64,000 nt of DNA from Macrostomum lignano (Eukaryota), in contig NIVC01000991.1 in assembly GCA_002269645.1 (NCBI GenBank), positions 124,001 through 188,000 of the forward strand, read 5' to 3'. Both the position numbers and the translations under genes were made by a program. Shown here in pieces: positions 1-64,000 of this stretch (its first letter is position 1; every line of letters begins with the position of its first letter). Under the pieces are notes generated by a model that saw only the letters and a program-made list of their open reading frames with translations, was not told the origin of the DNA and searched no databases.

Positions 1-478
1 TTGAAATAACGAAACTCATTTGTTCCAAACTAAAAATAGTAACGCTCTGGAGCTTGCAAAGTCAGATGGTAGGTAATAAAGGCAACAGTATAAAGGTATC
101 TATGATAATGTTAATGTTAACAACTGTAAGGACTTTTCAATATAGCTCGTAGTGGTATATGGGTCAATGCGTTAGGTATATATTAAAACTATGAGTGTCA
201 GGGGTTAGACTCTCCGGTCCACAAACTGCTTTATAATACCCTGTTGCACCTATAGCAAATGTATAAGAGTTAAATAATCAAAAGAATAAAAATGAAGCTA
301 TTGTGAATTAGTGAATATATTTCATTCTAATATAGCACAAATTTATTTCGCGGGTCTTAAACAACTTTAAGCAAACACGTATGCCTGTGAACAGTGAACA
401 ATAAATTAAACATTAAACATTAAAAAGTTTTCCTGCATCATTTTAAGCTATTGACATACATTACATATTTGAATCCTT

Positions 479-870
479 TTGAATGAGCCAACAGGACAGC
501 AAATGTGGGCCAATACGGGCCACCATATGTGGGCCGATACAGGCCAGCATATGTGGGCCAATACGAGCCAGCATAGGTGGGCCGATACGGGCCAGCATAT
601 GTGGGCTGGTACAGGCCAGCATGTGGGCCAATATGGGCCTAAAGTGGGCCAGCCTACAAGTGGGCTAACAGATGTGGGCGAAAAGTATGGGCCGGATTAC
701 ACGCTTGGCCCAGTAGAGAGGCCAAGTTTAAATGGGCTCTCAGTGGGCCATTAGTTGGCCCTTCTATAAGTGGGCCGAAAATGGGTGAAAGGCCTGCAAA
801 TTGGGCCAAAAAGCACTAGCCCACTGTTGGCCCACTGAGAGGCCCATACTTGGAGGAAAAAAGCCCTTTG
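479..870. repeat. GGGCC/GGCCC-motif degenerate repeat (probable DNA-transposon subterminal region)
   Basis: About five 24-bp units (atgtgggccaatacgggccagcat), then scattered tgggcc motifs that switch to the reverse orientation (ggccca) near 800-850. Confidence 0.5.
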
Positions 871-1159
871 GTTTGACAACCGGGCATGCTGTAAAGCATA
901 TTTTCTTTTACATTCAGCAACCATCAGCAATGTCCTTTGGGTGTTCACCTCTGTCAAGTGCTTCGATCACAAGCCAATGGCATTAGTTCGACAGCCTAGC
1001 ATGCGGTCCACAATTCTGGGGCTGATCTTGCTCCTCCGCAGCAGTTGCAAATGAAGCTATGGACAGCTTTGCTACCATAGATAAAAGCTCCATTACATTG
1101 GCCAACGTATCTTGGATTAAATTAAATGCGCGTAGGCCCAAATGGGCTGCAAAAAGCTA

Positions 1160-1620
1160 CACTCAGCAACATTGAAAAGTGTCCACGTACTGCACAAAAG
1201 GCTGTACACTAGCTGAACGATTAGGGATTGAAAGGTTTTTAACTATGTTTGGGCCATAGACAGTCAAAATAAGGCAACAAAGAATGAACAGCGAAACAAG
1301 TACATGCCCATTTCCACGCTGTGTACGTGTCTAAAGCACAGTCAGTAACAGGTATAGATACCACGAGCGTCCAACAGACCGCTCACTCGTCGAGGCATTC
1401 CCGAACAAGGCGCCGCAGAAAGTCTTGTGGAAGCTGTTGCCACGCGACTGAAAGCGCATTGCGCAGCTGGACCATGTTCTAGGGGGATAGATTGTTGCAC
1501 CGAGTCGTGTGCTTCAGGAAATCCCACACTTGCTCAATCGAGTTCATATCCGGTGATCTGGATGGCCAACGCAGAGTGCGCCAATCAGTCATTTAGCGGA
1601 CTCTGCGTCCAGATGCCTCC
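1160..1620 (-). mobile_element. Tc1/mariner transposon 3' remnant (transposase C-terminus plus one TIR)
   Basis: The minus strand translates to RWPSRSPDMNSIEQVWDFLK... and, after a frameshift, MPRRVSGLLDARGIYTCY*. These match the Tc1 WPxxSPDLNPIExxW motif and the C-terminal MPRR...ARG.HT.Y motif. A TA at 1158-1159 precedes a CACTCAGCAAC terminus. An in-frame stop and the frameshift show decay. Confidence 0.85.
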
Positions 1621-1644
1621 AGTAAACCCCTGTACACTCGTTAC

Positions 1645-2013
1645 TGTAACGCTTTTCCCTGTGACACCAGATATCGGTCTTTACACTTTTCTGCCCTTTA
1701 CTTTAGTACATTATAAAGTAGAGTAAACTATCCTATATACTATACATCGGTTTCTATAAGCATTAGAGCTTGATCGAATGACTTGAGCCTTGAAGTTGTC
1801 CTGTAATAACAACTCTCCTGTTCTGTTAGATTTATCTAACATTACACGCCATGTCCTTATTTTGTTGATGGCCTTATTTTCTGACTGTTAACTACTCGAA
1901 ACTAACTACTGTAACTTAGTTACTTAGTTACTTAGTTTCAGAACTTGAACCCAAGGTACCCATGATCTAACCTATATATAAACCTTTCTATATCATTATT
2001 GGTGTCGGAAAGT
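1645..2013 (+). mobile_element. Possible LTR plus primer-binding-site remnant
   Basis: Starts TGTAACG, has a TATA-like cctatatataaa, and is followed by TGGTGTCGGAAAGTG, which resembles a tRNA-Leu PBS (TGGTGTCAGAAGTG). No TSD or partner LTR was found. Confidence 0.3.
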
Positions 2014-2236
2014 GAAACTGTTTAAGTTTATACTGAGTTCAAACTGTGTCGCTTCATAATTGAGAAAGCTATTAAAATATACTTACTATACTACTGTCAA
2101 CTAACCATCTATATATACATTACAATGATTACATATTTTTAAAGAGAAACATGCTATTTGTGTAACAATAAAAGCATTAACGCGCATATTCATAGAATTT
2201 TTACGAAATCCTGTGCGTATGGTGTTTGATATTAAA

Positions 2237-3238
2237 GCCATATGGGGTGTCAGGGAGAGGTGTCAGATATCACAGCCATATGGGGTGTCAGGGAAAGGTG
2301 TCAGATATCACAGCCATATGGGGTGTCAGGGAAAAATGTCAGATATCACAGCCATATGGGGTGTCAGGGAAAGGTGTCAGATATCACAGCCATATGGGGT
2401 GTCAGGGGAAGGTGTCAGATATCACAGCCATATGGGTGTCAGGGGAAGGTGTCAGATATCACAGCCATATGGGGTGTCAGGGGGTGGTGTCAGATATCAC
2501 AGCCATATGGGGTGTCAGGGAAAAATGTCAGATATCACAGCCATATGGGGTGTCAGGGAAAGGTGTCAGATATCACAGCCATTTGGGGTGTCAGGGAAAG
2601 GTGTCAGATATCACAGCCATATGGGGTGTCAGGGGAAGGTGTCAGATATCACAGCCATATGGGGTGTCAGGGGGTGGTGTCAGATATCACAGCCATATGG
2701 GGTGTCAGGGGAAGGTGTCAGATATCACAGCCATATGGGGTGTCAGGGGAAGGTGTCAGATATCACAGCCATATGGGGTGTCAGGGGGTGGTGTCAGATA
2801 CCACAGCCCTATGGGGTGTCAGGGGAAGGTGTCAGATATCACAGCCATTTGGGGTGTCAGGAGAAGGTGTCAGATATCACAGCCATATGGGGTGTCAGGG
2901 AAAGGTGTCAGATATCACAGCCATATGGGGTGTCAGGGGAAGGTGTCAGATATCACAGCCATATGGGGTGTCAGGGGGTGGTGTCAGATACCACAGCCCT
3001 ATGGGGTGTCAGGGGAAGGTGTCAGATATCACAGCCATTTGGGGTGTCAGGAGAAGGTGTCAGATACCACAGCCATATGGGGTGTCAGGGGAAGGTGTCA
3101 GATATCACAGCCATTTGGGGTGTCAGGGAAAGGTGTCAGATATCACAGCCATATGGGGTGTCAGGGGGTGGTGTCAGATATCACAGCCATTTGGGGTGTC
3201 AGGGAAAGGTGTCAGATATCACAGCCATATGGGGTGTC
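2237..3238. repeat. 38-bp minisatellite, ~26 copies
   Basis: Unit gccatatggggtgtcaggggaaggtgtcagatatcaca, with recurring variants (aaaaat, ggggtg, ccct, ttt). Confidence 0.97.
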
Positions 3239-3739
3239 AACTATTTTCAACTGAAGAATAAAGCAAAAATGTGAACGCGAGTAGCTTTACAAACTTTAAT
3301 AACATTACACCGCAGTGCATTAGAATAAGCAAGAATAAGGAATTTTATAATCTAGCATTTTAAATATGACAACACTGCGTGGAGTTTCATACATAAAGCC
3401 AATTAATTTATCAAGTATATTTGCAGATATCCTAACCATTTAGAAAATAAAAAAAATACAGAACAACACTGGGTGCCTGTCAGTCAGCTGAGTTGATAGG
3501 CAGTTTAAAACATTTATTATCTTGATAAAGAACAAACATACGGAAAAAACATATATTATAGAGAAAATCTTATTGAAAAATACCAGCTAACAAAAATAAA
3601 TTTGCTATCGAGACTGAATGTAATCAGGTAAATCATAATCAGAGTGACTTTCAACTTTTTATGGTGCTGTCTGGCACTATATTTGATTTGGACACGATTG
3701 TCCATTATCAGTCACAGCTTGTTCAGGTGGCTCATACAC

Positions 3740-5018
3740 AATGTACATTGCAGTTTAATAGGGGCAGAGGGCTAGCTGGGGTGGCTTGGTTCTCAGTGAA
3801 TGTACATTGCAGTTTAATAGGGGCAGAGGGCTAGCTGGGGTGGCTTGGTTCTCAGTGAATGTACATTGCAGTTTAATAGGGGCAGAGGGCTAGCTGAGGT
3901 GGCTTGGTTCTCAGTGAATGTACATTGCAGTTTAATAGGGGCAGAGGGCTAGCTGGGGTGGCTTGGTTCTCAGTGAATGTACATTGCAGTTTAATAGGGG
4001 CAGAGGGCTAGCTGGGGTGGCTTGGTTCTCAGTGAATGTACATTGCAGTTTAATAGGGGCAGAGGGCTAGCTGGGGTGGCTTGGTTCTCAGTGAATGTAC
4101 ATTGCAGTTTAATAGGGGCAGAGGGCTAGCTGAGGTGGCTTGGTTCTCAGTGAATGTACATTGCAGTTTAATAGGGGCAGAGGGCTAGCTGAGGTGGCTT
4201 GGTTCTCAGTGAATGTACATTGCAGTTTAATAGGGGCAGAGGGCTAGCTGGGGTGGCTTGGTTCTCAGTGAATGTACATTGCAGTTTAATAGGGGCAGAG
4301 GGCTAGCTGGGGTGGCTTGGTTCTCAGTGAATGTACATTGCAGTTTAATAGGGGCAGAGGGCTAGCTGAGGTGGCTTGGTTCTCAGTGAATGTACATTGC
4401 AGTTTAATAGGGGCAGAGGGCTAGCTGAGGTGGCTTGGTTCTCAGTGAATGTACATTGCAGTTTAATAGGGGCAGAGGGCTAGCTGGGGTGGCTTGGTTC
4501 TCAGTGAATGTACATTGCAGTTTAATAGGGGCAGAGGGCTAGCTGGGGTGGCTTGGTTCTCAGTGAATGTACATTGCAGTTTAATAGGGGCAGAGGGCTA
4601 GCTGGGGTGGCTTGGTTCTCAGTGAATGTACATTGCAGTTTAATAGGGGCAGAGGGCTAGCTGGGGTGGCTTGGTTCTCAGTGAATGTACATTGCAGTTT
4701 AATAGGGGCAGAGGGCTAGCTGAGGTGGCTTGGTTCTCAGTGAATGTACATTGCAGTTTAATAGGGGCAGAGGGCTAGCTGGGGTGGCTTGGTTCTCAGT
4801 GAATGTACATTGCAGTTTAATAGGGGCAGAGGGCTAGCTGGGGTGGCTTGGTTCTCAGTGAATGTACATTGCAGTTTAATAGGGGCAGAGGGCTAGCTGG
4901 GGTGGCTTGGTTCTCTGTGAATGTACATTGCAGTTTAATAGGGGCAGAGGGCTAGCTGGGGTGGCTTGGTTCTCAGTGAATGTACATTGCAGTTTAATAG
5001 GGGCAGCGGGCTAGCTGG
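3740..5018. repeat. 59-bp minisatellite, ~21 near-identical copies
   Basis: Unit aatgtacattgcagtttaataggggcagagggctagctggggtggcttggttctcagtg. The period is confirmed by a 1-nt shift per 60-nt line. Confidence 0.97.
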
Positions 5019-5238
5019 TTTGTGTGTGGGTAGTGTGTGTAGGTTCATATCGAAGTTGTTCAGTGCTGTAGCGTGAAACGTCAAAAACTACGGAGCATAA
5101 AGTAGAAACTTTAGCTTTAGAAACTTTAGAAAGTTCAATGAAAAAATGTCATAAGACAGCTTTATACTACGATATCTAAAGCAGAGTTAACTTTAATTAA
5201 TATGTTTTCATGTAAAGACGAAGTATATCTATATACCA

Positions 5239-5240
<2 letters not shown>

Positions 5241-5275
<35 letters not shown>
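5241..5275. repeat. (TG)n microsatellite
   Basis: Pure TG run. Confidence 0.95.
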
Positions 5276-5277
<2 letters not shown>

Positions 5278-5755
5278 AAACAAAGCTTGCTCGTAAAATA
5301 CTTTTCAGATCATTCACAACAAAGAAAGCCTATAGCTTATTAAATGATAGCGAGACCAGATTCTTTTTGAGTTTCAAAATTTTTCGAAAGTATCAAACAT
5401 AATAATTAACCCCGCTTACACCTACAGTTTTAATAGAGAATGTTTACCAATTCAAAATATACAAATATTAGCATAGAAAAATTGGTTCTAATATTGATTA
5501 GGCAAAAATGAGTTCACTAAAACAGAGTATCATTCTAAACATCTGCTAATGTTCACGGCTAAAGAAGTGTTCGATTTCAAACAGATTCATCTGCGATTTA
5601 ATATTCAAGCGCAACTGCTTACTTACAACTGGAAAATAGTAGTAGTAGTTGCTCACAGCTGGCACATGGAAACTGAATAGATAGGAATGATGGATAAAAC
5701 CCAGGAGGAAGAGACATTGAATCACCAAAACAAATCCAAGCTAGATTTTTGACAA

Positions 5756-6584
5756 TGGGAGGCTGGCTCAGCAACTGAGGATCTGGGAGGCTGGCCCAGC
5801 AACTGAGGATCTGGAAGGCTGGCCCAGCAACTGAGGATCTGGGAGGCTGGCACACCAACTGAGGATCTGGGAGGCTGGCCCAGCAACTGAGGATCTGGGA
5901 GGCTGGCCCAGCAACTGAGGATCTGGGAGGCTGGCCCAGCAACTGAGGATCTGGGAAGCTGGCCCAGCAACTGACACTCTGGGAGGCTGGCCCAGCAACT
6001 GAGGATCTGGGAGGCTGGCCCAGCAACTGGGGATCTGGGAGCTAGGCTGGCCCAGCAACTGAGGATCTGGGAGGCTGGCCCAGCAACTGACACTCTGGGA
6101 GGCTGGCCCAGCAACTGAGGATCTGGGAGGCTGGCCCAGCAACTGAGGATCTGGGAGGCTGGCCCAGAAACTGAGGATCTGGGAGGCTGGCCCAGAAACT
6201 GAGGATCTGGGAGGCTGGCACACCAACTGAGGATCTGGGAGGCTGGCCCAGCAACTGAGGATCTGGGAGGCTGGCCCAGCAACTGAGGATCTGGGAGGCT
6301 GGCCCAGCAACTGAGGATCTGGGAGGCTGGCCCAGCAACTGAGGATCTGGGAGGCTGGCATAGCAACTGAGGATCTGGAAAGCTGGCCCAGCAACTGGGG
6401 ATCTGGGAGGCTGGCCCAGCAACTGAGGATCTGGGAGGCTGGCCCAGCAACTGGGGATCTGGGAAGCTGGCCCAGCAACTGAGGATCTGGGAAGCTGGCC
6501 CAGCAACTGAGGATCTGGGAGGCTGGCCCAGCAACTGAGGATCTGGGAGGCTGGCACAGCAACTGAGGATCTGGGAAGCTGGCC
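5756..6584. repeat. 28-bp minisatellite, locus 1
   Basis: Unit gaggatctgggaggctggcccagcaact. The same unit recurs at 26316-26882. Confidence 0.97.
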
Positions 6585-6719
6585 CGCAAGGACCTGGCAG
6601 GATGGATAACCTGAGGAATTGAGAATATCGACAGCCCAGCGCTAACAAAGCACAATGAAGTGAGTAAAAGGGCAGAGAGACACAGCTAGTGAATTACTAT
6701 ACACGCACAGTAGCGGGCC

Positions 6720-9700
6720 CTACAGCGGCAGAGGCTGGCTGGATCCCAGAGCCCCAGCAGGCAGCCGGAACCTCGGCTCTCTAGGCTGATCTGACAGGCA
6801 GCGGCTGAGGCAGTCGAGAATTCGCCTCTCGGACTCCTGTCGAGGCTCCGAGCCGGCGGGCTGGTCTTTGCAGAGAACCCTGGCCAGCTGGCGGCACAGC
6901 AGGTCGCGGTGGACGCCATTCTTGTCGGAGTTGGCCAGCAGCTCCTGCGGTTGCCAGGGAGCGGGGGCGGATGGGACGCTTTTACAACTACCGAGGTTCA
7001 TCAGGGGGCAGAAATAGGGCGGGTCAAGCAAGGGAAGGGGGCGGAAATAGGGCGGGTCAAGCAAGGGAAGGGGCGGAAATAGGGCGGGTCAAGCAAGGGA
7101 AGGGGCGGAAATAGGGCGGGTCAAGCAAGGGAAGGGGCGGAAATAGGGCGGGTCAAGCAAGGGAAGGGGCGGAAATAGGGCGGGTCAAGCAAGGGAAGGG
7201 GCAGAAATAGGGCGGGTCAAGCAAGGGAAGGGGGCGGAAATAGGGCGGGTCAAGCAAGGGAAGGGGCGGAAATAGGGCGGGTCAAGCAAGGGAAGGGGCG
7301 GAAATAGGGCGGGTCAAGCAAAGGAAGGGGCGGAAATAGGGCGGGTCAAGCACTGAAGGAGGTCTAAATACGAGTAAAAAAGAGATCAGATGAGGAATAA
7401 ATAAATGATAAAAATCACCTGGGCCAAATCCAGTACCAAGCAGAGCAGATTAGCGGCCAGGGGCGAGCCGGGCTCGGGCAACAACGAATCCGGCAGACAC
7501 TCTAAATAGACAAACAGAGTCTGCAGGTAGGACTTGCCGGCAATGGACTCTAACGGCAGTTCGTCCATCAGATCTGTGGATGTAAGCAGCTCAGCGGAGC
7601 GCAGAATCTCTTCGGTATTGGTCACGTCCGTGAGCAGGTCCTGAGTAGTCAGGTGGTGCCGGCGGATGTGACGGATGAGGCGGACAACCTCGCGTGGAAG
7701 CGGCTGCGGCTCGGTTAGGAAGCCTGAGTATGCGGGAGTGGGAAGAGGTTGATCCAGGGGAATAATTATATCTATCCGCAAGATCCACAGATACCATAGC
7801 ACCTTGAATGTTCTTTGTGTTATCCTGAGTATTAGAATCATTCCAATAAAATATCCCCTATAAATTTATCCCTATGGGATATCCCTACCAACTTATCTCT
7901 ATGGGATATCCCCTACAAATTTATCCCTATGGAATATCTCCTACAAATTTATCCCTATGGAATATCTCCTACAAATAATACCCTATTGGATATCCCCTAC
8001 CAACATATCCCTATTGAATATCCCCTACCAACATATCCCTATTGAATATCCCCTACCAACATATCCCTATTGAATATCCCCTACCAACATATCCCTATTG
8101 AATATCCCCTACCAACATATCCCTATTGGATATCCCCTACCAACATATCCCTATTGGATATCCCCTACCAACATATCCCTATTGAATATCCCCTACCAAC
8201 ATATCCCTATTGAATATCCCCTACCAACATATCCTTATTGGATATCCCCTACCAACATATCCCTATTGAATATCCCCTACCAACATATCCCTATTGAATA
8301 TCCCCTACCAACATATCCCTATTGAATATCCCCTACCAACATATCCTTATTGGATATCCCTACCACGCAACTTATCCCTATGAGATATCCCCTACCAACT
8401 TATACCTATGGGATATCCTCAACACATTTATCCCTATCCACGCACAAATCCCAATCCACCCACCCGGCAACTGTCCGAAACTGGCCGAAACGCTCTCTAC
8501 ATCGTCGTCGTATTTGTCCGGATTTTCGCCAGTCGCCGCGGCCGAGCCACGGCGATAGGCCAGCCGGATGGCCGCTCGAAGGTCGTCAGGTTCGAGCCGG
8601 GACACCGGGCGGGCGAGTCGGCAGGCAACGGCGAGTGGCAGGCCGAAACAGGTGGGCACCAGATCCGCCTGTGGTATGAGGAAGAAGTGCTTCCCGCCAG
8701 TCAGCACCTGCAGGGAGGGGAGGCAGTGTTAGGGGTGACAGCGCCTGGGATTTTTTAATAGATTCGATGAGATTTTTGTATGAGACTAATATGAGATTCT
8801 AATGTGAGATTCTTGTATGAGATCCTGATGTGAGATTCTGATGTGAGATTCTTGTATGAGACTCTAATATGAGATTCTGATGTGAGATTCTTGTATGAGA
8901 CTCTAATATGAGATTCTGATGTGAGATTCTTGTATGAGACTCAAGTATGAGATTCTAATGTAAGACTCTAGTATGAGATCCTGATGTGAGATTCTGGTAT
9001 GAGATTCTCAGGATTCCAGACTCACCACAACAAGGATGTCCTCTGGTCTGAACACCGGATTAGGCTGCTCCTCGGCCCACCGGCGCATCGCCTCGGCAAT
9101 GTGCCTGTCCTTCAACGACAACGACAATTTGATTGACTGTTGCGAGTCCACGTCAATCCTAGACGTGGTTGGCGTCAGCCGCATAAAAGCCGGGCAAGTG
9201 TCGCCGCCAAAGGCGTCGCTGCCGTTGAAATGCCAGCGCACCGGGACGCGGCCAGTGTTGCGCAAGGACACGCCGGTCTCGTAGGTTTCGAAGAAAGCCA
9301 CCTGGCCGAAGCTTATCTACAGTTGGTTATTTGTTGTTTCGATACATATCGGCTAGATAGTAAAGGACTTTTATCAGCTAATAACCAAATCAATCATGAC
9401 CAAATATACTACTTACTAGTAGCTAGAGATGACACCCTAATGATTAAATTCACATACTTTAACTAATATATGACCGAATCTACCTACTAATGACCGAATC
9501 TACCTACTAATTACCGAATCTACCTACTAATGATCGAATCTACCTACTAATGATGAAATCTACCTACTAATGACCGAATCTACCTACTAATGATCGAATC
9601 TACTTACAAATGATCTAATCTACCAACTAATGACTGAATCTACCTACTTAATGACCGAATCTACCTATCAACGACCTAAAATAACTACTAATGACCGAAT

Positions 9701-12700
9701 CTACCTAATAATTATTGAATTCACCTACTAATGACCGAATCTATATAACTAATGATCGAATCTACCTATTAATAACCGAATCTATCTATCAATGACAGAA
9801 TCTACCTATGAAAGACCGAATCTACCTATCAACGACCTAATATAACTACTAATGACCGAATCAACCAATTAATGACCGAATCTACCTACTAATGACCGAA
9901 TCTACCTACCAATGACCGAATCTACCTACTTAATGACCGAATCTACCCACTAATGACAGAATCTACCTACTAATGACCGAATCTACCTACTAATGACCGA
10001 ATCTACCTACTAATGACAGAATCTACCTACTAATGACCGAATCTACCTACTTAATGACCGAATCTACCCACTAATGACAGAATCTACCTACTAATGACCG
10101 AATCTACTTACAAATGATCTAATCTACCCACTAATGACTGAATCTACCTACTAATTTAATCTACTGAATCTACCTACTAATCTACTTACTACGAATTTAC
10201 CTATTAATGACCAAATCTACTGAATTTCGAATGCAATCAAGCTTTCAATTACCTCATGTCCGGGATCTAGCACGCACTGCGGCAAAATAGCATTCTCCAG
10301 CTGATCAATCAGCCTAATCACCTCGCGATAAACTCTCTGCCTTCGCTCCTGATTCACCTTGGCAATGTCAACTTGCAACACGCAGGCCACTGGCTTGTGA
10401 TCGCTCATCTGGTTGCTAAGGAAACAATCATACTTAATAACCTTGCAGGGCACAGAGGCAGAGTGGAACAGTACCCGATCGCACCAGCTGGGTATTCGCG
10501 ATTTCTCCACAGCGTACTGATTGCCGCCCACTTCGAATTTGTACGACGGCTTGAAGTTAATTTTCTCTTCCTGTAGTTTGCGGGTAAAAAAGCACGTGTG
10601 CTATTAAACTACTGACAATTCAGTAGTATTCACGATCATTTCTTTTAAATAAACATTTGCAAACAAATACTGCAGCGATTACTTAATTAGAAGTGCTAAT
10701 ATTAATGAAAGTTAATTTTTTATTTCTGTATTAAGCGGGGAAAATCGTATATGCAATTAAGCTACTGAGAAGTCAGTAGTATCAGTAGTTAAATACTCGT
10801 TATTGCCCTTAAAAAGGCCCGTTAAAAAATAGTCTCTCGATCGAATTTAACTCTAGCAACTTTGGAGCCACTCTTTTGACTTTCTAACGACTTAAACGAC
10901 TGTGATGCGACGGAGGCGCGACTTTTGAGTCACGTGATTTATAGAATCATAAAAAGAGTCGCCAAAAAAGTCGTCCAAGAATCGTTAAGTCAACGCTTAA
11001 CTTTCTATTAACTCAATTAGACAAAATAGTTGTTATAAATGCGTAATTCAGTGATTCTAGCACGCCTCAGACACGACTCTACGGTCCCAGTATGTCACTA
11101 TAGAAGTGTTCCAAAGTCGTTTCAGAGTCGCAGACAATATTAAAAAACCTTTGACGACTCGTAAAGAGCCACTTCTTTCCAATTTGACCTGTGTTACCTG
11201 CAACAACTCTGAAGCGACTCTGTGACTTCTGCCAAATGAGAAGTTATTAACTGTGTTATAAGTTGCCAAATTATTTTTATTTATTGAGGTAGATACGTTT
11301 CATTGATTTACTGACGCAATCTAAAGTATATTTTAGTGTCCTTAAAAGGGCCGTTTTACTATTTTACAAAAAATCTACTTAGAGACTTAGTAATAAAGTG
11401 ATGAAAGTAGTGCTTAGAGAGTTATCTTGAAGCGATCAAACCTGACCTGGAATCCTTCAAACATGTCAGCATAGCGGCTCCACTGCGGCTCAGGTTTCTT
11501 CTTCAACTGTCTAACCAGATTCAATTCGTCGTGAAAGTCCAATAATCGATCGAATTTCCCGTGATTAACCAATCGTTCAACTTCGTCGCGTTCAATTCTA
11601 ACTAGGCGAAAATTTAAATCGCCAAACCAGAACATCGCGTGGTGCTCGCTGTCCGAAGCCAGGAACTCGAACTCGCCAGACTCGCCCTGCTGTTGGCCAG
11701 TTGAGTAACCGTCCCCTGGTTGCGTTTTGAATAGCTTCAACTTCACCAGAATGTCCTGACATTGTGGTAGGTGATTAGGGCAAACTTTACAATAAACATT
11801 TCATTCTGACGAACTCATAAGGAGTTTGTCAAACTTAAAAATATTGGCTGGTGGGTTTTTGTGCCATTCATAGCCATGAGGGCCAAACCCCAGACACAGA
11901 TCTAAAAGCGTGTGTACTTTAATGAAACAGATCTAAGAGCGTGTGTACTTAAATGGCCCATATCTAAGACCATGAGTACTTTAATGGCTCAGATCTAAGA
12001 CCGTGTGTACTTTAATGACACAGATCTAAGAGCGTGTGTACTTAAATGGCCCATATCTAAGACCATGAGTACTTTAATGGCTCAGATCTAAGACCGTGTG
12101 TACTTTAATGACACAGATCTAAGAGCGTGTGTACTTTAATGGCCCAGATCTAAGACCGCGTGTACTTTAATGGCACAGATCTAAGACCGTGTGTACTTTA
12201 ATGGCCCAGATCTAAGAGCGTGTGTACTTAAATGACACAGATCTAAGAGCGTGTGTACTTAAATGACACAGATCTAAGAGCGTGTACTTAAATGACACAG
12301 ATCTAAGAGCGTGTGTACTTAAATGACACAGATCTAAGAGCGTGTGTACTTAAATGACACAGATCTAAGAGCGTGTGTACTTAAATGACACAGATCTAAG
12401 AGCGTGTGTACTTAAATGACACAGATCTAAGAGCGTGTGTACTTAAATGACACACAGATCTAAGAGCGTGTGTACTTAAATGACAGATCTAAGACCGTGT
12501 GTACTTAAATGGCCCAGATCTAAGACCATGAGTACTTTAATGGCTCAGATCTAAGAGCGTGTGTACTTTAATGGCCCAGATCTAAGACCGTGAGTTCTTT
12601 AATGGCTCAGATCTAAGAGCGTGTGTACTTTAATGGCACAGATCCATGAGCGATGTTAGCCATTCACCTTAGGAAACGTTAGTAACTTTGTCTTAGAGCA

Positions 12701-15201
12701 TAAGTACTTTAGTAGAATTTCACTACCCCCCAGAGCGTGTTTCCGTCAAGAGCCCTTTTTCATACACGTGTGTAGTTAAAGTTGTGCTCAGTTGGAGACA
12801 GGCTAAATAAACTAGCGAAATATTTTTGGGAAACTTTGTCAACGATAAAACTTGCTGTACACATTAAGACAACTATTGATCAAACGGGGGCACGTATAGA
12901 GACAGAACAAAAATGTAATTTATCGCTTTATAAATACTTTATAAAGTTCGTGTTTATTAGCCTGTACAGACTCTGAGTAGATAATGTAGTCATCGCAGAC
13001 TTAAATATTAAATATGCTTCGGAGGGATAGAATGATAGATAGATCAACGTCTAAACTATCTCATTTATGGTGCAGTTGATCAGTTTTGCGAGCATTACAA
13101 ATTGTACATTGCAGAATATTTTATAAACAGAACTTCTATCTCTGTGTAGTTAAGACCTAAATTTTGATATGAAAATCTAAGGGGTGAGATTCTCATTGAG
13201 ACCGGAAATCTAAAAAGTGAGATTTTCATTAAGATCGGAAATGTAAGAGGAGAGATTATCATTGAGAATAGAAATATAAGGGGTGAGATTCTCAGACGGC
13301 TGAATTCAGGTAACGACAGGTATTTCAGACACCAGATACCCTAATGCACTTCTCAGGTATTTCAGACACCAGATACCCTAATGTACCTCTCGGGTATTTC
13401 AGACACCAGATACCCTAATGTACCTCTCAGGTATTTCAGACACCAGATACTCTAATGTACCTATTAGGTATTTCAGACACCAGATACCCTAATGTACCTC
13501 TCAGGTATTTCAGACACCAGATACTCTAATGTACCTATTAGGTATTTCAGACACCAGATACCCTAATGTACCTCTTAGGTATTTCAGACACAAGATACCC
13601 TAATGTACCTCTCAGGTATTTCAGACACCAGATACCCTAATGTACCTATTAGGTATTTCAGACACCAGATACCCTAATGTACCTCTCAGGTATTTCAGAC
13701 ACCAGATACCTTGTGTAGCTTTCAATCCTTTAAATAACCTTGCATTACCAACCAAAACACAAATTCGAACCCACCTTGTAATCTTCATAGCGCCTCTCGA
13801 GTTTTTCCTCCCAGCAGCCAGGTGACAATTGACAAAGGTGAGCAAAGTGTCATGCAGCTGAAATCGCACGGCAGTGCCGCCTTTGTTAGCCATGAAACCC
13901 ATCAGACCGGTGGCCTGAGCGCCGCACTTCAAATTGCGAACCTCACTAATGAGATCTTTCTTAACCGCAACCATTAACAGAGTGGAGAACAGCTTCACAG
14001 TTTTCAGCACTTTATAATCTTTGCTGTTTGCGAATGCTTTTCGGCACAGCTCGCACCAGCGCGTCTGACGCTCGGAGCAGTAGGTTGATAAGTAGTTTCT
14101 GGTGGACATGTCCAACTCCTGATTTAAGGATTTTGGGGGAGTGACGTTTGGCTGATCGATTTGCAACTTTTATTCAAATAATCACTAAGGTCTTAGTTGC
14201 TAATCCCCGCTAACGAAGGAGTCGCTAATCAATTCACTAAGTAGCTGCTAATCCATTCACTAAGAAGCTGCTAATCAATTCACTAAGGAGCTGCTAATCA
14301 ATTCACTAAGGAGCTGCTAATCCATTCACTAAAGAGCTGCTAATCCATTCACTAAAGAGCTGCTAATCCATTCATTAAGAAGCTGCTAATCCATTCAATA
14401 AGGAGCTGCTAATCCATTCACTAAAGAGCTGCTAATCCATTCACTAAGAAGCTGCTAATCCATTCACTAAAGAGCTGCTAATCAATTCACTAAGGAGTTG
14501 CTAATCCATTCACTAAGGAGCTGCTAATCCATTCACTAAAGAGCTGCTAATCCATTCATTAAGAAGCTGCTAATCCATTCTTTAAGGAGCTGCTAATCCC
14601 TCTTTAAGGAGCCGGTAATCCCCATTTAAGGAGCCGGTAATCCCCATTTAAGGAGCCGCTAATCCCCATTAAGGAGCCGCTAATCTCTCTTTAAGGAGCC
14701 GCTAATTCCCCACACTAAGGAGCAGCAAATCCCCATGCCACTAGATTTTTTAAGGCTTATAGTCCAGTCTCTAAGTACATTATACGTTGCTTGCACCAAT
14801 CACCCATTGTTTTATTCAGCTCAAGCAGCTAATCCTATAGTATTGAACTAACCCAGCTAGAGCCGATAATCCCCGCTCCCAGTTACCTGAAATCCTAAAG
14901 CATAGATATCTGGAGCAGAATCTGCGCACTGCAGCCACTTAGTGAGATCTTCGGCTTCGCTAAATTGATTATTAACATTCCAGGTGCCGCAGAACACTTT
15001 CAAGCCGCTATAGTCGATGAAATCTCGGTGCCGCTCGTGTAGACGATACCTAAGCAGCTCCTCCCTGGCCTGTTCGTACTCGTCCCCAGGACCACCTGAG
15101 CTTTCGCGCTTCTCAGCCAAGGTGAGTAGAGCTTCGTCAGATGGCTCAGAAGATGGTACCAAGTGGGAGTCACTGCTTGTGCTACTGCTCAGCACTGACA
15201 T
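6720..15201 (-). CDS. OCRL: OCRL/INPP5B-family inositol polyphosphate 5-phosphatase (5-phosphatase, ASH and RhoGAP-like domains), ~783 aa
   Basis: Exons 14887-15201, 13775-14118, 11447-11755, 10253-10570, 9026-9316, 8464-8707, 7419-7723 and 6720-6944, all GT-AG with compatible phases. Motifs: GTWNVN, PDIYALGFQ|ELD, NKGG, NCHLAA, FWFGDLNFR, PSYKF, PSWCDRVL, SDHKPV, EDILV..GKHFFL, PTCFG, PREVVRL, LECLPD. Exon 2 is 344 bp and lacks one G at 13810-13812. Confidence 0.93.
7005..7352. repeat. 32/33-bp G-rich minisatellite in OCRL intron 7
   Basis: Unit gggcggaaatagggcgggtcaagcaagggaag, ~10 copies. Confidence 0.95.
7847..8420. repeat. 28-bp minisatellite in OCRL intron 6
   Basis: Unit atatcccctaccaacatatccctattga, degenerate at both ends. 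Confidence 0.95.
8772..9010. repeat. 13-bp-based minisatellite in OCRL intron 5
   Basis: Alternating variants gagattctgatgt / gagattcttgtat / gagactctaatat. Confidence 0.9.
9470..10215. repeat. 20-bp minisatellite in OCRL intron 4
   Basis: Unit aatgaccgaatctacctact, ~35 copies. Confidence 0.95.
10818..11360. mobile_element. GACTC/GAGTC-rich decayed non-autonomous element in OCRL intron 3
   Basis: Dense gcgactct/agagtcgc motifs in both orientations. Shares aaaagagtcgccaaaaaagtcgtccaaga-like sequence with 38930-39360. Confidence 0.4.
11895..12650. repeat. 31-bp minisatellite in OCRL intron 2
   Basis: Unit cagatctaagagcgtgtgtacttaaatgaca, ~24 copies. Confidence 0.96.
13311..13712. repeat. 37-bp minisatellite in OCRL intron 2
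   Basis: Unit aggtatttcagacaccagataccctaatgtacctctc, ~11 copies. Confidence 0.95.
14205..14735. repeat. 23-bp minisatellite in OCRL intron 1
   Basis: Unit gctgctaatccattcactaagga, drifting to gccgctaatcccc(a)ttaagga at the right end. Confidence 0.95.
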
Positions 15202-15336
15202 ACTTTATAACTTGTTGCTAAATTGACAAACGAAACCAATAAAAATCGTTTAGAAAGCAAACACAAAACTGGGGTTTAAACATGAAAATAACAGAATGGA
15301 TTCTTTGGTTTTATAGTGTGAATAGCATTGATAAGA

Positions 15337-15682
15337 CAAAGGGTGGGCAAGCTCCATCCCACGGGTCACATACTGTGAAGCCTCTCTATCCAGCCCTTGG
15401 GTCCTTTGAAACTTTGCAATAGCAATTTGGAAACACCTGTCTATCTTTCTTTTTTCTAATTTTCTACCTCTCCACTCATCTCCTTTCTCTCCAATCTCTG
15501 TGCATCTTTCCTTTCCTCTCCCTTCTCCCCTAATATCCCCTCTTCGCTTATTTCCCCTCTCTCCTCTTTTCTTCCCTTTTCTCCTACATATTCTCTATTT
15601 TATAGGCTTATTCTCCCTGGTCCCCAGCCATGCACTAGTTTTTTTTATATAGCCCCTATATAAAAAAGCTTGCCTGCCCCTA
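15337..15682. mobile_element. Heavily decayed hAT/Charlie-type MITE
   Basis: Left end caaagggtgggcaagctccatcccacgggtcac and right end aagcttgcctgccccta are decayed versions of CAGGGGTGGGCAAACT-CCGGCCC termini. The interior is CT-rich. A related copy lies at 52477. Confidence 0.45.
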
Positions 15683-17218
15683 TTATAGACAGAAAAACAC
15701 ATTATACTCGATTTAGCTACTTGGCTATATATTATTAGTAACTTTTTGATTTAATATATGATAGCACAGAACCTCATTTCCTAGCCAATGTGGCTACTAA
15801 AAAGAGATCCAGATCAACAAAGACAAAAAATAATTATATTAATTAAAAATGTTATTTGAATAAAAATTCAGTCATAAACACAAATCTATTTTTATATAAT
15901 TTTATATAATTTAAACTTTTACTTGAAATTAAACAAATTCTATATCAAAATTCTTTGTTTGGCTTAGACTAACCTCTGATAGTGATATAGTCCAATGAAA
16001 AAGTCTATATTTTTTAACTAAATAGACCTAAGCATAACTTATCTGAAAATCATATTAATTATAAAATTAAAAATAGAGTTGATGCCAAACTAATGCTACT
16101 AACTAAAAGTTTAGTAGCATATCTTCTCAAACTTTAGCCAAGTTTATAAGACAATATATCTAGAATTGAAGAATAAGAATATTGTTTCTTAGAAAAACAT
16201 AAGCCAAATAAAGATAATAGACAATGGGTGGCTAACATAGAATTTTTTGTTATAAGCCTATATTAAAAACCAATAAAAACAAATAATAAAAACCAATTTT
16301 TAATGAGTATATAAATTAGAATAAATAATCTTCACTGGCTCTAGAATTTACTTAATCAATACTTTAAGAGACTATTAATATCCTTATTACACTAAAGTCT
16401 ACAGACTAGACTACAAACTACTGCATGGCTTGCCTTTAACATGTATAAATTGGACGTTAGAGCTGTGAATATCATTGACATTATTATTAACTCAAGCTTG
16501 AAGTATATTTAAGTAATAATGTACTACTAATGTAAGGTATACGATACGTACATAACATAGATTAGACGAGAATGGAAGTTCTCTGCGCAGACTGCGCTAA
16601 GCTGTGAGTAATGAGCACTTTCCGTCTTTCCGTTTGATCACTTTCTAGGAACCAGCCAACTTATCCGCGACAATAAAAACGTTTCGTTTATAACGAGCAT
16701 TAGAAAAGTGACTGGTGATTTAGTGAGGGGGACTACTGTGGCAAAAAACTAATGCTGATTAGAGACAGATTTTCACAGATTCATAGTCAAAATTATATTT
16801 ACATTCATACATGATGATATTACCTACAGGAACTATTTTAACAGCTTTTAAGTGGAAGCGTCTAATGAAACACCCAAGGACTTCATTCACAACTAGTTGT
16901 CCTTGGAAACATTAATATGTAATGAAGTGAACTTTTGTTGATGTGACCACTCTGTCGAAGGAATGAGGAGAAAAAACGACCTAATTAAATAACTTAAGTC
17001 GGCAAGATTCCTAACTGTTCATAGGCCTACACATTTTTATGGATACGCGTCACTGGATTTGGGTACAGATTCAAAAAGCAAAAGCAAAAGACGCTAATTT
17101 TACTACTGAAGAAACAGTCGGTGAGCGCATTTTTGTGAGTGACATTTCTACGACCTAGTTATTGTAGTATATGAGGAGTATACTAACACTAGCGATACGT
17201 GAAGCGTTCTTTTACTGA

Positions 17219-19455
17219 ATGATGAGGCAGCCGTCCCCCAGTATCACTATCCCCACCCTCCCAAACTGCAGAAAGCTGATCAGCTACTCATTCGTGGCTC
17301 CCAGAGCTGTCAACTATTATCAGGTGACCAGCGGCTCCATCAGCCTCAACAGCTCCGTCACCAGCCAGCTGCTTGCCGACACCACCGAGGACTCTGATGG
17401 TCACCGCGCGATGAAGTGTCGGACGAAGTCCTGCGCCGCCGTGGTCGTCAAGGACTCCTGGGACCGGCGCTGACTGTGCCAGATGCTAGTCATCAACGAT
17501 GCCAGTCAGCTGATCCTGAGTCCGGAGACCTTCGCTGCCAGGGAGCTGCGCGCGGCCTGGCCACGGCGTCAGGGTCTGGAAGGCTGACGACTTCAACGAG
17601 AAGCGACGCAAAGGCACCGTGGTAAAGTACATGTACTTCTACAGTGAGTCTCTGATTTTAATTTTTTTTTAAAGTGAATTACTACTTCTACTGTAGAGTA
17701 GTAAAACACCCATATTAACTGTATACTTCAAGATTTTTAAGTATTACATTTTTAAATTGTAATTTACTGCTGTCCGCGCAGTGGCGAGACGGTAGTGAGT
17801 GATTTTTATGAAAAGCTGCTTTTTATGATGGATAGAGCTCCCACACTTGGCTCTGCTGCTCTTCCTTCTCTTCCTCTCCCCTTCTCGGCCCCCTCTCCCT
17901 CTCTCTCCCTATCCACCCTCTCCCCATTTCCCCCTCTCTCCCTCATTACCCCTGGCCCCCTCCCCACCTCCCCCTCTCCCCTCTCTCCCCCTCTCCCCTC
18001 TTTCTCTCTTACCCTCTCTAACTTCTCCCCCTCTTTCTTGGCTCTGCTCATGAAATTAACGGCCTCGAGGGCCAACCCCAAAGGCACAGTTATGTACATG
18101 CCTAACGAATGATAAATAAAGTTAGGGCCGCTGTACACTCCTGTGTGAGTGTGTGCCTTTGGGTATGACTGCGTACGTATCCGCGCGCTTGTGTGCCTGC
18201 TCAGGGGAGTCGGCGGAATGGGCAGCAATGCCTCTCGCCGGTTGTGTGCGCCACAGTGCCTTTGAAAAATCAAATAGAGGCACTGCAATTCCACAGAGAG
18301 CGGCTCAGGCAGAACCGACACCGTCCAGTACCTGACTGTTGCCGAGGCCGGCTGCTACCGTATCGATGCTTTCGGCGCAAGGGGCGGCTTCGATTTCGAC
18401 GCGACCAAGCAGCCGGGCAGAGGCGCATCGGTTTCTGGCAGCTTCAGCCTGACAGCAGACACCCAGCTGGCTATCGTGGTTGCACAGGCGGGTGGCAACT
18501 CGGCTGCCGAACAAGCCGGTTCTGGCGGCGGCGGCGGCAGCTTCGTGTACAGAAGTGGCGACAGTCAGCCGCTTCTCGCTGCCGGTGGAGGCAGCGGCGC
18601 GGCCTACTATATAGATGGCAGCTAGTGATGACGTAATCGAGTCATATACAATAGCATCTTGTATTGGTGTTTGCATCAAGGCTAGGCAGAGCGTGCACCA
18701 AGGTTAGGCAGAGTGTGCACCAAGGCTAGGCAGAGTGTGCACCAAGGCTAGGCAGAGTGTGCACCAAGGCTAGGCAGAGTGTGCACCAAGGCTAGGCAGA
18801 GTGTGCACCAAGGCTAGGCAGAGTGTGCTGTGTGCACCAAGGCTAGGCAGAGTGTGCACCAAGGCTAGGCAGAGGCATCTCAGCAATCCCCATGAGGCTT
18901 GGCATCTCAGCAATTCCCCCCATGAGGCTTGGCATCTCAGCAACTCCTCATTATTTCCAGGAATCGCCGGCTCCTCGGATACCAAAGGAGCTGACACCAA
19001 CTATCCGGCTTCAACGGACGATATCGGAGCCGGAAGAACGGATGGCGGGCCCGGCAAAGTGCCAACAACTCGCTACACAGTACAATTCAGGTTCTTCATT
19101 ACCGACTGCTACACTTACGGCAAAGGTGGCCCTGGCGCTGGTTGGTTGAGCTCGGCGTTCTCAGACAGCTCATTCAAAAAATGCGACGGCACTGGCGGCA
19201 GAAGCCGCGACGGCAACCCGCCGTGGCTGGGCTGAATTCGCGGCGAAGACGCTCTGACAGGAGACGGCGGCTTCGGTGGCGGCGGCGGCGGAGCCAACGG
19301 AGGCAACTTTGGAAGAGATTTTGGCGCCAGCGGCGGCGGCGGCGGCTACAGCATTTGGCAGCGGCTGCGTCACCGTTGCTGGGGGCAATGAAGCGGACGA
19401 TGGCAATGGAAGAGTGATCTTTAGTAGGACTGAACTTGGCGCCTGCGATTCTTAA
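17219..19455 (+). pseudogene. Decayed gene: PAN/Apple-like Cys region plus ALK/LTK-type glycine-rich domain
   Basis: Exon 18297-18617 encodes TVQYLTVAEAGCYRIDAFGARGG...GRGASVSGSFSL...QLAIVVAQAGG...GSGGGGGSFV...PLLAAGGGSG. The exon from 18961 encodes GGPGAGW...DGGFGGGGGG...SGGGGGYS...GNGRVIF. There is a TGA at 19233-19235, a frameshift near 19350 and a GC donor at 18618. The upstream 17219-17621 segment has in-frame TGAs and a C-x3-C...C pattern. Confidence 0.7.
18678..18870. repeat. 22-bp minisatellite in the glycine-rich gene intron
   Basis: Unit ggctaggcagagtgtgcaccaa, ~8 copies. Confidence 0.93.
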
Positions 19456-19584
19456 AGACAAAGAGTTGAGTACTGTGCGAGCATTGATGATTGGGTTTCT
19501 AAGTACACTCGGACACTTTAGTATGCGTAGGTGCTGTGATGAGTCAGTGCGGAAATTTCTAACTCAAAACAGAGTCAGTGTTAG

Positions 19585-22033
19585 TGCCCCCCTTACAGTA
19601 GCTTTGGCGTCCCTTACAATAGCTTTAGCGCTCCTTGCAGTAGCTTTTGCGTCCCTTACAATAGCTTTAGCGCTCCTTGCAGTAGCTTTGGCGCCCCTTG
19701 CAGTAGCTTTGGCGCCCCTTGCAGTAGCTTTGGCGCCTCCTTGCAGTAGCTTTGGCGCCCCCTTGCAGTAGCTTTGGCGCCCCTTGCAGTAGCTTTGGCG
19801 CCCCTTGCAGTAGCTTTGGCGCCTCCTTGCAGTAGCTTTGGCGCCCCCTTGCAGTGGCTTTGGCGCCCCTTGCAGTGGCTTTGGCGCCCCTTGCAGTAGC
19901 TTTAGCGCCCCCTTGCAGTGGCTTTGGCGCCCCTTGCAGTAGCTTTGGCGCCCCCTGCAGTAACTTTGGCGCCCCTTGCAGCAGCTTTCGTGCCCCTTGC
20001 AGTAGCTTTGGCGCCCCTTGCAGTAGCTTTGGCGCCCCCTTGCATTAGCTTTGGCGCCCCCTTGCAGTAACTTTGGTGCCCCCTTGCAGTAGCTTTGGCA
20101 CCCCTTGCAGCAGCTTTGGCGCCCCCTTGCAGTAGCTTTGGCACCCCTTGCAGTAGCTTTGGCACCCCTTGCAGCAGCTTTGGCGCCCCCTTGCATTAGC
20201 TTTGGCGCCCTCTTGCAGTAACTTTGGTGCCCCCTTGCAGTAGCTTTGGCACCCCTTGCAGCAGCTTTGGCGCCCCCTTGCAGTAGCTTTGGCACCCCTT
20301 GCAGCAGCTTTGGCGCCCCCTTGCATTAGCTTTGGCGCCCCCTTGCAGTAGCTTTGGCGCCCCCTTGCATTAGTGGACAAGCGTGGTACCTGTGGTTTAG
20401 GCTACTGGTTTATTCTGTTTTCTATTATTACTTCTGTTATCCTGTACTCTAATTTGGTAGGTTGCTGCCACCAGACTAATGTCCCTTATAATAATAGTTT
20501 TAAATAAAAATAAGTGAGACAAGAGTCGACTTCATGGAAGATTATTGGAGTAAACAAACAAAAGAAAATGATATTATTGAACCAAATATGCAAAGATTTA
20601 AGCACTATTATTACTACGTTATTAGAACCGGTAGACTCCTGGTTCCTTTCCCGTACTTCTATCTAACTGACTATACTAATTCCTATTCTCGGTAGACTCC
20701 GTTTTTGACTAAGCGGTAGACTCCTCTTAGTCTCCCTATTTTACCCCGATCTTACCTTTTTTACTTTTTATATATATTCTTTTTATTTTATAAAGGGGAG
20801 ACTCCCTTAGTCTGGCTTTTTTTTGAGACTTAGATCTCTTACAAACGTTGTCCAATGGACGGTCCTGAACAGGATGCTTTTCCCGAGGCCAAACAGCCTT
20901 TTACTAATAGAGAAACCCGCTAAGACTCGAATTCCCATAACTTCAGATATTTTCCCGAAGGTGAACTACTAATAGTAGCGTAAAAGCAAAACTGCTTATT
21001 CTAGAATTTCGTGCTACTAAAATAATTGACTCGACGAATCGGAAACCTTGGCAAATGCCCTTAGCAAAACTGCTTGAACTAAACCCCCTACTACATTAGC
21101 TTTGGCGCCCCCTTACAGTAACTTTGGTGTCCCCTTGCATTAGCTTTGGCGCCCCCTTGAAGTCCCTTTGGCGACCCTTGCAGTAGCTTTGGCGCCCCCT
21201 TGCAGCAGCATTTTCGCGCCTTCCAGCAGCTTTGGCGCCCCTTGCAGCAGCTTTGGCGCCCCTTGCAGTAGCTTTGGCACCCCTTGCAGCAGCTTTGGCG
21301 CCCCCTTGCAGCAGCTTTGGCGCCCCTTGCAGTAACTTTGGTGCCCCCTTGAAGTCCCTTCGGCGACCCTTGCAGTAGCTTTGGCGCCCCCTTGAAGCAG
21401 CATTTGCGCGCCTTCCAGCAGCTTTGGCGCCCCTTGCAGCAGCTTTGGCGCCCTTTGCAGTAGCTTTGGCGCCCCTCGCAGCAGCTTTGGCGCCCCTTGC
21501 AGCAGCTTTGGCGCCCCTTGCAGTAGCTTTGGCGCCCCCTTGCATTAGCTTTGGCGCCCCCTTGCAGTAACTTTGGTGCCCCCTTGCAGTAGCTTTGGCA
21601 CCCCTTGCAGCAGCTTTGGCGCCCCCTTGCATTAGCTTTGGCGCCCCCTTGCAGTAGCTTTGGCGCCCCCTTGCAGCAGCATTTGCGCGCCTTCCAGCAG
21701 CTTTGGCGCCCCTTGCAGCAGCTTTGGCGCCCCTTGCAGTAGCTTTGGCGCCCCTCGCAGCAGCTTTGGCGCCCCTTGCAGCAGCTTTGGCGCCCCTTGC
21801 AGTAGCTTTGGCGCCCCCTTGCAGTAGCTTTGGCGCCCCCTTGCTGTAGCTTTGGCGCCCCTCGCAGCAGCTTTGGCGCCCCTTGCAGCAGCTTTGGCGC
21901 CCCTTGCAGTAGCTTTGGCGCCCCCTTGCATTAGCTTTGGTGCCCCCTTGCAGTAGCTTTGGCACCCCTTGCAGCAGCTTTGGCGCCCCCTTGCATTAGC
22001 TTTGGCGCCCCCTTGCAGCAGCTTTGGCGCCCC
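19585..22033. repeat. 21/22-bp minisatellite split by a solo LTR
   Basis: Unit ttgcagtagctttggcgcccc(c), in blocks 19585-20373 and 21096-22033. Confidence 0.96.
20374..21095 (+). mobile_element. Solo LTR (Gypsy-type), 722 bp
   Basis: TG...CA termini with a 4-bp TSD ttag (20370-20373 and 21096-21099) taken from the host repeat unit. Internal ggtagactcc motif occurs about four times; the 3' end is C-rich. Confidence 0.7.
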
Positions 22034-22754
22034 AAAGTACAAACTGGAATGTCACTCAATTCGGTTGTGAGTTGTTGTTCTGAATTGTGTAACATTATGT
22101 AAACTTTTTTCATATAGCCAGAATCGTCATATTTGGTAGCCCACAACCAAAATTCAATTTTTGAACAAGTTGAGCCCTTCTAGTTGATCATTGATAGTTG
22201 ATTACATTCCAACTTAAACCGATGAATTAAAAGGTGAGGCATTAAAGTAAAGCAGTAATTTAAAATAATCCGTGCTGAGTACGGAAATTATAATAAAATA
22301 ATACAATTCCAAGGACGATGTACTGGCGAAAATCATTGTCGAGATGGACTGCTGGACCTTCCATGAGATGATGGACCTTCTGAACTTCCGAATTCCAAAT
22401 AAAGCCAGTATGCAGCTACCAGAGACGATTTCTAGTCTCATGGAACATTCACTCGATTACGAGTTTAGCGTCTTTCTACATTATAGTTATTTAGTTAAAA
22501 TAGACAGCTCAATTCAGCACGAAGGCACGCTAATCCTGTTGGACCGGAGTGGGTCAAGAGTCATTGGTTACTGGGAAAACAAATCGAAGAAAATCGCGAC
22601 ATAAATCTTTCATTTACCCGACAAGACTTATTAAAACAATTTTTGGGAGGAAAAATGATCACAAGAAACACCAAACCAGTATTACAATATTGCTATAGCC
22701 CATAGTCCATGCCCTGTCAAATATGGGCCAACTGTGAATCATCAGTAAAAAAAT

Positions 22755-23264
22755 TCACTTGATCAGGTTGCAAACAAAGCCAATTAGAACTACTAAGCCG
22801 GCGTTGCCGGCAGACAAGGCGGCCAGGATGACGGAATTGCGCACCAGATCCGGGTCGCAGTAAGCTGGAGAATTGGCGGCCATCCGAACGTAATTGTCTC
22901 TGATTCTCAGCGCTACGAATAGCGTAAGGGAGGCCCAGGCCACGGCGGCCGTGTTCAGAAGCCATCTGACCGCCTCCATGCACTGGACGCAGGCGTCGTT
23001 CGGCACCGAGGGCCCCATAAGGCGTTCGGCTTCACCGGGCACGCCAGTCCACTTGCTGTTGGCTCGGACGGCGTCCCAGACGCCCCAGACAGCTAGCAGT
23101 GCGGCCAAAGCGCCGTTAACCACAACTGCTACAGGTAGAAAACTTTCCAGTGGACAGTCGTGAAGATTCCTGGTGCCAACGGTGATCTGGGCTAGTCCCA
23201 ATCCCAGGCTGCTGATCACCATCAGGGCGAGGAACACAAGGAGTAGGCTCGAGCATGAGCACAT
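22755..23264 (-). CDS. TMEM272-like multi-pass membrane protein, 169 aa, intronless
   Basis: About four hydrophobic helices, with AQITVGTRNLHDCPLESFLPVAVVVNG and YCDP motifs that match my recollection of the TMEM272-like family. Confidence 0.7.
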   Translation of the reverse strand: MCSCSSLLLVFLALMVISSLGLGLAQITVGTRNLHDCPLESFLPVAVVVNGALAALLAVWGVWDAVRANSKWTGVPGEAERLMGPSVPNDACVQCMEAVRWLLNTAAVAWASLTLFVALRIRDNYVRMAANSPAYCDPDLVRNSVILAALSAGNAGLVVLIGFVCNLIK

Positions 23265-23856
23265 ATCGCCGGCTTTGAAAGTCAGATACCGGACTACAAT
23301 CGAGCCAAACTGTGGTGGAAGTCACGAAAAAGGAATAACACTCGGTCTTTAAAGTGGAACTGCTTAGTTTTTACAAGGCCTGTGTTTCCAAAAAAAGTTC
23401 ACTGCCGAAAGCAAGAAAATTTACAACGCGCATTTGCCATAGCAAGCTGTTTTACCAAGGAATCTTTGGCACCTATTTCGGACAATCTTTTGCGATAATC
23501 ACATACGAAATCAGATAATAACTTGCTTTGCAAAATGCAGCTGCTCACTACAAAAGACAACTATAAACGATAAACTTTGCAGTGCAAGAAGAATCAATCG
23601 ATAGTGCCATTCGTGATCATTCGACTTAAATTTTAGCAAACTCAATCTTCAAATGGAATGAATCGATGAAAATGCATCTGTACGAACGTACGAGCGCAAT
23701 GGTTTACATAATTTACTTAATTATCCCAAAACGGTATACTATGAATACATGTGCTCTAACATAACAGTGGTAGACTAGGTGGCAGGCATACTCGTATTTT
23801 TAATTGCTCGAAATTCAAGCTTGTTTTTGTTAAATACCGTAAGGGAAGGACTCAGG

Positions 23857-24855
23857 TCTTCGATGAGTGTCTCACAGGACTGACTTATGTTGTCTTTGAT
23901 GAGTGTCTCACAGGACTGACTTACTCGTAGGTTGTTTTTGATGAGTGTCTCACAAGACTGACTCAGGTTGTCTTTGATGAGTGTCTCACAGGACTGATTC
24001 AGGTTGTCTTTGATGAGTGTCTCACAGGACTGACTTAGGTGGTCTTTGATGAGTGTCTCACAGGACTGACTTACTCGTAGGTTGTTTTTGATGAGTGTCT
24101 CACAAGACTGACTCAGGTTGTCTTTGATGAGTGTCTCACAGGACTGACTTAGGTGGTCTTTGATGAGTGTCTCACAGGACTGACTCAGGTTGTCTTTGAT
24201 GAGTGTCTCACAGGACTGACTTAGGTTGTCTTTGATGAGTGTCTCACAGGACTGACTTACTCGTAGGTTGTCTTTGATGAGTGTCTCAGGACTGACTCAG
24301 GTTGTCTTTGATGAGTGTCTCACAGGACTGACTTAGGTTGTCTTTGATGAGTGTCTCAGGACTGACTCAGGTTGTCTTTGATGAGTGTCTCACAGGACTG
24401 ACTTAGGTTGTCTTTGATGAGTGTCTCAGGACTGACTCAGGTTGTCTTTGATGAGTGTCTCACAGGACTGACTTACTCGTAGGTTGTCTTTGATGAGTGT
24501 CTCACAGGACTGACTCATGTTGCCTTTGATGAGTGTCTCACAGGACTGACTCAGGTTGTCTTTGATGAGTGTCTCACAGGACTGACTTACGTTGTCTTTG
24601 ATGAGTGTCTCACAGGACTGACTTATGTTGTCTTTGATGAGTGTCTCACAGGACTGACTTATGTTGTCTTTGATGAGTGTCTCACAGGACTGACTTATGT
24701 TGTCTTTGATGAGTGTCTCACAGGACTGACTCATGTTGCCTTTGATGAGTGTCTCACAGGACTGACTCAGGTTGCCTTTGATGAGTGTCTCACCGGACTG
24801 ACTCATGTTGTCTTTGATGAGTGTCTCACAGGACTGACTTATGTTGTCTTTTATA
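23857..24855. repeat. 36-bp minisatellite with 34- and 42-bp variants
   Basis: Unit gttgtctttgatgagtgtctcacaggactgactcag. Confidence 0.96.
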
Positions 24856-25249
24856 AGTGTTCTTTTAGTTAATCCTAAATTTAGAAAAAACATGACACTA
24901 AATTACTTAAAGTAATACCGCAATCAAATTTAGCGAGAAAACTGTGTCGCATACCAAAATTAGAATTAATTTATAGGCATAATTTTCTCCAAATACAAGT
25001 GAAATACAATATATTAATTAGGCAATAAAGTAAGCAAATCAATTGGAAATCAGCAACTTAAGCGTCAGCGGCAAAACAAAAAAATTCTCCATAAAATTAG
25101 TAATAGGAAAGACGTGAAATTTATGTTTTTTCCCAAAACTACTCTATAAACATCGGTAAGCTACGCATTAATTATCAAATGAGTCAGCGCTAATTGTGTG
25201 CCAAGCATTGCGAATGGAGGATTATACTCATATTTAACGATAAGATAGT

Positions 25250-25786
25250 TCACCGGAGCACCAGCAGAGACACGCAGGCGGACAGAATAACGCACAGGAC
25301 AGCGGCTAGCAACCATTGCCGTTTCGAAGGCTTTCCAACTCTAAGAATATGCAGCTTAGCATCTAGCAGAGCCTCCGCCTGAGGAAAACTTGAGCCCAGT
25401 ATGACAAATCCGTGGCCCCGACGGATGTACATTCGACATCGGGGATAAGGATGCTGGCGCATCAGCTCGACTAGAGCGGCCGTATCTTCCGGCGTTGAGA
25501 ATAGCGTCTCAACGTTCGAGCAGGGCACGTTGATTGCAGCAGCTTTTGCCTCGGTTTCAAACGCGTGCCCGTGCAAGCTGACAGACGCTGTGCGACTCTC
25601 CAGCAGGGCCGACCAGTGCAGCGGAGTGTCGCTGGTTGGCTGAATCTCCGAGCTGCTGGCGTAATAGCCGCACGACCAGGCGGTGAAATCGAAGCTTGTG
25701 ACTACGCAGAAGTCGCGCTCGGTGTCCGATGGGCCTTGTGCTCGGCCCGATCTGAGGGGTGACAGCAGTAGCAGTAGTAGTAGTAA

Positions 25787-25843
<57 letters not shown>

Positions 25844-26228
25844 AATAGTAGAAATTTTCACAAAGACTATATTTGTTTTAATCTAAAACATGCCATTAAA
25901 TTCCATAGATCATTTTGTACCTGCTAACCAACAGAGTCAGCTGATCGTCGCCTCCAACGCCGCCTGCAGTTCGCGCCAACACCGCGGCCGCATTGCCAGC
26001 CAGTCGGCCGTCGGGTGCAACCGGCGCAGCGCCTCGGTCCTGCATCCACTCCAGCGCGCAGGCCATGGTCAGCAGGTTGGCGTCGAATTTCTCTCGCTGC
26101 TCGGCGGTGGTGCCGGCAGCGTGCCACCAGTCCTCCAGACGGCCGAGGTAGCGGCAGTTGAACTTGACGCGAACGCCGACCTCGTCTGACACGCCGCCGG
26201 CAGATTTTGAGGCCTCGCCATCGGGCAT
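25250..26228 (-). CDS. Class II aldolase/adducin-fold metalloprotein with C-terminal tail anchor, ~269 aa
   Basis: Exons 25921-26228 and 25250-25751 (phase-2 GT-AG, 810 bp total). Motifs: VKFNC, PDG..AGN, LVSRSG, VTSFD, QPTSDTPLH, SLHGH and RGHGFVILG. It ends KPSKRQWLLAAVLCVILSACVSLLVLR*. An acceptor-like ctaacag near 26280 could add an upstream exon. Confidence 0.8.
25766..25849. repeat. (TAG)n microsatellite in the aldolase-like gene intron
   Basis: About 27 triplets just upstream of the exon 2 acceptor. Confidence 0.95.
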
Positions 26229-26315
26229 TTGAAGGGCTGGACGATTGACGCTGGACTCTGATGACTGATACCTCTGTTAGGCTGTAGCATAAATTGCGTG
26301 CCATGCAATGCGTTC

Positions 26316-26882
26316 AGGATCTGGGAGGCTGGCCCAGCAACTGACACTCTGGGAGGCTGGCCCAGCAACTCAGGATCTGGGAGGCTGGCCCAGCAACTGA
26401 CACTCTGGGAGGCTGGCCCAGCAACTCAGGATCTGGGAGGCTGGCCCAGCAACTCAGGATCTGGGAGGCTGGCCCAGCAACTGAGGATCTGGGAGGCTGG
26501 CCCAGCAACTCAGGATCTGGGAGGCTGGCCCAGCAACTGACACTCTGGGAGGCTGGCCCAGCAACTCAGGATCTGGGAGGCTGGCCCAGCAACTGAGGAT
26601 CTGGGAGGCTGGCCCACTAACTGAGGATCTGGGAGGCTGGCCCACCAACTGAGGATCTGGGAGGCTGGCCCAGCAACTGAGGATCTGGGAGGCTGGCCCA
26701 CCAACTGAGGATCTGGGAGGCTGGCCCAGCAACTGAGGATCTGGGAGGCTGGCCCACCAACTGAGGATCTGGGAGGCTGGCCCAGCAACTGAGGATCTGG
26801 GAGGCTGATCCAGCAACTGAGGATCTGGGAGGCTGGCCCAGCAACTGACACTCTGGGAGGCTGGCCCAGGAACTGAGGATCT
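26316..26882. repeat. 28-bp minisatellite, locus 2 (same family as 5756-6584)
   Basis: Identical consensus and the shared actgacactct variant. Confidence 0.96.
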
Positions 26883-27404
26883 GCTAAGTTCAAAATTAAA
26901 TCGAAGCGAATGCAAATATCAAATTCATTGCCAATATATTTCGTACTAAGCTACTAATTGGTAAGAAGCAGCAGGCTACGACAGACTTTTTAGTGATGCA
27001 GCAAAGCATAAAGCTGATAGGTTCATGAAGTTGGAGAACAGATTATATTATTAATAATGAGACAGAACAACATAGCCACATGGGATACATGGACAGAATA
27101 GGTGGTAATGCTATTTGAGATGTTGCATGCAAATAAAACCTCTCACTAACTAACAAAGATTAGTGAGTTAGAGCCAGGTGAAATCGTACAAGTATGCCAG
27201 AGTGGGTAGTAAAGCGGTAATGAACCTGCATGGATAATATATTAAATATGCAAACAGTGTTAACTGAATAAAATCATACTTTGACTTTTGAAACAGCTCA
27301 AATGGGAAAGAGAAGGAATTAACATGTGAGTAGATTACACTCGAAATGAGATACGAATCTCGTCATAGAGATGCAGGTTGCGACATGGAAAATCTACTAC
27401 GAGA

Positions 27405-27895
27405 TAGGATCTGAATCTCACCCGAGACACGAGATCTGAATCTCACCCGAGACATGAGATCTGAATCTCACTAAAGACATGAGATCTGAATCTCACCCGA
27501 GACATACGAGTAAGATCTGAATCTCACCCAAGACATGAGATCGGAATCTCACCCGAGACATGAGATCTGAATATCACCCGAGACATACGAGTAAGATCTG
27601 AATCTCACCCGAGAAATAAGATCGGAATCTCACCCGAGACACGAGATCTGAATCTCACCCGAGACATGAGATCTGAATCTCACCCGAAACATGAGATCTG
27701 AATCTCACCCTAGACATGAGATCTGAATCTCACTAAAGACATGAGATCTGAATCTCACCCAAGACATGAGATCGGAATCTCCCCCGAGACATGAGATCTG
27801 AATCTCACCCGAGACATACGAGTAAGATCTGAATCTCACCCGAGACATACGAGTAAGATCTGAATCTCACCCTAGACATGAGATCTGAATTTCAC
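27405..27895. repeat. 25-bp minisatellite
   Basis: Unit gagatctgaatctcacccgagacat, with a recurring acgagta insertion variant. Confidence 0.93.
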
Positions 27896-28134
27896 TTTCT
27901 ACCCGAGTCCTGGAATCCCGCAATCAATATGATACCTGGAAAACACACCCAAAAGTCTCACTCTTAGATAGAGAATTGCAACCTGGCCCTTATTAAGCTC
28001 GTATCAGATCTGAGCCTAATAACGAACAATAGATTTTGGAGAAAACACACACCCAATATAACTTGAAGCAAACAAGCAAAACCGAATCAAATTAAGCAAT
28101 GAAGTTCACTTTTTATAAACAACCCCAACTTGTT

Positions 28135-32626
<4,492 letters not shown>

Positions 32627-33814
32627 TCAACAGCGGATTGCGTTGGGCGTGAGTAAAGCTTAGAGGTGAGCTTGACAGCAAGACAATTGCAAAGATGGTA
32701 ATAATCTGAAAAAAAACCTGCGGGATTAGTAAACTGAATGAGTGTATTATTTTATTTTATAATGAAAATATTACTAGCAAACCTCTCCTTTGATTAATAA
32801 TCAAGTTATGGTAATCCTGTGTTTGTATTATTACACCTATCCTTATTGATCCCCTATTCATGATAATCCACATATCTTTAATAATCCCCTTTTCATGATA
32901 GACTACGAATCCTTATTAATCCACTATTCACTACAATCAAATCCTTATTAATTCCCTATTCACGATAATCCACCTATCCTTACTAATCCAATCCTTAATA
33001 ATCTCCAATTCACGATAACCGCCTCATTCGTAATAATCCCCTATTCACAATAATCCACCCGATCCTTATCAGCAATAATACTATCCTCAAGTTAATCCCA
33101 AGCCATACTGCCTCTACAAGTTAAAAATAGAAATCAGAAACACGCGAGCCAAAAAAGAATCAGGATACGCGCAGTGTATTCACATAGGTTAATTAATCCG
33201 ATTTGGAATTGACAATAAACGGCCACAAAACAAAAATAACGACAATGACTAAAACACATACAAACTGAGAAGCTTGATCTTTCCGATTAAAATCAATAAT
33301 GCGAATTTGCCAAAAATGCTCTAAACAACAGCTACTGTGTCAATTCTTCATCTGAACTGTTTTAAAAACAAAATATAAAATCTATTATAAAAAACTCAAA
33401 ATACTTTTAATATTGAAGCAAAACAACAATGAAAGCGCTACAGAGAACACAGGAGAATAATAAAAAATACTGCATTGTTACTGAAAAAGACAATTCACTC
33501 GACAACAAAAACATATATAATAGGAATTATAAAATATAAAATTATGACTTCTAACTCCATTTATAGGGCATTCGACGCTTCTAAGCTAACTAATTAATCT
33601 AAGTTGTTGTTTATTAATCACGAGAAATGCTCACAACAACGAACGCTCTTACTAATAGTAGAATGTATCAGAAAAAAAACACTGAGCGATTTAAAAATTG
33701 AATCGACTGGAAAGTATCACTTTACGGCTTACTTAATTAATGTGGATCTAATTTACTAAGACAAAGAGTATTGCGCTTCAGTTGTGATTGTCATTGTGAT
33801 TCAGGAGGTGATTA

Positions 33815-34390
33815 TCAGTGATTTAGGGACTGATTATCAGTGTGATTCAGGTGATTATCAGTGTGATTCAGGTGATTATCAGTGTGATTCAGGGGCTGAT
33901 TATCAGTGTGATTCAGGGGCTGATTATCAGTGTGATTCAGGGGCTGATTATCGGTGTGATTCAGGGGCTGATTATCGGTGTGATTCAGGGGCTGATTATC
34001 AGTGTGATTCAGGGGCTGATTATCAGTGTGATTCAGGGGCTGATTATCAGTGTGATTCAGGGACTGATTATCGGTGTGATTCAGGGGCTGATTATCAGTG
34101 TGATTCAGGGGCTGATTATCAGTGTGATTCAGGGGCTGATTATCAGTGTGATTCAGGGACTGATTATCGGTGTGATTCAGGGGCTGATTATCAGTGTGAT
34201 TCAGGGGCTGATTATCAGTGTGATTCAGGGACTGATTATCAGTGTGATTCAGGGACTGATTATCAGTGTGATTCAGGGACTGATTATCGGTGTGATTCAG
34301 GGGCTGATTATGAGTGTGATTCAGGTCGTTACTCGTTATCAGTGTGATTCAGGTCGTTATCATTTGGATTCAGGGGAAGGTTATCAGTGA
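33815..34390. repeat. 24-bp minisatellite
   Basis: Unit ctgattatcagtgtgattcagggg, ~22 copies, between the RGS 3' end and the zinc-finger gene 5' end. Confidence 0.96.
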
Positions 34391-34546
34391 TTCAAAGGGG
34401 CATGATTACTGAGGTTTAAGAGCGATGAAGTTTAAACACTGGAATGAGATCTTGATATATCCAAGAACTTTTTACTACCGATATGTAAACGTAAATCGAT
34501 TTGGATCGCTTTGCGCGTGGATACGAGATGTAGAGTGTTGTCAAAG

Positions 34547-37500
34547 TCAGTTGGTGCCGCCGCCGCCGCCGCCGCCGCCGCCACAGCTTCCACCGCTGGA
34601 GCTGGTCGTGGCAACGGCACCGGTAGCAGCCGCCGCTATGTCGGTGTCACCCGGACATCCGCCGCTATTAGGGTCGGAAGAGGGGCCGGCGCCGCCAGAC
34701 GAAGCAGTGGCCGCCAGATTTTTTCTAACATCGCTAGGAAATCGTTTCTTACTTTTCTTTTTACAGCCGGCCAACAGGTCGCGATAATAGTCGGAGTGAA
34801 CAAACCGACTATAAGAGTCCGTCCTCATCAGCTGATAGATATTCTCTTCGGCCTCTTCGAATGCGAATCGATCCGATAGCCGGCCTTCCATTCGACGTCG
34901 GACTCGTTCGGCCACGTGGCCGGCCAAGTTGACCGGCTCTTGGGCGTCCGGGCCGAGAAAATTCGAATAGATTCGCTGCAGCTCGGCGCCAACTTGGCTC
35001 AGGGGGATTCGGCGAAGTTCCTGACAAGGATTTTAGCGTAGGCGGGGAGAGCGGTGAGAGGCTGTTCTACAAGGCGGATGGGGTCCGATTTTTAATGCTG
35101 GATTAGAGGCGATTTTTAGGGTGCTTGATGAAGGCAATTATAATATCGCTTGGAGGGCGATTCTCAGGGTGATTGAAGGGCGATTCTCAGGGTGATTGAA
35201 GGGCGATTCTCAGGGTGATTGAAGGGCGATTCTCAGGGTGATTGAAGGGCGATTCTCAGGGTGATTGAAGGGCGATTCTCAGGGTGATTGAAGGGCGATT
35301 CTCAGGGTGATTGAAGGGCGATTCTCAGGGTGATTGAAGGGCGATTCTCAGGGTGATTGAAGGGCGATTCTCAGGGTGATTGAAGGGCGATTCTCAGGAT
35401 GATTGAAGGGCGATTCTCAGGGTGATTGAAGGGCGATTCTCAGAGTGATGAAAGAGCAATTTTCAGGGTTATTAAAGGGCGATTTTCAGGGTGATAGAAG
35501 GGCGATTCTCAGCGTTGTTAAAGGGCGATTCTTAAGGTGGTTAAAGGGCGATTCTTAGGGTTGTTAAGGGCGATTCTCTGGGTGATAAAAGGGAAATTCT
35601 CAGGGTGATTAAAGGGCGATTCTCAGGGTGATTAGAGAGAGATTCTCACTGTGAATAAACTGATACAATGGGATATAAGGCAAATTCAACTCGAATTCTA
35701 GATGGATATATTGAAAGTGATTAACAAAGGTGAGTTACTTAATTCCTTAAGACTAGGGTTGAAAATTCCAGTTCCCAGAGCATTAAACCTGAACCCACGT
35801 TTTCCATGTTTTCGGTAATGAAATTTCCTAAAAGAAATCGATTTAACGTGTCTGCATGCTTGCGTGCTAAAAAAAAGATTTTATTTAGAAATTACAATTT
35901 TCTGCTTGGATAATTGGCTGAAGCATCTGGGAGGGCGGACGATATCCATGTCCTTAATTTCGATTGCAATAATAATATTTTTTCTACTGACAAGTTAGAA
36001 AACTATGGTTTAGGGATCTAGACTATTGGTTTGGGGTTTTAGACTATTGGTTTACGGACTTAGATTATTGGTTTAGGGATCTAGACTATTGGTTTAGGGA
36101 TCTAGATTATTGGTTTAGGGATCTAGATTATTGGTTTAGGGATCTAGACTATTGGTTTAGGGATCTAGATTATTGGTTTAGGGATCTAGATTATTGATTT
36201 AGGGATCTAGATTATCGGTTTAGGGATCTAGACTATTGGTTTAGGGTTCTAGACTATTTGCTATTTCTGCAAATATTTGCTATTTATAAACATAAAAGCA
36301 TCAACACTAAACAAACCTGACAAGCCTCCCAGAAGCTGAGGTTCTCCCTGCTAAACTCCTTCTCCAGCCAGCGCTCGAACTCAATTCTACCAGCCGGGTC
36401 CCTTAGCAACTCTTGCATGTCGAAGGCCCATCGCTTCACCCGCCTAGCCGGTATGTCGTGAGTTCGCCGTTCCGACTCCCAAAACTCTAGCGAATCCGTG
36501 GCCCATGGATTCGGACAGGACTCCGGTAGGCCGCCGCCTAAGAATGCGTCGAATTCCAGCCACTGGCTGCAGTGGGCGGTGAAGCACTCGGCCGATTTCG
36601 ATATCTGTGAATTAAAGGGTGATGTAATAGCGGTCAGATCGGACATGAAATATAAAAACATGCTAGATTAAAGAACAGCAGTTTGACCAGCCCGGCTGGG
36701 ACGCTGCAATCTGGCGATAGGAACAGGCGGACAGGAACGCTACCGGTGAGGACAGGCACCCTACCGGTGAGGACAGGCACCCTACCGGTGAGGACAGGCA
36801 CCCTACCGGTGAGGACAGGCACCCTACCGGTGAGGACAGGCACCCTACCGGTGAGGACAGGCACCCTACCGGTGAGGACAGGCACCCTACCGGTGAGGAC
36901 AGGCACCCTACCGGTGAGGACAGGCACCCTACCGGTGAGGACAGGCACCCTACCGGTGAGGACAGGCACCCTACCGGTGAGGACAGGCACCCTACCGGTG
37001 AGGACAGGCACCCTACTGGTGAGGACAGGCACAATACCGGTGAGGACAGGCACCCTACCGGTGAGGACAGGCACCCTACCGGTGAGGACAGGCACCCTAC
37101 CGGTGAGGACAGGCACCCTACCGGTGAGGACAGGCACCCTACCGGTGAGGACAGGCACCCTACCGGTGAGGACAGGCACCCTACCGGTGAGGACAGGCAC
37201 CCTACCGGTGAGGACAGGCACCCTACCGGTGAGTAGAACCACCCTACCGGTGAAGACAGGCACCCTACCGGTGAGGACAGGCACCCTACCGGTGAGGACA
37301 GGCACCCTACCGGTGAAGACAGGCACCCTACCGGTGAGGACAGGCACAATACCGGTGAGGACAGGCACCCTACCGGTGAGGACAGGCACCCTACCGGTGA
37401 GGACAGACATGCATCTCAAATTTGGTTTGCTTGTCGAAACAATCCATGCAGATGAATCAGGAATCTATCAACATGCAAATAGAAGCTTGTCACAGCGAAG

Positions 37501-38103
37501 TGATCTTATTAAAGAAACAGAAGAAATCTACAGAATACATAAAATAAACCAGTCAATGACCAAGCTAATTATTCATGCCCGCTTGCGTACACCCGATACC
37601 GACTATCGATACTGTGCCTTTCTAGCTAATCCAAGGGGAAATATCTAAGCGGGGAAATAAGCACAAGCGAATGCGTCGCAACAGCAGAAGTCTGGCAGTG
37701 GCGGGATCTGTTCTTTGAAGATAAATGTAGAGAATTCTAAGCAGAAATGGAGAGATCGCCGAACCAAGGACCTGACAGAGAAGCAGTGGCCTCGCTTGTG
37801 AATTCCTTTGATGAGAAGAAGTCCTCTCTCAATATATTAATGAATTATGCACTAAATTCCAGCTGAATATATTCCTTTTTAAATTCTAAGTGTCCCGTTG
37901 ATTGAATTGGCCTTCGAACGACATTAATAAATTATTTTTAGGAAATAGGTGCATCTTATCTATTATCAAGACGTAATAGATGGCACATGATAGATATGTA
38001 GATGAACAGAGAAACAGACAGACAGATAGACAGACAGACACTCAGACAGACAGACAGACAGACAGACACTAAGACACTAAGACACTAAGACAGACAGACA
38101 CTA

Positions 38104-38138
<35 letters not shown>

Positions 38139-38191
38139 AAGACAGACAGACAGACAGACACTCAGACAGACAGACAGACAGACAGACAGAA

Positions 38192-38268
<77 letters not shown>

Positions 38269-38410
38269 CTAAGACAGACTAACACACAGACAGACAGACA
38301 GCCAGACAGACAGACAGACGACAGACAGACAGACAGACACTAAGACAGACTAACACACAGACAGACAGACAGCCAGACAGCCAGACAGACAGACAGACAC
38401 TAAGACACTA

Positions 38411-38471
<61 letters not shown>

Positions 38472-40790
38472 CTAAGACAGACAGACACACAGACAGACAG
38501 ACAGCCAGACAAACAGACACAGCTGGATAACATTCCACAACAAAAGCCAGCACTCACCCGAACCCTGCAGCGGGCCAGCGCGGCCCTCAGCTTATCAGCG
38601 TGCATATCGGATTCGCAAGCCTCAACCGGGCTGACCCGGCCGCTCGGTATGGGAAAATTTGCGGGTCTCTGGCTGGGCTTCTTTGGCCGTTTGGCCCGGC
38701 AGAGCTTGCGCATATCCAGCTCGGTGCTGCTCACGGTGCCCGGGGGCGGTCTGTACAGAATCCAGAAACCGCGCTCTTGACTTTCCAGGACTCGACGCTC
38801 CAAACGGTCGCATTTCCTAGAAAGTTAGCCATTAGATTTACTATATCGAAGAAAACGGTACCCACGCCAAGAAGCGTCCCAGAGTTACTTGTGTCGCCCC
38901 AGAGTCGTTGCTGATAACACAGGTAAAATAAGAAGAAAGTGACTGTAGATGACTCTAAAACGACGATAAAAGCCGCCAAAAAGTGGTCCAAGATCCGCTT
39001 AAGAGTCCATTTTGAGGCTTTTTGATTTTCTGCGACTCTGAAGTGATTCTGGGGCGACTCGAGTGACTCTTAGGCGACTCAAGCGACTCTAGTGACTCTT
39101 GGGCGACTCTAGTGACTCTTGAGCGACTTAAGCGACTCTTGGGCGACTCAAGCGACTCTAGTGACTCTTGGGCGACTCTAGTGACTCTTGGGCGACTCTA
39201 GTGACTCTTGGGCGACTTTAGTGACTCTTGGGCGACTCTAGTGACTCTTGAGCGACTCTAGTGACTCTTGGACGACTCAAGTGACTATGGGCGCTTCTAT
39301 AATAACTCTGGAGCCGTTGAGTCGAATCTTAGGCGTGCTAGAGTCACTGTAGAATCACTGAGTTGCGTGTAAAGAGCATCTGCCTCATTTTTCTAATTAT
39401 AATCGTAATTACTTGAGTTTTACTCGGATAATAGGGAGAGAGACAAGATTAGTAACTTCACGCTTCAGGCGCGACTTTTAACAAGGAACACGGCAAGCCC
39501 TCATTCCACTAAGGGGCACCTTAGACCTTTAACTAAGCTCCCCCGGATAGACCTTAAAAGGACTATCATTATTCCATGTCAAGTTTGTATGCACACAATT
39601 GCACAATTGCAACAAAAGATAAGAATCGTGACTAGTCTTACTACTGGAATTTAACAGTCAGTTGCAGCTGGTTACCTAGCGGCACACGGCTGTCGGGTAA
39701 CTTAAAATTCTAATTATAACACATACTACTATTAGTAGACTTCACTAGCTAAAAAGCATGGATAGTTGGAACCTGATGCTTTTTTTGGAAACATCTGTTG
39801 CTTGAAATAGCTAAATGGGCTGCTAAACCAGTGAATATTACCACCAAACCAAATAACGCACAATTCCACTAATTACCTGTCAACTTTAGCCTCAGCCTCA
39901 GCTTGCAAATAAATCAATTCCCATTTATGCGACAACAATCGTTGCAATCTAGCCAAGTTTTCAGCTTCATAATCGGCCAGTTCTAATCGCTGCTTATTTA
40001 ATAGAGTCCGCTTGCACAGGTAAACAGCATAGTCGGTGTTATCTAATCTCTCCGGAGATTTACTCGGCCATAGACATGGAGTTTGAAATCGATAATAGGA
40101 GGAATCGTTGCGAACAACTAACTGATGCCCTTCAACAGGTATGATGTAACCGTGAGTAGCCAGCATAGTAGCCAAATGGGACGCTTCCTGAGCATCATCA
40201 GCGTCAGCGTTGGCCTGCAGCCAGCTGCACATCTCCGCCCCAGTGAAACACGACGGCCTGGAGGACATAAACGATTTCACGGTGCGAACACTAATACCAG
40301 AATCTTCGTTCTGCATCCGTTCTAATAGGCGCTCCAACTTAGTCCACAGGTAAGTGTTCGGATGCTGCAGTCGTTCCAGCTGATGCTGATGATGCGGCTG
40401 GTGATGAAGTATGCGCTGGCGTCGACTACTGCTACCTGCACTGCTGCTTCCGCCAGCAACGCCAGCAGCAAATGTCACTGAAGGACCCGCTAAACTAGTT
40501 GACGAAGTTGAGGAAGACGCCACCACTGATGCCGATGCTGCGGACGATGATGAAGCTCCAGATAAGCCAGCAGCTGGACTGCCTGTTGACCTAGTGGACG
40601 AAGTCGATGGTGAATGATGACCTGGAGACAAAGTCACATTGTTATTGGACTGCGTCATATTCTGGTGGTGGTGATGCTGATAATTGGAGTGTTTGAGAAT
40701 TCCACCGCCTAAGGAGCCGCTGCTGCCGGCACCAGTGCTGCCGCTGCTACTACTGCCACTGTGGGAGTTCACTTTGCGTCTGTGTACCAT
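34547..40790 (-). CDS. RGS7: R7-family regulator of G-protein signalling (DEP, DHEX, GGL and RGS domains; RGS6/7, EGL-10-like), ~644 aa
   Basis: Exons 39877-40790, 38558-38816, 36317-36604 and 34547-35020 (phases 2,0,0; 1935 bp). Motifs: [88 protein letters not shown]. Confidence 0.93.
35150..35640. repeat. 23-bp minisatellite in RGS intron 3
   Basis: Unit gggcgattctcagggtgattgaa. Confidence 0.95.
36003..36255. repeat. 21-bp minisatellite in RGS intron 3
   Basis: Unit ctagattattggtttagggat. Confidence 0.93.
36733..37407. repeat. 21-bp minisatellite in RGS intron 2, ~32 near-perfect copies
   Basis: Unit accctaccggtgaggacaggc. Confidence 0.97.
38015..38520. repeat. (CAGA)n microsatellite in RGS intron 2
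   Basis: Direct reading. Confidence 0.96.
38930..39360. repeat. GACTC-rich element with an internal 20-bp tandem repeat in RGS intron 1
   Basis: Unit gactcttgggcgactctagt at ~39040-39300. The flanks resemble 10818-11360. Confidence 0.7.
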
Positions 40791-42098
40791 CCAGCAATTC
40801 TAAGCAGTACAAATGGTATGATTTTTTGGGCCAACTGGACCTCTTTTGTATGTAGAAATCTGTGCACCGAATAATTGCTTTTCTTCTGGCTGCCCAGCAT
40901 GCAATTGAACCAAGTAGATGTCAAACTGTCAATAACTATATAAGATATTATTAATTTTGAAGTTTTAAGTAGTAAATACTAGCATGAACAATAAAATATA
41001 AAAGCTCTAAAACTTATACAGAGTCAAGATTTAATCTATTAGGTCATCTTTAATAAAGGAGGTACAAATTAGCTGATTAACTAGGCTTTTAATGTGCATA
41101 TTGCTACCAGGTTGCTATAAAAACACAAATAAAAAATCAGGTTGACAGGCAAAAAATTAAAATAGAAAATTTGTTAACCTTGATGTCAGCTTGACATTTG
41201 ACCAAGGAAAAAACATTTAATATCATATTTATATATATGTTATATGATATTGGTCAAAGGTCAATGCTAATATCAGTAAGACATTAGCCAATGTTGGATT
41301 ATTTTATAGGCTATGCTTATCTTAGGCCCTATGTCTAACATTATTATTTTAATATATATAATATATTATATTATGATAAAATTTGAATCTAGGTCTACTC
41401 CTAAGCCTTTAGCCATACTATCTAGGTTTTTGAGCATAGAATGTGCCTTTAAACCCTGAATTTTGAAATTGCACCTTGAAATTGAAAAAGTAGATACAAT
41501 TTAGATATGGTCTCACAAACTATTTTCTTTTTTAGGCCTTATTTGCACTTAGAAAAAAGAGAAATTGCATTCTGAGCCCTAAAATTGCACTTTGAAATTG
41601 GTTACAATGTGTAATTTGGCATCTTGTCTCAGGAAAAAACTAGCTAACTATCTAATATATAGTATTATTAGCAATAGTAAATTTTGATAATAGACCATCT
41701 TGGCAATAATGATTTTGCTTAATAGAATCAAGTCACTATGGCTTTGGTAAAAACCTTGTTGGTAACAAAGGCTTTATTTTAAATAGCTTATAATGATCTT
41801 TCTAATTCTATTATATATTTTTAATAAAAACATTTATAATTTAAAAAATGAATTCTTTATTAGCAATATTAATAAGAACTTTATTTGAAATAAATTATAA
41901 TGACTACTCTTTCTATATATCCTTGACAATGAATATATTGATAAAGATAATAGGAAAACGAATTAGCTATAAAGCTTAAAGTAAATAGCTAGATCTAAGT
42001 CTAATGATAAATAAAGTTAAAGCTTTAACCTACTAAGTCTAGGTTACTAGTCAAATAAAATTTTATTTGATTTTTTTTAGATATTAATTGCATACAAG

Positions 42099-42661
42099 CC
42101 AGGTTGCAGATGGTATGCATGTATGCTGGAACTTTTCCGATGTACAAAATGGCCACCTTAAGTCCTTGGCGTACACAATCAGCATACACAACCCTTGGCG
42201 CGTTGGCATACACTATTGGCATACACAAGTAACACAGCCATGCATACTTTTTTGGCATACAAATTTTGGTGAATAAATTCATGCCGTTCATGAAAATTGT
42301 AATGTAAATTAACATTTTTACGTAAAGTAAAGGAAAATTTATATCGTCAGTGATAAACTTTTTGCTTTTTTTAAATTAATAAATAAAATTAGTGTAAATT
42401 TTTGCTAAGAGTATTAATTTTGCATCATATTTTGTAGGTATAATTTAAGTTTGTTTAAATTGAAAATATTCGTAATATTTTAAAAACACTTTTCATACAA
42501 AAGCCTTTCTTAGAAAACTCTACTCATGAAACCGAATGACCTTTTTTAGGAATTTTTGGTGTACATTAGTGCAACTTTTTGTTTTTGGCGTACACTGGCA
42601 TACAAAGTCCTTGACGCCCAAATTTTTTCCAGCGTACATGGGTACATGATCCGCACACTGG
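42099..42661. mobile_element. MITE with imperfect ~33-bp TIRs and an 8-bp TSD (hAT-like)
   Basis: TSD catacaag at 42091-42098 and 42662-42669 (extendable to 10 bp if the termini are CAG/CTG). Termini are CCAG...CTGG, and the interior is rich in GCATAC motifs. Confidence 0.7.
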
Positions 42662-43249
42662 CATACAAGCAAACCAGATTTTCATTTTTAGTAAATGGAT
42701 ACTATAATACTTTTTTTTCTTTCTCTGGCTCTATTGGTCACTATATGTTGTATATTAACAGAGAAGACACAGAGTATGCCCCCAGCCCAATGTTTTGTTG
42801 TCTAGGGCACAGCCTATTATTTTATAATAAAGTACGAGCTAGTTACAACATGAATCCCAAGAGGAGTTCGCAACTACAGGAGCAATACGATAGCTCAAAC
42901 GCCTAAGCAAACCGTTGTCTTCTTACTTAAATGTAGCAGCTCCATGTCGGAGCAGAAGACATAACAATGGCAATGAGTACAAAAATTGGCGAGTTTGACG
43001 TGGCTAAACCGGATCAATGGGAAGCCTACAAAGAGCAGCTAGAACAATTTCTTGTTGTGAATAAAATGACCAAGGAGGCACAAAAGCAAGCAAGCTTGAT
43101 CACAGTGATAGGCAATGACTGTTATCAATTGCTACGCAACCTACTATTGCCTAAGAAGCCAAAGGATGTGGCGTACGATGAACAAGTGAAGTCGCTGAGG
43201 GAACACTTCAACCCAAAGCCAAATATTGTTGTTGAGCAGTACAACTTCC

Positions 43250-44113
43250 CAGTGTTGGGCAAGTTACTCAAAAAAAGTAACTTGCGTTACTGTAACTTAA
43301 GTTACCAATTTTTAAAAAGTAACTTACGTTAGCCTAGTAACTTTAGACAAAAACCCGGTAACTTTTAAGTTACTGTCCGTTACTCACTTCCGTTACCCAT
43401 GTTATTAACAAAATTTTCTGCTTTTTTCACATTGCATTTTTTTACATTGTTGTTACCGAAATTTGCCATTGGGCATTGGATTAACCGATTAACAGACAGA
43501 GACAGCAATTGGCGACACGATGTGAGGCAAGTAGAAGGACCGATGGGCAATGGCAATCAATAATTAAAATTATAAATGATAAAATAAACGAATATCAATA
43601 ATTCAATAGAGTAAAATAAATAACTGTATAAAATGGTGTAGTGTACTGCAGTGCCAGTGGAGGGACTTGTGGAGGCTACAGACGAATTTCTTTCTTTGGT
43701 TGTTTGTTTGAATCAAACTTGAAAATTTTTAGTAAATTGAAAATGAGAAATAAAAATTGAAAAATAAAATGAAAGGCGAAAATATTTTACTGAAATTATA
43801 ACTAAGCAAAACATGTTTTAAGTATTTCTTCATTAATTAAAGCGCAATACCAAATGATACTATTCACTTAATTTTGAATTAGGAATGAAAAATGCAAAAA
43901 AATGTGACAACCGGCGTAATAGCTAAGCATTTCAGTTTTAAATTTAAATATTGCGATTGTTGCAAAGTAACTGTAACGGACTTCTGAAATTTGAGTAACT
44001 TACCGTTACTCCGTTACTAAAATAAAAAAGTAACTTGCGTAAGGAACGCTTTACGAAAAAGTAACTTGCGTTACCATTTGCAAGTTACTCGGTAACGGAA
44101 GTGCCCAACACTG
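43250..44113. mobile_element. hAT-type MITE inserted in gag
   Basis: TIR CAGTGTTGGGCA; 8-bp TSD caacttcc (43242-43249 and 44114-44121); AGTAAC/GTTAC subterminal repeats. Removing it restores gag ...EQYNF-HSRVQHEEE.... Confidence 0.93.
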
Positions 44114-47100
44114 CAACTTCCACAGCAGAGTCCAACATGAAGAAGAAACAGTGAGTGACTTTGTTGCAAGTCTGCAGAGATTGGCAGCCACATGTGGTTT
44201 TGACAAGTTCTTGGAGGAGGCACTGAGAGACAGGTTCGTCATTGGCCTCAGGAATGGGCTCATCTAGCAGCGATTGCTACAAGAAAAGACACTGACCCTG
44301 TCGGGTGCATTAATGCTAGCAACTGCGATGGAAGCAGCAGAGCTAGGAGTCGTGACTATCACCTCTGCCACAGGAGTTGGTCATAGTGTCAATTTCTCGA
44401 AGGAAACTAACAAGCAATCAACTGCAGCGCAACATGGGAAAAGGAGCCGCGCCCAAGATGGATGTTTCCGCTGTAACACAAAGGATCATTAGGCAAGGAG
44501 CTATCCATATAGGAATAAAATGTGCAGCAAATGTGGCCAGGTAGGACATCTTAGAGATGCATGCCATACAAAGGACAAAGCAAAAGAGTCTGGAAATGGC
44601 AAGTCGAAGCGATTCAACTCTTCAAAACGTGGGAAGTCCAGTAAGGTGCATTATGCACGGAATTTTGACAGTGAGTCAGAAAGTGAGGGTTTGGACTGCG
44701 GTGGTCGAGACAAGCATTCCAAGATCAGGACTGTGTTTGCTATAGGAATGGCTGGCTTTTAGTGGATCAGCACCGTATATGTGCGAGTTAAATATAAATG
44801 GGCATTTTATAAATTTCCAACTGGATACTGGCGCAGACAAAACCCTTATTAATGAAAATACTGGCAAGAAAATTGGTTTAAGGTGGTCTAAATCTAATGT
44901 TAGACTGTCAAGTTACACAGATCATCTTATACCAGTTCTGGGCAAAGCTACTATTACCATAACTGATTATCAGGAAAGACAGTATCAACTAACTGCGCTT
45001 GTTGTGAAGGGAGACAGAGTGAATCTTCTAGGTCGGGACTAGCTTTCTTTGTTGAAAATTGACTGGAGCAAGTTTACCCATGTGAAAACAACAACGTTGG
45101 TTCCACCTATCAAGCGGTTAATGAAGAAGTATGATCAAGTGTTTGCTAAAAGCCTTGGCACTATCAAAGGGTTAAAGGCCAGAATACTGTTAAAAGAAAA
45201 CTTCATTCCAAAGTTTTGCTAGAGTTGACCAGTGCCATTTGCAATCAAAAGCCTCATTGAAGAAGAGCTGGCGAATTTGAAAGCTCAAGGCATAATAAAA
45301 AAGTGAGCACATCAGACTTTGCATCTCCAATTGTCCCAGTTTTGAAGCATGATGCAAAATCCATAAGGATTTGCGCTGATTTCAAGAGAACCATTAATCC
45401 CCAATTGGAAGTTGACAAGTACCCTCTGCCGAAACCAGAAGAAATTTTTGCAACTCTGAATGGTGGAAGAGTCTTCTTGAAATTGGATATTTTGCAAGTG
45501 TTTTTACAACTGGAACTGGAGGATTTGTGCAAAAAGTTTGCTACAATTAACACACATCTGGGTTTGTTCCAATATGAGCAACTAACAATGGGTCTGGCAT
45601 CAGCCCCTGCGTAATTTCAAGAAGCGATGGAGAAAATTTTACAAGGCTTGGAAGTAGTTGTCTATATAGACGACATTATTGTATCTGGCAGTTATTTGAA
45701 AGACCATGACAAAAGGTTAGAAGCTGTATTAGAACATCTTTTAGCTCACGGTGTACATTTAAATCGGAAAAAGTGTGAATTCTGCCTAAACAGATTTGAA
45801 TTCTTGGGCTACGTTATCGATGAATCAGGAATCTATCTCTTGAAAGAGAAAGTTCAGGCAATTCATGAAGCTCCAACACCAACTAATGTGTCAGAGGTTT
45901 GTTCCTTGATAGGAATGATCAGCTATTATGGAAAGTTTATTCCAAACCTATCATCAATACTGGTATCTCTCAACAGACTATTGCACAAAGACGCAGAGTT
46001 TCATTGGAGTGAGGCATGTTTGGCAGCATTTGAGAAAGTGAAGGCAACTCTAATGTCTGAGTGTGTTCTGGCTCATTTTGATCCTAAGAAGCAGCTTGTG
46101 TTGCAAACGGATGCCTCCAAATATGGAATCGGGTGTGTCATCTCACATTTGATGCCAAATGGCAAGGAAAGGCCTGTAGCATTTGCTTTGAGAACTCTAA
46201 CAAAACCTGAGATAAACTACTCTCAACTAGAGAAAGAAGCGCTGGCCATCGTCTTTGGAGTTAAAAGATTTCACCAATATTTTTTTGGACATCATTTTAT
46301 ACTAGTGATTGACCATAAACCCTTACTGACCATTTTTGGAGATAAGAAGGACATTCCGAGCATAGCAGCAAGCAGACTTCAGCGCTGGGCCATGTTGCTT
46401 TCTGCCTATCAGTATACCATCAAATTCAGAAGAACAGAGGATCATTCTAATGCTGACACACTTTCATGTCTCCCAGTGCCTAGTAATATCAGCAAGGTTG
46501 ATCGTGTCTTGGAGGTGAGGCTAGAAATGCTACCAGTCAATTCAGAAACAATATGAACTGAAAAACAGAAAGATTCATAGTTTCAGAGAGTTGTTTGATA
46601 CTGTCAAAATGGTTGGCCAGACACCTGTGAGCAAGAGCTGGAACAGTACTTCAGGAAGCGGAACAAGTTTTGCATTGAGCAAGGTGTGCTATTTTGGGGA
46701 GTAAGAGTAATTATTCCAAGAAGCGTACAACAGGTTATGTTAGAACTGCTTCATGATTGAAGGAATTCAATCCAGGAATCGACAAGGCTATAGAAGCCCT
46801 AGTCTGTAGTTGTGAAGGCTGTCAGCTGCAAAGGAATTTGCCTGCACAAGCACCAGTTAAGCCTCTTGTCTAGCCAGAAAGGCCTTGGACTTGAATTCAA
46901 CTGGACTACATGGGACCATTTCATGGACTACTGGCTTGTTATAGTCAATGCAACAAGTAAATAGGTTGAGATCTTTCCCATGAAGCACACAACTACCAAC
47001 AGGACAATAGAATGTCTACGAGAAATGTTCCCACAATTTGGCATCCCACAGCAAGTGTTGAGTGACAATGGTAGCCAGTTCTGCTCAGCTGAGTTCTATA

Positions 47101-47968
47101 CTTTCCTAGAGCGGAATAACATCCAACAGATTTTGACAGCTGTTGGACATCCGCGTACCAATGGAATTAGTGAAAGAATGGTGCAAACAGCAAAGTCTGC
47201 TATCAAAGCAGGAATTAAGACTCACGGTGATCCAATCTTGAGCATGCAGAACTTTCTGTTTTGCTATCGCAGCATACCTCATTCAACAACTAGTAGAACA
47301 CTAGCAGAGATGATGTTATGCTATAGTTGCAGGACACAGTTGGATTTTCTCAAGCTGGATGCATACTCAAGAGTGTTAAACAAGCAGACAGATGTCATTG
47401 AACGACAAATAGAGAGAGGATCAACTATTCAAGAATTTCAAGGAGACTCAGTTCTGACGTTGGACTTCAGAAAAGAGAGAGAAAACAGGTGGATTTGTGC
47501 CAAGGTGATTGCCCCCACAGGACCACTGTCCTATAGACTGTTGGTCAATGGACAAGTCTGGAAGCAACACGTCGACCAAATTGTCAGTGCAGAATTACCT
47601 GGACAGAACAAGCCGGAGGCTCATCACCTATTGCCTATTCTGAAGGATCCTAGGAGAGTTCAGAGAGACAAAACTACCACTGAAAAAGAGCGACAAGAGA
47701 GTGAATCAACTCAACCAGTCCAAGACGTGCCAAGCCGAAGAGAATCTCAGGCAGCGGACACAGACCAGGATGACGCTGACCCTGGAGCAGAAGGCGTGGG
47801 CACAAGGATACTGAGGGATTGAAGCAAATTGAGAAAACCAGATTGGTTGCATTACAGTGAATAATTCTGGATAACTGACAATGCAACTTTTATTGACAAA
47901 AGGGGGAATGTTGTATATTAACAGAGAAGACACAGAGTATGCCCCTAGCCCAATGTTTTTTTGTCTAG

Positions 47969-49056
47969 CCCGTTGGAAAAGTTATGCACCTGCAAAGGCA
48001 CAAAAGGTGAGCGAGGTGCACAAAAGAGGCACTTTGGTGGCCTATTTCGTGTGTGTTTTGGAAATGCACCTGAGTGCACCTTTTATGCCTAAATGTCACC
48101 AATATTTTTGAAAAGAGGCATGAGAGGTGTAAAATCGGTGAAGTGGTCAGGCAGTAAGTGAATTCTCAATTTTGATTGGCTGCGGCGGTAGGGGCAGTAA
48201 AGGTGCTGAAGGGGCGCAGAAAGTGCACAAAAGGTATACATGTTGCAGCGTAAATATGTATACAGGTGCATTTCCAAAACACGCTCGAAATAGACCCCAA
48301 AAGTGCCTCTTCTGTGCACCTTGCTCACCTTTTATGCCAATGCACGAATTAATGCATTAATAATCAGTAACAAAAAATTAACTGAGAGTTACATACTCGT
48401 ACATTGCACGCACAGATTGAACATAGAGAAGCTTTATTTACACCTATACTAATCGCTGCTATCCCCTTCCTGATCCTGACAAACCACGAAAGTAAAAATT
48501 TCCTGTACTGATAAGTTTTAATAACTTTTAAATACTTAGGAAAAGTTCCGAAAAGTGATGAAAAGCTTTGAATCTGTTTAAAGAATAATAAGAAAAAGTA
48601 GCAAAGAACTTTCGCAAGTTGGAATGCCCCTTGCATTGCCTTTACACCTAAAGTGCCCACTGTGCACCGTTTGTTCACCTTTTGTGCCTCCAATGCACAC
48701 TGTGCACCTTTATTCACCTTTCGTGCCTCCAGTGCACACTATACACTTTTTATGCACCTCCACCACAGCGCACCTTTTTTTCACCTTTCACTCCACCAAT
48801 GCCCCCAATTCCTACTTTGTTCACCTTTTGTGCCTCCAATACACACTGTGCACCTTTAATACACCAAACTCCCCTATGACACCTGTGCCCCTACCACCTA
48901 TTTCGTGCCTTTTATTCACCTGACCCTGCAGAGGCACTCAGGTGAACACGCTGTGCACAAGTGGCACAAAATAGGCATAAAAGAGGCGAAAGTGAGGCAG
49001 AAGGTGTAAAACTCTTCACCTTTCATGCCTACTTTAAAAACTCAAAATTCAACGGG
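47969..49056. mobile_element. Non-autonomous DNA transposon with CCCGTTG termini and 3-bp TSD (CMC/EnSpm-like; superfamily uncertain)
   Basis: Termini CCCGTTG...CAACGGG; TSD tag (47966-47968 and 49057-49059). The empty site gtctagggc is visible in the 5' LTR. The interior is rich in GTGCAC/GGCAC/AAAAG motifs. Confidence 0.85.
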
Positions 49057-49178
49057 TAGGGCATAACCTATTATTTTATAATAAAGTACGAGCTAGTTAC
49101 AACATGAATCCTAAGAGGAGTTTGCAACTATGGGAGCAATATGATAGCTCGAAACCTTAAGTGAACCATTGTCTTCTT

Positions 49179-50043
49179 TAGTGTTGGGCACCAGTCCATT
49201 AATAAGCATTAATCCGTTAATAAGCATTAATAAGTGTTAAGATTTTTCATTAACATTAATGGACTATTGTTAAGATTTTTTTGAACTAACAGATTAACAA
49301 ATTTGCATTAAAAATTTTGTGAATTAACAATAAATTCATTTTTAATGGTAGTGTCTATGTCAATGACCAAATACGCAAAGAAGGAACGAAAAATAGAAGT
49401 CTTACAAGAAGTTTAAACATTACGAACATATTTGAGCTTACCTATATGCCTGAATAAATCTCTTTATTTATGACAATGATCATACAGACGTATATGTAAT
49501 TAACAACTTCTGACAAATAAACTTTAAAATAATGAATTAAAATAGTATGAAAATTTATTTCTTGCGCATGAGCATCGATTGCTTTGATTCACTTCTGTCC
49601 TAATCTTTTGCAACTTTCTGCTGCGCCTACTAATAGTACTAAAACAATCTTCCTATGTGTATTTAATTATGAATTTCTCACTATTAGCTTTTAAGTTTCA
49701 AATAAAATAAGTTACTTTTTTTACCATATGCTTTACTTTTAGTAGTATTATGCATACAAGTTTTTAAAATGATTATTTATTACTTTTTTAGCTTTTAAAT
49801 TGCTTAGATGACCTCTGTGTTTCACTAAAAAGATGGAATAGCAAAGATGTGCAATCCAAAGTCTGTTTTGAAAAAAACGTGCAAGATTTCCGTATTTTCT
49901 ATGTTAACTTTAATGGATTAACACTGATCAAAGATTAACTTAACAAAATTAGGAGTTAAAAAGTTAAGATTTTTTTTTGTTTTAATGCTAATGCTTTTGC
50001 TATTAACGGAAGTTAAGATTTTCATTAATGGTGCCCAACACTG
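49179..50043. mobile_element. Second hAT-type MITE, inserted in the 3' LTR
   Basis: TIR (T/C)AGTGTTGGGCACC; 8-bp TSD gtcttctt (49171-49178 and 50044-50051); ATTAAC/ATTAAT subterminal repeats. Confidence 0.92.
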
Positions 50044-50949
50044 GTCTTCTTACTTAAATGTAGCAGCTCCATGTTGGAGCAGAAGACATAATACTATATT
50101 ACTATTATTGGTTGTTATAATAATAAATTAATAGGCAACACATTCAACTATTTTCCTAAGGTAATAATGTTCTATTTATATGATCTATTTTTAGATCTGT
50201 AGTGGTAGCATGCACAATTAAATAGATGGTAAGCAATAGGAAATTAAAGTATGAGACAGTCACTTAACAGATTCCATGAGTGTCTCATTGTCAAAAGAAA
50301 ACTAAAGTTTGTCATTGTTTGGGAGCAATTAGAAAGTCAATCAATTTGGTTGTTTTGCTAATCTTATAGGCCCCTAGTTCTAATAAATCTTATTGATAGA
50401 GCTTAGGCCTAATAGTTTGTTTTGTATAATTATTTAAAGTTAGCATTTGTATAAATGATGATTGCCAATATTTAGAATAATTTGAAAACTTAATCACTTT
50501 CTAGATCTATATTAGAATAGTTTGTCAACTTGGTACCCTTGCTAGGCCTATACCTACCCAGTAAAAAAAGTAGCAGCGAGTCGCTGGCTTGTGGACCACG
50601 ATACAGCTACATTGTATCGACGTCGCTGAACTAAAAAAAATTCAAAATTTACTTTATTGATTGTCTAGTGCCTTGGTTTCTGTTAGTTTTAGGTTGAAAT
50701 TTCGTTTTAGTCTTTCAAATTGATTTCTGTCTGCGTCCTATTTGCGTCCATACTAGACTTAAACTTACCATACTAGGTTTATAAACTTAGAATAGGATGT
50801 TCTATACTTACTACTGACATTTCCTATGAGTAGTGAGTAAGCATTTTGTTTTTCTTTGGGCTTTCTATTCAAGGCTACTTCATCGTTCATTTTTATTTTT
50901 CTAAGGTCTACAGTCCTTATTTATAGTCACATTAGACAATGCACAGAGC

Positions 50950-51819
50950 CAGGCACGTCGCCATGGATTTAAGGGTGCGGGACAAAGCCAAGAATTCTAC
51001 ATGTACATGTAAACGACGAAATTCCTACACGCACATTATTTTCAGAATCGGTGTTGTCAGCACTCATTTTAGAACTACAGGCACTCATTTTAGAACTACA
51101 GGCACTCATTTTAGCGCCACAGGCACCATTTTAGCGCCACAGGCACCATTTTATCGCCGCAGGCACTCATTTTAGCGCCACAGGCACCATTTTAGCGCCG
51201 CAGGCACTCATTTTAGCGCCACAGGCACTCATTTTAGAACTACAGGCACTCATTTTAGCGCCACAGGCACCATTTTAGCGCCGCAGGCACCATTTTAGCG
51301 CCACAGGCACCATTTTATCGCCACAGGCACCATTTTAGCACCGCAGGCACTCATTTTAGCACCGCAGGCACTCATTTTAGCGCCGCAGGCACTCATTTTA
51401 GCGCCACAGGCACTCATTTTAGCGCCACAGGCACTCATTTTAGCGCCTCATGCACCATTTTAGCGCCACAGGCACTCATTTTAGCGCCGCAGGCACTCAT
51501 TTTAGCGCCACAGGCACTCATTTTAGCGCCACAGGCACTCATTTTAGCGCCTCATGCACCATTTTACCGCCACAGGCACTCATTTTTAGCGCCACAGGCA
51601 CTCATTTTAGCGCCATAGGCACTCATTTTAGCGCTACAGGCACCATTTTAGCGCCGCAGGCGCTATTTTGTCACCATGCAGCAAAAATCATTGATTTTCA
51701 CAACGGGCCAAAAGGTGGGGATGGAGGGGACAAAGCATTGGCATCAATGGCATGTCCCCCCCAGATCCTTTACTGGAGGGGACATGTCCCCCCTGCCCCC
51801 CCCATTGGCGACGCCCCTG
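50950..51819. mobile_element. hAT-type MITE carrying an internal 21/22-bp minisatellite
   Basis: Termini caggcacgtcgcca / tggcgacgcccctg; 8-bp TSD cacagagc (50942-50949 and 51820-51827). Internal array ttttagcgccacaggcactca at ~51058-51660. Confidence 0.88.
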
Positions 51820-52476
51820 CACAGAGCAACACCGCATTGGCATGGTGATTCGACTTACTATATATTTAATATATAAATAGAATTTAGAGTACAAGTATAA
51901 GTGTCCTGCCCGGCATGTACTGTACATACTACTGTACATGTACAAAGAAGAAAAATCTTTGGGGAGGAAAGACAGCTGGATATGAAGCATGGTAATATTT
52001 TGTACAGGAAAATATTATTAGAAATCTGAGTATCTGAGTTGTTGCTTTATTATCATGAAGCAACAACTATATTCAACCCAACACACGGCGCCTCTTCTAT
52101 ACTCTAAACAAATTTCCTACTATTTTCGGGAAAGTAGAGTAGATCGACTAGTAGTCCTTTTACAGTGAGAGGTTTACACTTTAGACTTCGTGTGTTCTTT
52201 GTCCATACGAGCATAAGGATACGATCAGGATCATATGGTAGAATTTATATATAATGTAAATTCAGATATGATGGGAAGGAAAGAGATGAGATTGAAATCG
52301 TTTTGGAAATGTCAGTTGCGAGGATTTTTATGTACACTTCTTTCTCTTATACACATCTCACTAAAATGATTTAATATACTGGACTAAGTCGCAAAAATGA
52401 CAGAAAACGCTGTGAGAAAACGCTAAGTCTACGAGCGTATACAGTAAAGTAAACCTGGTACTATAGCTTGCTTGAC

Positions 52477-52800
52477 CAGGGGCCTGGAAAAACTCCGGCC
52501 CGTATGTGGCCCGCAAAGAGCTCTCTATCCGGCCCTCGGGCCTTGGACAGTGGATACTTGAGAATGGAAATCCAGCCTGCTCAAGGTTTGTCTCTTTTTA
52601 GTTATCTCTCCTGCTTTCCTTTAATCTGCTCTCCTCCCTCCTCTGTCTCATCTCATCTTGGCTCTCTCTTCTCTTCTCTCCTTTTCTCTCTCCCCTTCTC
52701 TTCTCTTAAATCCTTTTTTCTCACTCATCTCTTATCTTCTCTTATTTACTCCTCGGGATTCAAATTTCTGACTGCACCAAATGTTTCTTTTCGAAGCCAT
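52477..52800. mobile_element. hAT/Charlie-type MITE left end and CT-rich body
   Basis: Starts caggggcctggaaaaactccggcccgtatgtggcccgc and shares ctctctatccggccc with the 15337 copy. The right end was not found. Confidence 0.45.
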
Positions 52801-54832
52801 TAGTGGAAGCAGCTATAGAAATGAACTACAATCTAGGTTAAAATTTATATGGTTGTTTATTTATAGAAGACTGAGTTGGAATTGGAACAGAAAAGGAACC
52901 ATTTGAAAAGCCTGTTTGATAGTGATAGCAGTGTGTTAGTGGGGAGGGGAAGTAGATATGAAATTGTATCGAACTGATTTGCGGGGAAATAGCGTGTAAA
53001 GGCGCAATGCGCAACCTCTCGAGCCTCTCTTTCCGACATTTTTATTGCTCACCAGCTGTTTCCTGTCTGGTCATATCCCCTCCGATAAGAAAATAGCTTA
53101 TTTCAAGCCTCTTTGTTCGATCCAGAGTTCGAGGAGAGTCAACAGAGGGGTCTTTGTTCCCGTGTTTCTCTGTGTTTCCTGCCTTGAAGGAGCAAGGAGT
53201 TCTAGACTTCAATCTAAGGCTCTAAGTCCTGTGACAGAGCTTTGCTTGATAAATACTGTATACAAAGATCTGACATCTGTTAGGTTCTGATTCTGAATCG
53301 TAAATTTATTTTGGGCTCTACGTGGAGTGATTTTTTAAGTCTTTGTCTTGCATTCTGTTGGTGCTCGAGCAAGATTTATTTGACATTAGCACCGCAAGGG
53401 CCAGCGTATTGTACAGTGACGGTACTCTGCAATTGCCAAAGATCCCATAGAATTTAATTAAGAAATCTGTCCTCGCATTTTGTGCTCGTAACTCCCGCAT
53501 TTCTTTCATAACCTCTGTGGAGTCTGGCTTCAAATGAACAGCACAAAATGTGTGTGAGCCTCACAGGCTAGAGATGTATTAAAGTTCGTAGTTGCTTGCA
53601 GAAACGCCATGCCCCGTGGCTGTTTTATTCATTCCACTGCTCCCCAGCAAGGGGAACACAATCTGAACAGGCCTCTGCTTGCTGGGGGTGCCGGGTGCAG
53701 ATAGACAGACTTGTGCGTGCATTGGCGTCTATCTTTGAATTGAACTATTTGAGTTAAAATAATGATTTTGGATTATGGCTTTGTCCTATTGTACGCTGGC
53801 TTCTTACAAGTATCGCCCTTATTACGAAAGTGAAAGCCAAAGCGAAGTAGATTCCCATCCACAACGCTTATGTGTCTAGGGCTGAGAATATTGTGGAAGG
53901 ATTTTTGGAGAGCGCAAATCATAAGCAAAGCGTAACAAACTAAATTTTCGTGGGGGTCTAACCAGGGACTCCAAAAATAGCAATATTTCCTTCTAGAAGT
54001 CCCTGATATACACGCTCCAGCAAGCTAGCTCCACCTGCTTTTCTTTCTATTCCCAACTTACTAAGTTCTTTCTGTAGAAACCAGTCTCGGGCCTTAGCCT
54101 TTGCTTGATACAAAGTGTTTTTATTGAAGCCTGAAAGCATAGTATTGTCGCTCCTGCAAAAAAGAGCGGGTGATTTTTTATAAAATGGGGAGGGGTTTGT
54201 GTGCTGGGCACAGAGTATGAGATATGCGTGGAATAGGGAAAAGAGAGATAATAATATATTTTATTCTGTGGGATCCGAGAAATTGGTATAAGCAATCTTA
54301 TCTTTTTGTCTCGGATTCTTAGCTTGGACTGCCAGTGACAGCTGCCCGCATATCCGAAACCCCCAGACCTTCCGAATCCCCTATTTTCAAAATCTTAGTT
54401 ATATCTTAGTTGAATGTTAGTCCCTAAACTGGATGCATTTGGATATTTAAAGCGAAAACAGATGATTTCAATTGATGTCTATGGCCAGGAGGGTTATCCG
54501 ACCTGTCTGGATATTCGTATGGATATTCGGCGGTCAAAAAAATCAAACAATACAACTGAAAAAAAAACTGTTTCAAATAGGAGAACACGGCAGATTGGAT
54601 AGCGGAAGCAAATGAACGAGAAAATATGAACTGCTATGAAAAGATGCAAACGATAGCTAGCTACAGACAACAAGGATCGGGAGCAGCAGCAGAAATAGCA
54701 AATGGCTAACTAAAGCTGTGTGGTGCAAGTATAGTTATCCTGATTGATTGGCTATAAATAACCGATACATACATATAGCTATAGGACTAAACAAGCATAT
54801 ATATGGCTAATACAATAAGTATTTTTGAACTA

Positions 54833-54993
54833 GGTAGCACAATTTCGGAGTTACGCTTAGCACAATTTCGTATAGATATTATAGACGTTATGTATGGAGT
54901 TTCCAAAATTATGCAGGCCATATTGATTGATATGCGGACTGCATATTAATTTAAGGGAAAATGTGCTAGCCACTATTCCGGAATTGTGCTACT
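54833..54993. mobile_element. Short TA-flanked MITE
   Basis: Inverted termini ggtagcacaatttcgga / tccggaattgtgctact, with TA at 54831-54832 and 54994-54995. Confidence 0.6.
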
Positions 54994-55628
54994 TACTTCT
55001 TAAGCATATGCGGGGGCGTTGAAGGTAAGCCTGGATTAGAATAAAATTTAAAAATGAAAAAAACAGCAAATTTTAACAATCATTTAAAAAGCGGCATGAG
55101 CCTTTTGCATATTTATCAGCATTCATAGATATAAGCAATTAAACAGTTCAATAGCTCCTCTAATTAACAATTCCTGCCACCAAAGGATGCTGAACAAAAT
55201 TTCAGAGAGAAAGCAGACCAATAATGCATCAATGCAGACCAATATTGATTAGTAATATATTGATTGATTGATTGACTACATATCTGATTGCACCCGCCTC
55301 AGTTGTACCCTGATTAATTACTAGGACAGTGAGCTAAGCATGGGCATATACAAGCAATAATATCAGTACATGTTAATAGCTACCTGTCTCCTAGTTATCC
55401 AATAGCTAGCTACTAGATGATAAGTCCATAAAACGAGCTACAACCTATGTTGCAAGGTCGAGCTGCACAGTAGTTAAAATTGTTTTTTACTTTCCGACCA
55501 CAAAATCTAGCTGTTGTTTCAAATCTGTGTCGATTTCTTCTGACTATACTTATAAATACAGTATTCAACATAGAAGTTCCAGTGCAACAGCTTAACTCTG
55601 AACTTAATTGAAGTTCAATTAAACCATG

Positions 55629-56057
55629 CTACTTTCGCTGCTGCTGCTGCTTCTGCTGAGCCGGCAGTCTTCGACCCTGTCGACCAACGCTGACAATCGA
55701 CGATACGGCCGATCGAATAGCAGCTAGAGCAGCCGTAGCCGAGGCACGTCGCTGGCTGCTGCTGCTGCTGCTGCTGTCGACGACCGCCGCGGCCGCAGCC
55801 AACCTAGCCGGATCGGCACTGTCATCGGCATCCACCGGGAGAGCAGCAGCAGCAGTGGCTGATGATGCAGGCGGCCGTTGCTGATGAATGGCTGCGACGG
55901 TGGTGGCCTTGGCTGACGACTGAGATGCGGCGGCGGTGGTCATCGTAGCGGTGGCGGCCCTTGCTCGCTTTGCAGTCGGCGGCTTACTACTATCATCTCC
56001 TGATGCTGGCAACAGTAGACTTCGTAGTCTTCTCGCTTTGTTTGAATCACGACTCAT
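55629..56057 (-). CDS. Low-complexity Ala/Ser-rich ORF, 142 aa, function unknown
   Basis: GC-rich island in AT-rich flanks with an ATG start and a basic PPTAKRAR segment. It lies head-to-head with the gene at 56474. No domain was recognised. Confidence 0.5.
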   Translation of the reverse strand: MSRDSNKARRLRSLLLPASGDDSSKPPTAKRARAATATMTTAAASQSSAKATTVAAIHQQRPPASSATAAAALPVDADDSADPARLAAAAAVVDSSSSSSSQRRASATAALAAIRSAVSSIVSVGRQGRRLPAQQKQQQQRK

Positions 56058-56473
56058 TTGATACTAAATACTAGTAGATGCTTAAAATATATTAATAAAA
56101 AATGTACAAATTGACTTTAATTATACTAAAAATCTAATATACTAAAAATGAAAAAAATGCTTGCTTGCTCGTTTGCTCGCTTGGGTTGGTTTTGGAGTGG
56201 AGCGGTGAAATGCATGCATTGGCTCGGAAGAGGGGGTGTGATGCGTGAATCCCACCAATGATCGAAGTTGATTTGTCCCATTTGGGACGAATTTGTCCCC
56301 ATTGGCTCCGCATTTAAGGAGCGAAAAGCAAAACTTCTGGTTTGATATATATCCCATCTATTCTTGGACGGACCACCTCTTAGCAAAGTCACGGTCTAAA
56401 TCTTAGCTTTACACTCCGCTTTCACATCTTAATCATAAGCTTTTCCAGCTGCATTATTATTTTTCACGACGAT

Positions 56474-58388
56474 ATGGAGGTTATTGAAGTGCCCTCTTCT
56501 TCTGTTTTTCTTGGAGAAGAGCAGCACTACACACGCGACGATTGGCTAAATCTTCCAAGGTATTACGAAACACCAATCGAGTGTAAAGTTTTATACAACG
56601 ACGAGCTGTACAGCGCCACAGTGCTGCAAATTATTTTGGCAAAGGTGGATATGTCTGATTGTGTTAGGCGACTGCGAGATTTGGTCTTTCTCAAGAAGAA
56701 AAAAATTCCATATCTGCTGTCTGCTGTCATTCGGGTGAACGCTGCTACACGGAACCGCTTTCCGAACTTTAATGTAAGTTGCTGATATTTATATGCTATA
56801 CATTTGCTGAATATGATTTTATGTCAGATGTAGATTTGACGGCAGATTTTGGCATGTCTGCCAAAATTATACAACTGAAATACTCCCTTCAAATTACACA
56901 CAGTTCTACGCTGCTACTAATAAGTAGCAATAAGTGGACAACCAGCTTAAAATACAATATATTTGTTCCCAAACGACTTTCCAGACCATTGAGACATCAG
57001 CCTGCGAGAGTGCGGCCAGCGAAAGCGAAGCAGAGGAAGTCACAAAGCAGAAGCAGAAGCAGATGAGGCAGTGTCAGGCCAATGCTGAGGAGGAGGACGG
57101 TAACGAAGAAGCCCCATCACTCGTGCCGCCACCATCTGCATCCGGGTTATCAACGCCTATTGCAACGCTTTCTCGCTCGACAGTCTGTGATGCATCGTCA
57201 ACAGTGGCAAAGCATCCGGCCTGCGAAACAGGACAGTGCACGCCTGCTAATCCACTTCCAAGAGCGGCGACAGGTAGCAGAGCGAGTGACACTGAACTCT
57301 CACTTTCCCGAAGCCTTCATGCCAGTCAGCTGGGACACTACGAGGACCTCGTCAAGTCCAAGACGGGGCACTCCTTCGAGAGCAAAGCGGGTCGTGCCTG
57401 CATGCAAATGGCAACATTGCGACACGCATGCGCCATAGATGACCGACTTGGTCGACTCGAGAAAAATTTGCTTCCGCGACTGATGTCCATGGTCGAGCAG
57501 CTTACAACGCAAGTGGCAGCCCTGGAGATTCAGAACCGCCAGCTGCTGCGCAACCGTGGTACTGCTCAGCAGGAGACCGAGGATCCGAGGAGGACCAACC
57601 TGACTCCTATCGACTCGTGGGCCGAGTACGCCGCCTTCATAACATCTAAGGCCGTACAAGATAGACTCGTGAGTCAATTTTTAAATGAATTATGACTTTC
57701 TAATTTAACGTAAATGTCTTTCAGTATCCTTAGGGCAGGCTCTGATATCAATATGTTTTTTATTAAATGCGAATATATTGTTACATCAGCAAAAGTAAAT
57801 ACCTATATAGATGTTCAAATATAAGCGACGCGGTTAAGAAGACGGGTCACTTTAACCTTTACTATTCTGATAGATGCCACATCTCCGTGGATGTCGCTCT
57901 GGAACGGTGCATGACACATTGAAGAGAATGATCGAAAAGTGTCTGTCAACGAAGATGCAGCTTTGTGTCAACTTCAGCGGGAGAGGAATGCAGCAGCGAT
58001 CACAGCTGGATTTATCAGATGTGAAACTGGGCTTTCGCAACGCACTGCCACTTTTTCAAGGTAAGTGAAATTGACATTAAATATAATCCTTTCTCCAGTC
58101 AACTCACAATAAAGCTTAGTGCAACTGGAAAGCGTAAAACTCTAAACCTTTCTCCCCTTTGATGCTGTCGCCACGGTCTATCCAGACATCACAAAGAGGC
58201 CATCCGAGAGGGAGGTCGAGCTAGGGATCATGACAGTCCTGAAGCATGCGGCCGACCGTGAAGCGGCCAAACAAAGGCGACGGCAAACGCTTCCTGCTGC
58301 TTCAACAGCTGCCTGTGGCGAAGACCAGCCGGCGAGATGTGAGAAGAGGATACGACCTGACAGTTCTTCGGATGAGGAGAATGTGTAG
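56474..58388 (+). CDS. DUF4806-like domain protein, ~465 aa
   Basis: Proposed exons 56474-56773, 56985-57668, 57874-58060 and 58162-58388. A coiled coil (IDDRLGRLEKNL...VAALE) is followed by LTPIDSWAEY...GTVHDTLKRMIEKCLS...NFSGRG...KLGF...LKHAADR. The last acceptor reads TG instead of AG. Confidence 0.65.
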
Positions 58389-59736
58389 ATGGGATTTTAA
58401 AACTTTATTTTCTAAAGCCAGAAATTTTTGTATCAAAATTTGTTTGCCTTTTGCTGGTCACTTAATTATTCTAGAAGAACTTATATCATGTGTAAATAAT
58501 GTTGATGGATTGGAGAAGACTGCCATATAGTATATTTGAATAGCCTATAGCCTAGTTTATAACTATAATAGCAGAAAACATTAGATGGGGCATATACAGA
58601 AACAGACTGCTTAAATTTTGTACTTAAGGATAATTACGGAATAGAATGTTACATACACTGCTCACAATAGTTGAATGAGTCTAGCATTGATGCCGTTTGA
58701 TAATTTTCTACCAAAGAGTTCTTAAACTAATTAAACAAGTTTCGGGGTAGATATTCGTCCCGAATCGGGGAATACCCGGCTGAGTCCGGGTTCCTCTTGC
58801 TCCTTGTGCTACTCTCCAACCCCTTGGCCTGGCCCTCTATATACGACGTAGAGCTGGATAGCAAAAAAAGCCTTGATTCTTGCAGCCCTATAGGTAGACG
58901 GTCTTTCTGCCTGTTAGGAGACTCGCCCATCGCATTGCAATAAGCTTCCAGCTCGCTCCAATAGATAAGCCTTTTTCGTAGACTAGGATATTTCCTCTCT
59001 CGGACCGCTTAAGCATACCAATATTGTTTAGAGCTGGGTATTGAAGAAGCCTTGAGGGGGGCTCGCAGCCCTATAGGAGGGTTTTGGTTGGGGACCTCTT
59101 GATAGGAGACTCGCCCTTGGTGTTGGTAAAGAAGCTGCCCAGAATTGCCCCAAAATTAAGCCTTCTCTGTAGATTTCGGGTCTCCCCACTCTCGGACCAC
59201 TTTAAGTAGTATTTCAAACATTTTGCAATCTTTTTTTGCGCGCACTTCCTAAGATTTGTCTGCTGGGGGTGGCTTGGATGGACTCAGTCTTAGCACTGTC
59301 CCTGATTCCATTGTTGGTCAGCGGTGTCTTAGTCCATAGGTTTGGGTTAGTAGCTCTAATAAGGTTATTCTCGTGGCCATGAGGCCAGGACCCAATTTGG
59401 GCCACTCTATATGCCCCTGGTAGATAGGCCCCCATTTTCTAGCGGCAGAGCCTTTCCCTGGGCTGATCCGCGGAAGCCCCCTAGGCTACCCACCCTCGTT
59501 TAACAACAACAAGTAAACAAGTTTACAGTTTTATTAGTGTGTAAACACATCTATTAGGATAGCTAGCTAACGGTTTTAGCTGTAGGTTATATACAAAGGC
59601 AAATAAACAATTTTTTTGCTCTGTGCTATTCGTCGACTCTTCAAAAACTGTGTAAACTGACAAAGTATAATTATTGCTATGCGTTTTTAAATTGCGGACA
59701 TCAGCTTTATTTATATTTGTATCGTTTGATGCATAT

Positions 59737-61499
59737 CTTCAGTTGCCGAGCCGTTCTTGGTCTTGGCCAGGTCTGAATTGCCTCAATCTTAGCTGGATCG
59801 GTCTTAATGCCGTCCTTAGTTACCACATGTCCCAGGTAGTTTAGACTTTCCCGAAATAGATGGCACTTCTTGCCTTTGAACTTTAAGTTAGCTTCTTGGA
59901 CTCGCCTAAATACTTCTTCCATATGCTGCAGGTGGTCGTTGAACTTCTTAGAATAAACGATTACGTCATCCAAATATGCGATTGCACTTTGTAGGCGATC
60001 CCATTGAGCACAGCATTCATAAGCCGCATGAAGCTGGCTGGCGCTGAACTTAGTCCCATTGGCATGACGTTATAGGCGAATTGTCCGCGGTGCAGCGTAG
60101 CGAAAGCTGTCAGGTCTTGATCTTCTGGACGCAGAGGGATTTGGTAGTAGCCGCTATTGAGATCAAACGTGCTAAATAGCTGGCTCCCTTCGAGGCTGGC
60201 GAATGCTTCTTGGATGTTAGGAATCGGGTACGGAAAGTACTCACACTTTTGATTCAGACTGCGGAAATCTTGTACAATTCTCAGGCTGCCGTCCTTCTTC
60301 GGGATGATCACCAGCGGGGTGTTGTAGCTGGAGAAGCTCGGTCGAATCACGCCTTTGGCGAGAAGGTCGTCAAGAAGCTGATCCACCTTGGGCAGCAGAT
60401 GTGGCGGGATCCTTCGCGTCGGGAGATGCACCGGGTTAGTGTCCTTTAGCACAATACTGTGGGTGACCAGGTGAGTTCGGCCGAGATCGTGTGGCCCCTG
60501 GGAGAAGATATTCTTGTACTTCTTCAATAGCTCGATGACTTGAGCGCGCTGGTCACTGGACAGATCTTCGCTGATGTCGATCTCCTTGATCCACGCGTCG
60601 GGATCCTCGTCCTGCACTTGGTTGACAGAGGCTTCTGGCTTCGGCAGTGGGAAGAAATGCAACTCGGGCAGTCTGATTGGTCTCGCAATCCCGACTAAGG
60701 CATTCGCTCGCACTTTAATTGATGTTGTTCCGCGATTAATCATTTCGATAGCACCTTCTCCGTTCGCCATTGATATTAGGGCAGGCGCGGCGTCCAGATG
60801 CTGCACATCGTCTTCGCGACGAGCCGGTTTGAGCGGCTCGATCACGGCGGGTGTACCTTGATTCTCTTCCCGTCCTTTAGCTAGTTTAATCTTGATTCGG
60901 GCTGATGATAGCGGCGGCACAGTCGTGCTCTCGGCCGTGTAGATTCTGCACGTTGTCGCTTCGGCTCGCGTGTAGCGGAGTGGCGCGGCAGTGCCGTCCT
61001 TGAAGTACAGCATCCCGGCTGCGAGATCTAGAGACTTGCTGTACTTCTCCGAGAACTCGAAACCCAGGATGTTGTCATGAGATCCCTTCGCTAGCAGAAA
61101 CTTGACTGTTGGCTCGAAATTACCAATCTTCACTTTGATAGACAGTTGGCCTGCCATCTGAATAGGTTCGCCATTGTAGGTCACAATGCGCTGCAGGCAG
61201 GGCTCGATTTGGCCACGCAGGGTCGGGTCATCGGTACATAGTCGGTGCCAGGTGCTGAATCCGAGGACTTCGCACTTGGACCCGGTGTCAAGCAGAAAAG
61301 CAAAATAACGACCCTGAATCTCACCAGTTAGAAACGGATCCCTTCGAGGTCGCTTGGGTGCAAATGTCTGTACAGGTGCGGCGGAGGCGGTCTCAGCAGT
61401 GGCCTGCTGAGCGACTAAAGTCCTCGGCGGGGACTTTAGTGCTGGCGCGGCTGCTGGATGGCGCTGCCCCCGATGGCGCGTCCAGCCGTCCCGTTTCCC
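59737..61499 (-). CDS. Gypsy Pol (protease, linker, RT; truncated; one 1-bp frameshift near 59990)
   Basis: LLDTGS, PLVIIPKKDGSLRIVQDFRSLN, DLNSGYYQI, MPMGL, and YLDD after restoring one A. Confidence 0.92.
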
Positions 61500-62862
61500 G
61501 AGCTGCCGTTGCGCTGGGACGCGGTGCTGGCCGACCGTCGGTGCGGGCACTCGTCGGCGCGGTGCTCGCGATTGCACCTGTAACACATGGCACTCTGCCG
61601 CCGTAGCTGATAGGGCGGCGGGCGCGAACTCGACTGCGGCTGCCGCTGCTGCTGTTGCTGCTGCTGCTGCTGGTGCGGCTGCTGCGGCTGTCGACGTTGA
61701 CCTCCTGCTGGCGGCGTCCTTGGCGGCGGATTGCTGCCATCTCGCGGTTGCTGAAGTCGATGGAACTGGTCATGCTGCACGTGGCGTGTGCCGGGTGTCG
61801 TAAATTGGGCGCTTCCGTCGGCGCTGCGGCGAGGAGTCGGAGGTACCAAACATCTGGAGCGTTGGCCCCACGAGTCCCGCGGCTGGTGGCGAGCTGGTTC
61901 CCATGGCTCCGGGTGTCGTTATCGCGCGACCCCCGCGAGTAGAACTCTCGCATTTCGTTGCTCAAAGTCTCCAAAATTCGTCGCTGCTCTTGCAGAGTCT
62001 CGGCTTGTTGTTCCATCACTTCCCGCAACCAATTTTCCTCGGGCCGAGATGACTTGGCGTCGTGTTGCACCCCAGTGGGCGTCTGACTGTCGTCATCCTC
62101 GAGGACCCGAACGTGTCTCGCTGCTGGCGGCGGTGCTACTCGCTGAGCCAGGCTAGCTGCTGTCTCTAGGCGTAGCACAGCCCTTCTCGCGGCGGTCAGA
62201 CTCGGCGGCCGTACCAGGATTAGCTGCTCTCTGGCTGACTGGGCGATTCGCACCCCCACGGTGAACTGGTCCACTAGCTCGGCCTGCTTCTGAACCGGGG
62301 TGAAGTGTGGAAATGCTCTATCAGCCAGAGCAATTAGCCGATCTCCGTAGTCGTCAACGCTCTCATTCTTGCCTTGCTGGCAGGACCGGAATTGCTCGCG
62401 ATACTCCAGCGTGTCGGCCACGTGCGTGAAGCGCTCAGACAATCGCTGTTTGAACTCGTTGAACGTCAGATTGTCTGGCAGCTCCATCCTGACGACTGCG
62501 GGATAGGTTGTGGCGATGTCCAAGTTTACTAGGACTTCCGCCTTCTTACGTCTGTCGTCCACGATCCCGTTGAGCTCGCAACGCTCCTCGAGAGCTTGGA
62601 TCCAGACGTCAAAGTCCTGGTTCGGGGTGTACCGCTGAATCTTGACCGGTTTCGGCGCTGGAGCTCGGTCAGGCTGTTGGGGCGGCTGATACACGTGATG
62701 ATGGTGTTGCGGCTGTCCCAAGTTGGCCTGCTCCAGGCGCCGGCGCACCTCTTCGGTCACCGCACGGATCATCTCGTCGTACGTCGGTCTCGTCGCTGAA
62801 TTGTCGGGGCCTGCGGCGTCAGCTGTCGCGTCCGCGGCCGTTGAATTAGTAGTTGAAGCCAT
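61436..62862 (-). CDS. Gypsy Gag with a CCHC knuckle (one 1-bp frameshift near 61850)
   Basis: The capsid-like region (FRSCQQGKNESVDDYGDRL, DQFTVGV) joins the CYRCNREHRADEC frame if one T is restored in gtttgg. Confidence 0.88.
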
Positions 62863-64000
62863 AACGTAGATTCTGAACGACTCGTCGAATGGGTTTTGGC
62901 GTTTCGTAATCCCACTTAGCTGACACCAGTGAGGTGGGGGGGAGAAAAGAAAAATTTATTGTCTTATTGAGCTTGGAGCGGTTTTCTTTAAACTTTAAGC
63001 TGCCGCCTTCGTGATCTTCGGCACTTGTAAAGCCGGAAAAATTTGCAGAAAAATCGGACGCTTTTCTCCTGTTTTACTCCGACTGCCGGGTTCCTCAGGT
63101 CCGGGGGGAGGGTAGGCGTAATCGTAGCAGAGCGGTCGTTAGAGCGGCACGGTCGTTCAGATGGTAGACACCGTAGATTTCGACACCGTAGAATTTACGC
63201 GTTGAATGTGCTGGTCGGCTTACTTTCAGTAGGGTAGAGCTGCCACCACCGTAATTTACGTATTACGGAACGTTGAAGTCTCAGACTTTCTTTGAGTTGA
63301 GAACTTGTTGTTTTACGCCCCACGGGCAAATAACTTAATATAGACTAACGAGGCTTCAGTTAATTATTAGGAAAATTAATAGCCGACTGTTTACGGTTTT
63401 ATTAAGTAGACAAACGGTAGTAATTAAGTGTTGATGCGACAGAGAGCTAGTTACGATCGATGAAATGGATCCGGCGTGCCGGGGTGCTAAACTAACAGCT
63501 AATTAAAAGTTAAACTCAAAAGGATGAGTGGAGGAGAAACTAAACAGTAAAAGTTAGAAAAGTTAGGAAAACAAAAGTTAGGAAAAACAGGTTAGTAAAC
63601 GCTGCGATATCGCATTGACTAAATAGTACACGGAGAAGTTAGGACACAAGTTGGGGTGAACAAAGGCCAACGCTGGGATCAGTTACGGGATCCAGCGGTG
63701 GTGCATCGATTGGAAAAACAAAAATTGAACAAAAAAATAAGCAAAGTAAATTAGGCACGGGGGTGGGGCAACAGAAGGGACCACAGACGGGGAAAGGACA
63801 AACCACACAAGGGCGCAACCGCGGGACCAACCAAAGGGGCAAACCCGGGAACGAAAGATGGCGGGACACGTCATTTCGCACCTCATGGTGGACAAAATGG
63901 GCCTAACCCGGGGACAAAACAAAAAACACCGGTGGTAGCCCACCTACCACACTATATTCTTTGTAACGAAAAACAATGGGAAAATCATGATAAAATAAAA

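Follow-up and report, generated by a model that had tools for sequence, protein, structure and literature searches.

A divergent class II aldolase-fold protein with a predicted C-terminal tail anchor, from a small and mostly eukaryotic family, in the flatworm Macrostomum lignano

The enzymes of the class II aldolase fold are, to our knowledge, regarded as soluble cytosolic tetramers. An enediolate step is common to the aldolases, the AraD epimerase, the MtnB dehydratase and the YgbL-type decarboxylase, and a second catalytic acid/base is contributed by the neighbouring subunit (Tyr113' in FucA, Asp120' and Tyr229' in AraD); the roles of the FucA and AraD site residues are reportedly established by the work of Dreyer and Schulz and of the Tanner laboratory. 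Adducin has no enzymatic role; it belongs to the cytoskeleton and has long neck and tail regions at its C-terminus. Here we describe a gene of Macrostomum lignano whose product joins a divergent domain of this fold to a hydrophobic C-terminal segment. Taken as a whole, the data are best explained by a metal-dependent aldolase-fold enzyme that would be held by an ER-type tail anchor and that comes from a small, mainly eukaryotic subfamily; we put the probability of this reading at about 0.68.

The gene lies on the minus strand of a 64,000-nucleotide stretch of contig NIVC01000991.1 (assembly GCA_002269645.1), which we call the window and whose numbering is used throughout. An open reading frame with its ATG at 26228-26226, and with an in-frame stop at 17 codons upstream, opens with MPDGEAS and meets a GTACAA donor at 25920. 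This first exon (25921..26228, minus strand) carries codons 1-102 and two of the bases of codon 103, and comprises a disordered N-terminus, a family-specific RVKF strand, a long helix and the PDGxxxGN loop. The GT..AG intron that follows (25752..25920, minus strand) is 169 bp long, has 32 % GC against 58-67 % in the exons, and contains a (TAC)n microsatellite at 25767-25851. Its acceptor, CCCCTCAG, finishes at 25752, and the frame is then open to a TGA stop at 25252-25250, so that exon 2 (25250..25751, minus strand) supplies residues 103-269, in which the catalytic domain is completed and the tail follows. The joined exons (26228-25921 and 25751-25250) amount to 810 nt and 269 codons. The splice junction falls within L-L-V-S/R-S-G-R, marked here by the slash, and this stretch aligns without a gap to the V-S-K-S-G-K of every homologue; splicing restores the V-S-x-S-G motif of the family, and retention of the intron leads to a stop after 8 codons.

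The 269-residue product is 100 % identical to the GenBank protein BOX15_Mlig002213g4 (Macrostomum lignano, "hypothetical protein"). The gene has thus already been deposited, and the intron proposed in the preliminary description is real. The GenBank annotation of the assembly was built from an RNA-seq-guided transcriptome with TransDecoder ORFs, so that the gene model, tail included, rests on transcript evidence (PMC5730564). We conclude that the locus is a real, expressed two-exon gene of M. lignano. The 64-kb window holds no second copy of it. A search of the full-text literature gave no paper on the named accessions of the protein or of its named relatives, and no expression, localisation or activity data on the protein were found in the literature, nor any expression of Mlig002213 in three supplements.

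A second copy is found elsewhere in the assembly: the gene is present on NIVC01000991.1 (the window, in reverse orientation) and on NIVC01000013.1, in the same neighbour order of an RGS/DEP gene, a gene for a protein of 733-738 residues and then the aldolase-fold gene, with an OCRL-like gene called beyond it on NIVC01000013.1. The two contigs, with the same animal neighbours, are called homeologous. All 810 exon bases are identical between the copies; the 169-bp intron differs by 6 substitutions and 36 indel positions, and the flanking kilobases by 20 and 46 substitutions. The GC3 of the gene is 0.68, against 0.60-0.70 in the coding-like ORFs of neighbouring genes. Since two contigs (391 kb and 1.39 Mb) carry the gene among animal neighbours, and since it has an intron and native GC3, contamination is ruled out and a very recent transfer is likewise excluded. 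The gene is indeed a resident of an animal genome, as had been claimed from the window alone.

The assignment to the class II aldolase fold rests on the family and on the model rather than on the single sequence. Searched against PF00596 by HMMER, as had been suggested, the M. lignano protein alone scores 19.2 bits (E 0.0012), below the Pfam gathering score of 22.2, whereas 15 of 21 relatives match at E≤0.01, with a best E of 2.8e-10. No aldolase came up when the PDB was searched by sequence, either with the protein or with the family profile, so that only the fold search and the profile-profile comparison tied the family to known members. An AlphaFold2 monomer model, likewise proposed at the outset as a check, was built on the 21-sequence family alignment (pLDDT 89.4, pTM 0.84); it gave 80 Foldseek matches in the PDB at E≤0.001, and the best 50 of these are all class II aldolase-fold chains at a probability of 1.00. 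The top match is AraD (1jdi_A, E 1.6e-8), and FucA, RhaD, YgbL, a DrdA-type aldolase, TqaM, pyruvic oxime dioxygenase and adducin are also among the matches, with TM-scores of about 0.5-0.6 and identities of 13-17 %. When the family alignment was compared by hhalign with a profile of five E. coli members (FucA, AraD, SgbE, UlaF and YgbL), 130 columns aligned at 91.6 % probability (E 8e-7); comparisons with single sequences were weak (0.8 % probability for FucA, 28 % for AraD). Residues of about 20-240 thus form a divergent class II aldolase/adducin-fold domain.

Within NCBIfam the best match is the MtnB model TIGR03328 (E 1.5e-4), at 21.3 bits against a cut-off of 137. An MtnB/APIP equivalog is rejected on this score, in agreement with the earlier view that the protein is not of the animal APIP/MtnB type. 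An AraD-type 4-epimerase equivalog was rejected as well, as the protein matches none of the NCBIfam epimerase models at E≤10, the Asp-ligand motif being the one epimerase-type feature in common.

Alignment with FucA and AraD, whose matched residues we take to be the known phosphate-site and metal-site residues of these enzymes, allows an active site to be predicted, with all of its codons on the minus strand. N79 (25992-25994) aligns with N29 of FucA and N28 of AraD, and S104-G105 (25745..25750) with the phosphate-binding T43-G44 of FucA and S44-G45 of AraD. T142-S143-D144 (25628..25636) corresponds to S71-S72-E73 of FucA and S74-S75-D76 of AraD, which provide phosphate contacts and the carboxylate metal ligand. 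H163-G164-H165 (25565..25573) would contribute the first two His ligands (H92/H94 in FucA, H95/H97 in AraD) and H216 (25412..25414) the third (H155 in FucA, H171 in AraD). The motifs TSD (142-144), HGH (163-165) and GHG (215-217) are all present; D144, H163, H165 and H216 do not vary among the 21 relatives aligned, S104 is invariant, G105 is conserved in at least 90 % of family sequences, and all of the phosphate-site and metal-site positions listed are either invariant or at least 90 % conserved in the family alignment. The metal-site pattern of TSD, H-x-H and GHG by which the gene was first recognised is therefore well founded. From the alignment, a metal site of three His and a carboxylate is predicted to be retained, and so are the phosphate-binding positions N79, S104-G105 and T142-S143. 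Asp in place of the usual Glu had been singled out in the preliminary description; the Asp is present, but by alignment (PSSDTPTH in AraD, PTSDTPLH here) Asp144 corresponds to the normal state of the AraD epimerase and is not unusual.

The family is marked by an almost invariant signature motif, ETLFSTPED (residues 184-192; 25484..25510, minus strand), and two features set it apart. The family-specific extra RVKF strand occupies residues 24-29 of the AlphaFold2 model near the N-terminus. The stretch from HxH to the next strand is shortened by some 14-16 residues relative to FucA and AraD; in the hhalign alignment, which is of low confidence here, A100-I115 of FucA, with Tyr113, has no counterpart, the difference in length itself being robust. 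As the shortened stretch is where FucA presumably carries its second catalytic residue, Tyr113, the chemistry may differ.

Beyond the last domain helix, a basic linker, VGKPSKR (residues 241-247; 25319..25339, minus strand), leads to the hydrophobic segment QWLLAAVLCVILSACVSLLVL (residues 248-268), which with R269 occupies 25253..25318 of the minus strand and is a predicted transmembrane tail anchor by its hydrophobicity and by an AlphaFold2 helix spanning 246-268 (pLDDT 84-92). Its Kyte-Doolittle mean is 2.49 over 21 residues and 2.98 over the best 19, it contains no charged residue, and it is the sole strongly hydrophobic window of the protein. KPSKR stands directly before it and a single R after it, followed by the stop, so that the tail of 21 hydrophobic residues with basic flanks is as it had been described. 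Tail codons have a GC3 of 0.63, against 0.68 for the whole CDS, and the 3' flank has 30 % GC. The N-terminus is acidic and polar and has no N-terminal signal, which together with the hydrophobic C-terminal segment points to a tail-anchor topology: a single predicted TMD no further than about 30 residues from the C-terminus, no signal peptide and no other TMD, these being the sequence criteria for a tail anchor. Insertion of the segment into a membrane is predicted, and its destination can be extrapolated from a rule established in mammalian cells, by which a hydrophobic TMD with low tail charge goes to the ER and one with high tail charge to peroxisomes (PMC5450235). With a tail charge of +1 the rule predicts the ER, which would be the likeliest destination. 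The full-text literature search returned no paper that names both class II aldolase and tail-anchoring.

Relatives of the protein carry targeting appendages of several kinds. Six variants of one metagenomic clade, the P0172/P0174 group (P0172, P0174 and P0258-P0261), have a conserved C-terminal hydrophobic segment followed by RTKLRAR; this tail anchor, with a tail charge of +4, would be of peroxisome type by the mammalian-cell rule, which we treat as a lead and not as a result. In Owenia a separate first exon, 1.9 kb upstream of the single exon for the catalytic domain, adds a hydrophobic stretch with basic flanks at the N-terminus; in P0057 an N-terminal TMD precedes KRKRK. A strict PTS1 tripeptide (SKL, AKL, ARL, SRL or SHL) ends 8 of 197 members, against a chance expectation of about 0.5 of 197, estimated by hand from typical amino-acid frequencies, and the hydrozoan-type members end in a Lys/Arg-rich tail. 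A link of the family to peroxisomes is, again, a lead. We conclude that family members have repeatedly gained different targeting appendages and that the M. lignano tail is one of several independent solutions, which argues that the tail is functional. The earlier judgement that the tail is unusual thus holds for class II aldolases in general and not for its own family, in which other members have C-terminal or N-terminal anchors or a PTS1 and the tail is less exceptional.

This family is small and distinct. A HMMER scan of its profile against 1.84 billion cluster representatives found 313 clusters at E≤1e-3 and 121 at E≤1e-30; the hits are unnamed, and a number as low as about 313 suggests that the very large canonical class II aldolase families were barely reached. 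Members are found in dinoflagellates (Symbiodinium spp., Effrenium, Polarella and Oxyrrhis), in other protists and algae (Chromera, Euglena, the foraminifer Nonionella and the green alga Parachlorella) and, among animals, in the cnidarian Clytia and six annelids (among them Owenia, Capitella, Paralvinella, Lamellibrachia and Ridgeia). Further members lie on eukaryote-like contigs, with sparse ORFs on a 5.4-Mb contig, a class-C GPCR, or compact SET/PHD/START neighbours. The animal-orthogroup check gave a divided answer, as the cnidarian and annelids carry the gene too, and the gene does not form a broadly conserved animal orthogroup. When 185,579 prokaryotic species were scanned for the family motif, a single locus turned up, in a Nannocystaceae MAG, and no archaeal member; the scan, for ETLFSTP[EDA]D, is insensitive to variants of that motif, so that the bacterial count is a lower bound. 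A second bacterial metagenome contig has the same order of htpG, the gene and a vWA/YfbK gene, and this bacterial neighbourhood (htpG, vWA/YfbK and a BamB-like beta-propeller) held no metabolic hint. No relative was found in viral contigs, whether of giant viruses or of phages. The RVKF...PDG..GN layout, which had been likened to bacterial and archaeal proteins, thus defines a small, mostly eukaryotic, uncharacterised family in which bacterial members, as seen by motif scan, are rare; the likeness to prokaryotes is not supported.

How the gene came to be in Macrostomum can be read in several ways. We give about an even chance to patchy vertical retention of the gene in animals, and consider a horizontal transfer from a microbial eukaryote of alveolate-like type, with the intron, native codon usage and tail gained later, to be possible and only somewhat less probable. 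In neighbor-joining trees with bootstrap, built for 111 taxa and for 30 selected taxa, the annelids and the cnidarian all group in a single large clade of weak support, with Macrostomum outside it on a long branch; the placement of Macrostomum reaches a best support of 13 % (111 taxa) and 46 % (30 taxa). The latter value is that of a pairing with Oxyrrhis, and of the same 30-taxon bootstraps 51 % give Macrostomum a protist-only sister group, 18 % a bacterial one and 12 % an animal-only one. These placements speak for transfer, as do the lack of other flatworm, mollusc or further bilaterian names, besides annelids, among the family matches, and an intron position that Macrostomum has in common with neither Owenia nor the hydrozoan-like locus L010. 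However, support for the alveolate grouping is below any accepted threshold and concerns a long branch, the diagnostic columns split evenly and are too few to decide the placement, and GC3 equals that of the neighbouring genes. Among sub-profiles the animal-rich one scores the M. lignano protein highest, at 238 bits against 225 (alveolate/euglenid), 181 (bacteria-like) and 168 (chlorophyte-like). The best single match (44 %), a hydrozoan-like genomic contig with its intron elsewhere and no tail, also argues against transfer; this hydrozoan-type sequence has the same short TSD-HGH spacing of 18 residues as M. lignano. As a marker joining Macrostomum to hydrozoans this short spacing was set aside, for it occurs in a PTS1-bearing protist group as well and is not decisive. 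An enzyme of prokaryotic type acquired from bacteria or archaea is very unlikely: the Nannocystaceae MAG and the second metagenome contig, with the gene between htpG and the vWA/YfbK gene, show that bacterial members exist, and the 18 % of bootstraps with a bacterial sister group lean the same way, but the single locus and the lack of any archaeon in the prokaryotic scan, the low bacteria-like sub-profile score relative to both eukaryotic ones of 238 and 225 bits, and the eukaryotic nature of most named or context-checked members all weigh against it.

The nature of the protein also admits other readings. It is unlikely that the domain is a non-haem-iron oxygenase of the type of TqaM or pyruvic oxime dioxygenase, or a non-catalytic scaffold as in adducin. 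Chains of all three appear among the Foldseek matches at E of about 1e-6 to 1e-5, a three-His site is able to hold Fe(II), and the shortening here affects the segment from which FucA and AraD draw their second catalytic residue; yet the FucA/AraD phosphate-site positions (GN, SG and T/S-S) are all conserved across the family, fold and profile searches alike match AraD and FucA best, and the invariance of all four ligand positions argues against a role as scaffold only. We consider it very unlikely that the tail is something other than a membrane anchor, be it annotation read-through, a degenerate 3' end or a helix packing on the tetramer. In most relatives the chain stops some 22-24 residues past GHGF and has no hydrophobic tail, the M. 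lignano protein extending further, and the identity of the two genomic copies means that selection on the tail is not measurable. Against this stand the 21 residues without a charge and their Kyte-Doolittle mean of 2.5-3.0, a GC3 that is coding-like up to the stop and gives way to 30 % GC, the inclusion of the tail in the transcript-based annotation, and the retention of a C-terminal TMD across six sequence variants in another clade of the family. A bolder proposal would make this an unrecognised organelle-associated eukaryotic family, sent to peroxisomes by PTS1 in protists and, in animals, to the membranes of organelles by anchors acquired independently, with a reaction new to the fold and a Macrostomum copy that came from an alveolate-like donor and became tail-anchored; we hold this to be improbable.

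We return to the proposed tail-anchored metal-dependent enzyme and suggest the following model for its activity. As the full predicted metal site and the phosphate-binding positions are kept, the domain would most likely act as a divalent-metal enzyme. Its substrate would be a small phosphorylated keto or hydroxy compound, whose enediolate the metal would stabilise. Seven basic or polar residues lead from the domain to the 21-residue hydrophobic helix, which ends one residue before the stop and would enter the membrane after translation as a tail anchor, with the enzyme domain facing the cytosol on an endomembrane, predicted to be that of the ER.

If true, a tail-anchored class II aldolase-fold enzyme would be a new architecture for this fold, in a family that also has N-terminal anchors and PTS1 endings; it would not be a radically new kind of system. 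The complete predicted metal and phosphate site in about 300 clusters suggests a metabolic activity common to dinoflagellates, euglenids, algae, annelids, a cnidarian and one flatworm, and the patchy distribution in animals makes the family a useful case for gene loss versus eukaryote-to-animal transfer. RNAi is possible in M. lignano. Transgenesis of this species exists as well (PMC5730564), and together the two make localisation and loss of function directly testable.

Of the systems described, AraD (with SgbE and UlaF) is the closest: it is the best Foldseek match and has the Asp-type ligand motif and the GN, SG, HxH and HG positions in common with the M. lignano protein. Identity to AraD is, however, just 15-16 % and no NCBIfam epimerase model is matched; AraD has about 14 residues more in the stretch after HxH, and the M. 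lignano family has the RVKF strand and the ETLFSTPxD signature in addition. AraD is soluble, whereas the M. lignano protein has a predicted membrane tail. FucA has the same fold, with many matches of 1fua/1dzu type (TM-score normalised to target about 0.6), but its Glu73 is an Asp in the M. lignano protein and identity is 13-15 %. MtnB and animal APIP belong to the same superfamily and provide the best NCBIfam match, far below the equivalog cut-off. The adducin head domain has the same fold (an 8iah chain is among the Foldseek matches) and belongs to the same Pfam family, PF00596; in contrast to adducin, the M. lignano family has invariant predicted ligands and the M. lignano protein is a single domain with a TMD. 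In this last respect it resembles the tail-anchored clients of GET/TRC40 or PEX19, which likewise have a single C-terminal TMD, a basic flank and no N-terminal signal; in M. lignano one residue lies beyond the TMD, and membrane insertion is predicted.

In the Owenia fusiformis orthologue, an annelid member of this class II aldolase-fold family (locus L005), a membrane-anchor-like N-terminus is encoded by its own first exon (8001-8129), while the entire catalytic domain is held in one exon (10017-10712). Because the anchor-like segment is separate and the catalytic domain undivided, the N-terminal anchor looks like an addition through exon gain.

The aldolase-fold gene of M. lignano is bordered on both sides by minisatellite arrays: a 36-bp unit present in 27 copies lies downstream (window positions 23856-24860), a 28-bp unit present in 20 copies begins approximately 90 bp upstream of the ATG (26316-26883), and a 25/81-bp array is found farther upstream (27408-27895). 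Long spurious open reading frames on both strands arise from these arrays. Within the intron of the gene, about 29 units of a (TAC)n/(AGT)n microsatellite occupy positions 25767-25851, and the length of this repeat makes up most of the difference in gene span between the two genomic copies (979 bp versus 1015 bp). Adjoining the neighbouring RGS/DEP gene is another tandem array (33785-34634), which repeats roughly every 24 bp and is seen as a ladder of BLAST matches when one homeologous contig is aligned with the other.

In both of the bacterial loci with a family member, one from a Nannocystaceae MAG (L003, 797-6411) and one from a JGI metagenome contig (L009, 4102-8758), the gene is flanked by htpG, which encodes Hsp90, and by a vWA/YfbK gene. 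The gap of only 7 nt between the end of htpG and the start of the family member in L009 suggests that the latter is co-transcribed with this chaperone gene.

Two gene calls, P0207 and P0202, join the aldolase-fold domain to other modules. In one, from a 1.5-kb contig where an apparent in-frame intron is also translated, the domain is fused to a C-terminal sulfotransferase portion (PF00685); in the other, a Symbiodinium necroappetens model, it is fused to an ion-transport domain. These fusions may be gene-model artefacts or genuine.

Canonical PTS1 tripeptides (SKL, AKL, ARL, SRL or SHL) are found at the ends of eight members (P0032, P0053, P0076, P0086, P0092, P0098, P0112 and P0115), and thus, judging by these peroxisomal targeting signals, some of the protist proteins are probably located in the peroxisomal matrix. 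A third type of appendage to this core occurs in the hydrozoan-type (Clytia-type) members P0255, P0227, P0055 and P0232: their C-termini are extended by a stretch rich in Lys and Arg that finishes with KPYNLR(K/S)R... and resembles a nuclear localisation signal.
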